DNA of 64,000 nucleotides from Bacteroidota bacterium (GTDB lineage Bacteria > Bacteroidota > Bacteroidia > Bacteroidales > GCA-2748055), in assembly GCA_024640885.1 (NCBI GenBank), contig JAHEEC010000006.1, positions 5,238 through 69,237 on the forward strand, written 5' to 3'. Positions 1-64,000 of the stretch are shown in pieces (the stretch's first letter is position 1; the number at the start of each line of letters is the position of its first letter). Made by a program: the position numbers and the translations under genes. Under the pieces are notes generated by a model. It did not search any database. It saw only the letters and a list, made by a program, of their open reading frames with translations, and was not told the origin of the DNA.

Positions 1-188
1 ACGATATCCTGAATGACCGGGGCCTGATGGGAGATGGGTGCATTGACCTGGGGCAGATCAGGGGCTGGATGGAAGATGCCGGATTCGAAGGATACCGGGA
101 GGTGGAGGTCTTCTCTGACAAATACTGGGCCATGGACCAGGTGAAATATCTGGACAGGATCAAAAGGGCGTACCTGGAACATAGCTGA
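1..188 (+). CDS. sugar phosphate isomerase/epimerase-like (xylose isomerase-like TIM barrel) protein, C-terminal fragment cut by window edge
   Basis: Frame 3 is open from the window edge to TGA 186-188 (...[32 protein letters not shown]...LEHS*). This C-terminal pattern, and a position 5 nt upstream of a Gfo/Idh/MocA gene, are typical of this family. The call is from motif memory only. Confidence 0.45.
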
Positions 189-193
189 GAAAT

Positions 194-1339
194 ATGAAAA
201 CACATCATGCAGGCATAATTATGAACGGGGTGACCGGCAGAATGGGAACCAACCAGCATTTGATGCGGTCCATCGTGGAGATAATCAAACAGGGAGGGGT
301 CAGGATCTCTGACCGGGAGACCATCATGCCCGATCCCATCCTTGTGGGCCGGAATAAGGAAAAACTGAAGACTCTTGCTGCAATGTCCGGTGTTGAGAAG
401 TGGAGCACAGACCTCGGCCCCTTATTGGAAGATCCCGGTTATCCTGTCTATTTTGACGCCCAGACCACGGGCAGGCGTGAGGAAGCAGTGATGCAGGCTG
501 CCAGGGCGGGAAAACACATCTATTGCGAAAAGCCGGCGGCAACCTCAACGGAAGGTGCCATGAAGCTTTTGAATGCATGTGAGGCTGCGGGGGTCAAACA
601 TGGGGTGGTGCAGGATAAATTATGGTTGCCTGGCCTCCTGAAACTAAAGCGCCTGATCGATGAGGGCTTTTTTGGCACCATCCTTTCGGTCAGGGGTGAA
701 TTTGGCTACTGGGTTTTTGAGGGTCACACGGTCAGGGCTCAGCGTCCAAGCTGGAACTACCGCAAGGAGGATGATGGCGGGATCATCATGGATATGCTTT
801 GCCACTGGCGCTATGTGCTGGACAATATCTTTGGAAAAGTGAAAGGTGTCTTCTGCCTTGGGGCCACCCACATCCCCGAGCGCATCGACGAAGAGGGGCA
901 TGCATACCGGTGCACCGCTGAGGATGCTGCCTACGCCACCTTTGAGCTGGAAGGCGGGATCATCGCTCATTTCAATTCGTCATGGGTCACACGCGTGAGG
1001 AGGGATGACCTGCTTACCCTGCATGTGGACGGAACCAGGGGATCGGCTGTGGCCGGTTTAAGAACATGCATGGTACAGGATTACGGGAGCACCCCGAAAC
1101 CGGTGTGGAATCCCGATATTCCAAGTCCCATAGACTTTTACAAAGACTGGACCGAGCTCTACGCCGATGAGGTTTTTGAGAATGCTTTCAAGGCACAGTG
1201 GGAGCTCTACCTGAAACATGTCTTCAATAACGGCCCTTTCCCATGGGATTTAAAGGAGGGGGCGAAGGGGGTGCAATTGGCTGAAAAAGGAATGGAAAGC
1301 TGGGCCAGCCGTCGCTGGGTGACCGTACCGGCCCTCTAA
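194..1339 (+). CDS. Gfo/Idh/MocA family oxidoreductase (cytoplasmic)
   Basis: 381-aa ORF. It has an N-terminal Rossmann segment GIIMNGVTGRMG and the family EKP motif (HIYCEKPAA). No signal peptide. Confidence 0.85.
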   Translation: MKTHHAGIIMNGVTGRMGTNQHLMRSIVEIIKQGGVRISDRETIMPDPILVGRNKEKLKTLAAMSGVEKWSTDLGPLLEDPGYPVYFDAQTTGRREEAVMQAARAGKHIYCEKPAATSTEGAMKLLNACEAAGVKHGVVQDKLWLPGLLKLKRLIDEGFFGTILSVRGEFGYWVFEGHTVRAQRPSWNYRKEDDGGIIMDMLCHWRYVLDNIFGKVKGVFCLGATHIPERIDEEGHAYRCTAEDAAYATFELEGGIIAHFNSSWVTRVRRDDLLTLHVDGTRGSAVAGLRTCMVQDYGSTPKPVWNPDIPSPIDFYKDWTELYADEVFENAFKAQWELYLKHVFNNGPFPWDLKEGAKGVQLAEKGMESWASRRWVTVPAL

Positions 1340-1365
1340 ATACAGTTCGGAGAAAACCGCAGATC

Positions 1366-2136
1366 ATGAAAAGAACGGCACTTATTACAGGAGGATCCAG
1401 GGGAATTGGCCTCGGGATCGCCACGGAGCTTGCCAGGGCTGGATTTGACCTGGCCGTCAACGGGGTCCGGAAGGAGGAGATGGTCCTTGATGCCATCAAC
1501 GGGCTGCTGGAATTTGGGACCCATGTAATCTATACCAGGGGGGATATATCCCGGGCGGATGAAAGGGGGGCGATCATGGACAGGGTCATTGAAACCTTCG
1601 GGCATCTCAACGTGCTGGTTAACAATGCAGGGGTGGCACCCCTGGAACGATTGGACCTGCTTGAAGCTGCCGAGGAGAGTTATGACCGGGTCATGAATAT
1701 TAACCTGAAGGGGCCCTATTTTTTGACGCAACTGGTAGCGCGGCACATGGTGAAAATGAAGGCTCAGGATCCCGGATTTCAGGCCTCCATTATCAATATT
1801 ACCTCTATTTCTGCCGGGGTGGCCTCCGCCAACCGGGGGGAGTACTGCATATCAAAAGCCGGAATGGCCATGGCAACCAGGCTGTGGGCCGTGCGGCTGG
1901 GGGAGTATGATATTCCGGTGTATGAGATTCAACCGGGAATCATCCAGACGGACATGACCTCGGGCGTGAAGCAAAAATATGACAGGCTGATCGAAGGTGG
2001 CCTCTGTGTTCAAAAACGATGGGGCCTGCCGGGGGACGTTGGAAAGGTGGCTGCAGCCATGGCAAACGGTTCCATGCCCTATTCCACCGGTCAGGTGGTT
2101 ATGGTAGATGGCGGATTGACCCTTCCAAGGCTCTAA
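1366..2136 (+). CDS. SDR family oxidoreductase
   Basis: 256 aa. TGGSRGIG cofactor motif, NNAG, and catalytic YCISK (YxxxK). Confidence 0.9.
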   Translation: MKRTALITGGSRGIGLGIATELARAGFDLAVNGVRKEEMVLDAINGLLEFGTHVIYTRGDISRADERGAIMDRVIETFGHLNVLVNNAGVAPLERLDLLEAAEESYDRVMNINLKGPYFLTQLVARHMVKMKAQDPGFQASIINITSISAGVASANRGEYCISKAGMAMATRLWAVRLGEYDIPVYEIQPGIIQTDMTSGVKQKYDRLIEGGLCVQKRWGLPGDVGKVAAAMANGSMPYSTGQVVMVDGGLTLPRL

Positions 2137-2186
2137 GCTGCCATCAGGTTTCAAACTTTCCATATATTTACTGAAATATTCACCCC

Positions 2187-3359
2187 ATGATAGATTCATT
2201 TCAATTTTCTCCACTGCCGGAAATCCTGTTCGGAAAAGGAAAGCGAAAAGAACTGCCTGCTGCAGCCAGGGCCATCGGCACCCATGTGCTTCTGCTGACG
2301 GGCTCCTCTTCCATTCACAATTCGGGTCACGGAGATGAAATCATCCTGGGACTGGAAAAGGCCCGACTTCAGGTGAGCAGGGAGGTCATCGCTCATGAAC
2401 CTTCGCCCGGGGTGGTTGACCGGATCGCGGAGCGTTTCAGGGGAGCTGATGTACAGGTGGTAGTCGCGGTGGGAGGGGGCAGTGTAATGGATGCCGGAAA
2501 GGCGGTATCTGCGATGATCCCTGTGGAAGGAGGCATCACCGAATACCTTGAAGGAATGGGTGGAAAGGAGCATCCCGGTACTAAAATTCCATTTATTGCC
2601 ATGCCCACCACATCGGGAACCGGAAGTGAAATGACAAAAAACGCAGTCATTTCAGAGGTGGGTGAGGAGGGATTTAAAAGGTCACTGAGACATGATAAAT
2701 TTATCCCCGAGCTCGCCATTATTGACCCGGAGATGATGCTCTCCTGTCCGGCAAGGCTCACAGCCACTGCGGGTATGGATGCATTCACCCAGTTGCTCGA
2801 GTCCTATGTGTCCACACGGTCAAATCCCATGACAGATGCGTTGGCCCTGCAGGGATTAAAACAAATTAAAAGATTTCTTTTAAGGGCATTTCTGGAAGGC
2901 GAGCAGAACCTGGATGCACGGTCAGGAATGGCGCTGGCAGCAATGTTCTCGGGAATTGCACTGGCCCATGCGGGACTTGGACTGGTCCATGGGTTTGCCT
3001 CTCCATTGGGTGGATTTTACGATATACCCCATGGCGTGGTTTGCGGATCGCTGATGGCTCCGGTTTTCTCCCATACCATTGATAATCTTATCGATCAACC
3101 CGAGCACCCGGCCCTTCAAAAGTTAATCATAGTCAGCAAAGTCTTTGCAGATTTCAAATACAAGAAGGAGCTGGAATACCTTCAGGCATTCAAGGAGAAA
3201 CTCATTCACATCTCAAACCTGCTGGAAATCCCCAGGCTATCTGAATACGGATTTAAAGAGGAATTCATTCCAAAAATCGTGGAGCATAGCTCGCATAAGT
3301 TCCATCCGGTCAAACTTTCAGTTGATCAAATGTCGGAAGTGTTACGGAGCAGGATTTAG
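2187..3359 (+). CDS. iron-containing (group III) alcohol dehydrogenase
   Basis: 390 aa. GGGSVMDAGK and TTSGTGSE motifs, plus a His-rich metal site (HGFASP...PHG). Confidence 0.9.
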   Translation: MIDSFQFSPLPEILFGKGKRKELPAAARAIGTHVLLLTGSSSIHNSGHGDEIILGLEKARLQVSREVIAHEPSPGVVDRIAERFRGADVQVVVAVGGGSVMDAGKAVSAMIPVEGGITEYLEGMGGKEHPGTKIPFIAMPTTSGTGSEMTKNAVISEVGEEGFKRSLRHDKFIPELAIIDPEMMLSCPARLTATAGMDAFTQLLESYVSTRSNPMTDALALQGLKQIKRFLLRAFLEGEQNLDARSGMALAAMFSGIALAHAGLGLVHGFASPLGGFYDIPHGVVCGSLMAPVFSHTIDNLIDQPEHPALQKLIIVSKVFADFKYKKELEYLQAFKEKLIHISNLLEIPRLSEYGFKEEFIPKIVEHSSHKFHPVKLSVDQMSEVLRSRI

Positions 3360-3836
3360 TGGTTTTGCCGTACCCTTGGAAAGGGATTTAATATTCTCTG
3401 GGTCAACGATGAAATAGTGCTCTGAAATGTGCTTTTCCTGGATGATTGAATTGAAAGAATCACCTTTGAGGTTCCGGTCAAATTTGCGATTCCTCCACAC
3501 GTCCGGATTTGTAAACGGGTTTAGTGTCGGGTCATAGTTCACGGCCCTTCCATCCTGGTAAAATTTAACGGGTTCTTCATCATATCCCTGAAGGTATATG
3601 ACAAGGCTGTCATAATAGAACGAAAAATATTCAAATCCGTCCAGGCAATCGCAATTGATGGAATAAAATTGATCCATTACCCCTGGTTGGATCCAGTCCC
3701 CGTCCGCAAACTCCGAAGAATAGGCCTGGGCATAAATTGGCACTTCGGTTTCATTTCTGATAGAGATCCATGAGAGATCATCATTCACACATCCGGCCAC
3801 CAGGAAAAACATTGATATCCAGATAATTCCTTTCAT
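3342..3836 (-). CDS. hypothetical lipoprotein
   Basis: 164 aa with lipobox signal MKGIIWISMFFLVAGC. No recognisable domain. Its 3' end overlaps the convergent ADH gene by 18 nt. Confidence 0.6.
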   Translation of the reverse strand: MKGIIWISMFFLVAGCVNDDLSWISIRNETEVPIYAQAYSSEFADGDWIQPGVMDQFYSINCDCLDGFEYFSFYYDSLVIYLQGYDEEPVKFYQDGRAVNYDPTLNPFTNPDVWRNRKFDRNLKGDSFNSIIQEKHISEHYFIVDPENIKSLSKGTAKPLNPAP

Positions 3837-4424
3837 TTACATCCCTTTTGGAAGCTCAATCCCGGTATTTGACAGGAACAGTCGAATGGCGATGGCAAGC
3901 AGGATAATCCCGAAAAATTTTCTCAGAATATGCAAGCCATTGGGTCCGAGTATTCTTTCAAAAAAGGTTGTGAGCCTGAGCACAAGATACACAATAATCA
4001 TATTCAAAGAAAGTGCGATCAAAATATTTATTAGGTGATATTCAGCGCGAAGGGAGAGCAGGGTGGTGATTGAACCGGCTCCTGCAATCAGTGGAAAGGC
4101 GATGGGAATAATGGCACCGCTGCCCCCTGATTCATGTTTGAAAAGCTGGATACCCATGACCATCTCCAATCCCATGAGCAGAATGATGATTGAGCCGGCA
4201 ATTGCGAAAGAGGAAATATCCACACCGAACAATCCCAGCAGGGGTTCACCGATAAACAGGAAAAGAAGCATGATGACGAAGGCGGCGATGGTCGTTTTTC
4301 CTGCCAGGACCGATCCGGTCTTTGATTTGATATCGAGGATGATTGGAATTGACCCGAGAATATCAATGATGGCAAACAGGACCATGAATGCTGCCAGAAT
4401 TTCAACAATGCTCAAATGTATCAT
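3837..4424 (-). CDS. MarC family (UPF0056) integral membrane protein
   Basis: Polytopic membrane ORF directly upstream of 3836. The ORF-track start at 4451 is TTG; the first ATG is at 4424 (MIHLSIVEIL...). Confidence 0.75.
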   Translation of the reverse strand: MIHLSIVEILAAFMVLFAIIDILGSIPIILDIKSKTGSVLAGKTTIAAFVIMLLFLFIGEPLLGLFGVDISSFAIAGSIIILLMGLEMVMGIQLFKHESGGSGAIIPIAFPLIAGAGSITTLLSLRAEYHLINILIALSLNMIIVYLVLRLTTFFERILGPNGLHILRKFFGIILLAIAIRLFLSNTGIELPKGM

Positions 4425-4603
4425 GACCAGGTGTTTTGATCTGGGGTGCAAAGATCAAACATTTTTACCTGAATAATCTTAATAATCGGGCAATACAATA
4501 GTTTTTATTTTCTTAAACATATCAGAGAGAATGCACCGGGTGATTTTGCAGTAAATTGACGGTGATCCGGATCCTTTGTTTCCTGTGGGATAAAAGATAT
4601 GAT

Positions 4604-4630
4604 AAAAGCCGGGGCAGTGACCCGGCTTTT
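4604..4630 (-). terminator. intrinsic terminator candidate downstream of the secreted PRX-like gene
   Basis: On the minus RNA: AAAAGCCGGG-UCACUGC-CCCGGCUUUU followed by a U-rich tail. A second hairpin, AAGAGGA-N8-TCCTCTT, lies at 4643-4664 right after the stop codon. Confidence 0.5.
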
Positions 4631-4665
4631 GCTCAATACTGTAAGAGGATTGATTGATCCTCTTC

Positions 4666-5271
4666 CTAGCCCTTTGCTTTGATGGAACACCCAATGGCTT
4701 TGGTGGTGGCCGGTTCGGGTATTTCCCCTGCCATGACCGCCCTGATTGCCTTCTCAAGGTATTTATTTAGGATCGATGATGCATCCTTGGCCATGGCATT
4801 GTCGTCGATGGCGCCGATGTAGGCAACTTTAAATTTCCCGCCCTTGTTTTGAAGCAGAAAAACATGGGGTGTGCGTGTTGCACCGTAGGCAAGGTAAACC
4901 TCCTGTGTTTCATCCTTCAGGTATGGGAAAGGATATCCCTTCTCACTGGCTTTGGCTTTCATCTTGTCAAAAGTATCCTCCGGGGAGACCTGTTCATCAT
5001 TTGGATTGATGGCAACCACCGGGAATCCCTGGTCGGCAAAAGTGCGATGCAACTGGATAATCCTTTGCTCGTAAGCCTGGGCAAATGGACATGGATTGCA
5101 TGTAAATACAACAATGACCCCTTTCTGGTCACTGTAATCGGAAAGAGAAACGGTGGAGCCGTCCACACCCTTCAGGGAGAAATTTACGGCATTATCACCC
5201 GGCTTCAAACCTGCATTCACCATCAATAGGGATGATAAGAGAAATGTCAATGTGGCAAGTGTTTTTTTCAT
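4666..5271 (-). CDS. thioredoxin-fold PRX-like protein, secreted
   Basis: FTCNPCPF redox motif and C-terminal IGCSIK. It is a paralog of 5856-6434. ATG 5271 gives the signal peptide MKKTLATLTFLLSSLLMVNA and sits 1 nt after the upstream stop. ATG 5289 is also possible. Confidence 0.8.
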   Translation of the reverse strand: MKKTLATLTFLLSSLLMVNAGLKPGDNAVNFSLKGVDGSTVSLSDYSDQKGVIVVFTCNPCPFAQAYEQRIIQLHRTFADQGFPVVAINPNDEQVSPEDTFDKMKAKASEKGYPFPYLKDETQEVYLAYGATRTPHVFLLQNKGGKFKVAYIGAIDDNAMAKDASSILNKYLEKAIRAVMAGEIPEPATTKAIGCSIKAKG

Positions 5272-5272
5272 A

Positions 5273-5755
5273 TCAGTTAAGAATTTCATCTACATGTTCA
5301 AATAGTTCATTTCGCGATAGCTCTTTCTCAAGAAATACTCTTTCGGAATTGCGATAGATCAGGGTTGCCGGCAGGGCACCGGACCAGGCAGGGTCCACAA
5401 GGTCGATCCAGGCATTGTAATTGAGATCGGTCACAAGCATCACGGGGGCGGTTATATTCCTCTCCTCAAGGAACGGGATCACCCTGCTTTCCAGTTGATC
5501 TGGAAAATCAAGACTTACTAGGATCACTTTTACGGCTGCGTCAACCCGGGAACGGTGAAGTTCTTCGAAATAGCCAATCTCTTTTACACATGGAGAACAC
5601 CACGTGGCCCAGAAATTCACCACGTAGGTGGTGTCCCTTGATCCGTTTGTGATAGACAAGATCCCATCCATGTCAATTTCCTGAATGGCCTGACCCCAGG
5701 TCTGACCAATATTCAGAATAAAGATGAGCGCTATGGTTATACGAAACTTCAACAA
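5273..5755 (-). CDS. TlpA/ResA-like thiol:disulfide oxidoreductase, secreted
   Basis: 160 aa. A signal-like N-terminus is followed by WATWCSPC (CxxC). The only N-terminal start codons in frame are TTG (5755 and the next codon). Confidence 0.8.
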   Translation of the reverse strand: MLKFRITIALIFILNIGQTWGQAIQEIDMDGILSITNGSRDTTYVVNFWATWCSPCVKEIGYFEELHRSRVDAAVKVILVSLDFPDQLESRVIPFLEERNITAPVMLVTDLNYNAWIDLVDPAWSGALPATLIYRNSERVFLEKELSRNELFEHVDEILN

Positions 5756-5855
5756 ATGTAAAACGTCTGTTGTGCCACATTGTTTTTAGAAAGGACCCCG
5801 GATAAACAATTTTAACTTTTATTTGTATTTCAGATAGCACTTTAAAATTAAAATC

Positions 5856-6434
5856 ATGGGTTTTACGTTAGACATCGGTTCCCGGGCACCTGATTTCAGG
5901 CTTCCTGCCACCGATGGAATTGATTACTCGCTCTCTGACTTCAGGGATGATATCCTGGTCATTTTCTTCACCTGCAACCATTGCCCCTATGTGATCGGTT
6001 CAGATGAGGTTACCAGGGCAACCGTTCAGAAATATGCTCCCAAAGGAGTCAGGTTCATTGGAGTAAACTCCAACAGCGCCAGGACATACCAGGTGGATGA
6101 TTTTCCCCATATGGTCCAGCGTATGAAGGAACACCGGTTTCCCTGGGTATACCTGTATGATGAAAGCCAGGATGTGGCAAGGGCTTACGGCGCATTGAGA
6201 ACGCCCCATTTCTATGTGTTTAATGCGGACAGAAAATTGGTTTATACCGGAAGGGCAGTGGACCAACCCAAAGATTCAAGCCGCATCACTGTCAATGACC
6301 TTGAGAGGGCCCTGGATGAATTGACCACCGGCAGGGAGGTTTCCATTCCGGTTACAAATCCCATTGGGTGCAATGTCAAGTGGGACGGCAAGGAGAGGCA
6401 TTGGATGCCTGCAGATGCCTGCGACCTGGTCTGA
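5856..6434 (+). CDS. thioredoxin-fold PRX-like protein, cytoplasmic paralog
   Basis: 192 aa. FTCNHCPY motif and C-terminal IGCNVK, with no signal peptide. It is colinear with 4666-5271 over most of its length. Confidence 0.8.
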
Positions 6435-6490
6435 TTGGCGGAAACCAGGCGTTGTGATCCCATCCCATGACGGGGGTGAACACAGGCTAA

Positions 6491-7009
6491 TCAGGCAGTA
6501 TAAACCTTTCTGATTTGTTTCTTTCCCAGGTGGATCCGGCTCTTGACCGTTCCGATGGGTATATTCATTTGTTGGGAGATCTCCTTGTAGGAGTATCCCG
6601 TCAGGAACATGTGAATGGGTTTTTCATATCCCTGTGGCAAAAGCTTGATCATTTCATGGAGTTCCTTCCTGATCAACTGTTCATCCGGTGGTGCCTCACT
6701 GAGGCTTGTTCCCGGGGATGAATAATTATTCAGTTCATCCGTATCGTGCACAAGTTGCCTGAAGTGGCTGCTTCGCAAGTAATTAATGTAAGTGTTCTTA
6801 AGAATTGTGTAAAGCCAGGCCCTGATGTGATCGTTATTATGGAGCCTTGTCCTGTTCTTCAGGGCTTTATAACTTGTCTCCTGAACCAGGTCCAGTGCGT
6901 CTTCACGGTCCTCGGTAAGTTGCAGTGCAAAATAATAAAGTTGCTCCTGCATATTTACCAGGTCACCTGCAAAATGGTCAGGTTTTCGGTCCATTTCCGA
7001 TGCCTCCAT
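6491..7009 (-). CDS. ECF-type RNA polymerase sigma-70 factor
   Basis: 172 aa. Region 2 (DLVQETSYKALKN...WLYTILKNTYINYLR) and region 4 HTH (YSYKEISQQMNIPIGTVKSRIHLGKKQI). Confidence 0.85.
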   Translation of the reverse strand: MEASEMDRKPDHFAGDLVNMQEQLYYFALQLTEDREDALDLVQETSYKALKNRTRLHNNDHIRAWLYTILKNTYINYLRSSHFRQLVHDTDELNNYSSPGTSLSEAPPDEQLIRKELHEMIKLLPQGYEKPIHMFLTGYSYKEISQQMNIPIGTVKSRIHLGKKQIRKVYTA

Positions 7010-7182
7010 TATTGATGAAGATTATCTTTAGGCAAATTACTAAATAATCAAATACACTTCAAGGGGTTATCAAAATAGATATTCACTGCAAATGATTGGC
7101 GCTGTTCCTTGATAAAAAGGAATAGTTTTCACATTTTTATAATTTCTTTAACACCTTTAAATCACACTTAATTCTGAATCAC

Positions 7183-7905
7183 ATGACACTTAAAACACTA
7201 ACCCTGGTGGGTGCACTATGCTGTGTTTCAACCTCCTTTAATCCCAGTATCGCACAGGAAGCGAAAATCCCTGCGGATCCTGGGTTTGAATGGTTGTTCA
7301 ACGGCGAGGGAACAACCGGATGGCGGGGATATAAAAAGGACAAACTTCCCGGGAAATGGTCCGTGGAGGAGGGTACGTTACACTTTAATCCCAAGGGCGA
7401 AGGGAAAGGCGGGGACATTATCTATGATAAGATCTATTCCAATTTCCACCTGAAGCTGGAATGGATGATCGAGGAGGGAGGCAATTCGGGGATCTTTTAC
7501 CTTGGATCGGAGGACCCGGCCTTAAAATCTATTTATTATACCGCTCCGGAAATGCAGGTCCTGGATAATGAAAGGCACCCCGATGCCAAGTTGGGCAGGG
7601 ACGGGAACCGGATGTCCGGTTCACTCTATGATCTGATTCCGGCAAATCCTCAGAATTTCAGGGGAGCAGGGGAGTGGAACCAGGTAGAGGTGATCCACAG
7701 TGATGGTCATGTGATCCATATGATGAATGGAGAGAAGGTAGTGGAATACCAGGCTGGAACCCCCGAATGGATCGAGCTGGTGGCCGGTTCCAAATTTCCG
7801 GCACTGAACCCCCACTGGGCCGATCTACAGAAGGAGGGTTATATCGGCCTGCAGGATCACGGCAACAATGTGTGGTACAGGAATATCCAGATCAAACAAT
7901 TATAA
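7183..7905 (+). CDS. DUF1080 (3-keto-disaccharide hydrolase family) protein, secreted
   Basis: 240 aa. Signal peptide, then W..Y....P..W.V.....L, GGNSGIFY and GLQDHGNNVWYRNIQIK motifs typical of DUF1080. Confidence 0.85.
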   Translation: MTLKTLTLVGALCCVSTSFNPSIAQEAKIPADPGFEWLFNGEGTTGWRGYKKDKLPGKWSVEEGTLHFNPKGEGKGGDIIYDKIYSNFHLKLEWMIEEGGNSGIFYLGSEDPALKSIYYTAPEMQVLDNERHPDAKLGRDGNRMSGSLYDLIPANPQNFRGAGEWNQVEVIHSDGHVIHMMNGEKVVEYQAGTPEWIELVAGSKFPALNPHWADLQKEGYIGLQDHGNNVWYRNIQIKQL

Positions 7906-7927
7906 ACTCGTTAATACAACTTACATT

Positions 7928-8866
7928 ATGCAAAACAGAAGAACTTTTATGAAAAGTGCAGCTGTGGCTGCAGCAGCTCTTTCGGGTGGACAAATCGCTT
8001 TTGCCAAGGGGAAGGATGCAGTTTCAAATTCACCCCTCAAGGGAGATGATGATGGTCTCTTTTTCAAAATTTCTCTGGCCGAATGGTCACTCAACCCGGT
8101 CATCCGCAAGGGTGATCTGGATAACCTGGATTTTCCTGCTTACGCAAAAGATAAGTTTGACATCCATGCGGTGGAATACGTGGACCAGTTTTTCCCTTCA
8201 GCGGAAAAGGCCTATATCAATGACCTGAAGAAGCGGACTGAGGACATCGGAGTGAAGAATGTGCTGATTATGGTTGACACTGCCGGAAGCCTGGGAGAGT
8301 CGGATGAGGAGAAGCGAATAGCGGCAGTTGAGAAGCATTACCAGTGGGTGGAAGCTGCAGAGATACTGGGTTGTCACGCCATACGGGTAAACGCCCGCGG
8401 AAGGGGATCGGAGCTGGATGTGGCCTATGCAACCACAAAAAGTCTCATTACGCTGGGCCGTTTTGCTGCTGACTATGGCATCAGTGTGATCGTTGAGAAT
8501 CATGGGGGCTTCTCCTCTAGGGCCAGCTGGCTTGCCGGGGTGATCCGTGCCACCGGGATGGTGAACTGTGGGGTCCTTCCTGATTTTGGGAATTTCGTGG
8601 TAAGCCGCCAGGAGAATTATGACCTTTACCTGGGTATGACGGAATTAATGCCAATTGCAAAAGGTGTAAGCGCGAAATCTCATGAATTTGATGAGGAGGG
8701 GAATGAAACCACGAAAGATTTCTACCGCCTCCTGAAAATTGTCAAGGATTCAGGATTCAGGGGATATATCGATGTGGAATATGAGGGAAGGACACTGAGT
8801 CCTGATGAAGGAATCATGGCCACGAAAAATCTTTTGATCAAAGCTGGTAAATCGCTTGAATCATAG
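7928..8866 (+). CDS. sugar phosphate isomerase/epimerase (TIM barrel) with twin-arginine signal
   Basis: MQNRRTFMKSAAVAAAALSGG is a Tat signal at ATG 7928. The longer ORF from 7868 overlaps the DUF1080 gene. The body resembles xylose isomerase-like TIM-barrel proteins. Confidence 0.85.
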   Translation: MQNRRTFMKSAAVAAAALSGGQIAFAKGKDAVSNSPLKGDDDGLFFKISLAEWSLNPVIRKGDLDNLDFPAYAKDKFDIHAVEYVDQFFPSAEKAYINDLKKRTEDIGVKNVLIMVDTAGSLGESDEEKRIAAVEKHYQWVEAAEILGCHAIRVNARGRGSELDVAYATTKSLITLGRFAADYGISVIVENHGGFSSRASWLAGVIRATGMVNCGVLPDFGNFVVSRQENYDLYLGMTELMPIAKGVSAKSHEFDEEGNETTKDFYRLLKIVKDSGFRGYIDVEYEGRTLSPDEGIMATKNLLIKAGKSLES

Positions 8867-9808
8867 TTATTTGCCCTTAAGGTAAACTTCAATATTGCGT
8901 GCGATCTTCTCCACTAGAAGTTCCCTGGACTCCTTTGATGCCCAGGCCATGTGGGGGGTGATAAGGATTTTTTCCTTATCATAAAGCTTCAGCATCGGGT
9001 TATCGGCACCAATGGGTTCCTTTTCCATCACGTCGATGCCGGCTGCTCCTATGAGGTTGTCATTAAGCGCTCTTGCCAGGTCCTTTTCACTGATGATACC
9101 CCCCCGCCCCAGGTTCAAAAGGATGGCACAGGGCCTCATCATTTTGATCTTTTCATAGGTGATCAGGTTCAGGGTCTGTGCATTGAGCGGAGCATGGATC
9201 GAGACCACATCGGAACTCTTCAAAAGGTCATCCAGTTCAAAGCGTTTGTAACTGATGTGGTTGTTCCTGCCTGTGGTGGAGTAGAAGACCACTTCCATTC
9301 CGAAGGATTCTGCAATGCGGGCCACCTGGCGGCCAATGGTGCCCAGCCCGATGATCCCCATTCTTTTGCCTTTCAGTTCCCAGAATGGTTCGTTGTGATG
9401 GGTAAATAGTTTGCTCCTGGAATAGGCCCCGCTCTTCACATAGCTGTCATAATAATACGGCTTATTCACCAGGTAAAGGAGCATGGTAAATGTCAGTTGA
9501 GCCACCGAGTCGGTGGAGTAGCCTGTGACGTTCTTCACTTCAATGCCATTGCGCTGTGCATGGTCCAGGTCCACATTGTTCAAACCGGTGGCGGCCACAC
9601 AGATCAGTTTCAGATCAGGAAGTTGTTTCATGATGGCAGCCGTCAGCTCGACCTTGTTCACAATGACCACCTCATTTCCCTTGCACCTTTCCACCACCTG
9701 TTCAGGGGAAGTGTTTTCGAAAATCTCAAGTTTGCCCAGTTTGGAAAGCAACTTCATGTTGTCCACTTTCCCTATGGTGCCCGAATCGAGAAATACAATC
9801 TTGCTCAT
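8867..9808 (-). CDS. D-isomer specific 2-hydroxyacid dehydrogenase (glycerate dehydrogenase-like)
   Basis: GIIGLGTIGRQVA NAD motif, LLNLGRGGII, and DV..KEP...P. The ORF-track start at 9856 is TTG. ATG 9808 gives MSKIVFLD, typical of the family. Confidence 0.85.
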   Translation of the reverse strand: MSKIVFLDSGTIGKVDNMKLLSKLGKLEIFENTSPEQVVERCKGNEVVIVNKVELTAAIMKQLPDLKLICVAATGLNNVDLDHAQRNGIEVKNVTGYSTDSVAQLTFTMLLYLVNKPYYYDSYVKSGAYSRSKLFTHHNEPFWELKGKRMGIIGLGTIGRQVARIAESFGMEVVFYSTTGRNNHISYKRFELDDLLKSSDVVSIHAPLNAQTLNLITYEKIKMMRPCAILLNLGRGGIISEKDLARALNDNLIGAAGIDVMEKEPIGADNPMLKLYDKEKILITPHMAWASKESRELLVEKIARNIEVYLKGK

Positions 9809-9939
9809 TCCTCTTTTTCTATTGACAATAAACACCTGTTTATTGAATTGGTTCAAATTAGATAGGCAGAACAGGCGACTGATGGTTAAGGATTGTTAAA
9901 TGCAAGGGAATTCGGGAATATTTGGATACATTTAATACC

Positions 9940-10749
9940 ATGAGCTTTCGGACCCTGATACTGGCCATGACATTATTGATGGCCTCCCGCATTCACGTGT
10001 TGTCCCAGGTCCCTGATTCCATATTTGATTTATCAGCCATCATATACGATGAACAATTTTTTCCTGTACCGGCGAGCCATGTGATCAATCTTGGATCCCA
10101 CCAGGGTGCCGTGACAGACAGCCTTGGAATTTTCAGGCTGCCTGTCCGTTATTCGGATACCCTGCTGATCCGGAATATTGCCTTCAGGGACACCCTCGTT
10201 CGGGTGGAAGATCTTATTGGATGGCGGCGAATCGTGATCAGGAGGAGATATTATGAACTGAAGGAGGCAAGAATCTTTGAATGGGGATCGACCTACGGGG
10301 ATTTCAAGAATGCGATGGTCGAGATGCCCAACCAGCAGTCCCTGGGCGAATCCATGGGACTGCCCCGGCAGGATCCTGATTATATTCCCGTTGAGATGAA
10401 TGAAGCGGCAATTAAAAGTCCTGCATTCCTGTTAAGTTCCCCCATCTCTTTTTTCTACTATAATTTCAACAAACAGGCACAGTCGGCACGGAAGGTTTAC
10501 TGGATGGAGAAGAATGCACCCCTGCAGAAGGCATTTGACGAGATCATGGGAAGGGATAATCTATCTTCAATCACAGGGCTGACTGGTAACGATCTGGAGG
10601 AATTTGTGGCTTTTGCCAATGAAAGAATGAGGTGTGACTTCAGGTGCAGTGAACTGCAAATATATACAGAAATCTATTCGCTCTGGGAACTTTTCCAGGA
10701 ACTGGAAAAGCGCCAGATGCTCCACCCGGGGAAAACTGGCAGAGAATAG
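9940..10749 (+). CDS. hypothetical secreted protein (possible carboxypeptidase-regulatory-like N-terminal domain)
   Basis: ATG 9940 gives the signal peptide MSFRTLILAMTLLMASRIHVLSQ. The segment VINLGSHQGAVTDSLGIFRLPV...LLIRNIAF resembles CarboxypepD_reg-like folds. The call is weak. Confidence 0.5.
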   Translation: MSFRTLILAMTLLMASRIHVLSQVPDSIFDLSAIIYDEQFFPVPASHVINLGSHQGAVTDSLGIFRLPVRYSDTLLIRNIAFRDTLVRVEDLIGWRRIVIRRRYYELKEARIFEWGSTYGDFKNAMVEMPNQQSLGESMGLPRQDPDYIPVEMNEAAIKSPAFLLSSPISFFYYNFNKQAQSARKVYWMEKNAPLQKAFDEIMGRDNLSSITGLTGNDLEEFVAFANERMRCDFRCSELQIYTEIYSLWELFQELEKRQMLHPGKTGRE

Positions 10750-10824
10750 CTGCAGGCGCATTAATTGAATGGCATTCTTCCTGAACCCAGGTCAACCATT
10801 CCTGTTCACGGAAGTTTTACGGGC

Positions 10825-12414
10825 CTAAACAACCTTCTCGTTCTCCTTGTCCCAGAAAACTTTTCTATTTTCCTTATAGGCCATGGTGGCCATTGCGGCA
10901 CTGATGCCCTCCTCGAAGGCCTGATCGATGTTGCAACTGGTCTGTTTGCCTTCCCTGATGGCTTCTACCCATTCGGCAATATGAAGGTGGGTGGTGTCAA
11001 CCCTACGACCTCCCCGGTAAGTGTACAACAATCCCCTGCTTGCAAAGTACTGCTCGGTGGCGGTGGCCACAGAATCCACATTCTTCCGTCCGGGAATATA
11101 GGTGTATATTGGCAGGTCAGGATTAATCAAACCGCTCTCTATTTTCTCTTTATACCTGGTACTCTCACTGCAGGCATAAACCTGGAGGCTGTTGCCAAGT
11201 TCCATGGATCCGTCATGTCCCATGATCATTTTGCCGCGGTCCTTGTTGTTGGCCAGCGAGGCACTGTACATGAGGGTGAAATCAAGGTCTGGGTATTCCA
11301 TTACCGCATTCCAGACATCGGGCACCTCCCTGACCTCATTCACATAGTGCGCTTTGGATTTGTAGAAATAGACCCCTCCCGAGGAGACGGCCGATGCAGG
11401 GATCCCCATGCCAAGGATCTGGTTTACAGCATCAAATTCATGGGTGAGCAGGTCGCCGGAAAGTCCTGTTCCATAGTCCCACCAGCACCTCCACCGGAAA
11501 AAGCGCTCGGGGCTCCAGGGATGTTTTACATCACAGGGTTCTTCAAACTGGGCCCAGTCCACTGTCCTCTCGTTGGCATCCGGGTGGATGTCATAAACCC
11601 ATGCACCGTTTGGGGAATTGCGGTTCGTGCAAACCTCCACAAGGTTTATTTTCCCGAGCAGGTTCTTATCCACAGCCTCCTTGGCCTTGATATAACTTTC
11701 AGTCTGCCTGCCCTGGTGGCCCAACTGGAATACCACGCCACTCTCTTTTACAGCATCTCTTACCGCGAAAACCTCATCGACGGTCCGGGTAAGTCCTTTC
11801 TCACAGTAGACATGTTTTCCAGCCCTGGCTGCATCAATGGTGATGCGTGCGTGCCAGTGATCAGGTGCAGCGATGATCACCGCATCAATCTCATCGGAGG
11901 CCAGCATTTCCCGGTAGGTGGTGAAACGCTTTGGAGGTGTACCCATGGATCCCCCTGTACCTTCCCGACCAATATTGGCGGCTGCCTCCATGGCCAGGTT
12001 CGCGTGCACATCGAAGAGGTCGCATACTCCGGTTATCTTTATATTCAGGTCATCCTGTTGCAAAAACTCTTCATAACGGTTGTTCCGGGAATCTTTTTGA
12101 GCAGCGTCCTTCCATTCCTGAATGGTCTTGGGCGGGACAAATCCGGCAGCTTTCATGAGTTGTGTTCCCCTGATACCAAAACCAATAATCCCAAGCCTGA
12201 TGGTCTGGCCGTCATGTTTGTACGGAGTATATTCTATGCCCTCGCTGCTCATGTTGAGCTCACTGGCAAGATTGTGGCCTTTGATGTGGTCCTGTCTCCT
12301 TTTTCTCCATGTACCGTAAGCAAATGCGCCAAGCACCGGAACCGTCGCCAGGCCCTTGATCAGATCCCTGCGATTCATTTTATTTCCGGTATCACTACTT
12401 CCTTTTTCTGCCAT
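10825..12414 (-). CDS. Gfo/Idh/MocA family oxidoreductase with twin-arginine signal (GH109-like or periplasmic glycoside 3-dehydrogenase-like)
   Basis: 529 aa. Tat motif NRRDLIKGLATVPVLGAFA, Rossmann LGIIGFGIRG, and EKP-like HVYCEKGL. An alternative ATG at 12378 gives MNRRDLIK. Confidence 0.9.
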   Translation of the reverse strand: MAEKGSSDTGNKMNRRDLIKGLATVPVLGAFAYGTWRKRRQDHIKGHNLASELNMSSEGIEYTPYKHDGQTIRLGIIGFGIRGTQLMKAAGFVPPKTIQEWKDAAQKDSRNNRYEEFLQQDDLNIKITGVCDLFDVHANLAMEAAANIGREGTGGSMGTPPKRFTTYREMLASDEIDAVIIAAPDHWHARITIDAARAGKHVYCEKGLTRTVDEVFAVRDAVKESGVVFQLGHQGRQTESYIKAKEAVDKNLLGKINLVEVCTNRNSPNGAWVYDIHPDANERTVDWAQFEEPCDVKHPWSPERFFRWRCWWDYGTGLSGDLLTHEFDAVNQILGMGIPASAVSSGGVYFYKSKAHYVNEVREVPDVWNAVMEYPDLDFTLMYSASLANNKDRGKMIMGHDGSMELGNSLQVYACSESTRYKEKIESGLINPDLPIYTYIPGRKNVDSVATATEQYFASRGLLYTYRGGRRVDTTHLHIAEWVEAIREGKQTSCNIDQAFEEGISAAMATMAYKENRKVFWDKENEKVV

Positions 12415-12422
12415 AATATTTC

Positions 12423-12902
12423 TTACTGTTTCTTGTTACACAAATAGCGGTCGATCCCTACCTCATGCCATGTGGGGAACAGCACGATGACCCAGAGGGT
12501 CAGCATTTCGATCAGGTTCTTGTTGACCCACAAATAGCTGCCTTCACTTGGAATTGCATAGGTTACTCCGATCATTGCAGGGTGGGAGAGGTAGTAAAAT
12601 GCCAGGAGGATGATCCCTGAGATGGTAGCTACCCGGGTAAACAGTCCAACGATCAGACCTGCCCCAATGAGGATCAATCCCCACACATTTAAAAAATCCA
12701 TGATATTGAGCATAGTTGCATTACCGGCGATTGAGAGGAACAAGCCTTCAAAAATACCTTTGGAATCCATCAGGTATCCCAACGAGGACCAGTTTGGATT
12801 CAGCAACTTGGTGATGCCTTCATACAGGAAATGCCACCCAATGGCCACTCGCAGTATTACAAGTGACCATAATTGCAGGTTGGTGTAATTGGTTTTTTTC
12901 AT
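12423..12902 (-). CDS. DoxX family membrane protein
   Basis: 159 aa with four hydrophobic segments. LRVAIGWHFLYEGITKL is typical of the DoxX N-terminus. It ends 8 nt upstream of the Tat oxidoreductase gene. Confidence 0.75.
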   Translation of the reverse strand: MKKTNYTNLQLWSLVILRVAIGWHFLYEGITKLLNPNWSSLGYLMDSKGIFEGLFLSIAGNATMLNIMDFLNVWGLILIGAGLIVGLFTRVATISGIILLAFYYLSHPAMIGVTYAIPSEGSYLWVNKNLIEMLTLWVIVLFPTWHEVGIDRYLCNKKQ

Positions 12903-12936
12903 TCTGTGGAGTTGGAATAAAATAAAATGACAAACG

Positions 12937-12944
12937 CAAATTTA
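12937..12944 (-). promoter_or_regulatory. candidate -7 promoter box TAaaTTTG for the DoxX / Tat-oxidoreductase operon
   Basis: The minus strand reads TAAATTTG, an exact match to the Bacteroidota TAnnTTTG consensus, 34 nt upstream of ATG 12902. No good -33 TTTG is present. Confidence 0.35.
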
Positions 12945-12981
12945 ATAATTCTCCTTAAAGATAATTTTGAACCATTATGGA

Positions 12982-13398
12982 TTAGACCTGGCTTTTTATT
13001 TTTTTTCTGATCGCCAGGTGATTTTTATCGCCTTTTCTCTCATAGGTCAGCGAATCAGAAAAGGTCCGGATCAGGGTGATGCCCATTCCGCCGGCATCTG
13101 ATGCTGCCGGGTCAGAAATCCTGGGGGGTCTGTTTTCCAGTGGATTAAATGGGGTGCCGTCGTCGATGATCTCAATAAAGATTTCATTTTGTTCCCGGAG
13201 CAACCTGATTTCAACCTGGTGGTCCAGGTTATCCTCATAGGCAAACCTGATGATGTTGGAAAATAATTCTTCCAGGATCACCCCGATTTGATTCAGCTCT
13301 GAGGCCGGAATGGCCCACAATGCCGCCAGTTCGGATAGGTTCTTCCTGATGCGCGGGATCTCCTGGATGTCAGATCTGTATGTGTTTACGTTCTCCAT
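12982..13398 (-). CDS. RsbW/SpoIIAB-like ATP-binding protein (anti-sigma factor type serine kinase, HATPase_c)
   Basis: ILEELFSNIIRFAY (N box-like), IEIIDDGTPFNP (G1) and GGMGITLI (G2). ATG 13398 lies 1 nt after the FtsX stop codon. The 13422 start is TTG. Confidence 0.7.
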   Translation of the reverse strand: MENVNTYRSDIQEIPRIRKNLSELAALWAIPASELNQIGVILEELFSNIIRFAYEDNLDHQVEIRLLREQNEIFIEIIDDGTPFNPLENRPPRISDPAASDAGGMGITLIRTFSDSLTYERKGDKNHLAIRKKIKSQV

Positions 13399-13399
13399 G

Positions 13400-15802
13400 T
13401 CATTGTTCCGTAATAAAGTCAACGGGGTTGGTCCTTGCCAGGCGCCAGGTATGAAGAGATACGGCGATCCAGCTGAAAATCACCAGGATCAGCACGCAGG
13501 CGGGGAATATCCAGAGTGGAATGTCGGTCCGGTATTTAAAATTTCTCATCCAGCGCTCCATGAGAAGGTAGGAGGCAGGAATGGAGATTGCGGATGAAAC
13601 CAGTGCCAGCCATAGGTAGTACATCAACTCGGGCACAATGATATGGTGAATCCTTGCACCATGGATCTTTCTGAGCATGGCAGCTTTGATTCGTTTCTGC
13701 ATAAAGAAGCCACTCATCGCAAAGAGTCCCATGCCGGCAATGATGATTGAGAGCACACTGAAGATAATTAACATTCTTTTCTGGACAAGTTCCGCCCCAT
13801 AAAGCTGTTCTATGAGTGAGGAAGAAAAACTGTATTCCAGGGGGTATTCTGAAAAGAGCTCATTCCAGACAACCTCCAGGTGATCAAGAGTTGCAGAGGG
13901 ATCGCCAGAGGGCATGACTGAAAAACACCAGAGCCAGGTGTACTTTGGAAAAATTACCATGGGTGAAATCTCAAAGTCGAGGCCGGAAAGGTGGAAATCC
14001 TCCACGATACCTGTGACGGGGCCTGGCCAGATAAAGCCCTGGTAACTGAAATGAAGTGTAAGCTCACGGCCTATCAGCTCTTCGGGATTGCCAGTCAGCA
14101 TTCGGGCCGCGGTTTCATTTAAAACAAAGTACTCCGCTGAATCATCCGGATCATAGTTTTCCGGAAAATCAGAACCACTCACTATCCTCAATCCATAGAA
14201 ACGAAAGAAATTTTCATCCACCGGGAAAAGGAACAGCTGCTTATCCCCTTCGCTGATCCCGTCAATTTCAAAGGTGTTGGCATCCATGGACTGACCGGTG
14301 GGCTCTTCCATGCTTGCGGTGACACTTTTTACAGCCGGGCTTTCAAGCATCTTCTCCTTGAAAATCCCAAACTTATCCACGATGGCCCGGTGCAGGTTGG
14401 GCAGGTGAATGACCTCTGGATTGGTGGCTCCCAGCTGCTCCGCCATGGCATAACCGGTTTGCCTGGAGATCATGACAAGGTTTGATAAAAGGACAAAGGT
14501 GATGATGAATTCCAATACGATCACTGCCCTTATAAACAGGTTTTTCCGGGTGTTCTCAGGGGGCGATCCCTGCCTGGAAAATAAAAATTTTTGCTGCAGG
14601 TGACGGTAGATCCTCCTGGTTGAGAGCAGCGAGGTAATGAATGAACCGGCAACGATCAGCAACAGCAGAAGCATCAGGGAACACATTAATATCCTGCCAT
14701 CCTTGAAAATATGTGTGCCGGCCTGGTTTTCGATGGTGGGAATCAGGATCAGTGTGATCAGGATCCCGGTCACAAATGAAAGCGTCCCGACGAAGAGGTT
14801 GTCCACCATGAATTGCCTTAAAAACACCTGCCTGTCTGCCCCCATTTGCCACTGCACCACGAACCTTTGAATCTTCATTTGATTCTGGCTGAAAGCAAGC
14901 AGCGTAAAGTTGAACCATGCCAGCAAAAAGACCAGTATGCCTGCGATCATCAGGATCAGAATGGTCCTGAACCTGATGTTAGGCTGTATCTCCCTGGCTT
15001 TGTGCGAATGCAGATGGATGTCACCCACTGCCTGCAACCTGGGGTGAAGCTGCTCGGCATAGTCCTCTTCAAGGTTGCTTTCCAAAAATATTTTGATCTG
15101 ATCTTCGATCTCACCCGGGTTTGCTGACTCTTGCAATTTCATGTAGGCCCAGGCGGTACCGCTGTATTCCACCGGATTTTCAAAGGTCGTAAGGATTGAA
15201 ATTTTCAAATGTGAGTTTTCAGGAAAATCCCTGATCACCGCGGTCACTCTGTAGGTGGTTGGTTCTATTCCAAATTGATGGATCAGTTCAAATGATTTTC
15301 CAACTGCTTCACCGGGACCGAAGAATTTATTGGCTGTAGATTCGGTGAGGATTGCAGTAAATGGCTCTCCCAGGAGATTTTCACGTGCCCCCTGGAGGAT
15401 GGCTGGTTGAAATATCTCCAGGAAATCCCGGTCACATTCGAAGGCATACTGGTCGTAGAATGAGTCCTCCCCGATCAAGAAGGCCGCATTTCTGAAAGGG
15501 GCCAGTCGTCCCAATTTCTCGATCCCCGGCAGCATTTCGGAAAAAACCATCCGGTTCAGGGCCGTGCCATGAAGGATCCTTGCCGTGTGGCGGTAAAAAC
15601 CTTCATTGATCTCCTCGAACGTGAGCCTGTAGATGCGTTCCCTGTCAGGGTAGTCCCTGTCAAAAGTGAGGTGCCATGCCGACCACTGCACTGTGGAAAG
15701 AAAGGTAGTGATGCCAATGGCAAGCCCTACGATCACAAAGAGCGCGTAGAGGAGGTTTTTCTTAAGACTTCGTAAAGTAATTAAGAGATGCTTCCCAATC
15801 AT
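13400..15802 (-). CDS. ABC transporter permease, FtsX/MacB type (two FtsX modules)
   Basis: 800 aa. N-terminus MIGKHLLITLRSLKKNLLYALF, large extracytoplasmic domains, and two 4-TM FtsX-like blocks. This is typical of the Bacteroidota 800-aa family. Confidence 0.9.
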   Translation of the reverse strand: MIGKHLLITLRSLKKNLLYALFVIVGLAIGITTFLSTVQWSAWHLTFDRDYPDRERIYRLTFEEINEGFYRHTARILHGTALNRMVFSEMLPGIEKLGRLAPFRNAAFLIGEDSFYDQYAFECDRDFLEIFQPAILQGARENLLGEPFTAILTESTANKFFGPGEAVGKSFELIHQFGIEPTTYRVTAVIRDFPENSHLKISILTTFENPVEYSGTAWAYMKLQESANPGEIEDQIKIFLESNLEEDYAEQLHPRLQAVGDIHLHSHKAREIQPNIRFRTILILMIAGILVFLLAWFNFTLLAFSQNQMKIQRFVVQWQMGADRQVFLRQFMVDNLFVGTLSFVTGILITLILIPTIENQAGTHIFKDGRILMCSLMLLLLLIVAGSFITSLLSTRRIYRHLQQKFLFSRQGSPPENTRKNLFIRAVIVLEFIITFVLLSNLVMISRQTGYAMAEQLGATNPEVIHLPNLHRAIVDKFGIFKEKMLESPAVKSVTASMEEPTGQSMDANTFEIDGISEGDKQLFLFPVDENFFRFYGLRIVSGSDFPENYDPDDSAEYFVLNETAARMLTGNPEELIGRELTLHFSYQGFIWPGPVTGIVEDFHLSGLDFEISPMVIFPKYTWLWCFSVMPSGDPSATLDHLEVVWNELFSEYPLEYSFSSSLIEQLYGAELVQKRMLIIFSVLSIIIAGMGLFAMSGFFMQKRIKAAMLRKIHGARIHHIIVPELMYYLWLALVSSAISIPASYLLMERWMRNFKYRTDIPLWIFPACVLILVIFSWIAVSLHTWRLARTNPVDFITEQ

Positions 15803-15865
15803 GGTCGAATCCTAGCGAGGGTAAATATAGCGATTCAGGGTATAACCGGACCCGATGACCTGAAT

Positions 15866-16918
15866 TTATTTGCTTTCAACAAAATCCCGGATCTCCTTCA
15901 TGGCAAGCAAGGCATCACTCAGGATCATATGGAAGCTCATAAATCCGTGGATCATCCCGCTGTATTCGCAATATTGGACATCCACGCCTGCAGCTTCCAT
16001 TTTCCTGGCGAAGAGCCTGCCGTCATCCCTGAGCGGGTCGCACTCTGCGGTGATGATGAGGGCCGGACAAAGATCGCCTGTCAGATTTGCCTCCAGGGGA
16101 GATAGATAGGGATGGCGGTCGTTTGGCTCATCTCCCATATACTCGGATTTTACCTTTCTGAGGAAGGATTCACTGAGAATATAAATCATTTCCGGGGAGT
16201 TGCAAAAATAGTTGCGGGAGGAGGTAAGTGTGTCCACAAAGGTAACCCCTGGATAAACGAGGATCTGGCACCGGGGCTGGGGCCTTTCCCGGTCCCTGCA
16301 CATGAGTGTGAGCACCGTGGCAATGTTCCCCCCGGCGCTGTCACCCATGATGCTGATCCGGGTTGTGTCCACCCCAATGGAGGAACCATGTTCCTGGAGC
16401 CACTTCAATGCGTTATAACAATCTTGCAGGGCTGCAGGGAAGGGATATTCAGGAGCCAGCCGGTAATCCACTGAGATCACGATCTGACCGGTTATCCTGG
16501 CAAGTTTACTTACCATCACATGGTAGGTTTCTATGTCTCCCATGATAAAACCACCTCCGTGAAAAAAGAGGATGACCGGGTGGTTCCCTTCCAGGCTGTT
16601 TCTTGTGGGGTAATATATCCGCACCGGAACTGGCACTTCTGATAATCGCAGTGTGGTATCGACCATTTTTTTCTGCGGGGTTGCAAGTATATCAAGCATC
16701 CAGTCAGCCGGCAGCCTGTATCCCTCGGGATCTTTCATGATCTGGTTGAATTTTTTCATGATTGAATAAGCTCCCGGTTTAAGGAATGTGCCCGGTTCAG
16801 GTGTGGCATATTTCTCCCTTGTCCGGTCGCTGGAAGGCTGGTACTTTTCAACTCCTCCGGGATGGCATCCGGTAAAAACCAGGAAGATCCAAAGTATGGA
16901 GCATCCGACTTTCTGCAT
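15866..16918 (-). CDS. alpha/beta hydrolase, hormone-sensitive-lipase-type esterase
   Basis: HGGGF oxyanion motif, GDSAGG nucleophile elbow, and a C-terminal DPLRDD...H triad region. ATG 16918 gives the lipoprotein-like signal MQKVGCSILWIFLVFTGC. ATG 16984 is also open. Confidence 0.85.
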   Translation of the reverse strand: MQKVGCSILWIFLVFTGCHPGGVEKYQPSSDRTREKYATPEPGTFLKPGAYSIMKKFNQIMKDPEGYRLPADWMLDILATPQKKMVDTTLRLSEVPVPVRIYYPTRNSLEGNHPVILFFHGGGFIMGDIETYHVMVSKLARITGQIVISVDYRLAPEYPFPAALQDCYNALKWLQEHGSSIGVDTTRISIMGDSAGGNIATVLTLMCRDRERPQPRCQILVYPGVTFVDTLTSSRNYFCNSPEMIYILSESFLRKVKSEYMGDEPNDRHPYLSPLEANLTGDLCPALIITAECDPLRDDGRLFARKMEAAGVDVQYCEYSGMIHGFMSFHMILSDALLAMKEIRDFVESK

Positions 16919-17103
16919 GGCAACTACAATTTCGTAAAAAATCATGCCTTTTTGCCTAACAAAAGGGATGTTATGCAGTATCATGACTGTTTACGTGCCG
17001 GTAACGGTAGTTGACATCTCCCAATGGCCCCTTTGCTTAAAAGCCTCTCTTTTTCTGGACAGGAATGACTTAATTGACTAACTTTTAAGACAAAGTGGTT
17101 CAA

Positions 17104-17601
17104 ATGCATGCAGCAAGAATCATATCCGTTTCCTTCCTTCTCATTCTGGGAGCCATATTTCCGGGATCCATGGAGGCACAGGTGGTAAAATACGACCATC
17201 CGATGTTCGATATCGGGTTTGAGGCTTCACCCGATTGGGAAGAGACTTTGCACAGCTATAACGGAAAAGTGTTCGAGGTGACCAACCCGAATAACAACAT
17301 GCGGGTGAACCTGAGCTATATAGCTGGTTGCCGAAATCCCCAGAAACATATGAAGCAACTGGCAGGGATGGAGGGGATGATTACCCCCGGGAAACCATAT
17401 GATACCTTGCTCAATGAGAAGAAGGCCGTGATCATGCAGGGTATGTGCATTGAGGGAAAAGTGCCTTACCGAAGGTTGGTGATCGGGATCCCTGGCCATG
17501 AGGGGCTATACCTTATGGAGATATGTTGTCCTGAAGACTGTTATGCCAACCACAAGGAGAAGATGCAAACCATCCTTGGGACCCTCCATGTAGGCGCCTG
17601 A
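17104..17601 (+). CDS. hypothetical secreted protein
   Basis: ATG 17104 gives MHAARIISVSFLLILGAIFPGSMEA. No recognisable domain. Confidence 0.5.
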   Translation: MHAARIISVSFLLILGAIFPGSMEAQVVKYDHPMFDIGFEASPDWEETLHSYNGKVFEVTNPNNNMRVNLSYIAGCRNPQKHMKQLAGMEGMITPGKPYDTLLNEKKAVIMQGMCIEGKVPYRRLVIGIPGHEGLYLMEICCPEDCYANHKEKMQTILGTLHVGA

Positions 17602-17606
17602 GCAAG

Positions 17607-19019
17607 CTATTGCTCTTTGGAGATCCCCAGCAAATGACCTGTGGTTCTGAAAATGATCATGCCATCACAGATGGCAGGAGTGGAGAGGGAAATTTCACCC
17701 AGTGGAATGGATTTAATCATGCGGTATTCAGGTCCCGCTTCAACAATGAATACATCGCCATCTTCACTCACACAGTAGATCTTTCCGTCGGCAGCAACCG
17801 GAGAGGCAATAAAGCTCTCAGTGGACACCGTTTCCCTGTATAGCTGTTCACCCGTAGCGGCATCCAGACACTCCAGGTTGCCGTTCCACCTGAGGTTGTA
17901 CAGCAGGCCCCGGTACACGAGAAGGGTTTGCATGTATGCGCCTCCCCGTTCCCTGAACCAGGCAACCGCCTCCTCTTTCCGTTCACCCACTGGATACCTG
18001 ATATTACCAGAAGCACTTGTGGTAATGGCCAGGATTGGACTTTGCCTTCCGTGGGCGCTGTTGAAGTAGATCAAATCTCCGTGAAGGATGGGGGTGGGCA
18101 CGGGTACATCCCCTCCTCCGGACATTCTCCACACCTCTTCTCCTGTTTCAAAATCATAACCGCCCCGGTGTTTGAATCCGTTCACGGCGATCCGGGCGAG
18201 GCCATCATGATAATAGATGTTGGGAGTGCTCCACCCCGGCCAGTCACTCCGCTCCTTTTTCCAAAGGATCTCGCCATTCCTTATGTCAAGGGCTGCAAGA
18301 AAGGAATTCTCCTTTACGTCGGCTTGCAGGATGACCCGGTCCCCATGGATGACTGGCGAACTTGCAAATTCCCACTCTGCAAAATCTGCACCATGGGCCG
18401 AGGACATCAGTATGCCGAAGTCCCTCTCCCACATAAGGTTTCCATCAAAATCATAACAGTATACCCCTTCGGAACCGAAAAAGGCCACCACGTGTTTCCC
18501 GTCGGTGGCCACCGTGGGATTTGCATGGGAGGACTTCGGATGCCGCTTGACCTCAGGGATCCCGGAGTGTGCGGTTTTTTCCCAGCGCATATTTCCGCTC
18601 TCCAAATCGAAGGCGAATACTTTCCATTCCAGCTCTGACTCGTCATCCACAGGCTCCCCTTCGCCGTAAATACCTGTCTTGATTCCACCTTCCCCAGCTT
18701 CCCCTACGGCCGACGTTAGAAATATGCGATTCTCCCAGATCACGGGGCAGGATAGTCCCAGGCCGGGTACAGGGACCTTCCAGCGCACATTCTCCATGGT
18801 TTTCACATCCCACCCGTCAGGCAGGTCGGCGTTGTCAAGGTAACCCCGTGCGTAGCAGCCCCTGAATGAGGGCCACTGTCGAGAATTCTCCATCTTTTCC
18901 AGAAAGATGGCTTCAGCTTCAGGGTTCCCTGATGCACCAGCTTCAGTGACAACCTGACCGCTGCATCCACTTTGAAGCATCAGGCAGGCGGCGAGGATTA
19001 CAAACAAGGCTTTGTTCAT
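17607..19019 (-). CDS. PQQ-like beta-propeller repeat lipoprotein (BamB-like fold), paralog A
   Basis: 470 aa with lipobox LQSGC. Repeated W-containing blades. Colinear with 19032-20438, including the KRHPKSSHAN and GGGD(V/I)P(V/I)PTP motifs. Confidence 0.85.
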   Translation of the reverse strand: MNKALFVILAACLMLQSGCSGQVVTEAGASGNPEAEAIFLEKMENSRQWPSFRGCYARGYLDNADLPDGWDVKTMENVRWKVPVPGLGLSCPVIWENRIFLTSAVGEAGEGGIKTGIYGEGEPVDDESELEWKVFAFDLESGNMRWEKTAHSGIPEVKRHPKSSHANPTVATDGKHVVAFFGSEGVYCYDFDGNLMWERDFGILMSSAHGADFAEWEFASSPVIHGDRVILQADVKENSFLAALDIRNGEILWKKERSDWPGWSTPNIYYHDGLARIAVNGFKHRGGYDFETGEEVWRMSGGGDVPVPTPILHGDLIYFNSAHGRQSPILAITTSASGNIRYPVGERKEEAVAWFRERGGAYMQTLLVYRGLLYNLRWNGNLECLDAATGEQLYRETVSTESFIASPVAADGKIYCVSEDGDVFIVEAGPEYRMIKSIPLGEISLSTPAICDGMIIFRTTGHLLGISKEQ

Positions 19020-19031
19020 GGGGTTTTGGAT

Positions 19032-20438
19032 TTATTGTACCGCAGCGGCTATGAGGTGGCCGGCAGTACGCAGGATGATCATTCCATCGGTAATGGCCGG
19101 AGTTACCAGGGAAACCTCGCCCAGAGGTATTGTTTTTAATAACCTGTACTCCTTTCCCGCCTGTGCAATATAGAGGTCACCCACCTCAGAGACCATGTAG
19201 ATCCTCCCATCCGAGGCCACAGGACATGCAATAAAGCTTGATGGATTTATGGTTTGCTGGTAGAACTCCTTCCCGGTTCTTGCATCCAGGCAAGCCAGGC
19301 TTCCGTTCCACCTCAGGCGATAGAGCAGGCTGTCATAGACCAGTACCGACGTCATGTATGATCCGCCCCTCTCATAAAACCAGGCAAAATCTTCTCCCGG
19401 AACCGAATCATTGTCAGGGTAGGGGATCTCCCCCGCAGCACTGTTTTTCACTGCCATCAGCGGAGCGGAACGGCCATGGGCACTGTTAAAATAGAGCAGG
19501 TCCTTCCATACCACGGGAGTTGGGATGGGAATATCCCCTCCGCCGGCCATTTTCCAAATCTCATTTCCGGTATCCAGGTCATAGCCACCCCTGTGTTTGT
19601 AACCGTTGACCGCAACCCTTGGCTTATCCCCATCGAAATAGATGTTCGGAGTGCACCATCCTGAGATTTCGTCCCTCTCCTTTTTCCACACTGTTTCACC
19701 GGTGAATAGATCCAGGGCTGCCACAAAGGCCGTATTGAGTGCATCGGCCTGGATGATTACCTTATCCTGGAAAATGATCGGGGAGCTACAAAACTCCCAT
19801 TCAGCTGATTCCACCACATTCCACGCAGAGTTGATCAATCCGAAATCCCGTTTCCAGATCAATGCACCTTCCATATCGTAACAGTACAATCCTTCCGAAC
19901 CAAAGAATGCGATCACATGGCTGCCATCTGTGGCCACTGTGGTATTGGCATGGGAGGATTTGGGATGGCGTTTAACCTTTGGGATCCCCTGGTATGCATC
20001 CTGTTCCCACCGAATGGCTCCCGAGGTTTTATCAATGCAATAGATTTTCCATATATGGACGGAGGAATCTTCCACGGGTTCAATGTCACCGTACATACCG
20101 GTTTTGTAACCCTCTTTGTCCTCCTGGCTGACGGCCGTGGTAATAAATACAAGATCATCCCATACCACCGGACAGGAGAGCCCCAGACCGGGGATCTCCA
20201 GGTTCCATTTGATGTTGAAGGATGTCTCCACATTAAAACTATCGGGCAGGTTTGCTTGATCCAGGTAACCGGAAGCGAAATAGCCCCGGTAGGAGGGCCA
20301 GTTCCTGTTTGATTCCATGGATTCGAACAGGGAGGCATCTGAATTCACCTTGCTTGCGAAAAGTTCCTGGCTGTGGATTTTAGTGCAGGAAATCAGTGCG
20401 GAGGCCAGAATCAATAACATTACACAGGGCGGTTTCAT
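19032..20438 (-). CDS. PQQ-like beta-propeller repeat lipoprotein, paralog B
   Basis: 468 aa with lipobox LISC. Same motif order as paralog A. The two genes are separated by 12 nt. Confidence 0.85.
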   Translation of the reverse strand: MKPPCVMLLILASALISCTKIHSQELFASKVNSDASLFESMESNRNWPSYRGYFASGYLDQANLPDSFNVETSFNIKWNLEIPGLGLSCPVVWDDLVFITTAVSQEDKEGYKTGMYGDIEPVEDSSVHIWKIYCIDKTSGAIRWEQDAYQGIPKVKRHPKSSHANTTVATDGSHVIAFFGSEGLYCYDMEGALIWKRDFGLINSAWNVVESAEWEFCSSPIIFQDKVIIQADALNTAFVAALDLFTGETVWKKERDEISGWCTPNIYFDGDKPRVAVNGYKHRGGYDLDTGNEIWKMAGGGDIPIPTPVVWKDLLYFNSAHGRSAPLMAVKNSAAGEIPYPDNDSVPGEDFAWFYERGGSYMTSVLVYDSLLYRLRWNGSLACLDARTGKEFYQQTINPSSFIACPVASDGRIYMVSEVGDLYIAQAGKEYRLLKTIPLGEVSLVTPAITDGMIILRTAGHLIAAAVQ

Positions 20439-20486
20439 ATTTGAGAGGGTTTGTTGATTACTATAAATATATCAATATTATAATAA

Positions 20487-21188
20487 ATGCTATTTTTGAC
20501 TATGATCCTGAAATTCATTCAACCGTCCATTGACCTCATGAATATCCGGGTCGATGAACCCATCACCACAGCCACCGACATCATCATGGCGGCCATCTGT
20601 TTTTATGCGTTTATCAGAATTGGAAAGCTGGAAGCGGGAGGAAGGATCAAATGGTATTTTAAGTATTACTTTCTAACCCTCGGCCTGGGAGCCCTGTTCG
20701 GAGGGATCCTGGGACATGCCTTCCTCTACAGGTTATCTGAACCCTGGAAGTTGGTTTCATGGGTATTTACTATGCTTTCGGTGGCATTGATGGCCTATGC
20801 ACTGCTTGAAATGGCGGGCCCACTGATCAGGTCCTCGATCATCCGTCTGGTCAAATGGTTCAATTTGCTTGTCCTGGCTGTAGCCCTCTTCATTACAATG
20901 TGGACCCTGGCCTTCTCACCGGTCAAGTTCTATACAATTTTTGGAATGCTGGTGGTGGTGGGTTCCCTCAGCTTTTATATATATCAAAAAACCGGAAAGA
21001 GGTGTGTGGTGAGGTTCATGTTAGCCGTGGGCCTCGGGCTGGTATCTGCTTTTATTTTCAGCTTTGAAATGGGGTTGAGCCCCTGGTTCAATCATACTGA
21101 CATAAGCCATGTAATCCTGAGTGCAAGTGCCCTGATCATGTACAAGGGAGCGAGCCTGGAATTGCAATCACCTGGCACCCTGCTCTGA
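20487..21188 (+). CDS. hypothetical polytopic membrane protein (about 7 TM)
   Basis: 233 aa, hydrophobic throughout. Conserved-looking GHAF and NHTDISH segments. Its stop overlaps the next ATG (TGATG). Confidence 0.6.
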   Translation: MLFLTMILKFIQPSIDLMNIRVDEPITTATDIIMAAICFYAFIRIGKLEAGGRIKWYFKYYFLTLGLGALFGGILGHAFLYRLSEPWKLVSWVFTMLSVALMAYALLEMAGPLIRSSIIRLVKWFNLLVLAVALFITMWTLAFSPVKFYTIFGMLVVVGSLSFYIYQKTGKRCVVRFMLAVGLGLVSAFIFSFEMGLSPWFNHTDISHVILSASALIMYKGASLELQSPGTLL

Positions 21189-23251
21189 TGGAGGAAAAAA
21201 TCAGTATTTTCCTTGGGATCTTTGGTTTAATTGCGACAGGTTTCATGCCTGCCACCGGACAAAAAACCCTGAAGGCTTTCTATTTTTCCACACCTATTCT
21301 TATCGATGGGATCCATGAACCTGCGCTATGGGCCGGAGCGGACTCAGCTGTGGATTTCTTCCAGATGGAGCCCTCACCGGGAGCGCCGGCATCAGATCCA
21401 ACAGTCTGTTATGTGGGATATGACAGCGAAAACCTCTATGTCAGCGTCAACCTTTACCAGGACCAGGGGGTGCTTGCCAAGGTGCTGAACAGGGATGTAC
21501 TTACGAAGGGTGACGATTGCTTCGCCCTCGTGGTGGATCCCTTTAACGACAACAGGAGCGGATATGGATTCTGGACCAACCCGCTGGGCACCCAGACCGA
21601 TTTCAGGATCAATGATGATGGCCAGAATATTGATGTGAACTGGGATGCAGAATGGAAGGCCGCTGCAACGGTCCATGAAAGGGGGTGGACCCTTGAAATG
21701 GCCATACCCTTCAGAAGCCTTCACTTTAAACCTGGTGTTGAAACCTGGGGGGTGAATTTTGGGAGGGTGCTCAGGACCAAATTTGAATCTGTATACTGGT
21801 CAGGAACCATGACCGACGATTTCAGGATCTCCCAGGCTGGTAAACTGACCGGGATCATTCCCCCCACATCCCGTGGCAAGCTGACCCTCTTCCCGTATGC
21901 CTCACTGAGTTATGAAAACAACCAATTCACCGGAGTCGAACAAAAGGTAAGGCCCGATGCCGGGGCAGATGTGAAGTGGCAGATATCGCCCAACCTCACC
22001 GCCGACGGGACCATCAATCCTGATTTTGCCACCGTGGAGGCAGACCAGGAACAGATTAATCTTACCAGGTATGAACTTAACTACCCCGAGAAACGATTGT
22101 TCTTCCAGGAGGGGAACGAAATGTATTCAACCCGGATCAGGACATTTTATTCCAGGCGCATCCAGGATATCCTGTACGGGGTAAAATTGAATGGTAAAGC
22201 CGGGAAATACAATTTCAATGGGCTGAATGTCAGGACACTTCAATCTACAGGGGATTCTGAGCCACCCGCCTTCTTTTCCACGGCCCGGGTAAAAAGGGAT
22301 TTCCTTGGATCGTCTTCCGTGGGCCTGACCGCAGTGGACCGGAGAAATGATTCCAGCTTTGTCACATCCTTCAGTGGGGATTATACACTCAACCTTGGTG
22401 AAACCTGGAAACTTACGGGCCAGTTGGTAGCCAGCCTGCCTGGAGACCTGCTCACTCACAGTGCCTGGTTCCTGAGGTTCGCAAAGGAGACGAACTTTTA
22501 CCACTTGCATGTGAGATATACCCAGCTGGGGGAAAATTTCCAGGAGAATGTGAACCAGACCGGGTATGTGGTGGACGACGACCGCAGGGAGGTTGACAGT
22601 GACCTAAGTTATCGGTGGTGGCTAAGAAACAGCCTGTTCCAGTTTATAGAAGTGGAGACAAGGAACAATGTATTCTGGGCGCGCTCCACCGGAGTGTTAA
22701 GGAGCTGGTTTATCACCGAGGCTGTGCAGTTTTATCTCCAGAACCGCTTTTCATTGGGTTACAGTTACAGCAACGAGTATAAATTGTTTGATAAGCAATA
22801 TTATAATTACAGACATAATTTCGAACTGGGATACAATACGGCCGAATGGAGCCACGCTTTGGTACAATATTCATTCGGCCATAATTTTGACCGTAATTTT
22901 CAACGATTCACCCTGGGTGGACGGATAAAGATCACAGAGAAAATGGCAGTTGAGTACAGCGGTGATCTCATAAGTTTCACGCCTGATGAGGAAGATCTTT
23001 CCACTTTTATTAATGTGCTTACCCTGAACTATAACTTCACCAGGGATCTCTGGATCAAGGTTTTTGCCCAGAATAGTACCGGAAGCAACAAGGTTTACAT
23101 TTATGGAATGACGGGCTGGAGGTTCAATCCGCCCTTCGGAGCAATCTACCTTATTTATTCACACGACCAGGAAGCTGAATTGGCCGGTGATCTTGCCCGG
23201 GCTGATGCACTTTTCCTCAAAATTACTTTGCCCATTTCCCTGATCAGGTGA
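21188..23251 (+). CDS. DUF5916 / carbohydrate-binding family 9-like domain protein (probable outer-membrane beta-barrel)
   Basis: 687 aa with a signal peptide. The N-terminal IDG...W..A....DF.Q.EP segment is typical of CBM9-like/DUF5916 proteins. The C-terminal half has alternating aromatic beta-strand patterns. Confidence 0.75.
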   Translation: MEEKISIFLGIFGLIATGFMPATGQKTLKAFYFSTPILIDGIHEPALWAGADSAVDFFQMEPSPGAPASDPTVCYVGYDSENLYVSVNLYQDQGVLAKVLNRDVLTKGDDCFALVVDPFNDNRSGYGFWTNPLGTQTDFRINDDGQNIDVNWDAEWKAAATVHERGWTLEMAIPFRSLHFKPGVETWGVNFGRVLRTKFESVYWSGTMTDDFRISQAGKLTGIIPPTSRGKLTLFPYASLSYENNQFTGVEQKVRPDAGADVKWQISPNLTADGTINPDFATVEADQEQINLTRYELNYPEKRLFFQEGNEMYSTRIRTFYSRRIQDILYGVKLNGKAGKYNFNGLNVRTLQSTGDSEPPAFFSTARVKRDFLGSSSVGLTAVDRRNDSSFVTSFSGDYTLNLGETWKLTGQLVASLPGDLLTHSAWFLRFAKETNFYHLHVRYTQLGENFQENVNQTGYVVDDDRREVDSDLSYRWWLRNSLFQFIEVETRNNVFWARSTGVLRSWFITEAVQFYLQNRFSLGYSYSNEYKLFDKQYYNYRHNFELGYNTAEWSHALVQYSFGHNFDRNFQRFTLGGRIKITEKMAVEYSGDLISFTPDEEDLSTFINVLTLNYNFTRDLWIKVFAQNSTGSNKVYIYGMTGWRFNPPFGAIYLIYSHDQEAELAGDLARADALFLKITLPISLIR

Positions 23252-23294
23252 TCGTTTTTTTTCTTAAATTGGTATACACCATTATTTATAAATC

Positions 23295-23732
23295 ATGGAA
23301 CGCGCACAACAAGCCAGGGAACTGTTCCTTTCCGGGTATAATTGCGCCCAATCGGTGCTTTTATCATATGCGGAGGATACAAGGTTCAGCAAAGAACTGG
23401 CACAGAAAGTGGCCGCCGGTTTCGGGGGCGGAATGGGCAAACAGCAGGAAACCTGCGGGGCCGTTACGGGAGCAGTCATGGTCCTGGGCCTGCTGAGAGG
23501 GGAGAAGGTCAACAACAATGAGGAGCTGAAAACGGAGTCCTATGCATCGGTGAAGGAACTATACCGGAAGTTTACCGAGGAATTCAAGACCACACGGTGC
23601 CGGGATCTGATCGGATGCGATCTGAATACGCCAGAAGGTGCCGCAAAGTTCAAAGACGAAAAGATTATGGAAACGGTTTGTGCCGGTTGCGTGGAGAAGG
23701 CGGTTCAGATCGTGGACAATATTACCCACTGA
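23295..23732 (+). CDS. C_GCAxxG_C_C family protein
   Basis: 145 aa. YNCAQSVL, CGAVTGA, RC..LIGC and CAGC motifs in the family order. Confidence 0.8.
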   Translation: MERAQQARELFLSGYNCAQSVLLSYAEDTRFSKELAQKVAAGFGGGMGKQQETCGAVTGAVMVLGLLRGEKVNNNEELKTESYASVKELYRKFTEEFKTTRCRDLIGCDLNTPEGAAKFKDEKIMETVCAGCVEKAVQIVDNITH

Positions 23733-23737
23733 CCCGG

Positions 23738-24361
23738 ATGGATTGGAACGGATTTGAGAAGCTGAAAGCGTATGTGGGGGAACGAATCCTGGAATTTTCA
23801 ACCATTCACCCGGAACGGGCAGCAAGATTAGTCCTGCTTGCCGGGGATATTCGGGACCGGTTAATCAGTAAAGGCTGTGCCAGGCTTATTTTTATCTGTA
23901 CCCACAACTCCAGGAGGAGCCACCTGGGGCATCTCTGGGGGCAGCTTTCTGCCAGTTTTTACCAGGTGGATGGAATTGATTGTTATTCGGGGGGTACCGA
24001 AGCCACAGCTTTTAATCACAGGGCAGTGAAGGCAATGGCAGATGCAGGAATGCAACTTTCAAAACTTGATGATAGTTCCAATCCACTCTACCAGGTCTCC
24101 TTTTCGAGCCAGATGAAACCCATTGGGGCATTCTCAAAAAAAATTACTGATCCGCCCAATCCGCGTGAAGGATTCATTGCAGTCATGACCTGTTCCGATG
24201 CAGATGAAGCATGCCCGGTGGTCCATGGGGCGGTTTCACGGTTTGCCATTCCCTATGTCGATCCAAAGGCGTCAGATGGAACTTCCGAAGAACCATTTAT
24301 CTATGCTGAACGCTGCCGGCAGGTCTCACGGGAGATGCTCTACCTGTTTTCAAGGGTATAG
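23738..24361 (+). CDS. low-molecular-weight phosphatase family protein (ArsC-type arsenate reductase / protein-tyrosine phosphatase)
   Basis: ATG 23738. P-loop ICTHNSRRSH and a downstream TCSDADEAC cysteine pair (Trx-coupled ArsC pattern). About 45 aa precede the P-loop. Confidence 0.8.
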   Translation: MDWNGFEKLKAYVGERILEFSTIHPERAARLVLLAGDIRDRLISKGCARLIFICTHNSRRSHLGHLWGQLSASFYQVDGIDCYSGGTEATAFNHRAVKAMADAGMQLSKLDDSSNPLYQVSFSSQMKPIGAFSKKITDPPNPREGFIAVMTCSDADEACPVVHGAVSRFAIPYVDPKASDGTSEEPFIYAERCRQVSREMLYLFSRV

Positions 24362-24370
24362 TCAATGCAC

Positions 24371-25309
24371 CTACTGTTCCGTATCCAAAGGATGCTCCGA
24401 AGAATCGTAGAACCGGTTCTGGAGGGTGGAAATGGTGTGATCCTCTTTTAGGTACCTGATCAATTCTGCCAGTTGTTTGGACTCGTTATCCAGGATCAAC
24501 TCGCCGAGGGCTTTTTGGGGTGACGATCCGTCGCCGGCATAATGATTGGGATAGTCCGCATACCACCAGATCCCCGTATAGCCATTAGGCAGGTTGTCAA
24601 GCCTTTCCTGGGGCTTACCCGATTGCGTGGAGGCCTCACCGGCATGGACCAGGTCCGGCCGCAGGGCATAGATAGCAGAGGTCTCCTCCTCATCGGCATG
24701 CCCCCCGTAGTTAGTGACCCTTAACTCTTTGACCTGTGCATCGATCTCTCGGGAATCTGGTGAAAAGAGCACCACCACGTAATCTTTTCTTGCCGCAAGC
24801 TGGGACTGGCAGAAGTAGGAGAAGAAATTTGTATTGCCGCCGTGGCCGTTCACAATGATTATCTTTTTTATCCCGTTGCGGGAAAGCTCTTCGCAGGTCT
24901 CCTCCAGGATTTTCCAGATCAGTTCCGGACTGTAGGCTATGGTTCCCGGCTGGTGCCTGGCTTCGAAGATCTGTCCGAAATAGTATTGGGGGAAGACAAG
25001 GACATATTCCAGTTGAGCAGCCCTTGAAGCCGTTTCCCTGGCCAGGAATAGGTCGGTGGCCAGCGGAAGGTGGGGACCATGTTTTTCCAGGATCCCGGCA
25101 GGTATGATGCAGGTGCCCCTTGATAACTCCACAGCCTTAATAAATTCAGGGGCTGTCAACTCACCGTAATGATAGGAAAGGCCTTCCCGGGGTGATTCCT
25201 GTGCATGGAGAGAAAGTAAAGCAGCAGACAACAGGGCTGCAGTGAAAAGAATTCGAATTGATTTCATGTGTTTGGGTTTTAAGGGTTCTATGCTATTGTT
25301 TGCGATCAT
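24371..25309 (-). CDS. creatininase family amidohydrolase, secreted
   Basis: EKHGPHLPLATD and IIVNGHGGN motifs. Signal peptide MKSIRILFTAALLSAALLSLHA. ATG 25309 forms an ATGA overlap with the upstream stop. ATG 25267 is an alternative. Confidence 0.85.
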   Translation of the reverse strand: MIANNSIEPLKPKHMKSIRILFTAALLSAALLSLHAQESPREGLSYHYGELTAPEFIKAVELSRGTCIIPAGILEKHGPHLPLATDLFLARETASRAAQLEYVLVFPQYYFGQIFEARHQPGTIAYSPELIWKILEETCEELSRNGIKKIIIVNGHGGNTNFFSYFCQSQLAARKDYVVVLFSPDSREIDAQVKELRVTNYGGHADEEETSAIYALRPDLVHAGEASTQSGKPQERLDNLPNGYTGIWWYADYPNHYAGDGSSPQKALGELILDNESKQLAELIRYLKEDHTISTLQNRFYDSSEHPLDTEQ

Positions 25310-26229
25310 TCTGAAGTCACACCGGTTTCCCAGCCAAAGTCCACATATTCCCAGGAAAACTCCCCCCCCGAAACATCGACCTTTATAAAGCCTTCCTGAA
25401 ATTCGCTGTCATCGGGGGTGCGCCACCACCTCCCGCTGACGGCACCTCCCGTGATGAATTTCACCTTTTCCATCAAAGTGATCTCCTCGATGGCATGGAG
25501 GTGGCCCTGAAGTACAAGCTTCAGATTCGTTTCCCGGAAGCACGCAAGTACATCCCTCTGGTTGGTCACAATTTCACTCTGGGTTGCGGCGGTAAGCGGA
25601 CCATGGTTGAGTTGTGGATAGACACTCACCAGCGGAATGTGTGCAACCAACACAATTGGGGTCAGCGTATCCAGTTCCCTGACATCTTCCCGGATCCAGT
25701 CCAGCTGGCTTTCGCTGACCTTCCCGATGTAGGATCCCCAGCTTCCTTCGCCCTTTTCTATTACATCCAGGACCATGAAGTGCCATCCCTTGTGGTCAAA
25801 GGAATAGTATGGTTTGCCTATCCTTTTTTCAAACATCCTTTCCCCGTAATCTGAATGCCCTGGATCCACTTCCGGAAGTGCACTGAACGCGTAATGGTCA
25901 TGATTCCCCATGGAATTGTAGAGTGGCATCCGGAACTCTTTGGTTAGTTCTGTATAGAGTTTAAACAGGGTGTCGGCACGTCCCCAGGAACTGCTCAGCA
26001 CATCATCCACCAGGTCACCGCCTGTAATGACAAAATCTGGATTCAGATCGTTTACACGTTCGATGGCCATCCTGAACCCATCCGGAGCGCGCATTTCCGG
26101 TTTCAGGTGAATATCTGTCATGAAAACGAATGTAAATGAATCGTCCTCTTTCTCCTCTCTGCCCCCCGTTGAAGGGGCACATGACCCAAACAGGATCATC
26201 AGGCAAATCAGGGTTGCAAATTGCTTCAT
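25306..26229 (-). CDS. metallophosphoesterase, lipoprotein
   Basis: MTDIHL, GGDLVDD, GNHD, AHIPL and GHLH motifs. ATG 26229 gives MKQFATLICLMILFGSC. ATG 26262 is also open. Confidence 0.85.
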   Translation of the reverse strand: MKQFATLICLMILFGSCAPSTGGREEKEDDSFTFVFMTDIHLKPEMRAPDGFRMAIERVNDLNPDFVITGGDLVDDVLSSSWGRADTLFKLYTELTKEFRMPLYNSMGNHDHYAFSALPEVDPGHSDYGERMFEKRIGKPYYSFDHKGWHFMVLDVIEKGEGSWGSYIGKVSESQLDWIREDVRELDTLTPIVLVAHIPLVSVYPQLNHGPLTAATQSEIVTNQRDVLACFRETNLKLVLQGHLHAIEEITLMEKVKFITGGAVSGRWWRTPDDSEFQEGFIKVDVSGGEFSWEYVDFGWETGVTSE

Positions 26230-26267
26230 TATGCAGGCATTTGAGTTCAAATAAATGTACATAAATT

Positions 26268-26867
26268 TTAATACTTCAAGGCCCCTATGGGGATATCATG
26301 TCCCTCTGTCACTCCGTTCATTGCGTTGATCAGCCTGGCCTGTTTGAACTTTCCGAGGTCATCCGGAGTGATCCGGCACGAGGTCAGCGTCCCGTCAGCC
26401 AGGAGGAAGGCCCGCATGGTACCTTGGAGCAAAGGCGTATCGGGGGTGAACCACCTTGATCCGTCCCAGAAGATTACATTGGCATAATAGCTGTCACTGA
26501 TCGATCCTTGCTTCACGATCAGGATGTCATCACAGCTGCCCCTTTGCAGATACAAAGCATCCAGTGCGGTCCGGTCCAGGTATTTATAGCCGTACTCTAC
26601 AATATTGGATTCTATTAGTTTAAGGGATTTCACCACCCTCCTTGCATAGGGTTCGAATTCGATAAGGTCAATGCTGTTCCCATAGGTGACCCGGCATTTG
26701 AATAATCCCTGCTCCAGGCCGCCGGGAATCCGGATCACCTCCTCAAGGTGAGGGTGCTTCTTCAATCCAAGCACCTGCAACCGTGTCTTTTCCAGCCTCA
26801 TCTGGTGGTATGGAAGGTTTTGCAGTTTTCCATCCAGGAGTTTTATGGTCTCAATAAATTGGGACAT
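26268..26867 (-). CDS. pabC: aminotransferase class IV family protein (aminodeoxychorismate lyase-like)
   Basis: 199 aa with a short class IV fold pattern. It overlaps the upstream chorismate-binding gene by 17 nt, the usual pabB-pabC arrangement in Bacteroidota. Confidence 0.65.
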   Translation of the reverse strand: MSQFIETIKLLDGKLQNLPYHQMRLEKTRLQVLGLKKHPHLEEVIRIPGGLEQGLFKCRVTYGNSIDLIEFEPYARRVVKSLKLIESNIVEYGYKYLDRTALDALYLQRGSCDDILIVKQGSISDSYYANVIFWDGSRWFTPDTPLLQGTMRAFLLADGTLTSCRITPDDLGKFKQARLINAMNGVTEGHDIPIGALKY

Positions 26868-27843
26868 ATACTTTCTTTATCATCTCATCATACTCCTTTT
26901 TCCAGTCGCTTTGAGAAGTGATGCCGCCACCGCTCTTAAAAACCAGGTGACCCTTGTGCAACTCAATATACCTGATGGCCACTGCAGAATCCAGGTTGCT
27001 GCCGTCAAAATAACCAAAAACACCGGTATAGTATCCCCGTTTATAATTCTCCACCCGGGAAATGATCTCCAGCGTCTTGCGCTTGGGTGCCCCGCAGATG
27101 GACCCGGCAGGGAGAAGTTGAAAAAGCAGGTCACCCAGTGATTCCCTGAAATTTTTTGCAAGCCTGCCGGTGATCTCCGAACTCATTTGCAGCAGCTCGC
27201 CCTGGTGGGTCCTCAGTTTTTCAATGTATTTGAACCGTTTGACCCTGACCTCCGTGGCGACGGTACTCAGATCGTTCCGGATGAGATCCACAATGGTATT
27301 GTGTTCCGCATCCTCCTTTTGGTCAGAAACCAGTGTCCCGTAAGCCCCGGGAAGGCTTGAGTCGATGGTTCCTTTCATGGGGTTGGAGGTGATGGAATTG
27401 CCCTGGATGCAAACAAACCTTTCAGGGCTGAATACCACCAGGTCGTCTTTCAGAATGAGCTTAAAGGGGGCCATGCTTTTGAGGAAGATCTCCATCATGG
27501 AATAATTGGTCTCCACAGGAGTGGGAAAGGTGAGGTTAAGCAGAAAAGTGTTTCCATACCGGATCTCTTCCATCACCTGCAGGAAGGCCCTATGGTAGAT
27601 CTCCGGGTCGGTGGGTCGTGATAGGAATTGCAGGGGATCTCCGGGAACGTCTTCAAAAGCATGGTTCCTGAACCCGGGCATCCGGATGAGGAAGCCTGAC
27701 CTGGACGCCTCCGAAGGAGTTTCCACCCGGTTGTTTTCCCCGTTAAAACTGATCAGGAATACAAATGGAATTCCATCAGCAGCGAAAGCATTGATCCTCT
27801 CAATGGTATCCCTTCGTGATAAGCCAGCTGCTTCCATGCCCAT
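26851..27843 (-). CDS. pabB: aminodeoxychorismate synthase component I (chorismate-binding enzyme, short form)
   Basis: 330 aa. PAGSICGAPKRKTLEII and SGGGITSQS motifs of chorismate-utilising enzymes. Confidence 0.75.
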   Translation of the reverse strand: MGMEAAGLSRRDTIERINAFAADGIPFVFLISFNGENNRVETPSEASRSGFLIRMPGFRNHAFEDVPGDPLQFLSRPTDPEIYHRAFLQVMEEIRYGNTFLLNLTFPTPVETNYSMMEIFLKSMAPFKLILKDDLVVFSPERFVCIQGNSITSNPMKGTIDSSLPGAYGTLVSDQKEDAEHNTIVDLIRNDLSTVATEVRVKRFKYIEKLRTHQGELLQMSSEITGRLAKNFRESLGDLLFQLLPAGSICGAPKRKTLEIISRVENYKRGYYTGVFGYFDGSNLDSAVAIRYIELHKGHLVFKSGGGITSQSDWKKEYDEMIKKVYVPIY

Positions 27844-27846
27844 CTG

Positions 27847-29907
27847 CTATGTGGCCTTCTGGTTCCAATCCAGGGTGATCCGCGCAATGTTGGTGGTGTG
27901 GCTGTCGATGGTGCTTAGCAGCGCCAGCAGCTCCAGGTGTGTTTCGCTGCTTTCGACGGATTCCTTCATTCCCTCGAGGATCCTGGCGTAATGTTGCTTC
28001 TCAAGTTCTTTGGAGAGGTTCCTGTATTCCTTGTGTTTTGATTTCATTTGCGCGGCTTTCTGAAGGTTCATTTCGTCGAAGACCACAAGGACCCGCTTCA
28101 ATTGTTTGTCAATTTTCTCGTGGAATTCGGCCAGCTCTCTCTTTCCTGCCTCCGAAAACTCGTAGGATTTCACCACCCATTTTTCCGCCCTGTTGGCCAG
28201 CCCTCCTGAAATGATATCTGCAATTTTCTCAAATTCATTCATGGAATAGAGCATCTGGAAGGATTCATTCACCCGTTCACTGGTCACCGACTCCCTGTTG
28301 ATGGCCAGGAGGTATTCCTTGATGGCGTCGCGGAGGTAATTCACCTCCTGCTCATGGGTATAGATGGAATTCAGGGACGAGGGATTCTTTTCCAGGAAGG
28401 GGCGAAGGATGAGGGAGTGCATGGTCCTGACGATTGTACCCATCCGGATGATCTCCTGCTTGGCCAGGTTCAGCGCAAGGGAAGGTGTGGGGATCACCCC
28501 GTTGTCAAGGTAAAGCGTGTTGAATGCCACTTTTTCAGGTTCCTTGCGTTTTCCCACCAGCCAATCCACCAACCTTGCCACCTGGGGTGTGATGGGCAGT
28601 ACCACAATCATCAGGACCAGGTTTATGAAAGTATGTGCATTGGCAATGAGCCTTGGAAGAGAAGCATCCGGAGTGAACTGTACCAGGATCTTGCCCAGCT
28701 TAACGGTCCAGCCGGCGAAGATCAATACACTGATGAGTTTTATCACCAGGAATGCTACGGCCACCTTCCTGGCTTCCCTGTTGGTTTTCAGACTGGAAAG
28801 AAGGGCTGTGGCCGTGGTCCCGATGTTCGATCCCAGCAGCAGAGGGATGGATGCATCAAGGGAAAGCAATCCCTGGGATGCCAGTACGATCATGATCCCG
28901 ACGAACGCACTGCTGGACTGGATCACAGCAGTAAAGGCTGCTCCCACCAGGATGCCCAGGAGCGGATTTTCCAGCTTCAGCAGCAGGTCTATGAACGGGC
29001 TCCACTCCCTCAGGGGTGCCATGGCATCGGACATGATATGCATTCCAAAAAACAGGACCCCAAAACCGAAAATCGAAGATCCTGCCGACTTCACCTGCTC
29101 CTTTTTTGAAAAAGCCTGCATGAAAAATCCCGCTGCCACCAGGAGCAGGCTGTATTCGGTGATCTTAAAAGCGATCATCTGGGCAGTGATGGTCGTGCCG
29201 ATGGCAGCGCCCAGCAACACGGGAAGGGTTTGCCTGAATTGAAGCAGATTGGCATTTACAAAACTGACCAGCATGACTGAAGTGGCGCTGCTGCTCTGGA
29301 TGATTGTCGTAACAAGCGTTCCTATCCCTGCTCCCACAATCCGGTTCCGGGTCACATTTTGAAGGATGGAGCGCATGCGCTCCCCTGCGGACTGCTGCAT
29401 TCCCTCGCTCATGGTATGCATCCCGAAGAGGAACAGTCCAAGGCCCCCAAAGAGGCCGATGAGAAGCATGTAAATCCAGTTCTTCCGGCTTGCCCGTGCG
29501 GGATAGATCACCTCGTTATCGGGGAATCCCTCCCTGATCCTGCAGGAGACCCTGTACTCACCCGGTTTTGATCCAAGTTGAAGTGCGGTTTGGGCCAGGC
29601 CTGAAGAGTCGGTAAGAACCAGCATGTCACTGAGCCTGGCACCTTCTGCCTGATCGGGCGCTCCCACGATGCTGAACGCAACCTGTATCCCGGGTACGGG
29701 TGACCCGGTTTGGCCGGTCACCCTCACCTCGATGGATGATTTTAATTGCTGGTTACAGATCCCTGTGCCCTTTACGGGAGTATCGCCGGCCAGGGATATT
29801 GTCAGGTTCCCGGATTGGGAGTCATCTCCTGCTGTGGCAGAATCCTGGGCACTGACCAAGGGCAAAAAAACGGAGAGAAGTAGGATATATGCAAGCAGTC
29901 TGCCCAT
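27847..29907 (-). CDS. Na/Pi cotransporter family protein with C-terminal PhoU-like region and N-terminal Ig-like extracytoplasmic domain
   Basis: 686 aa. Duplicated Na/Pi-cotransporter TM repeats (QSSSATSVM... / QSSSAFVGIM...) and a C-terminal helical PhoU-like part. The N-terminal 130 aa carry a signal peptide plus a beta-rich VRVTGQTGSPVPGIQVAFSIV...GEYRV segment. Confidence 0.85.
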   Translation of the reverse strand: MGRLLAYILLLSVFLPLVSAQDSATAGDDSQSGNLTISLAGDTPVKGTGICNQQLKSSIEVRVTGQTGSPVPGIQVAFSIVGAPDQAEGARLSDMLVLTDSSGLAQTALQLGSKPGEYRVSCRIREGFPDNEVIYPARASRKNWIYMLLIGLFGGLGLFLFGMHTMSEGMQQSAGERMRSILQNVTRNRIVGAGIGTLVTTIIQSSSATSVMLVSFVNANLLQFRQTLPVLLGAAIGTTITAQMIAFKITEYSLLLVAAGFFMQAFSKKEQVKSAGSSIFGFGVLFFGMHIMSDAMAPLREWSPFIDLLLKLENPLLGILVGAAFTAVIQSSSAFVGIMIVLASQGLLSLDASIPLLLGSNIGTTATALLSSLKTNREARKVAVAFLVIKLISVLIFAGWTVKLGKILVQFTPDASLPRLIANAHTFINLVLMIVVLPITPQVARLVDWLVGKRKEPEKVAFNTLYLDNGVIPTPSLALNLAKQEIIRMGTIVRTMHSLILRPFLEKNPSSLNSIYTHEQEVNYLRDAIKEYLLAINRESVTSERVNESFQMLYSMNEFEKIADIISGGLANRAEKWVVKSYEFSEAGKRELAEFHEKIDKQLKRVLVVFDEMNLQKAAQMKSKHKEYRNLSKELEKQHYARILEGMKESVESSETHLELLALLSTIDSHTTNIARITLDWNQKAT

Positions 29908-30032
29908 GTTCCGGAATCTGAGGTTACCAGGTTGATCCCATAAATATACAAATCAATTGCATTCGATTACGCGGGTGCGTCATCAATCAGCACTCCGGGC
30001 ATTTGAGAGGCAACCGGCTGCCCTCCTGTCAC

Positions 30033-30371
30033 CTATCCCAACCTGGCCCCATTCTCAACAGGAAGGTCAGGCACCGCCAGGACCACCGCGCCGTCCTCCC
30101 TGTATAATCCGGTGACCAGGCATTCGGAGAAAAAGGGCCCGATTTGTTTGGGAGGGAAATTTACCACGCAGATGACCTGTTTCCCTTCAAGTTCACCTGC
30201 CTGGTATAACTCCGTGATCTGCACACTTGCCTGTTTGACACCCAGTCCTGCACCAAAGTCAATCTTTAGCTTGAAGGCGGGCTTCCTGGCCTCAGGAAAT
30301 TCTTTTACCTCCAGGACCGTACCCACCCTTAATTCTATTTTCTCAAAATCTGACCAGCTTATTTGATCCAT
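30033..30371 (-). CDS. csaA: tRNA-binding protein (CsaA/EMAP-type OB fold)
   Basis: 112 aa. KIELRVGTVLEVKEFPEARKPAFKLKIDFG is typical of CsaA. Confidence 0.85.
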   Translation of the reverse strand: MDQISWSDFEKIELRVGTVLEVKEFPEARKPAFKLKIDFGAGLGVKQASVQITELYQAGELEGKQVICVVNFPPKQIGPFFSECLVTGLYREDGAVVLAVPDLPVENGARLG

Positions 30372-30407
30372 AATTTTCGTGGCTAATTACTTTGAAATTG
30401 AATCACT

Positions 30408-32096
30408 TCAGGGATTTGCATATCCGCCGCTCAATAAATTGCACACAGCGGCAAGATAACTGTCCCTTCCCTGGATGACGTCATCCACCGTGGTTTCCAC
30501 CCTTAAATCCACGGGGAAGGGCGCCCCGGGTGTGAAACCGGATACGGCGGTCTCAAAGGTGGTCCTGGGAATGTTCACCTGGATCCCCGTGTTTGGCAGG
30601 GTGATCCTGAGGCTGAAATCATTGCAGCTGAACGAACTCCCGGGTTCCTCGCCGATAAAAATTGCACCGGTATGGTACTTCAGAAGTGAGATCAGGTGGC
30701 CGGTGGTTGAAAGGCAGCCTCCGTTTACCAGTGCATAGAGGTTCCCGTGATAATGAAACGGGCTGGGTTGCATCAATCCGTAAAGCGGTTCAAATGCTTC
30801 CACCTCCGGATTGCGGTTGAAGTAGGTAAATTCATGGTCAGTCAAATAGGAAAACAACTGGGCGGCAAAGATGGGATGACCTCCGGGATTGCCCCTCAGG
30901 TCCAGGATCAGGTTGGGAATGCGCTCCTGCTCCAGTCGCCTGAAAACGCGATCCATGTCCATGATAAAACCATTGATATCACCGATCTCAAAGGATGATA
31001 CCCTGAGGGTCGCCATTGCCGTGGTTTCATCAGTATAAAACCCCCACGGTTCCCCGGGCGCAGGAATTCCAGGCACAGGCGCCAGTTCATTGAAACGGCG
31101 GGCCTGTAAAACTGCGGTACCCCCGGAAGAGGGTGTGAGAAATTCCACTTCGAAAGATCCAGAGCCATCCACCAGGTTGAAATAGGTATGGAAGTTCCGG
31201 TTCAATTCATGGAATTTTGCGGTCATGCAGTCACCTTCCGAAGGGATGAAAGCGAGCATTTCAACCACGATCTGGTGGATCGGTACCCCATTAATTCGCA
31301 TCACTTCACTGCCTGCGGGTACGCCTGTCCCTGGTGAAGCGCACCACGCTGAATATCCATCCGGGCCATTTAAGAACAGCAGGTTCAGTGGCATGAAATT
31401 GCCATGTGCCTGCAACAGCTGCATATAATGCTCCGGAAGCCGTATTCCTGTATGGCTGCACCTGATCATTTCAGTCAGAGGTGCAAGAAGTCTATAGTAA
31501 TCTTCCAGGGTCAACCCTGAATTCAGGCTTTTCAACACGTGATCCTGCCCATCGATCATCATTTGCTCAGTGCAGTAGCGGTGTAGCCGGGGATGATAGG
31601 CCTGGAGGTTTTCCATAAGGAACATCAGGTCAGCGGTTAATCCTTCTACCGGGTAAAGATTCTGTTTCAATTCCAGGTAGGATTCCGGAGAATCAGGTGC
31701 TGCTCCTTCGGAATTGCCGGCTTTTCGGACCAGCAGGGGATGTCGGGATCCGTCAGGAAAGATGAAGTGGCCCGATAATTCAGAATAATCCTTGTTAAAA
31801 GAACCTTCGAATCCGGTCTCTTTGGCTTCAATCCGGAAGGTGAGGTTGCCATTGTCAATGCGAACCGAGGAGATTGGATCATCCTGGATGATGTTTTCTC
31901 CGCTAAACATAAGGATCTTCCCTTCTAATCTATTTTCCTGGGGGGAGCGCAGTTCGATCACTGTCCTGAAGTCCCCCATAAATTTACCTTCCCAGCTGCC
32001 GGCAGCCTGATCCTGGGAATTTGCTTCAGGAGTCCCCAGGCAAAGGATCAGGAGAGCCAACACCAGGTGGTGAATAACTGGTGTTCTCGTTTTCAT
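30408..32096 (-). CDS. S41 family peptidase, secreted
   Basis: 562 aa with a signal peptide. LILDLRGNPGGH is the S41 active-site region. Its ATG overlaps the stop of the upstream MotA-like gene (ATGA). Confidence 0.8.
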   Translation of the reverse strand: MKTRTPVIHHLVLALLILCLGTPEANSQDQAAGSWEGKFMGDFRTVIELRSPQENRLEGKILMFSGENIIQDDPISSVRIDNGNLTFRIEAKETGFEGSFNKDYSELSGHFIFPDGSRHPLLVRKAGNSEGAAPDSPESYLELKQNLYPVEGLTADLMFLMENLQAYHPRLHRYCTEQMMIDGQDHVLKSLNSGLTLEDYYRLLAPLTEMIRCSHTGIRLPEHYMQLLQAHGNFMPLNLLFLNGPDGYSAWCASPGTGVPAGSEVMRINGVPIHQIVVEMLAFIPSEGDCMTAKFHELNRNFHTYFNLVDGSGSFEVEFLTPSSGGTAVLQARRFNELAPVPGIPAPGEPWGFYTDETTAMATLRVSSFEIGDINGFIMDMDRVFRRLEQERIPNLILDLRGNPGGHPIFAAQLFSYLTDHEFTYFNRNPEVEAFEPLYGLMQPSPFHYHGNLYALVNGGCLSTTGHLISLLKYHTGAIFIGEEPGSSFSCNDFSLRITLPNTGIQVNIPRTTFETAVSGFTPGAPFPVDLRVETTVDDVIQGRDSYLAAVCNLLSGGYANP

Positions 32097-32500
32097 GACT
32101 CTGTTTTTTTGTGATACCAGAGGTCAAGCAGGAACCATATGACTATGGAAATAAGATAAATCAATATCCCGTAGAGGGTGGTGATCATGGAAACTTTCAA
32201 CCCGCCAGCGAGCATGGCCGGTGAGATGTCACCCACCCGTTCAATGGCTTTGAAAGCATCCATCAATCCGATCAACTGTCCAAGGATTCCGGTAATCATT
32301 GTAAAGAGCCCTACAGATTTCAGGTAGGTAAGCTGGTGTCCGAAGTTCTTCTTTCCGGCGGCTTTCCCGGAGGAGATTGCAATGGTGAAATAGACAGAGA
32401 TTATAACCAGGATTAGTAATAAGCAGGTCAGTATACCCATGAACAGGGGACCCCCCATGTAAAACAATTGTGCCATCATATAAAGTATTAAGTGAAACAT
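32093..32500 (-). CDS. MotA/TolQ/ExbB proton-channel family protein, minimal form
   Basis: 135 aa, 3 TM. GILGQLIGLMDAFKAI and AGGLKVSMITTLYGIL match the two conserved ExbB/TolQ C-terminal motifs. A start at M8 (32479) is possible. Confidence 0.7.
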   Translation of the reverse strand: MFHLILYMMAQLFYMGGPLFMGILTCLLLILVIISVYFTIAISSGKAAGKKNFGHQLTYLKSVGLFTMITGILGQLIGLMDAFKAIERVGDISPAMLAGGLKVSMITTLYGILIYLISIVIWFLLDLWYHKKTES

Positions 32501-32510
32501 AAATTTGTAT

Positions 32511-32518
32511 CAAAGTTA
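32511..32518 (-). promoter_or_regulatory. candidate -7 box TAacTTTG for the MotA-like/S41 operon
   Basis: The minus strand reads TTG-N20-TAACTTTG, ending 10 nt upstream of ATG 32500. This implies a very short leader, or use of the M8 start. Confidence 0.4.
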
Positions 32519-32626
32519 GGCTGACAGCGGGTTTGAGGCAAGGTCGAATCCGTTCCGAAACCTGCTTTCTGTCGACGATCCATCCCGGGGAAAACATTTT
32601 TTACGATATTTAATGATCCAATTGAA

Positions 32627-33382
32627 ATGAAAACCTACCAGCACATTCTTTTCTGGATTATTGTCTACGGTTCCCTGACGCTGATCTTTGCCAACTGGTT
32701 TGGTGGGCACGTGGAGGCCTTCTATTTTGTATCCCTGCTCCTGCCGGTGGTCATCGGGACCTCTTACTTCTTCAATTATTATCTGGTTCCCCGCTTCCTC
32801 TTCACCAGGAAATTCAGGAAGTTCGTCATCTACTCACTTTACATGCTGGTGGTATCACTCTGTCTTGAGTTGCTGGCCAGTGTGTGCGCCATGCTGTTGA
32901 TCGTCTATTTCGGGATCAACCGTGCAGGTCCGCTGGTCACTGACGTCTTCACCCTGGCTGTGATCCTCTACTTCATTGTGTTGTTCAAATCCTTTATCCT
33001 GCTGATCAAGCACTATTTTGTGGACCAGCGGGCCATACAGCTGCTGGAGGAAGAGCAAATGAAAATGGAAGCCGGATATTTTACAGTGCGCTCAAACAGG
33101 AAGAACTCAAAAATTACCTATGATGAGGTGATCTATATTGAGAGCCTGGCCGATTATATCAGGATTCATATGGCCGATGGCTCTTCCATCACTTCCAAGG
33201 AGAAGATCAGCCGTATGGACAATATGCTGCCGGAATCCTTCCTGAGAATTCACAGGTCCTTCATTGTGAACCTGGCGAAGGTCTCGGGTTTTTCAAGAGA
33301 ATTTATAGAAATGGGCGGCAAGGAGCTTCCCGTCAGCCGCACCTACAGAAAAACTGTGATAGAAAAGTTACACAAGGATTAG
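32627..33382 (+). CDS. membrane-anchored LytTR family DNA-binding protein
   Basis: 251 aa. About 4 N-terminal TM helices are followed by a LytTR domain (VIYIESLADYIRIHM...FLRIHRSFIVN). No receiver domain. Confidence 0.85.
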   Translation: MKTYQHILFWIIVYGSLTLIFANWFGGHVEAFYFVSLLLPVVIGTSYFFNYYLVPRFLFTRKFRKFVIYSLYMLVVSLCLELLASVCAMLLIVYFGINRAGPLVTDVFTLAVILYFIVLFKSFILLIKHYFVDQRAIQLLEEEQMKMEAGYFTVRSNRKNSKITYDEVIYIESLADYIRIHMADGSSITSKEKISRMDNMLPESFLRIHRSFIVNLAKVSGFSREFIEMGGKELPVSRTYRKTVIEKLHKD

Positions 33383-33395
33383 TCAGGACTCTTTT

Positions 33396-33923
33396 TCACT
33401 CCTCCAGGACCTTGGCCTCTTCCCGGTTCAGTTTCGCCAGTCTGATCACCTTCTCCCTGGTTACTGTATTCATTGAAAGCACCAGGATACAGAGAAGGAA
33501 GATGACCAATTGCTTTGCATCCTGTAACAGGATCATTCCAACGATGGCGAAGATCGCTGTTCCTTCGATCATGGCCCACCGGATGATCATGGCGGTCTGG
33601 AACTGCTCGAATTTTTTTGAAAAAGGGTCGGCAGGATCAATGGCTTCCATCTTTCTGCTGGAAATCGAGTATCCTGCCGGGATGGCACCAAGCAAGAGGA
33701 GATTGACAATGGTCAGCACATCCAGTTCATCATGGAAGCTCGGGATCTTCATTCCATTAAGGTATACCCCCACCATCAAAAAGAACAGCAGCCCGGTGTT
33801 GAGGGAGTAAAATATGATCCGCAGGACCCTGTATGCCATTCGTGGATTAAATTGCGGTGTGATCATCTTTCTGAGATTGACGTATAAAAATACTGAAATG
33901 TCACCAAATAGGAGATGATCCAT
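33396..33923 (-). CDS. hypothetical membrane protein
   Basis: 175 aa with 4 hydrophobic segments. No recognisable domain. Confidence 0.5.
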   Translation of the reverse strand: MDHLLFGDISVFLYVNLRKMITPQFNPRMAYRVLRIIFYSLNTGLLFFLMVGVYLNGMKIPSFHDELDVLTIVNLLLLGAIPAGYSISSRKMEAIDPADPFSKKFEQFQTAMIIRWAMIEGTAIFAIVGMILLQDAKQLVIFLLCILVLSMNTVTREKVIRLAKLNREEAKVLEE

Positions 33924-34006
33924 GAAGAAAAGATTTTTACGGAAAATGTATTTTGCAATTGAATCTTTCTAACTTAGATTAATCATCATTTAATCATATA
34001 AGCGCT

Positions 34007-34321
34007 TTGGCTCCCATTTCTTCACATCAGGCAGGCATCTCACACCAGGAACTTAAGGAAGCCATTCCGGAAAGCCTCCTGAAGAAAAATGTACATCTGC
34101 ACTGGATTGATAAATCTGTGGCTGGAGACGGGATTTATACCCTTCTCGCGAAAATTGAGATAGACGGACAAATGCTGCTGCTCAGGAGCAAGACCAGCGA
34201 CAAATTGCTTATAAATGACTGGAACGTGGATAATCCCACCTATCATACAAATGCCCGCCTGGTGGCCCTGGAAAGGATCCTGACTGATCCGGCCAATGAA
34301 GACATGTTGCTCTCTCTCTGA
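34007..34321 (+). CDS. hypothetical protein (TTG start)
   Basis: 104-aa ORF whose only N-terminal start is TTG. Codon choice (ctg, gcc, gaa, aag) resembles neighbouring genes. An antisense ATG ORF of similar length exists (34040-34324). Confidence 0.35.
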   Translation: MAPISSHQAGISHQELKEAIPESLLKKNVHLHWIDKSVAGDGIYTLLAKIEIDGQMLLLRSKTSDKLLINDWNVDNPTYHTNARLVALERILTDPANEDMLLSL

Positions 34322-34416
34322 CATGTCCCTCCTAAATGATTATTCTGCAGGGGGAGGTGGCAATGTTAAAATTATTAAATCCCACTGGATCCCGCCACAA
34401 ATCACTCCCTGATTTG

Positions 34417-34440
34417 TTATGTGAATAGCCTTTCACATAA
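34417..34440. promoter_or_regulatory. perfect inverted repeat TTATGTGA-N8-TCACATAA upstream of ldhA
   Basis: The 8+8 nt arms are perfectly complementary and end 14 nt before ATG 34455. The core TGTGA/TCACA resembles Crp/Fnr-type half-sites, but with N8 spacing. Confidence 0.35.
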
Positions 34441-34454
34441 AGCGACATCATCCC

Positions 34455-35447
34455 ATGAAAATTGCATTGTTCAGTTCAATGTCCTATGATTCAGAATATT
34501 TTTCAAGCGCCAACCAGGAATTTGGCCACGAAATAACCCATTTCGAAGCCCGGCTAAGGGAAAGGACCGCCCATCTTGCGGATGGTTTTGATGCGGTTTG
34601 CGTTTTTGTGAACGATGTGGTAGATAGGGAAACCATCCGGATTCTGAAGGATTTGGAGGTGAAGGGAGTGGCACTGCGTTGCGCGGGTTTCAACAATGTG
34701 GACCTGGAAGCGGCGGAGTCCGCCGGACTCAGGGTGGTCAGGGTCCCGGCCTATTCCCCCCGCTCTGTGTCGGAACACGCCCTCGCTCTGATCCTGACCC
34801 TGGGCCGTAAAACCCATAAAGCTTATAACCGGGTACGGGAGGGGAACTTTTCCCTGGAACGGCTTACCGGGTTTGAAGTGGGTGGAAAAACCGTGGGGGT
34901 CATAGGAACCGGGAAGATCGGCGGATCGTTTGCCCGGATCATGTCTGGGATGGGGTGCAATGTACTTGCATACGATAAGCTGCCGGATGAATCACTTGCA
35001 AATGCGGGGATTGCATATGTGGGCCTTGAGGGACTGCTGTCGGAGTCGGATATCGTATCGCTCCATTGTCCGCTTAACGCCGAAACTACCTATATGATCA
35101 ACCGGGAGACCCTTGCCCTGATGAAGCCCGGGGCAATGTTGATCAATACGGGCAGGGGGGCCCTGATCAATACCAACGACGTGATCCTCTCCCTGAAGGA
35201 GAAGCACCTGGGTTACCTGGGCATCGATGTATATGAACAGGAGGAAAAGCTATTCTTCAGGGATCGCTCGGAGGAGATCCTGCAGGATGACCAGATTGCC
35301 AGGCTGATGACCTTTCCTAATGTGCTGATCACCGCGCACCAGGCCTTTTTTACCCACGAAGCCCTTGAAGAGATCGCCGAAACAACGCTCCGCAATCTTA
35401 AAGAGATGGAAGAGGGCAGGACACTTGTGAATGAAGTAAGGGTGTAA
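34455..35447 (+). CDS. ldhA: D-lactate dehydrogenase (2-hydroxyacid dehydrogenase family)
   Basis: 330 aa. The N-terminus MKIALFSSMSYDSEYF... is colinear with E. coli LdhA as I recall it. VGVIGTGKIGGSFA, LINTGRGALI, GIDVYEQE and ITAHQAFFT motifs. Confidence 0.85.
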   Translation: MKIALFSSMSYDSEYFSSANQEFGHEITHFEARLRERTAHLADGFDAVCVFVNDVVDRETIRILKDLEVKGVALRCAGFNNVDLEAAESAGLRVVRVPAYSPRSVSEHALALILTLGRKTHKAYNRVREGNFSLERLTGFEVGGKTVGVIGTGKIGGSFARIMSGMGCNVLAYDKLPDESLANAGIAYVGLEGLLSESDIVSLHCPLNAETTYMINRETLALMKPGAMLINTGRGALINTNDVILSLKEKHLGYLGIDVYEQEEKLFFRDRSEEILQDDQIARLMTFPNVLITAHQAFFTHEALEEIAETTLRNLKEMEEGRTLVNEVRV

Positions 35448-35686
35448 GGATGTCGCCTGGCCTGGCCATATACCAAAGTGCCTCCCCGCATGAGAGTTTA
35501 CGGTAATGGGTTAATCCGACAGCCATTTGGAAATATATGGGATGTCTTATCCTTTGCATAAAAATCATTCTTCCTGGCAATCACGTCACGTGGGGATCAA
35601 GGATCAATAGATAATCAACAAAAGGCTTGACTTTCTGTAAGATAAGGGGGTAACTTATTGTTGAATAACCCTCAAAATCATTTATC

Positions 35687-36101
35687 ATGAGAAAATTATT
35701 TATTTTTTTTGCCCTCCTCCTGTTCGCAGGAACTGCGTTTGGACAAACCCTTCATAAGGGCGGAATGATTGCTGTACATGAAACCACTTTGACCCTTCAG
35801 CCCGATGTAACCATGGATCAATATTTGGATTTTTTAACGAACAAATGGTATCCTGAAATAAACAAACTTTTAAAAGGGGCCACTATATTTGGATTGGCAG
35901 GCGACTGTGGAGAAAATGAAAGGAGGCATTGCTACCCTGGTTTATTGTGAATCCAAGGCAGCCAGGGACAAATACTGGCCAGGAGACGGAAGCGGGAGTG
36001 AAGAATGGTCCGGGATTCTGCAAAAAATGCAACCGCTGTTGGAAGAGATGGGAAAATTGGGAACATACACCACCGTTTTCACTGAATGGCTGATATTATA
36101 G
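35687..36101 (+). pseudogene. small secreted protein gene split by a 1-nt frameshift (or sequencing error)
   Basis: ORF A (35687-35950, signal peptide MRKLFIFFALLLFAGTAFG) and ORF B (35889-36101) overlap in frames +0/+1. Removing one A from the A4 run at 35913-35916 joins them into one ORF of about 137 aa (...FGLAGDCGEMKGGIATLVYCES...). Confidence 0.5.
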
Positions 36102-36220
36102 GCAATCCAATTTTATTTGACCTTCCCCGGTTCAGGCCGTTTTTTTTATAAACCGACCCTGTGCTGAAGAACATAAGCCCTCACCCACCCAGAAGCTACC
36201 ATAAATAAGACCACGGAAAT

Positions 36221-36254
36221 AAAAAAACCGCTGTAAAATATTAATTTACAGCGG
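36221..36254 (-). terminator. intrinsic terminator of tRNA-Arg
   Basis: Minus RNA: CCGCUGUAAA-N7-UUUACAGCGG followed by U7, 18 nt after the tRNA 3' end. Confidence 0.7.
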
Positions 36255-36271
36255 TTTATATAATCACCGAG

Positions 36272-36345
36272 TGAACTAGGCAGGAGTCGAACCCGCAACC
36301 TCCTGATCCGTAGTCAGGTGCTCTATCCAGTTGAGCTACTAGTCC
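36272..36345 (-). tRNA. tRNA-Arg: tRNA-Arg (anticodon ACG)
   Basis: Hand-folded cloverleaf. Acceptor GGACTAG/CTAGTTC, D arm GCTC-AACTGGATA-GAGC, anticodon arm CCTGA-CTACGGA-TCAGG (ACG), T arm GCGGG-TTCGACT-CCTGC. Discriminator A; no encoded CCA. Confidence 0.95.
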
Positions 36346-36358
36346 GGTAAAGCGAATG

Positions 36359-36388
36359 CAAATTTAATCAATTAGGCATAAATCCAAA
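36359..36388 (-). promoter_or_regulatory. promoter of tRNA-Arg (TTTG-N18-TAAATTTG)
   Basis: Both consensus elements are exact on the minus strand. The -7 box ends 13 nt before the mature tRNA 5' end. Confidence 0.55.
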
Positions 36389-36392
36389 ACAC

Positions 36393-36424
36393 TTTGCCCC
36401 TTATTCCTGTTCTCTATATATTTG
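36393..36424 (+). promoter_or_regulatory. promoter of the AsmA-family gene (TTTG-N20-TATATTTG)
   Basis: Both consensus elements are exact on the plus strand. The -7 box ends 15 nt before ATG 36440, which supports that start over TTG 36422. Confidence 0.55.
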
Positions 36425-36439
36425 ACAAAAGCCAAGGCC

Positions 36440-39271
36440 ATGAAAAAGATCCTCAGGATCATTCTGATCACCGTCAGTGTAATTTTGATTTTAATGATCG
36501 CCGTACCCCTCCTGTTCAGGTCCAAAATTGAGTCCATGGTGAAGGAGCAGGTCAATCAAAACATCCATGCAACCGTGGATTGGTCCGGAATCACACTCTC
36601 CTTTTTTAGAGGGTTCCCCGATCTGAGCATCAATTTGCGCGGGTTGTCCGTGGTGGGCCTGGAGCCCTTCGGGGGAGATACACTCATGGGGCTGGACCGT
36701 TTCGAATTGAGGGTAAATCCGTTTGGTGCCTTTCGAGATCATATGGAGGTGAAGTCTGTTTTGCTGGATCGACCCAAGATCCATGGAATTGTCCTTGAAA
36801 ATGGGACTGCGAACTGGGATATTGTACCTGTCGATTCGGTGAGCGCCCAGGAAACGGGTAGTGAGGATGCAGATGAGTCGGGGACCATGACACTTTCTCT
36901 TGAGCGCTTTGTGGTCAGGGATGGGAGAATCTTTTACAGGGATGCAACCATGGAACTGGAATCAGACCTTGGCCTCGTGAATGCAGAAATGACCGGGGAT
37001 TTTGCAGCCGACCTGAGCGATTTTGAACTGCACATGGCTGTGCAGGAATTCGATTTGAAACAGGGCGGAATCCGTTACCTGAGGCACGGCATCCTCGACC
37101 TTGACCTGGTTGTTTCGGCGGACCTTGTTCAACACATTTACACCCTGAGGAAGAACGAGATCAAATTGAACGGACTGGTGCTGGGTGCAGAGGGAACAGT
37201 GGGTGAACTTGAAGACGGGGCCCTGGAGATGAACCTCAGGGTGTTTTCCAAAGAGACCTCTTTCAAGACCCTGCTTTCCATGGTGCCCGCCATTTACCTG
37301 CAGGACTACCCTTCCATTGAAGCCAGCGGCAACCTGGTTCTGCAGGGTGAGGTGACAGGGTTGATGAAGGACACCATTTACCCGGATGCCAGGCTGACAC
37401 TGGAGGTGTCCGACGGATCTTTCTCTTACCCGGAACTTCCTGAAGAGGTATCGGATATCCAGATCCGGCTCAATGTGGATTACAGGGGGGCGGATATGGA
37501 TGCTACCAGGTTGGAACTGGAAAAGTTCCACATGCTTCTTGCAGGAAATCCCATTGATGTGCAGATGCTGGTGGAAAATCCTTTCAGTGATATGCACGTG
37601 GCGGGCCACGCCCGGGGAAGGATCGACCTGACCTCCCTCCATAAGGTGATGCCCCTTGAAGATATCCGGATCGGGGGGCTCCTGGAGAGTGATCTTCGAT
37701 GGGATACCAGATTGTCTTCCATTGAGCAGGAACGATATGAGGAGGTTGACCTGGAAGGTCGTTTTCAGATGGAAAATGTATCGCTGGAAACACCCGAACT
37801 GGCTGTTCCGGTGGATGTGAAGAAGATGGAACTTGACTTCACTCCAAGGATGGTGGAACTTAAGACGCTGGATCTGGTCATGGGGAGCAGTGATCTGCAA
37901 ATGGATGGCAGGCTTACCAATTTAATCCCTTACGTATTCAGCGGCCAGGTCCTCTCAGGATCACTGAACGTAAGTTCACAGATTTTGGATGCCAATGAGT
38001 TAATGCCTGCGGAGACCGGAGTAGGGGAGGAGGAAACTCCCCAGGGTGAAACTGCGGGTGAACTTGAAGCACCGCCACCGGACTCACTGGCTGATCCGCT
38101 TCCTTTAAAGATCCCCGAAGATATTGATTTCCGTATGATCCTGGATTTGAAAAAGCTCTTATACGGCAGTGTGGAACTTGACAATGTGGTGGGTAAATTA
38201 AGTGTCAGTGGCGGAGTGGCACACATAGAGCAACTGAATATGGAGGTGATACAGGGGAAAGCCTCGGCCACGGGAATTGTGGATACAAGAGGGGATTACC
38301 CTGCTGTGGACCTGGTCATGGAAATGACCGGAGTGGACATTCCATCTTCCTATGAGTCCTTTGTATCCATGGAGAGGCTGGCCCCAATGGCCAAATATTG
38401 CAAAGGAAGCGCCAATGTGAAGATGAAATACCAGTCAAAGCTGGATGCCTCCTTCAACCCGGTCTATGGATCCATCAACGCAAAAGGGAACCTTTATACC
38501 AGAGGGTTGCAGGTCTATAACCTCAACTCCTTCGTCAAACTGAGCGAACTGCTGAAAAATGAAAAGTTCAGGGATATGGCCCCCGATGAAGTGAACGTGC
38601 AGTTCACCGTGCTGGACGGCAGGGTGGTCGTCGCTCCCTTTAAAATGAATTTCGATGCTTCCCGGATCACCGTATCCGGATCCCACGGCATTGACCTGAC
38701 CATGGATTACCTGATGGATATGCAAATTGCAAAAAGTGACCTGGGTTCGGGAGCACGTGAATTGATGGCAGGGATCTCTCTGCTGGCTTCAGGCGCAGGC
38801 TTCCAGGTACCTCAATCGGATTTTGTGAATGTAAAGGCAAGGATCACCGGTACATTTGGTAATCCCAAAATAACCACAGATCTGAGCGGCAACCTCAAAT
38901 CAACCGGTGAAACTGTAAAAACCATTGTGGAGGAGAAAATTACCCAGGAAGTTGAAAAGGCAGAGGAACGGGTGCGTGAGGAAGCCAGTGTAAAAGCGGA
39001 AGAGATCATCAGACAGGCCGAAGAGGAGGCTGAAGCGCTGGTAAAGGAGGCACAGAGAGCAGGGGATAACCTTGTGAAAGAGGCAGAGATCCAGGGAGAG
39101 AAACTGATCAAGGAAGCGGGGAGCAATCCCATCAGGCAGGTGGCAGCCAAACGAGCAGCCGGGGAGCTGAACACTCAGGCAAAGAAACAATCTGAGAGCC
39201 TGGTCAAAGAAGCCGAATCCAAAGCGTCGGCCATGATCGAACAGGCAAGGGCAGAGGCAGCCAGGTTATAG
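36440..39271 (+). CDS. AsmA family protein
   Basis: About 943 aa. N-terminal anchor MKKILRIILITVSVILILMIAVPLLF, a long beta-rich body, and an AsmA-like C-terminal region, plus a charged helical tail. Confidence 0.8.
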   Translation: MKKILRIILITVSVILILMIAVPLLFRSKIESMVKEQVNQNIHATVDWSGITLSFFRGFPDLSINLRGLSVVGLEPFGGDTLMGLDRFELRVNPFGAFRDHMEVKSVLLDRPKIHGIVLENGTANWDIVPVDSVSAQETGSEDADESGTMTLSLERFVVRDGRIFYRDATMELESDLGLVNAEMTGDFAADLSDFELHMAVQEFDLKQGGIRYLRHGILDLDLVVSADLVQHIYTLRKNEIKLNGLVLGAEGTVGELEDGALEMNLRVFSKETSFKTLLSMVPAIYLQDYPSIEASGNLVLQGEVTGLMKDTIYPDARLTLEVSDGSFSYPELPEEVSDIQIRLNVDYRGADMDATRLELEKFHMLLAGNPIDVQMLVENPFSDMHVAGHARGRIDLTSLHKVMPLEDIRIGGLLESDLRWDTRLSSIEQERYEEVDLEGRFQMENVSLETPELAVPVDVKKMELDFTPRMVELKTLDLVMGSSDLQMDGRLTNLIPYVFSGQVLSGSLNVSSQILDANELMPAETGVGEEETPQGETAGELEAPPPDSLADPLPLKIPEDIDFRMILDLKKLLYGSVELDNVVGKLSVSGGVAHIEQLNMEVIQGKASATGIVDTRGDYPAVDLVMEMTGVDIPSSYESFVSMERLAPMAKYCKGSANVKMKYQSKLDASFNPVYGSINAKGNLYTRGLQVYNLNSFVKLSELLKNEKFRDMAPDEVNVQFTVLDGRVVVAPFKMNFDASRITVSGSHGIDLTMDYLMDMQIAKSDLGSGARELMAGISLLASGAGFQVPQSDFVNVKARITGTFGNPKITTDLSGNLKSTGETVKTIVEEKITQEVEKAEERVREEASVKAEEIIRQAEEEAEALVKEAQRAGDNLVKEAEIQGEKLIKEAGSNPIRQVAAKRAAGELNTQAKKQSESLVKEAESKASAMIEQARAEAARL

Positions 39272-39292
39272 ATCCCGGGTTGAAATTATCGG

Positions 39293-39325
39293 AAAGAAAA
39301 AAGGCCGTCCGATTGGGACAGCCTT
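39293..39325 (-). terminator. intrinsic terminator of rplS
   Basis: Minus RNA: AAGGCUGUCC-CAAUC-GGACGGCCUU (10 bp, one G-U) followed by UUUUCUUU, 27 nt after the rplS stop. Confidence 0.6.
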
Positions 39326-39351
39326 CAATTCTTTCAAACCTATACAGCAGA

Positions 39352-39699
39352 TTAAAATCTCTTCTCCCTGATCCGGGCTTTCTTGCCGGTAAGCTCGCGG
39401 AAGTAAAAGATCCTTGCCCTTCTTACACGTCCGTATTTATTGATTTCCACCTTGTCAATAAACGGGGAGGAGCTGGGGAAGATCCTCTCAACTCCAATGT
39501 TTCCTGACATTTTACGAACGGTAAAAGTTTCTGTGTTTCCTTTTCCACGGCGCTGGATCACAACCCCCCTGAATTGCTGGATGCGCTCTTTGTTCCCTTC
39601 ACTGATCTTGTAGTGAACGGTAACGGTATCACCGGCACTGAATTTTGGGAGCTCAGCCTGGGGTGCATATTCCTGGTCAACAACCTTCATTAAATCCAT
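39352..39699 (-). CDS. rplS: 50S ribosomal protein L19
   Basis: 115 aa. [26 protein letters not shown]...G.G..ETFTVRK...GVERIFP..SP is the L19 signature. Confidence 0.97.
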
Positions 39700-39743
39700 G
39701 ATTCTATTCTTTATATAATGCGACGCCTCGATTTAACAGGTCG

Positions 39744-39751
39744 CAAAAGTA
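39744..39751 (-). promoter_or_regulatory. candidate -7 box TActTTTG for rplS
   Basis: Exact TAnnTTTG on the minus strand, 44 nt upstream of ATG 39699. TTTA (3/4 match) lies 21 nt further upstream. Confidence 0.4.
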
Positions 39752-39808
39752 CAAATAATTTTCTATTACTAATAAATTTGACGAGGATTTATTAACAACC
39801 ACATCTGA

Positions 39809-41494
39809 TTAATGGGATTCTACCTTGGGCGCCTTCAGGTTCTTTCCTGCATCTTTCACGACGATCTCTTTCCATTGCTCCGAGTATCCAGGTTGATCGG
39901 GGCTTAGCGGATAGCCATCGGAACTGCGCTGGAACACACCGTTCTCTTCCTTTTTGATGTTCCCGTCAATGTACTTCACGAGTAAGAACTGACCGAGTTT
40001 TTTATACCGCTGCACAGTATATTCCCCCATGTTGACAGAATAGTTTGTAACAAACTCCCTGGCCATATCCGGGTTTACTTCATAGAGCGCGGCAGCAGCA
40101 GCGTCAATGGTCGGGACCTCGGATGTGAACTTTTCTTCCAGCTCTCCCTGCACTTTCCGCACATCCACCATCATGGCGTTGTACCTCAGGTAGCTGAAAT
40201 TTGAAACAAAACTGAAGGTCCAGAAAGCTGAGGTTTCCGAATAGGTCAGAAGGTCGCCGTTCCCCACGGCATAAGAAGGGGGAACGCGGGTCATCCCGCT
40301 GTACATGGGCACATAGGTGGTGGCTGCCGCATCGTCGATCCCAAACCACAGGATCCCCCCGAGGAAATCAGGTTTTACAGGCCTGCTTTCAGCCACGAAT
40401 GAAAATCCTGTTTGTTGTGTGGCAGTGGCACGCTCGTTCACATACATCTTCCCGTCCTGTTCCCAGGTGAGGGGCCTCCAGCGGTAAGGAAGCCCAAAGG
40501 GACCGGCTCCGGCATCCTTGGTCATGTCCAGTGGGGTCCCTTCCAGGTGGTCCCTCATGAAATTCATCAGGTCCCTGTTGCTCAATTTCCTGTTGGGTTT
40601 AATATAGAGTGGCATGCGGTTTTCAAGGTCCTCTCCTTTTACATATTCAAAATACTGTTGCATGCCATCATTGATCTCCTTAAAAAAGGACCATACACGG
40701 ATGTCGCAGAAGCGTGCTCCTTCAAAAGTGATAGGTGCATAGGTGTCTGAAAAGCTGAACGCTTCATCTGTACCTGAATAATATCCTTTCTCTCTTGCGA
40801 ACTCGATTACATCGGGTGCATAGATACAATTCTCCGGGTCGTCCAGGGGGAATTGCTGGATCCGTGCCTGGTTCGCATGACCCGAAACATATCCGTCAGG
40901 GATCCTGACAGCCACCCAGACGGCCCCTTTGTACTTGTTGTAACTCTTTCCGCCCCTGGTAACCATCTCGGTTCCCTTGCCGATCAGTTCCATGATCCAG
41001 ACTTCATTGGGATCGGCGATAGAGAAAGATTCGCCGGAGCTGCAGTAACCATGTTCTGCCACCAGGTCGCCCATGATATGGATCGCCTCCCGTGCAGTCC
41101 TTGCACGTTGCAGGGTAATATAGATCAGGCTCCCGTAATCGATGGTCCCTGTGCTGTCATAAAGTTCGCTCCTTCCACCATATGTGGTCTCTCCAATGGC
41201 CACCTGGTGCTCATTCATGTTGCCCACCACTGAATAGGTATGGGCGAGCTGGGGAATCCGGCCAAGGAACCGGTTTGTATCCCACTCGTAGACATCCATC
41301 AGGGTGCCCGGAGGGTAATCGGCAGCGGGCCTGAAGTAAAGCTCGCCATATAACACATGGGCATCCGCAGCATAGGTGATCATAGCGGTCCCGTTTACTG
41401 ATGCGCCCGGGGTGACCAGGAAATTGGTGCATGCAAGCACCTCTCCACTCAAAACTGACAGTGCCAGGACAAAGGATAGATTTACTCTTCTCAT
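39809..41494 (-). CDS. C69 family dipeptidase, secreted
   Basis: Signal peptide followed by the nucleophile context LACTNFLV. ATG 41494 is used because the 41503 start is TTG. Confidence 0.9.
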   Translation of the reverse strand: MRRVNLSFVLALSVLSGEVLACTNFLVTPGASVNGTAMITYAADAHVLYGELYFRPAADYPPGTLMDVYEWDTNRFLGRIPQLAHTYSVVGNMNEHQVAIGETTYGGRSELYDSTGTIDYGSLIYITLQRARTAREAIHIMGDLVAEHGYCSSGESFSIADPNEVWIMELIGKGTEMVTRGGKSYNKYKGAVWVAVRIPDGYVSGHANQARIQQFPLDDPENCIYAPDVIEFAREKGYYSGTDEAFSFSDTYAPITFEGARFCDIRVWSFFKEINDGMQQYFEYVKGEDLENRMPLYIKPNRKLSNRDLMNFMRDHLEGTPLDMTKDAGAGPFGLPYRWRPLTWEQDGKMYVNERATATQQTGFSFVAESRPVKPDFLGGILWFGIDDAAATTYVPMYSGMTRVPPSYAVGNGDLLTYSETSAFWTFSFVSNFSYLRYNAMMVDVRKVQGELEEKFTSEVPTIDAAAAALYEVNPDMAREFVTNYSVNMGEYTVQRYKKLGQFLLVKYIDGNIKKEENGVFQRSSDGYPLSPDQPGYSEQWKEIVVKDAGKNLKAPKVESH

Positions 41495-41601
41495 AACTTT
41501 CAAACTTTAAGACTTTACAAACATTATAGACTCGGCAAACTTTTTTCGAAACGCAAAGATTTCATTTTTCTCACTAACTGGCAACCTTTGTGATTGAAAA
41601 A

Positions 41602-41617
41602 CATGAAATATTTCATG
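41602..41617. promoter_or_regulatory. perfect 16-nt palindrome CATGAAATATTTCATG upstream of the dipeptidase gene
   Basis: Self-complementary over all 16 nt. It lies 108 nt upstream of ATG 41494 and downstream of a minus-strand TAAATTTG box at 41639-41646. Confidence 0.3.
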
Positions 41618-41668
41618 CTTCTTAAAATCCATAAGTGCCAAATTTAAATTATTTTAACACTTGAGGCA

Positions 41669-41698
41669 TTGGGATCCCTCCGATTCTGATTATCTTTG
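41669..41698 (+). promoter_or_regulatory. orphan plus-strand promoter (aTTG-N19-TATCTTTG)
   Basis: The -7 element is exact (TAtcTTTG, 41691-41698) and TTG lies 19 nt upstream. No plus-strand CDS follows. Confidence 0.5.
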
Positions 41699-41781
41699 TG
41701 GCATAGTATTTGTAGTTCTATTATCAGGAGATAGGTATAAGCTTTAAGCAAAGCGTTCATAGAATAAGATTTCTAGTCATA

Positions 41782-41828
41782 AGTAGTTTAGTTAGTAGTT
41801 TAGTTGGTAGTTTTAGTTAGTGTTGTAG
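41782..41828 (+). repeat. degenerate 12-13 nt tandem repeat (AGTAGTTTAGTT x2, GGTAGTTTTAGTT, AGTGTTGTAG)
   Basis: Read directly from the sequence. The first two units are identical. Confidence 0.8.
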
Positions 41829-41866
41829 AAAAGGGTCAGTCGCCAGATGGACCCTTTTCTTTTTTT
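41828..41866 (+). terminator. intrinsic terminator (10-bp perfect stem plus T7), plus-strand polarity
   Basis: GAAAAGGGTC-N12-GACCCTTTTC followed by TTTTTTT. The T-tract runs into the stop codon (41865-41867) of the convergent Fe-ADH gene, so the hairpin may also act on that transcript. Confidence 0.6.
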
Positions 41867-43007
41867 AGAAAACATGCGACAATAGCTCAGCCCGTTCACC
41901 ATCCGATAACCTGTAATTGATCCCGCCTGCCCGGTTCCTGTTCATCAGTGAGAGGATCTCTTCGCGTTTTGAAGCATCTATGGACGCCTCAGGACAGGTG
42001 ATGGGACTTCCCAGGGAGGAAAAAAGATTCTCGAATGCTTTAATGGTCTCCTCCACCGACTGAAAGCCAAATAGCTCCTTTCCCAGGTAAGTGATCCGGT
42101 CACCGGCCCTTTCCCGCATGGTTTTCATCCATGCAGGATACATAATGGAGAGGGTGGCTCCGTGAGGCGTATCGTAGAGGAACGAGAGCACATGGCCCAG
42201 TGCATGGACCCCCCAGTCACCCGACTCGCGGCCGTACAGGGTCACGTTGTTCAGTGCATTGGTGGCTGCCCACATGATCCTTGCCCGCAGCTCATAATTG
42301 TCGGGGTCCTTCATCAGGGAGGGTCCGTATTGCATGGCCTCCCTTATGATGGCCACCACGAAACGGTCGGAAAGGGAAGCATCTCCTCCACCGAACCAGG
42401 CTTCCAGGCTATGGGCCACCAGATCCACTATACCATATGCGGTGTAATTTAGCGGGACCGAAAGGGTATACTGTGGATCAAGGAATGAATGGACAGGATA
42501 CATCAGGTCGTTCCTGTAACCAATTTTCTCCATGGTTTCAGGATTCTGAAGGACTGCAACCGCATTCATCTCGGTTCCCGTGGCCGCAAGTGTAAGCACT
42601 GCAATAAGAGGCAGTGCCCCGGTGGGTCCATGGATCCCTTTCATCACCTTCCAGGCATCGCATCCGTCGGCGATGCAGATGGCAATGATCTTGGCCGAGT
42701 CGATGACGCTTCCACCTCCGACTGCGACCACAAGATCGACCTTCATTTCGCGTCCGAGCCTGGCTGCCCTGTTCACGTCTTCTGTGAGAGGATTTGGTTT
42801 GATGCCACTGAATTCGGTGATGTCAATATCATTTTGATTCAGCTGGTCTCTGGTATCCTGCAGACTGCCGTTGCGGAGTACCGATCCTCCACCGTAAACC
42901 ACCAGTGCCCTGCTTCCAAGCAGTGCGGCCTGGCTGCCGAGTTCACCGACCACTCCGCGGCCGAAATGGAGTTTTGTGGGATTGAATGCAGTAAAATTAT
43001 TCTTCAT
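41865..43007 (-). CDS. iron-containing alcohol dehydrogenase (YqhD/butanol dehydrogenase-like)
   Basis: MKNNFTAFNPTKLHFGRG matches the YqhD-type N-terminus. GGGSVIDSAK and ATGTEMN motifs. ATG 43007 overlaps the anmK end by 11 nt. The ORF-track start at 43073 is GTG. Confidence 0.9.
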   Translation of the reverse strand: MKNNFTAFNPTKLHFGRGVVGELGSQAALLGSRALVVYGGGSVLRNGSLQDTRDQLNQNDIDITEFSGIKPNPLTEDVNRAARLGREMKVDLVVAVGGGSVIDSAKIIAICIADGCDAWKVMKGIHGPTGALPLIAVLTLAATGTEMNAVAVLQNPETMEKIGYRNDLMYPVHSFLDPQYTLSVPLNYTAYGIVDLVAHSLEAWFGGGDASLSDRFVVAIIREAMQYGPSLMKDPDNYELRARIMWAATNALNNVTLYGRESGDWGVHALGHVLSFLYDTPHGATLSIMYPAWMKTMRERAGDRITYLGKELFGFQSVEETIKAFENLFSSLGSPITCPEASIDASKREEILSLMNRNRAGGINYRLSDGERAELLSHVF

Positions 43008-44088
43008 ATCGATCTTCATTTTTGGTTGTGTAGAGGGTGCCTGCCGAAAGATCCTTTTCGCCGCCCGTGGCACTGGCGAGGCAATTTACCTCACCCCGGA
43101 TGCGCAGCAGGCCCAGGAATGCAAATACCAGTGCCTCCTTGAACCGGATCAGGAGCAGGTCGGGGATCTCCAATCTGGCCACGGCATGGTATTTTAACCG
43201 CTCCAACAGGGATTGGTTCAGTGCGCCCCCGCCGGTAACGAGGATGGAGCTTACCTCAGCGCGGTTGCTCCCCATGCTGATCTGCATGGCAATATGCTCC
43301 ACGGCGGTGGCCATCAAGTCTTCCACCGGCAGTTTGCTTTGTTCAAGAATGGGATGAAATTGGTCCAGGAACCACTCCCTTCCCAGTGATTTAGGAGGCG
43401 CCTTGCGGTAAAACGCCAGGCTGTTCAGAGCCTGCAACAGGGCATGGTCCACCTTTCCGCTCCGGGCGATCATTCCACCGTCATCATACTGGAGCCCTCT
43501 CAGTCCGGCAATCCAGTCCAGGGCCATGTTGGCGGGGCAGAGATCAAATGCGATCCGCTTTCCCGAGCCATCATCAAAGGAAATATTTGCGAAACCGCCA
43601 AGGTTCAGGCACCCATCATAATCACCGAAAAGCAACCTGTCCCCCACAGGAACAAGGGGTGCACCCTGTCCGCCCTGGGAGACATCCGGTTTCCTGAAAT
43701 CATTGACCACTGCAATTCCCGTATTCTCTGCCATGATCCCCCCATGACCCGCCTGCACGGTGATCCCCCGTTCAGGTTCATGAAGAATTGTGTGTCCGTG
43801 GGAGGAGATCAGATCAGGCCTTAAGCTGTGGGCGGAGTGGAAATCATTTAACAATCCTGCATAATGCAGTCCCAGTTCAATGTCAAGCGATTCAATTTCA
43901 GAGGCATTCAAATTGCAGGCTCCTGCCAGTCTCTCCCTGAGATATAAAGGATAGGGAAAGGTTTCTGCAGCAAGGATGTTAAATTTCCATGTTGATCCGT
44001 TAAGGAAGAAGTCACAGCAGGCAAGGTCAACCCCATCCATGGAGGATCCCGACATTAAGCCTGTTACCCTGTATTGATCAGGTTTCAT
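42997..44088 (-). CDS. anmK: anhydro-N-acetylmuramic acid kinase
   Basis: 363 aa. GLMSGSSMDGVD N-terminal motif, with an overall AnmK layout. Confidence 0.9.
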   Translation of the reverse strand: MKPDQYRVTGLMSGSSMDGVDLACCDFFLNGSTWKFNILAAETFPYPLYLRERLAGACNLNASEIESLDIELGLHYAGLLNDFHSAHSLRPDLISSHGHTILHEPERGITVQAGHGGIMAENTGIAVVNDFRKPDVSQGGQGAPLVPVGDRLLFGDYDGCLNLGGFANISFDDGSGKRIAFDLCPANMALDWIAGLRGLQYDDGGMIARSGKVDHALLQALNSLAFYRKAPPKSLGREWFLDQFHPILEQSKLPVEDLMATAVEHIAMQISMGSNRAEVSSILVTGGGALNQSLLERLKYHAVARLEIPDLLLIRFKEALVFAFLGLLRIRGEVNCLASATGGEKDLSAGTLYTTKNEDRYEE

Positions 44089-44094
44089 TTTTTC

Positions 44095-45807
44095 CTACCA
44101 TCTGAAAGAGGAACGAAACAAATTTAAATTTCCCTTCTCGTCGGATACGTACAGTTCCAATTCATGGGTCATCCCGCTCTTAAGACGCATGGCGTCTAAG
44201 GTATATGTCAGGAGGTCATTTTTCATGTCATATTCAAACAATACCCAGCTATTGTCAATATAGCCCTCGTACTTTTCGATGCCGGACAGCTCGTCGCGAA
44301 TGGTGAATTTCAGGGACTTTTTTCCAGTAAGATCCGAATTGGCTGAACCGTTAAGTGGAATGACCTCCGGCGCTATGGTATCCATCCCCACTGCATAGCT
44401 GCCAAAATTCCTGAGGTTAGCCACCACGGAACCATCCTTAAATTCACCTCCGGCAGCCTCAACTTCACCCTCATCGTTAATGGTGATCAACAGGAGTTTC
44501 TCACGGAGGGGGGGTGCCGGAGGCGGGATCTTGATGGCCATGGTGTAGGGAAGGTGCAACGGAACTTCCGGGGTGGATATATGGTAGAACGGGGTCAGGC
44601 TGCCTTTCATCGCCGGGGATGTATCGAAGGAAAAATCCAGGTCCGAATATAAGGCATTGGCCGGGATCTCCACACGTATCCCGTTTTGAGAAAAATTGTT
44701 GGGTTCTCCATATTTCATCGTGGTTGTGGCCCTTTCAACGGGAGTGTGCACGGCAGGCGCAATATGCTCTCCTTTGATCCTGACCTTGAGCTCAGACCGG
44801 TTGCCTGAAACATCCGTGGCCACCACCAGGATATCATAGTTCCGGTCCTCATCCAGTTCCAGGAAACCATCACCTTCCAGATCCCTGTAAATTCTAAGCC
44901 TGTCATTGGGCAACCGATGCAGGCGTTGGGCCCTGGTCCCTGTCCGGATGCTCTCCGCATAATCGATCCGGGCATTTACGTACCGGGTCTCTGAAAAGGA
45001 GAACTCATCCATCATGTGGCTGTACATCAGTTTCCCGTCCAGGTACATTTCCAGGGTATAAATGCCACAACGGTTGATGGCACCGTCAAGGAAATCGAAT
45101 GCCTCCACACTTACTCCCAGGACTCCCGAAGCCTTGATTGACTTGCCATAGGGAATGGTGTAATTTCCCTGATCCCTGACCACGCTGGAGGAGAATTTTT
45201 CACCGCTTCCGTTGACCTGGCTGCCCTCTCCAACGGGTTGCAGAAAGATCGAATAAAACCTTGGTGCCATGTGATCGGCAATCTCAAAGTTATATCTCAA
45301 TACATTGGTGGGGTGCTCATTTGCGGTGTTCCTGACCTCGAAATGCAGGTGCGGGCCGGAGGAACTTCCTGTGTTTCCTGAAAAAGCAATAAGCTCCCCA
45401 CGCTGCACTTTGAACTGGTTCGGATCGGGATAGAGATCGACCATGTGGCTGCGCCTCCTGTATTGCATCTGAGTCACATATTCTGCCAGGTCGTCCCTGT
45501 AACGGTCCAGGTGACCGTACACCGAAGTAAATCCGTTGGGGTGGGTGATGTAGATGGATTTTCCATATCCGTTGGCCTGTACCTTGATCCTGGAAATATA
45601 GCCGCTTTCAATGGCAAAAACCTGGTGTCCTGTGCTTCCCTGGGTCTTGATATCAATACCTGAATGAAAGTGGTCAGCACGTGCTTCTCCAAAATTTCCG
45701 GAAAGGACCATGGGGATCTTTAGGGGTGGGACAAAGGAATATTCCGCTTGTCCTGACAATTGGATGATCAACAAATGACTGAGAAAAAATAGGAGTTTCC
45801 TGCGCAT
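44095..45807 (-). CDS. M23 family metallopeptidase
   Basis: 570 aa. HFHSGIDI and GNTGSSSGPHLHFE zinc-site motifs, followed by a long C-terminal beta-rich extension. Confidence 0.85.
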   Translation of the reverse strand: MRRKLLFFLSHLLIIQLSGQAEYSFVPPLKIPMVLSGNFGEARADHFHSGIDIKTQGSTGHQVFAIESGYISRIKVQANGYGKSIYITHPNGFTSVYGHLDRYRDDLAEYVTQMQYRRRSHMVDLYPDPNQFKVQRGELIAFSGNTGSSSGPHLHFEVRNTANEHPTNVLRYNFEIADHMAPRFYSIFLQPVGEGSQVNGSGEKFSSSVVRDQGNYTIPYGKSIKASGVLGVSVEAFDFLDGAINRCGIYTLEMYLDGKLMYSHMMDEFSFSETRYVNARIDYAESIRTGTRAQRLHRLPNDRLRIYRDLEGDGFLELDEDRNYDILVVATDVSGNRSELKVRIKGEHIAPAVHTPVERATTTMKYGEPNNFSQNGIRVEIPANALYSDLDFSFDTSPAMKGSLTPFYHISTPEVPLHLPYTMAIKIPPPAPPLREKLLLITINDEGEVEAAGGEFKDGSVVANLRNFGSYAVGMDTIAPEVIPLNGSANSDLTGKKSLKFTIRDELSGIEKYEGYIDNSWVLFEYDMKNDLLTYTLDAMRLKSGMTHELELYVSDEKGNLNLFRSSFRW

Positions 45808-45833
45808 GTATAGATGACTGAATTTGGGAACCT

Positions 45834-45841
45834 CAAAGCTA
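45834..45841 (-). promoter_or_regulatory. candidate -7 box TAgcTTTG for the M23-anmK-ADH operon
   Basis: Exact TAnnTTTG on the minus strand, 26 nt upstream of ATG 45807. TTTC (3/4 match) lies 19 nt upstream. Confidence 0.4.
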
Positions 45842-45895
45842 TGGTTTTAAGTTTTATTTGGAAATAACTGTCATTTATTATTATCAAAATAATTC

Positions 45896-45903
45896 TATAT
45901 TTG
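45896..45903 (+). promoter_or_regulatory. candidate -7 box TAtaTTTG for the coiled-coil/zapA operon
   Basis: Exact TAnnTTTG, 20 nt upstream of ATG 45924. TTTA (3/4 match) lies at about -33. Confidence 0.4.
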
Positions 45904-45923
45904 TAAATATATATCTCTGTTAA

Positions 45924-46217
45924 ATGAGTGTTGAACAAGTTGAAATCCTGGAAGGAATTAAAGATAAGATTCAGTCGGTAAAGGACCGGATGAATCAACA
46001 ATTGGAAGAAAATAGCCAGTTGAAGCAGAAGAATGAGGATCTTCAACAAGTGGTTCAGCAAAAGCAGTCGTTGATTGATGAATTGGAACAAAAAAACCAG
46101 CAGTTATCGCTGGTAAAAAGTATTATGGCAGACAGTGCAGATGCACACGATGCCCGGATTCGAATAAATAGAATTGTGCGGGAGATTGACAAGTGTATTG
46201 CTCTTTTAAACAGATAA
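45924..46217 (+). CDS. coiled-coil protein (ZapB-like), cell-division associated by context
   Basis: 97 aa, Q/E/L-rich with a heptad pattern. It lies immediately upstream of zapA. Confidence 0.55.
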   Translation: MSVEQVEILEGIKDKIQSVKDRMNQQLEENSQLKQKNEDLQQVVQQKQSLIDELEQKNQQLSLVKSIMADSADAHDARIRINRIVREIDKCIALLNR

Positions 46218-46224
46218 TAGAGGG

Positions 46225-46512
46225 ATGATGGATGAACAGCTTTCCATAAAAGTTCAAATCGTTGAACGCTTTTATCCCCTGAAAATAAAACGGCAGGATG
46301 AAGAAAAGATCAGAAAGGCAGCCAGGCTGATCAATGATAAGGTCCTACAGTACAAGCAGAGATATACGGATAAGGATACCCAGGACTTCATCGCAATGGC
46401 AGCACTTCAGTTTGTAATTAATCTTATGGATTGCGAACAACAACAAAATGTTGTATCTTTGGAGGAGGAGCTCGGAGTATTGAGCAGTGAGCTGGATAAC
46501 CTGTTAAAATAA
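46225..46512 (+). CDS. zapA: cell division protein ZapA
   Basis: 95 aa. (I)KV.I..R.YPL.I...DEE.IR.AA..IN....QY...Y...D.QD..AMAALQF matches the ZapA pattern. Confidence 0.8.
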   Translation: MMDEQLSIKVQIVERFYPLKIKRQDEEKIRKAARLINDKVLQYKQRYTDKDTQDFIAMAALQFVINLMDCEQQQNVVSLEEELGVLSSELDNLLK

Positions 46513-46545
46513 GAGTAATAGCGTTCTTTACATACCAAGAGTTTG

Positions 46546-46742
46546 CCCGCATTGTTTCTTCAATTATTTTTGGAACTCAACATTTATCAGATTGGAGCAA
46601 AGCTCGGATTGGCAAGAGCAGGCCATAAATCCGGTTCGCCGGATACCGATACGTTCGGTCATTGGAAACTCGATTCAATCTGGCAGTTCCACCCATGCTT
46701 GATGGGGTTTTATAAAATTTTGGGGAAATGTGCGGGTTTTTT
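46546..46742 (+). ncRNA. structured RNA, 6S-like rod (candidate ssrS) or rny leader
   Basis: Nested long-range pairings: 46546-51/46731-36, 46555-61/46722-28, 46572-77/46685-90, 46588-94/46676-82. A central UUCG hairpin lies at 46629-46644, with two further hairpins. T6 follows the closing stem. Confidence 0.45.
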
Positions 46743-46763
46743 ATTGTCTAAAATGAAATACCT

Positions 46764-48338
46764 ATGGAACTGTTAACACAAACATTGGTGTTGCAATCAC
46801 CCATGGCCATCTATTTGCTGGTTGGAGGAGCTTCATTGCTGGTGGGGACAGGTGTTGCATTTATCCTTTTCAATATGGTGGTAAAAAGGAAAAGCAACAA
46901 CCTGATCAAGGAGGCGGAAGGAGAAGCGGAAATGATCAAACAGCAAAAGATACTTCAGGCAAAGGAGAAGTTCCTTCAGCTGAAGGAGGAGCATGAGAAG
47001 ATCATCAATGAAAAGAATAGCAAGCTGAATCAGCGCGAAAATGAGGTGAAGCAGAAGGAGTTTTCTGTGTCACAAAAACATGAAGAGGGTCAACGGAAGA
47101 ACAAGGAATTGGATGCGGTCCGTGAGAATCTCGAAACACAACTGAAAATTGTAGAGAAAAAGAAGGAGGAGGTGGAGCGGTCCCATCGCATGCAGGTGGA
47201 GCAGTTGGAGACCATCTCGGGTCTTTCTGCCGAAGAGGCCAGGGACCAGCTGGTGGAGTCACTGAAGGAGGAAGCCAAGACCGAAGCAATGTCGCTTATC
47301 AATGAAATCGTTGATGAGGCAAAGATGACGGCCAACAAGGAAGCCAAAAACATCGTGATCAAAACAATCCAGCGGGTTGCAAGTGAAACAGCCATTGAAA
47401 ATTCAGTGACCGTATTCCACATCGAATCGGATGAATTGAAGGGGCGGATCATTGGCCGGGAAGGACGTAATATAAGGGCCCTTGAGGCCGCCACAGGTGT
47501 GGAAGTGATCGTGGATGACACCCCGGAAGCGATTATTCTCTCCGCGTTTGATCCGGTCAGAAGAGAGGTGGCAAGGTTGTCCCTGCACCAGCTGGTGACC
47601 GATGGAAGGATCCATCCGGCCAGGATCGAGGAGGTGGTTGCAAAAACCAGGAAACAGATCGAGGAGGAGATCATTGAAGTGGGAAAAAGAACTGCCATAG
47701 ACCTGGGCATCCATGGCCTCCATCCTGAACTGACCCGGATGGTGGGAAAAATGAAATACCGCTCCTCTTACGGCCAGAACCTGCTTCAGCATTCCAGGGA
47801 AGTGGCCAACCTCTGTGCCATTATGGCCACCGAACTGGGGCTCAATGCAAAGTTGGCCAGGAGGGCAGGGCTGTTGCATGATATCGGGAAAGTACCCGAT
47901 GATGAGCCGGAAATACCCCATGCAGTCTTCGGGATGAAAATGGCCGAGAAGTACAAGGAAAAAGATGAAGTATGCAATGCAATCGGTTCACACCACGATG
48001 AGGTGGAGATGACCACCTTGCTTGCGCCCATCGTGCAGGTCTGCGATGCCATTTCAGGTGCAAGGCCCGGTGCAAGGCGGGAGGTGGTGGAGTCCTATAT
48101 CAAGCGGTTGAAGGAACTGGAGGCCATGGCGCTCTCCTATCCCGGTGTATTGAAGACCTATGCCATTCAGGCAGGACGGGAACTGAGGGTCATCGTGGGC
48201 AGCGAGAAAGTGAGCGATAAGGATGCGGAAACCCTCTCCTTTGACATCGCCAAGAAGATCCAGGACGAGATGACCTACCCGGGTCAGGTGAAGATCACCG
48301 TGATCCGTGAAACACGCGCCATAAGCTACGCCAAATAA
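46764..48338 (+). CDS. rny: ribonuclease Y
   Basis: 524 aa. N-terminal TM, coiled coil, KH motif [15 protein letters not shown] and HD motif LLHDIGK. ATG 46803 (MAIYLL...) is an alternative start. Confidence 0.95.
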
Positions 48339-49393
48339 TGAAAAGAGTTCTTGTCACCGGGACCGCCGGGTTTATTGGTTTCCACCTGGCCAGGAAACTC
48401 GTTGACCTTGGATTTCATGTGACCGGCCTGGATTCCATCAACGACTACTATGATGTGGAGCTCAAATACAGCCGGCTTGAACAGTCTGGCATCCTGAGGA
48501 ATAAGGTGGATTATAACCAGCTGGTGTACAGCACTACCTCTGACCTCTATCAATTCATCCAACTTCAATTGGAGGACAGGGATGCACTCCATGAGCTTTT
48601 TGCAAACCGTAAATTTGATGTGGTGGTCAACCTGGCAGCCCAGGCCGGTGTGCGCTACAGCCTCACAAACCCGGAAGCGTATGTGGATTGCAATATCACC
48701 GGATTCCTGAATGTCCTGGAGGCCTGCAGGCACCACCCCGTGGAAAACCTGATCTATGCGAGCAGTTCCAGCGTTTACGGACTCAATAAAAAGATGCCTT
48801 TCTCGGTAAACTCAAACGTGGATCACCCTGTGAGCCTTTATGCGGCCAGCAAGAAAAGCAACGAATTGATGGCACATACATACAGCCACCTTTTCGGGAT
48901 CCCTACCATCGGGCTCCGTTTTTTTACGGTCTACGGGCCCTGGGGACGCCCCGATATGGCACTATTCCTCTTTACCAAGGCCATTCTTGAAGGCAAACCC
49001 ATACAGGTTTTTAACCACGGGAAAATGGAACGGGACTTTACCTACATCGATGATATTGTGGGCGGGATCGAAAAAATGATACTCAAGCCGCCGGCACCGG
49101 GTGAAGGATGGGATCCCCAGTCACCGGACCCGTCTACCTCCTCGGCGCCATACAGGATTCATAACATTGGGAACAGCAGCCCGGTGAAGCTGACAGATTT
49201 TATCGAGGCGCTGGAGAAGGCCCTGGGCAAAACTGCCGAAAAGGAGCTGATGCCTATCCAGCCTGGGGATGTGGAAAAAACCTGGGCCGACGTCTCCTCC
49301 CTGAAAAGGGATTACGGTTACAATCCGGGAACCCCGGTGGAGAACGGCATTAAAAATTTCGTGGAATGGTACCGAGAATACTACCAGGTATAA
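48338..49393 (+). CDS. NAD-dependent epimerase/dehydratase (UDP-glucuronate 4-epimerase-like)
   Basis: VTGTAGFIGFHL Rossmann motif and YAASK catalytic motif. Its ATG shares one nt with the rny stop (TAATG). Confidence 0.9.
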   Translation: MKRVLVTGTAGFIGFHLARKLVDLGFHVTGLDSINDYYDVELKYSRLEQSGILRNKVDYNQLVYSTTSDLYQFIQLQLEDRDALHELFANRKFDVVVNLAAQAGVRYSLTNPEAYVDCNITGFLNVLEACRHHPVENLIYASSSSVYGLNKKMPFSVNSNVDHPVSLYAASKKSNELMAHTYSHLFGIPTIGLRFFTVYGPWGRPDMALFLFTKAILEGKPIQVFNHGKMERDFTYIDDIVGGIEKMILKPPAPGEGWDPQSPDPSTSSAPYRIHNIGNSSPVKLTDFIEALEKALGKTAEKELMPIQPGDVEKTWADVSSLKRDYGYNPGTPVENGIKNFVEWYREYYQV

Positions 49394-49413
49394 TTCCCGC
49401 AAACTTTACAACC

Positions 49414-50274
49414 TTATTCTTCCCGCAGCAGTTTTTTAAGGGCCTGGGCCTTATCGGGTTGACCTGAGCGGTCATAGGCATATTGCAGGTTGATGATCAA
49501 CCGTTCAATGATGTCGATATTGGAGCAGGGCTTGAAAAAATACTCTTTCTCTTCGATCTTTAACTGGCTCAGAAAATACTTAAGCTCCTTAAGGCCCAGC
49601 ACTGCACCGTTGTCCGACGGATTGATGTAAAAGAGAATCCCGTTGGGATCATCCTGGAAATCCTGATCATAATAGCAAAGCACGAAGTTGCGCGGGAGGT
49701 TGACCCCATAAACCGGCAGGTTCAGCCTCCTGGCCAGCTCCGCGTAGAGCAATCCCAGCAGGACCGGACTTCCCTTAAAGGTGTCGATCACGTGGTTGAC
49801 CAGGTATAGCTGCGGGGTATGAGCCTTTTTCAGGCTCTTGTCAAACTTATGAATATCATACATGAAGTAATTGATCACCTTGACTTTTTCAAGGGCCGTC
49901 AGTTCATTGTTCAACTCAAGCCAGATATCCCTTTTGATCCTTTCGATGACCTTGTTCAGTGGTTCAAAGTCCAGGTCGGGATATTGAAACCGGGCTACCA
50001 GGTATGCACCATACAAAAGGTCCTCACCCCCCGTCATCTTCCACCGCTCCATCCCCTTTTGCAGTGTATTGAACTGGATCTGCTTGATTACATTCTCAAT
50101 TCTTTCCTGCAGATCGGGCTTCAGGGTTATTTCCCAACGCCTTTCCAGAGGGATCACGACCTTTTCGCCAAGTTCAATGAGCCGGCCGGATACCGAGTCG
50201 AAAACCTGGTGGTCGGGATCCTCCAGCAGGTTTATCAACGCTTCCAGTTCTCTATGGCCCTGATCAGTCATCAT
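49414..50274 (-). CDS. transglutaminase-like/TPR protein (SirB1/YchA-like)
   Basis: 286 aa. The overall pattern (N-terminal helical part, central GSPVLLGLLYAELARRLNLPVYGVNLP, C-terminal TPR-like tail) resembles UPF0162/SirB1. Called from memory. Confidence 0.6.
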   Translation of the reverse strand: MMTDQGHRELEALINLLEDPDHQVFDSVSGRLIELGEKVVIPLERRWEITLKPDLQERIENVIKQIQFNTLQKGMERWKMTGGEDLLYGAYLVARFQYPDLDFEPLNKVIERIKRDIWLELNNELTALEKVKVINYFMYDIHKFDKSLKKAHTPQLYLVNHVIDTFKGSPVLLGLLYAELARRLNLPVYGVNLPRNFVLCYYDQDFQDDPNGILFYINPSDNGAVLGLKELKYFLSQLKIEEKEYFFKPCSNIDIIERLIINLQYAYDRSGQPDKAQALKKLLREE

Positions 50275-51148
50275 GCAGTGTAATTTTATCCAGGACCATG
50301 CCGATCAGGTCATCCACAGCCGGCGTGTAGTTATCCAGGAACTCCCTGGAAGCCCGGTTTGCGATGGCCACACAGAGGGTAATCGCATCGTGGCCCAGCA
50401 AGGCAGAAAGCGCATAAAGTGCTGAGCTTTCCATTTCGAAATTATTGATCCGCATTCCCTCAAAAGTGAAAGAACCCAGTTTCTGGATCATCAGAGGATC
50501 CACAGCAGTGAGCCTTATGGACCGCACCTGCGGTCCGTAAAATCCTGGTGTGGAGATGGTAATGCCGGTAACCTGCCCTTCCCCTGACAGCAGTGAGCCG
50601 AGCCTCTCTGATCCCCTGATAAAATAGGGGTCAGCCCGTGGGGAGGTCCAGCCTGCAAATCCCATAAAGGATTTTGCCAGTCCGGGTACGGTCACCTTCG
50701 CATCATCCCTGTAAAAATGGTACAATCCATCGAATCCACCGGCAACACTTGTGACGATGGTGGCACCCGGGGCAATATCGGCATGGATGGCCCCACTGGT
50801 GCCGATCCGGATCAGGCTGAGCCTTTTTTGGTCGGGTTTGAGGGTCCGGCTTGCAAGGTCCACATTCACCAGGGCATCCAGCTCATTGAGCACAATATCG
50901 ATGTTGTCGGTTCCAATTCCCGTGGAGAGGGCGGTGATTCTTTTCCCATGGTAGACCCCGGTGCATGTTACAAATTCACGGTTCGATTTCTCTGTGTCCA
51001 CCCGGTCGAAATGAGCCGATACCTGTTGAACCCGTCCAGGATCACCCACAAGGATTACGGTCTCGGCTATTTCATCCGGAACAAGGTGAAGGTGATAGAT
51101 ACTTCCATCTGGATTCAGGATCAGATCGGTATGTGATATGGGGTCCAA
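50264..51148 (-). CDS. nucleoside phosphorylase (PNP_UDP_1 family)
   Basis: 294 aa. ILVGDPGRV, GIGTDNIDIVLNEL and EMESSALY motifs of purine/uridine phosphorylase folds. Confidence 0.8.
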   Translation of the reverse strand: MDPISHTDLILNPDGSIYHLHLVPDEIAETVILVGDPGRVQQVSAHFDRVDTEKSNREFVTCTGVYHGKRITALSTGIGTDNIDIVLNELDALVNVDLASRTLKPDQKRLSLIRIGTSGAIHADIAPGATIVTSVAGGFDGLYHFYRDDAKVTVPGLAKSFMGFAGWTSPRADPYFIRGSERLGSLLSGEGQVTGITISTPGFYGPQVRSIRLTAVDPLMIQKLGSFTFEGMRINNFEMESSALYALSALLGHDAITLCVAIANRASREFLDNYTPAVDDLIGMVLDKITLHDD

Positions 51149-51237
51149 GTGTGCTGTTTTTCGAGATTTTCAATAAAAATAATGTATTTTTACAGCTGCT
51201 CGGAAAATACTTACTCACAACCTTAATTTACACAGTT

Positions 51238-52050
51238 ATGAAAAGAGTGCAATACATAATCATAAGCGTGGTGGCCCTCGTGGTGCTGTTGCTTATTTTC
51301 GGCAGCCAGATGTTCTATGTCCTTAGACCTGGAGAACGGGCTGTAATATTTAAGAAGTTCGGGGGTGGACTGGATAAGGATAACATCTTCGTACCCGGGT
51401 TCCATGTAATTGCTCCCTGGAATGACCTCATCCGTTATGATGTGCGGGAACAAAAAAGTGAAGAGACCATGGACGTCCTGGATAAGGGTGGGCTTTCCAT
51501 CAATGTGGATGTAACCATCATCTTCAATCCCTTTTATAACAAGATCGGTGACCTGCATGAAAATATAGGCACCAATTACGTTTCAGTGATGGTGATCCCC
51601 AATGTAAGATCCACCGTAAGGGCCGTAACCGGCCGTTATACTGCCGAGGAGATTTACTCGACCAAGAGGGGGGAAGTGGAGTCCGAAATCATTGAATCCA
51701 CAAGAAATGCCCTGGCCCAGAAAAATATTGAGATGAAGGATCTTTTAATCCGTTCAATTACGTTGCCGGAAAAGATCAAATCGGCCATCGAGAGCAAGTT
51801 GCAACAGCAACAGGAGGCCCTTGCTTACCAGTACAGGTTGGAGCGTGAGGAGAGTGAAGCTGAACGACTGAGGATCCAGGCTCAGGGTATTGCTGACTAC
51901 AACAGGATCATCAGCCAGTCACTTACTCCAAATATTCTGAAGCAAAAAGGTATAGATGCGACCCTTGAGCTGGCCAATTCAGCCAACAGCAAGGTAGTGG
52001 TGATCGGAAGCGGGGATGATGGAATGCCCCTGATCCTTGGAGGGAATTAA
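51238..52050 (+). CDS. SPFH/prohibitin (band 7) family protein
   Basis: ATG 51238 gives an N-terminal TM (MKRVQYIIISVVALVVLLLIF) followed by an SPFH core and a coiled-coil tail. The longer ORF from 50965 is antisense to the phosphorylase gene. Confidence 0.85.
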   Translation: MKRVQYIIISVVALVVLLLIFGSQMFYVLRPGERAVIFKKFGGGLDKDNIFVPGFHVIAPWNDLIRYDVREQKSEETMDVLDKGGLSINVDVTIIFNPFYNKIGDLHENIGTNYVSVMVIPNVRSTVRAVTGRYTAEEIYSTKRGEVESEIIESTRNALAQKNIEMKDLLIRSITLPEKIKSAIESKLQQQQEALAYQYRLEREESEAERLRIQAQGIADYNRIISQSLTPNILKQKGIDATLELANSANSKVVVIGSGDDGMPLILGGN

Positions 52051-52061
52051 AATACACGGCA

Positions 52062-52520
52062 ATGATACAGCGACCTCAGACACTCTACCTGCTGGGAGTC
52101 TTTATCCTTGCAGTGTTGTTAATGACGGGGCCCATAGCCCTCTTCAATGTGGGTGGGGCGGAGTATCTACTGAAGTATTCAGGACTTTTTGATCCTGCCG
52201 GGGAAAGGTTGCAGTTGGCCACATGGCCCCTCTCCGTGTTTTTCATGCTGGTAATCTTCCTTGCTTTCCTCAATATCTTCTTCTACAGGAACCGGATCAG
52301 GCAGATGCGCATATGCATCTTCCTGATCTTTCTGTTTGCAGGAATGGTGGGGATGATCTTCTATTATCTGGCAATTGCAAGGCATCAGCTGGATGCGGTC
52401 CGGACCCTGCATAACTGGAGAATCATCATACCTCCCATTGCCATCATCATGGTTTATATGGCCTTTCGGAGGATCCGAAGGGATGAATTGCTGGTGAAGG
52501 CCTACGACAGGATCAGATGA
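52062..52520 (+). CDS. DUF4293-like membrane protein
   Basis: 152 aa. MIQRPQTLYLLGVFIL... with 4 TM segments. This family is typical of Bacteroidota. Confidence 0.65.
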   Translation: MIQRPQTLYLLGVFILAVLLMTGPIALFNVGGAEYLLKYSGLFDPAGERLQLATWPLSVFFMLVIFLAFLNIFFYRNRIRQMRICIFLIFLFAGMVGMIFYYLAIARHQLDAVRTLHNWRIIIPPIAIIMVYMAFRRIRRDELLVKAYDRIR

Positions 52521-52974
52521 TCACGATGTTATCCTGATCGGTGATCTTTTCGCAGTAGTGGCATTTGAGTTTGACCTCTGATTTAGAAACCACCACGAAA
52601 CGGGTGTTTACCTTTTCGTTATTGGTAATGCACTTGGGATTCACGCATTTTGCAATGCCTACAATCTCATCGGGTATGGCCACAACCTTCTTTTCTACCA
52701 CCTCGTAATTCCGGATGATATTCAGTTTTGCACAGGGGGCCACCAGCGCGATTTTATTGATGTCGTCGTCCTTGAAAAAGACTTTCGACAGTTTGATGAT
52801 CCCCTTCTTCCCGAGTTTCTCGCTTCCCAGGCTGTTTCCGATGGTGATCATGGTATCCAGTTTATCCAGGTTCAGGATGGAGACCACCTTGAACAGTGCA
52901 GAGGCAGGGATGTGATCAATTACGGTACCCTCTTTTATTGCGCTGACTGATAGTTGTTTATCTTTCATATTCAT
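52513..52974 (-). CDS. pyrI: aspartate carbamoyltransferase regulatory subunit
   Basis: 153 aa. LSVSAIKEGTVIDHI and the C-terminal zinc site CVNPKCI...LKCHYCEK. Confidence 0.95.
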   Translation of the reverse strand: MNMKDKQLSVSAIKEGTVIDHIPASALFKVVSILNLDKLDTMITIGNSLGSEKLGKKGIIKLSKVFFKDDDINKIALVAPCAKLNIIRNYEVVEKKVVAIPDEIVGIAKCVNPKCITNNEKVNTRFVVVSKSEVKLKCHYCEKITDQDNIVII

Positions 52975-52997
52975 GTTCTAGATCAATGCGTCCAAAG

Positions 52998-53906
52998 TTA
53001 TACTACTCCTAGAATGGAGCTGAGAATGGCCATCCTGACAAATACTCCATTCCTGGCCTGGTCGAAGTAATAGGCATGCGGACTTTCATCCACGTCCGGG
53101 TGTATTTCGTTCACCCTTGGCAGGGGATGCAATACTTTCATGGTCTCCTTGGTTCCTTCAAGCATCTCCCTGCGCAGGATGTATGCATTTTTAACCCTTT
53201 CATACTCAATGGGATCAGTAAAGCGTTCCTGCTGTACCCTGGTCATGTAAACGATATCAGCATCAGAAAGGAACTCTGTCAGGTCCCGTCCTTCGTAATA
53301 CTCAAGTCCCATTTTATCCAGGTGGAGCTTGTAGGCTGATGGCATCTTCAGTTCATCGGGTGAAATGAAATAGAAGGTACTGTTGAACTCCGACATGGCC
53401 TGAAGCAGTGAATGCACAGTTCGTCCGTATTTCAGGTCACCTACCATGAATATCTTCAGGTTTTCAAGTGTACCCTGTGTTTTCAATATGGAATACATGT
53501 CGAGAAGGGTTTGGGAGGGGTGCTGGTTGGCACCGTCGCCTGCATTCACAACGGGGACCGAGGAGACTTCACTGGCAAGCCTGGCGCTGCCTTCCAGGGG
53601 ATGGCGCATGACGATCAGGTCGGCATAATTGCTCACCATCTTGATGGTATCATGAAGGGTTTCTCCCTTTGACGCACTTGTGGCACCTGAATCACTGAAG
53701 CCGATCACCCTGCCTCCAAGGCCATTGATGGCTGTCTCAAAACTTAAGCGTGTCCGGGTGGATGGTTCAAAGAAAAGAGTGGAGATCACGTAACCTTTTA
53801 GAATTTCCTGTCTTGGTTTTTTTTCAAAACCTGCAGCCAGTTCCAGGATCCTCAGATACTCCTCCTTGGTGAAATCGGTGATGGAAACGAGGTTTTTGTT
53901 TTTCAT
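52998..53906 (-). CDS. pyrB: aspartate carbamoyltransferase catalytic subunit
   Basis: STRTRLSFE, HPSQ and HPLPRV motifs. ATG 53906 is chosen because a consensus -7 box lies inside the longer ORF extension. Confidence 0.95.
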   Translation of the reverse strand: MKNKNLVSITDFTKEEYLRILELAAGFEKKPRQEILKGYVISTLFFEPSTRTRLSFETAINGLGGRVIGFSDSGATSASKGETLHDTIKMVSNYADLIVMRHPLEGSARLASEVSSVPVVNAGDGANQHPSQTLLDMYSILKTQGTLENLKIFMVGDLKYGRTVHSLLQAMSEFNSTFYFISPDELKMPSAYKLHLDKMGLEYYEGRDLTEFLSDADIVYMTRVQQERFTDPIEYERVKNAYILRREMLEGTKETMKVLHPLPRVNEIHPDVDESPHAYYFDQARNGVFVRMAILSSILGVV

Positions 53907-53923
53907 AACTACTGGATTAAATA

Positions 53924-53931
53924 CAAATATA
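53924..53931 (-). promoter_or_regulatory. candidate -7 box TAtaTTTG for pyrBI
   Basis: Exact TAnnTTTG on the minus strand, 17 nt upstream of ATG 53906. TTG lies 17 nt further upstream. Confidence 0.45.
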
Positions 53932-53984
53932 ATATGGAGTTTTCGGGACAATTCCCATTGTTTATAATATCTTATAACTTCATG

Positions 53985-54587
53985 CTACGTAACATCCCTG
54001 ACCTGGCAACCCTCGATGGCGGATAACCTGTCGGTGACCTGACCGGCAATCCTGATCCAGACTTTCAGGGTCAGGGAACAATCCATATCAAAATGTTGAT
54101 CTTCGAATTCCAGCTGGAAATCCTTCACCACCTTCATGACTTCATTCATTTGCTCATATCCGAACGCCACCCCCAGGCTTTTATTCACCTTCACTTCTAT
54201 GATCTGTGAACGGTCAAGTGCGTCAGATGCAGCAGACCTGTAGGCATTGATCAATCCGCCAACTCCAAGGAGGATGCCTCCGAAGTATCGGATCACCACC
54301 ACCATTACATCGGTCAGTTCCCTGGAGTGGATCTGTGCCAGTATGGGCCTTCCGGCACTGCCCGAGGGCTCTCCGTCATCATTGACCCTGAATTGAGCCA
54401 GGTCCGCGCCCAGTCGCCATGCAAAGCAGTGATGACGGGCATCGTGAAATTGCTTCCTGAGATCCGTGAGTTCGGATTTTATGGCCTCTTCTGAGCTGAC
54501 GGGTATGGCAAAAGCCATAAACTTGCTCCCTTTCTCCTTGTAGAGGCCTTCAGCAGATGATCCTATGGTCCTGTACAGATCGTTCAT
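53985..54587 (-). CDS. YigZ/IMPACT family protein
   Basis: 200 aa. KGSKF.A.A.PV.S.EE, H.C.AWR.G and DDGEP.G.AG.P motifs. Confidence 0.85.
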   Translation of the reverse strand: MNDLYRTIGSSAEGLYKEKGSKFMAFAIPVSSEEAIKSELTDLRKQFHDARHHCFAWRLGADLAQFRVNDDGEPSGSAGRPILAQIHSRELTDVMVVVIRYFGGILLGVGGLINAYRSAASDALDRSQIIEVKVNKSLGVAFGYEQMNEVMKVVKDFQLEFEDQHFDMDCSLTLKVWIRIAGQVTDRLSAIEGCQVRDVT

Positions 54588-55465
54588 CAGAGGGTGAAAA
54601 GCAGGAGGGCAAGGATGGAAAGGGCGATACCCACCCAGTTTAAAGGTTTCAACCGGTCACGGAAGATCAGGAGACCCAGGAGCACGCTGAGTCCAACGAT
54701 CCCGATGTTGTTGATCCCGAAAATAATTGAGCTGTCCATCCCTTTTCCTTCAGGTGAACTAAAATTCAGGGCATGTACCAGGAAAAAAATGGAGCCGAAA
54801 TTCACGAACCCAAGGATCATACCCCATCCCCAGACCGGCAGGCGCAGGAAATTACCGTACAATTTTGGGAAGAAGGCCATCAGAATGACCCCGGACAGCA
54901 AGGCAATGAGAAAGAGCACGGCACTGAACAGCGCGGTTTCCGAGTCATTCACAAAATGATGCTGGGCATACTTCACCAGCGAGTCGACCACGCCCATTCC
55001 CACAAAGAGGATCAACGGAATGTAGATCACCGAAAGATCCAGATTCTTCTCACGGGTTCTGTATACCGTAAGTGCCACACCGCCCAGGGTGAGCACTATT
55101 GCAACGGCCTTGATCAGGGTAAGGCGATCGGAGGGATCAATACGCATTGAAAAGATGATGGGAAAGATCACCGACATTTTACTTGCCACAGTGGTCACCG
55201 AAATACCGGCTTTTCGGGTCGAGAATGCGATCAGAAAGAACATGATGATAAATAAGATCCCGATCAGAATACTCAAGGGTAACCATCCGGTTTCCATGAT
55301 CCGGCCTGCATTCACCTGGCCCGGGTTGATGAGAAATCCCAGGAGGGTGGCAATGAAGTAATTGATGACGATCACTGGGAAGGAGGGGATGCCTGACTTT
55401 TCAATGGATTTGAACACAACAAAGATACCTGTGGAGCAGATAATGCAGAGTACCAGGAAATACAT
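54587..55465 (-). CDS. DMT/EamA-like membrane transporter
   Basis: 292 aa with about 10 TM in two halves. Its stop shares one nt with the YigZ ATG (TGATG). Confidence 0.65.
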   Translation of the reverse strand: MYFLVLCIICSTGIFVVFKSIEKSGIPSFPVIVINYFIATLLGFLINPGQVNAGRIMETGWLPLSILIGILFIIMFFLIAFSTRKAGISVTTVASKMSVIFPIIFSMRIDPSDRLTLIKAVAIVLTLGGVALTVYRTREKNLDLSVIYIPLILFVGMGVVDSLVKYAQHHFVNDSETALFSAVLFLIALLSGVILMAFFPKLYGNFLRLPVWGWGMILGFVNFGSIFFLVHALNFSSPEGKGMDSSIIFGINNIGIVGLSVLLGLLIFRDRLKPLNWVGIALSILALLLFTL

Positions 55466-55480
55466 GCAGACCTATGGGTT

Positions 55481-55511
55481 AAAAAAAACAGGTCCACCTG
55501 GAACCTGTTTT
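55481..55511 (-). terminator. intrinsic terminator of dnaA
   Basis: Minus RNA: ACAGGU-N9-ACCUGU followed by U8, starting 9 nt after the dnaA stop. Confidence 0.6.
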
Positions 55512-55519
55512 AGCTGTTG

Positions 55520-56941
55520 TTACATTTTCAACTTTTTTTCTATTTCATCGACCTGGAGCCGAAATCGTTTATCTGTTTCGATCAGATTATTCACCGTTTT
55601 GCAGGCATGCAATACTGTGGCATGATCTTTTCCCCCGATCTGAGAGCCAATGGTGGCCAGGGATGATTTTGTGAGCGTCTTGGAAAAGAACATGGCAACC
55701 TGCCGGGCCTGGACAATCTCCCTTTTCCTGGTCTTGGATTGAAGCTGTTCCAGTCCGATGTTGTAGTAGTTACATACCACTTTCTGGATATAATCAATGG
55801 AAATCTCCCTTTTGGTACTCTTTATAAGCTTATCGATCATCTCTTTGGTCAGGTCCAGGGTGATCTCCTTCTTATTGAGAGTGGACTGGGCAAGCAACGA
55901 GATGAGGGCGCCTTCAAGCTCCCTGATGTTATCGGAAATATGTGTGGAGATATATTCAAGTACCTCTTCGGGAAGATCGATCCCGTCATTGTAGGTTTTC
56001 TTCTTGAGAATCGCCATCCTGGTTTCAAAATCAGGAGCCTGCAAATCGGCTGACAACCCCCATTTAAATCTGCTCAGCAACCTCGATTCCATGCCCTGAA
56101 GCTCCACAGGAGGTTTGTCGGAGGTAAGGATCAACTGCTTCCCGCTCTGGTGCAGATGATTGAATATATGAAAGAAGGTATCCTGGGTCTTTTCTTTCCC
56201 TGCAAATTCATGGACATCATCGATAATCAACACATCGATCATCTGGTAGAAATGGAGGAAATCATTTTTGTTGTTATTCCTGATGGCATCCACAAACTGG
56301 GTCTGGAATTTATTGGCGTTCACGTAGAGGACCGTCTTCTCAGGATAGAGCTCCTTCACTTCGATACCCACTGCCTGTGCGAGGTGGGTCTTGCCAAGGC
56401 CACTGTCACCATAGATCAGGAGCGGATTGAAAGCCGTACCTCCTGGATTTTTGGATACGGCGAAACCTGCCGATCTGGCCAGCCTGTTGCATTCACCTTC
56501 AATAAAATTGTCAAAGGAATTTTCCGGATTCAGCCTGGGATCGATGTCCAGTTTTTTCAAACCCGGTATTACAAAGGGATTCTTGATGGTATTTTCAGCT
56601 GCATCAATGGGTACTGTAACCGGGGTGTTTTTGATTTCCTTGCTGTTTTTTGCCGGAAATTTAACTGTGTAGGGTTTGCTGTTGCTGTACGAGTTATTCT
56701 GCATGACCACATTGTACTCAAGCTTGGCTTCAGGCCCGAGTTCCTTTTTGATCACCTTGCGTAAAATGTCGATATACTGCTCTTCCAGATACTCGTAGAA
56801 AAAAGGGCTGGGAACCTGAATGGTTAATACATCATTCTCAAGCTTCAGAGGAACAATTGGTTCAAACCATGTACGATAACTTATTGAAGGGACATTGTCT
56901 TTGATGACGTTCAGACAATTGTTCCAAATACGTTCATGCAT
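55520..56941 (-). CDS. dnaA: chromosomal replication initiator protein DnaA
   Basis: Walker A GDSGLGKTHL, DDVHEF, sensor region, and the C-terminal DNA-binding helix (IVQARQVAMFFSK...GGKDHATVLHACK). ATG 56941 is used because the 57004 start is TTG. Confidence 0.97.
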   Translation of the reverse strand: MHERIWNNCLNVIKDNVPSISYRTWFEPIVPLKLENDVLTIQVPSPFFYEYLEEQYIDILRKVIKKELGPEAKLEYNVVMQNNSYSNSKPYTVKFPAKNSKEIKNTPVTVPIDAAENTIKNPFVIPGLKKLDIDPRLNPENSFDNFIEGECNRLARSAGFAVSKNPGGTAFNPLLIYGDSGLGKTHLAQAVGIEVKELYPEKTVLYVNANKFQTQFVDAIRNNNKNDFLHFYQMIDVLIIDDVHEFAGKEKTQDTFFHIFNHLHQSGKQLILTSDKPPVELQGMESRLLSRFKWGLSADLQAPDFETRMAILKKKTYNDGIDLPEEVLEYISTHISDNIRELEGALISLLAQSTLNKKEITLDLTKEMIDKLIKSTKREISIDYIQKVVCNYYNIGLEQLQSKTRKREIVQARQVAMFFSKTLTKSSLATIGSQIGGKDHATVLHACKTVNNLIETDKRFRLQVDEIEKKLKM

Positions 56942-57297
56942 TGCAAACGTTGGTTTCAGGGTTAGGTATACTATTCTAAAAAGTTTGTTGGATTCCCTGA
57001 ACAAAGATTGTGAAAAAAAAGTAAAAAAAAAATCGAATACTGCTTGAAAATCTCAAAACAAGCATATTGGTTTTAAGGTCAATTGATTAACTGCGAAAAA
57101 AAGTTGAATTAATTTTACAGGCCTGATAATCAGATATATACATATATCCTCCTGTTGTTTTAGCTTAATAAATTGTGATTTAAACCTTTAGCTCACCCAA
57201 TTCAATTTTTGGTTTAATTGATTCGCAGGAAACCGTTTTTTTTTGGTCAACGAAAAGAAGCTTGTAGTCAAAATTCTTTCCGCGGGTGATACGGATC

Positions 57298-58236
57298 TTA
57301 CTTGTTTTTCTTCTGTGAATTGCCGAACAGTGAAAAGTGCACATAATCTTTTGGATTTTCATTCAGGTCCCTGATCAGTGCGTCTAGATCAGCCACCAGG
57401 TTATCCAGGTTTAGATAGAGGCTATCCGCATAGACAAGTTTGCCCAGATTTCCTTCTCCCGAGTTGATCTGACCCAGAAGCAGGTTAAACTGGTGGGCTG
57501 CTTCTGTCAGTTCAATGGTGAGCCTGTCCACTCCTGCGCTGTCCAGGGATTGACTGACCGAATTGAGATGGCCGGTAAGTGAGGCCAAATCATCCTCCTG
57601 TGCTTTCAGCATGGAAGTGAAGGACTCCAGGTTTCGGAAACTCTGATCCAGGGTCCCGCCCCTGGCAAGTGAGGTTTTAAGTGATCCGGAGATTGCGGAA
57701 AGGTGTTCTATGGTGAGCCTGGTGGCTTCTGACCCCACCAGCTGGTCCAGGCCGGTGGCCAGGGAATCCAGTGAGACCGCAAGCGCGCTTATTTGATGCG
57801 CCACCGGTGTCAACTCTCCTCTGAGCGATGAGAGCATGTCCGGTTCAATGAGGGACTCGATGGTTTCACCATCCCCGAGGTTTTGATTCCCTGTGGAGGG
57901 CTCCATCCTGATTGCCTTTGAACCAAGCAGATCGGCACTGAAAAGAACTGCTACGGAACCCATTTGAACGGGATAGCTTTTTTCAATGCTCATGGTTACT
58001 TTGATGGGGCGGGCATCACCGGGCCGCAGTTCAATTTCATCGATATAACCGATCTTGACCCCGTTCATCAACACGGGTGCTGAGGGCTCCAATCCTCCCG
58101 CATTATTGAAATAAGTTTCGAGGGTATATGTGCTGCTGAGGATATTCCTCCCTTTCAGGTAATTGATTCCCCAAATAAGCACAGCAAGTGTGACGATCCC
58201 GATGATTCCGATTTTTACTTCGCTGCTTAATTTCAT
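57298..58236 (-). CDS. MlaD/MCE family protein
   Basis: 312 aa. N-terminal TM, MCE core (APVLMNGVKIGYIDEIEL) and a helical C-terminus. Confidence 0.85.
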   Translation of the reverse strand: MKLSSEVKIGIIGIVTLAVLIWGINYLKGRNILSSTYTLETYFNNAGGLEPSAPVLMNGVKIGYIDEIELRPGDARPIKVTMSIEKSYPVQMGSVAVLFSADLLGSKAIRMEPSTGNQNLGDGETIESLIEPDMLSSLRGELTPVAHQISALAVSLDSLATGLDQLVGSEATRLTIEHLSAISGSLKTSLARGGTLDQSFRNLESFTSMLKAQEDDLASLTGHLNSVSQSLDSAGVDRLTIELTEAAHQFNLLLGQINSGEGNLGKLVYADSLYLNLDNLVADLDALIRDLNENPKDYVHFSLFGNSQKKNK

Positions 58237-58237
58237 A

Positions 58238-59386
58238 TTACCTGTTTATTTCGATGAGGGCCTCACTCATTGGAATTATTTTTCCGTCCCTGGAAGCCAC
58301 CACAAAAGCATCCGGAAAAAATTCCTTAATTGCCTTGCACTTTTCAAGCGCGCTGTAGTAATCCACCTCCTGGCCTGTCATGTATTTAAACCACCTCCCG
58401 TCCTCCATGACCCTCACATCCTGGAGACCTTTAAAGGAAGAGGGATCTGTGGCTATTTTGTTCTTGGTGGAGGCAATCTGTACGCTGAATACGACCTGCG
58501 CCGGATCTATTATGACCGGTAATTCGGGGACGGGTATCTTTTCCTCGGCGGGCTCTTCCCTGATGACCACGGATAAATTGCTCCTTCGGTCAATCTCCTC
58601 CTTGTATCCCCTGAATCCCCTGTAAATGGCCGAGGCAATGATATCCTGGCCATAATCCGAAAGAAGGTATTTCTCTTCCTCTTCGTTTGTAATAAAGCCG
58701 GTTTCCACCAGCACACCCGGCATAGCGGTCTGGGCAAGGACATAAATACCCTGCTCACGCACACCCAGGTCCTTTCTCTGGGCCCGCTCCCTGAACTGAT
58801 CCTGAACGAAAGCGCCGAATTCAATGCTTTGCTTAAAGTATGTCTTTTGCATCAGGGAGAACATGATGTATGATTCCGTGGACTTGGGATCAAATCCTTC
58901 GTAACGGGTTTCATAATCATCTTCAAGCAGGATCACGGAGTTCTCCCTGACAGCCACGTCAAAATTCTCATCTGCCCTGTGCTGCCCAAGCACAAGGGTA
59001 AGGGTGCCCCGGGCAGAGGTCCGGTCATGTGCATTTACATGGATGGAGAGAAACAGGTCGGCCTCTGCCTTGTTGGCGATTTCAGCCCGTTTCCATAGAT
59101 CGATGAATTCATCATCCTTCCTGGTATAGACCACCTTCACATCGGGCATGTTCTCTTCGATATAGTTTCCCAGTTTCAGGGCAATGGAAAGGGCGATCTC
59201 CTTTTCCCGGCCTTTTTTGCCCACTGCTCCAGGGTCATGCCCGCCATGACCTGCATCAATGACCACGGTGCGGATCCCTTCTGCCATATCTCCATCCAAG
59301 CTTCCCCTTGAAAAAAGGGGAAAACACAATACCAAAAATGTTAATACAAGAATCGAGGCAGATGACCGTTTTATATTAATTGGCAT
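58238..59386 (-). CDS. N-acetylmuramoyl-L-alanine amidase with C-terminal SPOR domain
   Basis: VVIDAGHGGHDPGA amidase_3 motif and a C-terminal SPOR-like VFSVQIAS...FKYMTG. ATG 59386 is used. The 59404 start is GTG and would swallow the lptD -7 box. Confidence 0.85.
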   Translation of the reverse strand: MPINIKRSSASILVLTFLVLCFPLFSRGSLDGDMAEGIRTVVIDAGHGGHDPGAVGKKGREKEIALSIALKLGNYIEENMPDVKVVYTRKDDEFIDLWKRAEIANKAEADLFLSIHVNAHDRTSARGTLTLVLGQHRADENFDVAVRENSVILLEDDYETRYEGFDPKSTESYIMFSLMQKTYFKQSIEFGAFVQDQFRERAQRKDLGVREQGIYVLAQTAMPGVLVETGFITNEEEEKYLLSDYGQDIIASAIYRGFRGYKEEIDRRSNLSVVIREEPAEEKIPVPELPVIIDPAQVVFSVQIASTKNKIATDPSSFKGLQDVRVMEDGRWFKYMTGQEVDYYSALEKCKAIKEFFPDAFVVASRDGKIIPMSEALIEINR

Positions 59387-59394
59387 TACCTTTG
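59387..59394 (+). promoter_or_regulatory. candidate -7 box TAccTTTG for lptD-like gene
   Basis: Exact TAnnTTTG, 16 nt upstream of ATG 59411. It abuts the amidase ATG (59384-59386). Confidence 0.45.
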
Positions 59395-59403
59395 TGTTTA
59401 GCA

Positions 59404-59411
59404 CAAAAATA
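59404..59411 (-). promoter_or_regulatory. candidate -7 box TAttTTTG for the amidase/MlaD operon
   Basis: Exact TAnnTTTG on the minus strand, 17 nt upstream of ATG 59386. Its first base is the A of the lptD ATG. Confidence 0.45.
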
Positions 59412-62137
59412 TGAGTTTATTCAGATTGCACGACAGAGGCATTAAGATACTTTTCATCATCTTACTAACTGTTTCAGCCAGTGGCATATCATATGCCCAG
59501 CAACCTGACACCCTCATTTCATCAGATACCCTGGGCCAGCTCCCAACCCGGTTTAGTACCGTGGATTCCATTCAAAATAGCCTCACGCCGGATTCCATCC
59601 AACCCGCCCAGCCAGTTGGAAGTGACATTGAGGCAGAGGTGGAATATACTGCCACCGATTCACTGGTATTCTCCATGGACGGGGGGACAGTGGAATTGTA
59701 TGGTGAGGCACATATTAATTACAAGGACATCGTGCTGGAAGCCGCCTACATCAGGTATGAGATGGATCAGAACCTGGTGGTGGCCCGGGGCATGCCCGAT
59801 TCGACGGGATTAATGACCGGGAGCCCGGTCTTCACCGATGCAAATAATTCCTTTGAATCCAAACTGTTAAGGTACAACTTCAAGACCCAGAAGGGCTATA
59901 TTGAGGAGGTGATCACCCAGCAGGAAGGGGGCTACCTCCATTCCAAGGAGACCAAGAAGCAGGCCAATGGCCATATTCATCTTAAGGACGGGAAATATAC
60001 CACATGTGATTTGGAACACCCCCATTTTTATATCGCGATTACAAAGGGAATCAGCATGCCAGGTGACAAGATCATATCGGGTCCCGCCTATATCGTCCTT
60101 GCTGATGTGCCGCTGCCCCTTGGGATCCCCTTTGGCTTTTTCCCGAACTCAAAAACCAAGACCTCAGGGATCCTGATCCCCAAATATGGGGAGGAACAGA
60201 GGAGGGGTTTTTACCTCCGGGAAGGGGGGTACTATTTTGCCATGAACGACTTCATGGATCTTCGCGTTACGGGGGATATCTATACAAATGGCACCTGGGG
60301 TGTACGGGTAGGTTCCAATTACAAGCTGAATTACAGGTTCACCGGCAACCTGAGTGTGAAGTATTTCAAAAATATCACGGGCTACAAGAACATCGAGGGA
60401 CTTTACAGCGTGAGCAAGGATTACTCCATCGGGTGGAGCCACAGCCAGGATTCAAGGGCAAATCCAACCAGCTCGTTCAGGGCCAGTGTGAATCTCTCCA
60501 GTTCCTCCTATGATAAGAACCATACCAGGAATATCAACAGCGTGATGACCAATACCAAACAATCCAGCATATCCCTGACCAAAGCCTGGCCAAACAGCCC
60601 TTTTAACATGAGTGCCTCTTTGAACCATTCCCAGAACAGCAACACGAACGCCGTGAATCTCACCCTTCCAAAGATTTCCCTGAATATGGCCAGGATCAAT
60701 CCTTTCAAGCGGAAATCGGGTACAGGACCCAAACGGTGGTATGAGGATATTCAGCTCAGTTATACCAGCATCCTGGAGAACCGGATCAGCACCTACGACA
60801 CCCTTCTCTTCACCAGCGAGGTCTGGAATGACATGAAGAACGGTTATAAGCACTCCATCCCTTTAAGCCTCAGCATAAAACCTTTCAGAAAGACCCCCAT
60901 GCTCCAGACTTTTGCCATTACCCCCTCCATGAATTACAACGGCATGGTGTACTCAAAGCAGATGTATAAGTTCATTTCAGGCTATGATGAGATTGACAGG
61001 GATGGCGTGATCACCTACAAACCCATTGTAACCGATTCGCTCATCAATAAATTCTCATATGCCCATTCGCTTTTTCCCAGCATAAGTTCGGGTGTGGCAC
61101 CGGTCATTTATGGGATGTATCAATTCAGGGGCGAGGGACGGCTTCAGGCCATCAGGCATGTGATGACTCCATCCGCCAGTGTTTCATATGTTCCTGATAT
61201 GCAGGCTATTCAGGCTGACTACTACAGGGCTGTCTACGACGAGGTGAATATGGACACGGTGAAAATCTATTCCATTTACGAGGGACAGATCTATGGGACT
61301 CCCACCGTCAACGGGGCTTCCGGTTCACTGAACCTCTCCCTGAGGAACAACCTGGAGGCCAAGATGAGGTCAAAAAACGACACCATCGAGGAACTGGAAA
61401 AGGTAAAACTGCTGGATAACCTGAGTCTCAACACAAGCCTGAACCTTTTTCACACGGATACCCTTACCCCCGCCTGGCGCCCCATCAGCTTCAACGGGAA
61501 CACCAGGATTTTTGATAACAAGCTCAACCTCTCCTTCAGGGGAGTGATGGATCCCTTCGGATATGACGAAACCCATTCCCGCACGCGTGAAACCTACTTT
61601 TCACAAACAGGGAAACCACTCAGATTGACAAATGCCAGCATCTCGGCAGGTTTTACATTGAAATCAAAGCAGAACAAGGGGGATTCCCAGGGGAGGGCCG
61701 GTGGAGATGAAGAATCCCAGTTAAACAATCCGGACCTGAGCATGCAGGATCCCATGGACACCTATGACCCCAATGTGGAGGATTATTACGGGGATTATGT
61801 GGATTTTGAGATTCCCTGGTCCCTTCGGGTCGATTACAGTTTCAGCTACTCCAAGCCGAAGGATGTGTCCAAAGTGGTACAGACTGTGCGTGCTTCGGGT
61901 GACTTCAGCCTGTCGCCAAACTGGAAGATAGGTTTTAATACCGGTTATGACCTTGACCGCAAGCAGTTTACTACCACCAATTTAAGCATATACAGGGATC
62001 TGCACTGCTGGGAGATGCGGTTGTCCGTGGTTCCTTTTGGGACTTACAAATCCTACAATTTCCAGATCAATGCGAAATCCTCCATTCTTTCCGATCTGAA
62101 GTACAACAAGAGAAAATCGTGGCAGGATAATTTCTAA
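59411..62137 (+). CDS. lptD: LPS-assembly protein LptD-like outer-membrane beta-barrel
   Basis: 908 aa. Signal peptide, OstA-like N-terminal region, then a long Y/F/N-rich beta-barrel ending in an aromatic C-terminus (WQDNF). This is the size and shape of Bacteroidota putative LptD. Confidence 0.7.
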   Translation: MSLFRLHDRGIKILFIILLTVSASGISYAQQPDTLISSDTLGQLPTRFSTVDSIQNSLTPDSIQPAQPVGSDIEAEVEYTATDSLVFSMDGGTVELYGEAHINYKDIVLEAAYIRYEMDQNLVVARGMPDSTGLMTGSPVFTDANNSFESKLLRYNFKTQKGYIEEVITQQEGGYLHSKETKKQANGHIHLKDGKYTTCDLEHPHFYIAITKGISMPGDKIISGPAYIVLADVPLPLGIPFGFFPNSKTKTSGILIPKYGEEQRRGFYLREGGYYFAMNDFMDLRVTGDIYTNGTWGVRVGSNYKLNYRFTGNLSVKYFKNITGYKNIEGLYSVSKDYSIGWSHSQDSRANPTSSFRASVNLSSSSYDKNHTRNINSVMTNTKQSSISLTKAWPNSPFNMSASLNHSQNSNTNAVNLTLPKISLNMARINPFKRKSGTGPKRWYEDIQLSYTSILENRISTYDTLLFTSEVWNDMKNGYKHSIPLSLSIKPFRKTPMLQTFAITPSMNYNGMVYSKQMYKFISGYDEIDRDGVITYKPIVTDSLINKFSYAHSLFPSISSGVAPVIYGMYQFRGEGRLQAIRHVMTPSASVSYVPDMQAIQADYYRAVYDEVNMDTVKIYSIYEGQIYGTPTVNGASGSLNLSLRNNLEAKMRSKNDTIEELEKVKLLDNLSLNTSLNLFHTDTLTPAWRPISFNGNTRIFDNKLNLSFRGVMDPFGYDETHSRTRETYFSQTGKPLRLTNASISAGFTLKSKQNKGDSQGRAGGDEESQLNNPDLSMQDPMDTYDPNVEDYYGDYVDFEIPWSLRVDYSFSYSKPKDVSKVVQTVRASGDFSLSPNWKIGFNTGYDLDRKQFTTTNLSIYRDLHCWEMRLSVVPFGTYKSYNFQINAKSSILSDLKYNKRKSWQDNF

Positions 62138-62146
62138 AACTATGAT

Positions 62147-62524
62147 ATGAAAAAAATCATCCAGACAGGAGAAGCGCCGGCTGCAGTGGGACCCTATTCA
62201 CAGGCCGTGGCAATAAATGGCACGCTTTACATATCCGGACAGATCCCCCTTGATCCGGGTACAGGAAAGATTGTGGGTGGGGGGATCGGGGAGCAAACCG
62301 AACAGGTAATGAATAACATCGGGAACATTCTTCGGAGCGCGGGATATGGATTCAGCGATGTGGTCAAATCCACCTGCCTGCTGGCAGATATGGCTGATTT
62401 CAGGGAAATGAACGAGGTGTATGCCCGGTATTATCCTGAAAATCAGCCCGCCAGGGCTGCGTATGCAGTGACAGCGCTGCCCCTTGGAGCCCTGGTGGAG
62501 ATCGAGACCATTGCAGCCAGATAG
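62147..62524 (+). CDS. ridA: RidA family protein (reactive intermediate deaminase)
   Basis: 125 aa. AP.A.GPYSQA...G.LY.SGQIP, R.A..V..LP.GA.VEI. Confidence 0.9.
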   Translation: MKKIIQTGEAPAAVGPYSQAVAINGTLYISGQIPLDPGTGKIVGGGIGEQTEQVMNNIGNILRSAGYGFSDVVKSTCLLADMADFREMNEVYARYYPENQPARAAYAVTALPLGALVEIETIAAR

Positions 62525-62651
62525 AGTGATCATGAGGGTGCGGGGATTTGTGGTTAAGAACGGCAATAAGTGGATAATCCATTTTGAATTTCAACAACGA
62601 ACTTAAATCACAACGAGGTGTTATCCCTTCCAGCTAATCTAATAATACATA

Positions 62652-63656
62652 ATGGATAATTTAGGGGAACGTTCAAAAGTAATTGTAACGGGGGCGGATG
62701 GTTTTTTAGGCAATAATATTGTCAGGGAGTTGCTTAAACAGGGCCATGAAGTATACGGATTTATCCAAAATGGAAGGAATGCAGATTCGCTGCAGGAACT
62801 GCCTGTGAAATTGTTTTACGGTGATTTGTGCAACACGAAAGATCTGGTGCCACTTTTTCGGGATTGTGACTACATCATTCATACTGCCGGAATTACTGCC
62901 GTATGGCCAAGCCGGTCAGAAATATCCTGGAGAGTGAACTTTACGGTTGTGAAGCACCTGGTCAGGCTTGCCAGGAAATACCATTTGAAAAGGTTCATAC
63001 ATATCGGAACAGCCACATCCTTCGGACCCGGATCCCTGTTAAATCCCGGGGATGAGTATAAACCCTATTCAGGTAGAAGGTTCGGCATGGACTACCTCGA
63101 TTCTAAATTTTCGGCACAGGAATTCCTTCTTCAGGAAGCTAAGGTCAGCAATTTCCCGGTCATCATTCTGAATCCGACCTTTATGCTTGGGTCCTTTGAT
63201 TCGGGGAATGGATCAAATAAAATGATCATTGAGATCTACCAAAAGAATCTCCCGGGATACAGCCGTGGAGGTAAAAACTACGTGCATGTAAAAGATGTGG
63301 CCACAGCGGCGGTGAATGCGATGCATATGGGTCGGATCGGAGAGTGTTACATCGTGGGAAACAGGAATATGTCCTACAAGGAGGCCTTCAGGATGATCGC
63401 CGAAACCATCGATGTCCCTGCTCCAAAGATTCCTATCCCTTCATTGGTTGCAATCACATACGGAGCCCTGAATGAATTTATATCGTGGCTCTCGAGGAAC
63501 AATCCCGTCATAACCATGAAAATGGCCCGAATCGCCGGTGTCGATTATTACTATACTCCCTTAAAAGCGATCCGGGAACTGGACCTTCCCCAGACCCCTG
63601 TTGAAATTGCGGTCAGAGAATCCTTCTGCTGGTTTAAAATGAGGGGCAACATATGA
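62652..63656 (+). CDS. NAD-dependent epimerase/dehydratase family protein (dihydroflavonol reductase-like)
   Basis: 334 aa. VTGADGFLGNNIV Rossmann motif and Y..SK catalytic pair (YLDSK). Confidence 0.85.
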   Translation: MDNLGERSKVIVTGADGFLGNNIVRELLKQGHEVYGFIQNGRNADSLQELPVKLFYGDLCNTKDLVPLFRDCDYIIHTAGITAVWPSRSEISWRVNFTVVKHLVRLARKYHLKRFIHIGTATSFGPGSLLNPGDEYKPYSGRRFGMDYLDSKFSAQEFLLQEAKVSNFPVIILNPTFMLGSFDSGNGSNKMIIEIYQKNLPGYSRGGKNYVHVKDVATAAVNAMHMGRIGECYIVGNRNMSYKEAFRMIAETIDVPAPKIPIPSLVAITYGALNEFISWLSRNNPVITMKMARIAGVDYYYTPLKAIRELDLPQTPVEIAVRESFCWFKMRGNI

Positions 63657-64000
63657 CGGGGAGACTACAGGGAAAAGTCTTCATCATTACCGGGGCCAAC
63701 AGGGGCATCGGCAAGGCGATTGCCGGGGAATTCCTGAGGGCAGGGGCCCTGGTGGTGATCAGTGGCCGTGATCTCAAAAGGCTTGAATCTGCAAGGCTGG
63801 AATTTGAAAATATGGGCTATGCTCCAATCTCCATTGCCGCCGACCTCTGCGATCCGGAAGATTGCAAGAAGTTGATCCGTTCGACCGTGGATCATTTCGG
63901 AAAGATCCACGGGTTGGTAAATAACGCCGGGCTTCCTGCGCGGGGTAGGATTGAACACATCGATAGTGCGCTGTTCGCAAAGATAGTAGAAGGGAATCTG
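63653..64000 (+). CDS. SDR family oxidoreductase, N-terminal fragment cut by window edge
   Basis: Its ATG overlaps the upstream stop (ATGA). ITGANRGIGKAIA cofactor motif and NNAG. Open to the window end. Confidence 0.85.
   Translation, partial: MTGRLQGKVFIITGANRGIGKAIAGEFLRAGALVVISGRDLKRLESARLEFENMGYAPISIAADLCDPEDCKKLIRSTVDHFGKIHGLVNNAGLPARGRIEHIDSALFAKIVEGNL

Follow-up and report, generated by a model that had tools for sequence, protein, structure and literature searches.

The region described here lies in a window of 64,000 nucleotides, the whole stretch of DNA that was analysed, between the genes for a C69 peptidase and an Fe-ADH, both of which are encoded on the minus strand. The original prediction had put the gap between the two genes at 361 bp; it measures 370 nt from the C69 ATG (41494) to the ADH stop codon (41865), and 361 nt is the distance counted from an upstream TTG at 41503 rather than from the C69 ATG. 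The plus-strand unit at 41669-41866 is overlapped in the window only by TTG-start open reading frames of 28 and 38 aa. Its elements, including those of the predicted small RNA (sRNA), are as follows.

41669..41671, plus strand: -33-like TTG of the sRNA promoter, aligning with the TTGCAGG kept in relatives (family consensus cTTGCAGG)
41691..41698, plus strand: -7 box TATCTTTG, of the Bacteroidota TAnnTTTG type, 19 nt after the TTG
41702..41866, plus strand: predicted sRNA of ~165 nt, its 5' end placed from the promoter with an uncertainty of ~12 nt
41702..41712, plus strand: conserved 5' segment CAUAGUAUUUG (CAUAcUAUUUG in the family), nearly invariant in alignment A1
41713..41781, plus strand: variable 5' domain with two predicted hairpins, unalignable among relatives
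41782..41828, plus strand: C-free UAGUU array of 12-nt double units, (R)G-UAGUU-UAGUU, followed by the linker GUGUUGUAG
41782-41793 and 41794-41805, plus strand: tandem unit AGTAGTTTAGTT, by direct reading
41806-41818, plus strand: tandem unit GGTAGTTTTAGTT, by direct reading
41819-41828, plus strand: tandem unit AGTGTTGTAG, by direct reading
41801..41821, plus strand: most conserved core, the 21-mer TAGTTGGTAGTTTTAGTTAGT, identical in 10/12 protein-selected loci and in 52 metagenome contigs
41827..41860, plus strand: terminator hairpin of 11 + 3 bp with loop GCCA (RNAfold)
41860..41866, plus strand: U7 tract ending the sRNA, with a 2-nt overlap with the ADH stop codon (TAA, minus strand, 41867-41865)

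The promoter, the repeat units, the hairpin and the T7 run named in the original prediction were all found, by direct reading of the sequence, exactly where it had placed them. At least 7 copies of TAGTT had been claimed, and 7 were counted on the plus strand between 41713 and 41818, a span of 106 nt for which the expectation is about 0.03; the full 64-kb window contains 40 copies on both strands, with a shuffle mean of 60. Chance is ruled out more by conservation than by these counts, since the unit recurs in every related locus with enough sequence. The array, recovered by Tandem Repeats Finder with a period of 12, 3.2 copies and 89% matches, contains TAG in all frames, as had been noted for its stop codons, and given these stops and a 5' domain that is unalignable and variable in length, no conserved reading frame was found. 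Not a single cytosine occurs in its 47 nt, so the array would be weakly structured; RNAfold assigned it a mean unpaired probability of only ~0.45, a value that counts against the protein-platform reading given below.

Relatives were collected in several ways. Species-representative genomes scanned with the ADH protein formed a first sample, consisting of Bacteroidales metagenome-assembled genomes with 62-73% ADH identity; each of the five relatives with the same context (5/5) carries the promoter box, the array and the hairpin with its T-run on the opposite strand, with changed hairpin stem sequences. A search with the 21-mer TAGTTGGTAGTTTTAGTTAGT yielded the 52 further metagenome contigs, ~50 of them with matching synteny; they come from sediments, wetlands and marine and hypersaline samples. 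Because a search of this kind forces invariance of the 21-mer, a second, unbiased sample was drawn by way of C69 homologues. The sRNA was present in all six of these loci with enough upstream DNA and the exact 21-mer in four of the six; two loci had variants in unit order or in the U-run, and one had decayed, C-containing distal units together with an intact terminator-proximal core. The protein-selected set thus comprised 12 distinct loci, namely the window and 11 relatives (ADH 62-73% and C69 69-87% amino acid identity), and the synteny comparison that had been proposed as a check on the unit found it in 12/12, between Fe-ADH and C69 and on the strand opposite both neighbours.

The gene order M23 <- AnmK <- Fe-ADH <- sRNA -> C69 <- was observed in ~50/57 loci; rplS follows on the far side of C69, and RNase Y, in the window, on that of M23. 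In four loci that lack ADH, the sRNA still adjoins C69. Exactly one array was found per locus, with 3-10 TAGTT units (557 kb of sequence). The original prediction had called the unit an orphan; on the loci compared, the predicted sRNA gene is instead single-copy and occupies one syntenic position throughout a clade of uncultured sediment Bacteroidales. When the spacers of the protein-selected loci were aligned locally, islands of similarity emerged at the C69 promoter, at the sRNA promoter and over the array, linker and terminator, the rest being unalignable.

From the same alignment, the family promoter consensus was cTTGCAGG-N~17-TTATCTTTGTGGCATA, with the extended form TTATCTTTGTGGCATA.TATTTG. 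A regular expression (TAnnTTTG with T also allowed at the second position, then TGG/TGC and CATA) found the promoter box in 48/58 loci; the other 10 have box variants, incomplete contigs or, in L035 and L068, a different context that is promoterless. The promoter consensus of the phylum accordingly stands at the proper distance in the window and is conserved in relatives. A sigma-70 promoter and terminator scan picked up neither the promoter nor the hairpin, and its consensus and its loop limit (<=8 nt) are unsuited to the phylum and to the hairpin, respectively.

Across the family, the predicted sRNA measures 93-172 nt. The fold predicted for the RNA from the window, with a minimum free energy (MFE) of -34.9 kcal/mol (z = -2.57), has a pair of hairpins in its 5' part, then the array, in which pairing is weak, and last the terminator. 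The conserved segment at 41702..41712 may be another promoter-like box, or else it may be the first part of the transcript and supply one arm of a 5' hairpin. Downstream of it, the 5' domain varies between relatives in both length and sequence, and appears from these comparisons to be the fast-evolving part of the sRNA; in the window, both UUCAUAGAAUAAGAUUU (41756-41772), a stretch similar to the R1 seed of GibS/FopS, and an anti-start motif, UCAUAAG, fall within it. In ~13 MFE folds, AUACUA at the conserved 5' end paired over a long range with UAGUGU, at the array's 3' end; this helix was considered and rejected, as its duplex energies were no better than those of controls (cognate -3.7 kcal/mol versus non-cognate -3.35 and shuffled -3.4).

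The terminator was read directly as the arms GAAAAGGGTC (41828-41837) and GACCCTTTTC (41850-41859) around a 12-nt loop region; in the RNAfold structure this 10-bp stem is longer by three pairs on the inside and one on the outside, spanning 41827-41860. Each of the 52-53 distinct 3' ends in the family forms a 10-22-bp hairpin with a U-run behind it on the strand of the sRNA, and 34 of them have the loop GCCA. The stems fall into at least six unrelated sequences, and positions 1-9 of the stem show 3-6 standard pair types, so the covariation check that had been suggested for this element revealed a structure kept on the same strand, together with its U-run, while the sequence of the stem varied. 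On the minus strand, the RNA would contain the same hairpin, then UUUUC, then a fully unpaired, G-free stretch of ~47 nt with 30% C. Since the A4/U4 extension of the stem leaves UUUUC after the minus-strand stem too, the hairpin probably also terminates the convergent M23-AnmK-ADH operon, acting bidirectionally. The possibility raised earlier, that it serves only as the ADH terminator, is not favoured: the unit persists in loci without ADH, and it is also present in relatives in which 60-100 nt separate the hairpin from the stop codon of ADH. Independent transcription of an sRNA with U/G-rich repeats just 5' of its own terminator, as the original prediction had proposed, thus gained strong comparative support, and we consider it very probable that 41669-41866 on the plus strand is a real, separately transcribed sRNA gene.

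Conservation in sequence, as opposed to structure, is concentrated in the array. The conserved array core across the family is UAGUUGGUAGUUUUAGUUAGU. Proximal units retain their individual spacers (GG, UUUU, AG), and a core of 21-27 nt is conserved to the base. In locus L088, the distal units have decayed and the core next to the terminator is intact; in L035 and L068, the array and the terminator lie behind an ECF-sigma gene, in sense orientation and without the promoter box. From this pattern, we infer that the array is the functional core of the sRNA, and conservation of a C-free single strand at the level of sequence would require a partner in trans.

No named RNA family had been recognised in this unit, and a scan of the window with Rfam covariance models gave the same outcome, with nothing at gathering score. 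A permissive Rfam scan of the region returned only sub-threshold matches to GibS and a ctRNA-like terminator and spurious eukaryotic matches. The GibS model (RF04182) scored the sRNA at 18.7 bits (E = 4.2) against a threshold of 115 bits; this weak match stems from the 5' domain segment 41713..41781 and was aligned mostly over the terminator. Across 12 related loci, Rfam matches were terminator-like and sub-threshold only, with no GibS or FopS at E <= 5, and literature on motif strings and on Bacteroidota sponge RNAs yielded nothing relevant. Membership in GibS/FopS was rejected on both the covariance-model threshold and the 5'-end seed: the R1/R1' seed GUGUUUUUCAUAGUAUUAGAUUUAAGGUUAACAAA was not found at the 5' end of the RNA, and the match in the window is internal. 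That match, at 41756-41772, has 15/17 identity with the FopS R1' consensus (z ~3.2). The best members of the family reach z 3-4.8, as partial matches, with a family median z of 0.5 that equals background, and these values hint at a seed homologous to FopS R1' in no more than a few members.

Similarity in build is broader. Like GibS and FopS, the candidate is an intergenic sRNA of Bacteroidota (GibS/FopS being ~100-150 nt) with a sigma-ABfr-type TAnnTTTG promoter and an intrinsic terminator, and its functional region would likewise be single-stranded, U-rich and C-poor with UAG units. It differs in that GibS and FopS present an unrepeated seed at the very 5' end, whereas here a tandem pentamer array sits beside the terminator, behind a 5' hairpin domain; and FopS occurs in 14 copies per genome, whereas this sRNA occurs once per locus, always at one syntenic site. 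With CsrB/CsrC and RsmX/Y/Z of Gammaproteobacteria, it shares a stand-alone gene with its own promoter and terminator and a short reiterated motif whose copy number varies among orthologues, a layout that implies multivalent capture of one partner. The Csr/Rsm RNAs, however, display GGA in hairpin loops, whereas UAGUU here lies in an unstructured C-free strand, and, in contrast to those RNAs, base-exact conservation here extends to the proximal spacers. A CsrA homologue has not been identified in Bacteroides (PMC13370968). Taken as putative protein-binding motifs, the UAGUU units number 3-10 per RNA, with GGA-in-loop motifs and CsrA not involved.

Reiterated triplets of this type are also bound by regulatory proteins of Firmicutes. 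TRAP binds 9-11 (G/U)AG triplets, 2-3 nt apart, in the Bacillus trp leader, with (GAGUU)n as the standard ligand, and HutP binds UAG triplets 4 nt apart in the hut operon. In the regular units of the array, the UAG triplets are spaced by 2, 4, 2, 4, 3 and 4 nt, which resembles the spacing of these sites. The TRAP and HutP sites, in contrast to the free-standing sRNA here, are cis-acting attenuation leaders, and we know of no TRAP or HutP homologue in Bacteroidota. The multi-seed sRNAs RsaE/RoxS and LhrC similarly repeat a short motif in single-stranded regions, but their motifs are C-rich and directed against Shine-Dalgarno sequences, whereas the complement AACUA of the present motif shows no specific enrichment at start regions. 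Shine-Dalgarno-dependent initiation is largely absent from Bacteroidota. No described RNA family matches, and the predicted sRNA, with its unusual repeated core, is best regarded as a new and well-supported family that belongs to uncultured Bacteroidales. Post-transcriptional control is poorly mapped in Bacteroidota, with no homologue of Hfq, ProQ or CsrA identified in Bacteroides, and the sRNAs of the phylum with an established mechanism are a handful, all from gut Bacteroides. The new family would add a deeply conserved, single-copy sRNA of environmental Bacteroidales, with a C-free tandem pentamer array that is base-exact even where the proteins of its neighbours are 60-85% identical.

Which partner the array meets can be approached through several readings, among which our tentative preference is for a multivalent platform or decoy whose partner would be a protein that binds single-stranded RNA, for instance an RRM-1 Rbp. 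On this account, a Bacteroidota housekeeping-type promoter would drive an RNA of ~165 nt ending in the hairpin and U-tract, and the array would be its working part, a landing platform for a sequence-specific protein that recognises motifs of the UAG/GUAGU type. Among candidate partners, an RRM-1 Rbp protein would be the most plausible, of the class that takes the place of Hfq, ProQ and CsrA in the phylum. Each RNA would bind several protein molecules, following CsrB/RsmZ logic with a different motif and a different protein, so that the level of the sRNA would set the free protein reaching its mRNA ligands. A candidate ligand would be the mRNA of the neighbouring, divergently transcribed C69 dipeptidase gene, which has an AAAGU array in its 5' UTR just before the start codon.

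The protein platform is favoured by the varying number of units, by the reuse of the module in another 3' UTR, by the known ligands of RbpB and by the arrays of the C69 leader. For RbpB of B. thetaiotaomicron, a protein that binds single-stranded RNA, the shift of 3x GUAGGAUA has a Kd of 5.1 µM (bioRxiv 10.1101/2021.04.27.441718). This RRM-1 protein binds the single-stranded parts of GibS and FopS, where its CLIP peaks lie, and the R1' consensus GUGUUUUUCAUAGUAUUAGAU... has UAG units (PMC11697453). Among 240 ORFs, AAGU arrays upstream of the ATG were confined to C69 orthologues. The C69 5' UTR contains a hypervariable 7-nt array, which is long in some lineages only. The C69-leader arrays share a WAGU core with the sRNA, and pairing between the two is impossible; by inspection, UAGUU against the AAAGU units leaves a G.G mismatch in each unit, and this pairing was rejected. 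The link between the sRNA array and the C69 5' UTR arrays is circumstantial. No RNP1-type RRM motif was found in any frame of the window or the loci, and so no RRM gene linked to the sRNA. The spacers of generic motif sponges usually drift; base-exact proximal spacers with decaying distal units make the array look more like one specific long sequence, either a seed or a defined RNP, than like a generic sponge. If the platform reading is true, the array would provide a defined, high-affinity ligand for fishing out and dissecting the RNA-binding proteins of the phylum, and titration of the Csr/Rsm kind would gain a further phylum, a further motif and a further class of protein. In its boldest form, which we consider rather unlikely as a whole, the RNA would be the first CsrB-like protein-sequestering sRNA of Bacteroidota and would control mRNAs with WAGU leader arrays, that of C69 first, with its module reused in the ECF-sigma 3' UTR.

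Base pairing is the main rival to the protein platform, possible although doubtful. The sRNA would carry redundant seeds, its UAGUU units pairing with A/C-rich sites (AACUA, AAACUA, CUUAUGAAAA) at trans-encoded initiation regions and thereby blocking initiation; some members would add an adjacent anti-start motif UUUUUCAUAAG, and an RRM protein might possibly help. The mechanistically studied Bacteroides sRNAs, GibS and FopS, all act by pairing, and they share with the present RNA the sigma-ABfr promoter, the single-stranded U-rich seed and the terminator (PMC11697453). The proximal 21-27 nt are kept to the base with their spacers included, as in seeds; some members, and the window at 41756-41772, resemble the FopS R1' seed (z 3-4.8); and several members have CAU anti-start motifs beside the array. 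Most members, on the other side, lack a CAU motif before the array, and both the swing in unit number from 3 to 10 and the portability of the module into a 3' UTR suit multivalency better. Direct searches gave this reading no support. Adjacent double AACUA-type sites and the array-complement 10-11-mers that were tested occurred nowhere outside the sRNA gene in 442 kb (the window and loci), and a search of the window for the complement of its specific 18-mer, with up to 3 mismatches, found only the antisense of the gene itself. The AACUA-rich start regions anticipated in the original prediction did not emerge, with AACTA at 1.97/kb in start regions versus TAGTT at 1.80/kb and no specific enrichment. 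Pairing with the start regions of C69, AnmK and M23 was rejected as well, being no better than that of a shuffled sRNA (mean z +0.6, -0.9 and +1.1, respectively). The pairing tests spanned 442 kb, so specific distant targets may exist, and if the array is a set of seeds, its regulon would become searchable once complete genomes of the clade are scanned.

The remaining alternatives assign the conserved sequence to something other than a protein platform or a seed, and all of them are improbable. In one, which is the least improbable of these, the role would belong to the DNA or to the minus strand: the hairpin would be the M23-AnmK-ADH terminator and the G-free antisense (CUACAACACUAACUAAAACUACC...) a Rho-loading or insulator zone before the co-directional C69 gene, with the plus-strand RNA incidental or clearing read-through transcripts by antisense pairing. 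ADH, the antisense of the array and C69 are indeed all co-directional, the hairpin in the window abuts the ADH stop codon, and the minus-strand RNA would have the UUUUC and the unpaired, C-containing, G-free tract described above. A rut site or insulator, however, needs composition and not an identical 21-mer where the proteins are 60-85% identical, and such a role does not account for a dedicated plus-strand promoter and a U-run that all syntenic loci retain wherever the upstream sequence is long enough, for a unit that persists without ADH or at a distance from its stop codon, or for the sense-oriented arrays behind the ECF-sigma gene in L035 and L068. It is still less probable that the array is a substrate or decoy of an endoribonuclease, which would make the RNA short-lived or let it compete for the nuclease. 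In A/U-rich single strands, RNase Y is reported to prefer cleavage on the 3' side of G, and RNase E/G follows the rule RN/WUU; UAG/UU(U) units fit both, in an array that is single-stranded and made of A, U and G only, with G followed by U-runs. At a distance of 5 kb, the window also encodes an RNase Y (KH + HD domains; 46764-48338), and a 524-aa ORF with a conserved upstream region occupies a similar position in several loci. The fit of the motif is a resemblance, though, the linkage of RNase Y may be mere conserved housekeeping synteny, we know of no RNA sponge for RNase Y, and the exact conservation of spacer order would be left unexplained. Least credible is a functionless, slippage-prone microsatellite between a promoter-like box and a terminator. 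Copy number does differ among relatives, the duplication unit is a clean 12-mer, and the adjacent C69 5' UTR also has its hypervariable array; against this, a core of 21-27 nt has stayed identical despite divergence at the level of families, in 12/12 unbiased loci and at a single syntenic site, and a conserved promoter and a covarying terminator accompany it.

Viral contigs were considered as carriers of the array and rejected, since an 18-mer scan gave 10 matches, about the number expected by chance on a rough estimate, and these were mostly coding. Whether the array serves a protein or a set of pairing targets, the 21-mer would be a handy marker of the clade in metagenomes and metatranscriptomes.

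The minus-strand C69 dipeptidase gene (C69) is divergent from the predicted plus-strand sRNA, and two elements were found upstream of it:

41554-41604, minus strand: C69 promoter region, strongly conserved, with ATGTTATTCAAT...GTTGGTAGTTTGAtGGAAAAATGAAATCTTGCAG in most loci
41495-41522, minus strand: AAAGU-type array of the C69 leader, sequence GUAAAGUCUUAAAGUUUGAAAGUUAUG

The -33 part of the C69 promoter, GTTGGTAGTTT, is the same 11 nt as is found in the sRNA core, the conserved 21-mer of the UAGUU array. Because the -7 part departs in most loci from TAnnTTTG, the Bacteroidota-type promoter box, recognition by an alternative sigma factor, or the presence of a regulator site, is possible. Between the sRNA and C69 divergent promoters, ACCCCCT (AGGGGGT on the C69 strand) occurs in 1 to 3 copies about 60 to 70 nt apart; these copies lie 100 to 250 nt upstream of the sRNA promoter in L001, L002, L006, L083, and L085 and in many metagenome loci. 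The motif is not present in the sRNA-C69 spacer of the window, which at 370 nt is among the shorter ones.

The tandem AAAGU-type units lie in the 5' untranslated region of C69, immediately 5' of its ATG. Arrays of this type were found upstream of C69 in L002, L003, L021, L031, L032, L033, L043, L047, and L049, with roughly 8 to 14 copies of (GG/AG/AU)AAAGU in the C69 leaders of L003, L031, and L047, and near-identical contigs differ in the copy number of these units. When 240 ORFs were compared, the AAGU-richest regions were without exception those of C69 orthologues.

The minus strand of the UAGUU array (41782-41828) is wholly G-free, with C making up 30%, and no base pairs are predicted for it; hence, in any read-through transcript from the convergent Fe-ADH gene (ADH), C69, which is transcribed in the same direction as ADH, would be preceded by a rut-like stretch. 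In the array core, AGUUGGUAG (41803-41811) is identical, perhaps by coincidence, to (A)GUUGGUAG(A), a sequence often found in the D-loop of tRNAs.

Arrays were also detected outside the syntenic site, on metagenome contigs and on viral contigs of one phage type:

L035 5856-5902 and L068 3479-3530, sense orientation: UAGUU array after an ECF-type sigma ORF
L074, L075 (about 7330-7405, minus strand), L077, and L080: short array UAGUUAGUUUAGUUAGUUUAGUUAGUAGUUUUAGUA with a similar terminator

In L035 and L068, 8 to 9 UAGUU units and a different terminator are located approximately 25 to 50 nt past the stop codon of the 168-aa sigma ORF, and no TAnnTTTG box was found at these arrays. Upstream is a gene for a MerR/B12-like regulator, and a YjeF_N-like gene is oriented convergently to the array unit, these protein assignments being read off the printed sequences rather than obtained by family search. 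The phage-type array sits 3' of a 192-aa gene, beside ORFs judged capsid-like and portal-like from their translations, not by family search. This short array may be a coincidence, since the match count of the whole viral scan was about that which we expected by chance.

Other genes surrounding the sRNA were as follows:

39352-39699, minus strand: rplS, directly downstream of C69
46764-48338, plus strand: RNase Y gene (KH and HD domains), 5 kb from the sRNA
36272-36345, minus strand: tRNA-Arg, anticodon ACG as read from the alignment

The synteny of rplS is kept in relatives, and several loci share a recurring ORF of 524 aa, possibly RNase Y, whose upstream region is conserved. Read from a GTG at 43073, the longest ADH ORF encodes 402 aa and has 77 nt (42997-43073) in common with the end of AnmK; the true start is probably downstream of this GTG, as alignments of the relatives' ADH begin at about residues 15 to 26 and the called genes encode 379 to 385 aa. 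Within the 64-kb window, the tRNA was the sole Rfam match reaching the gathering score.
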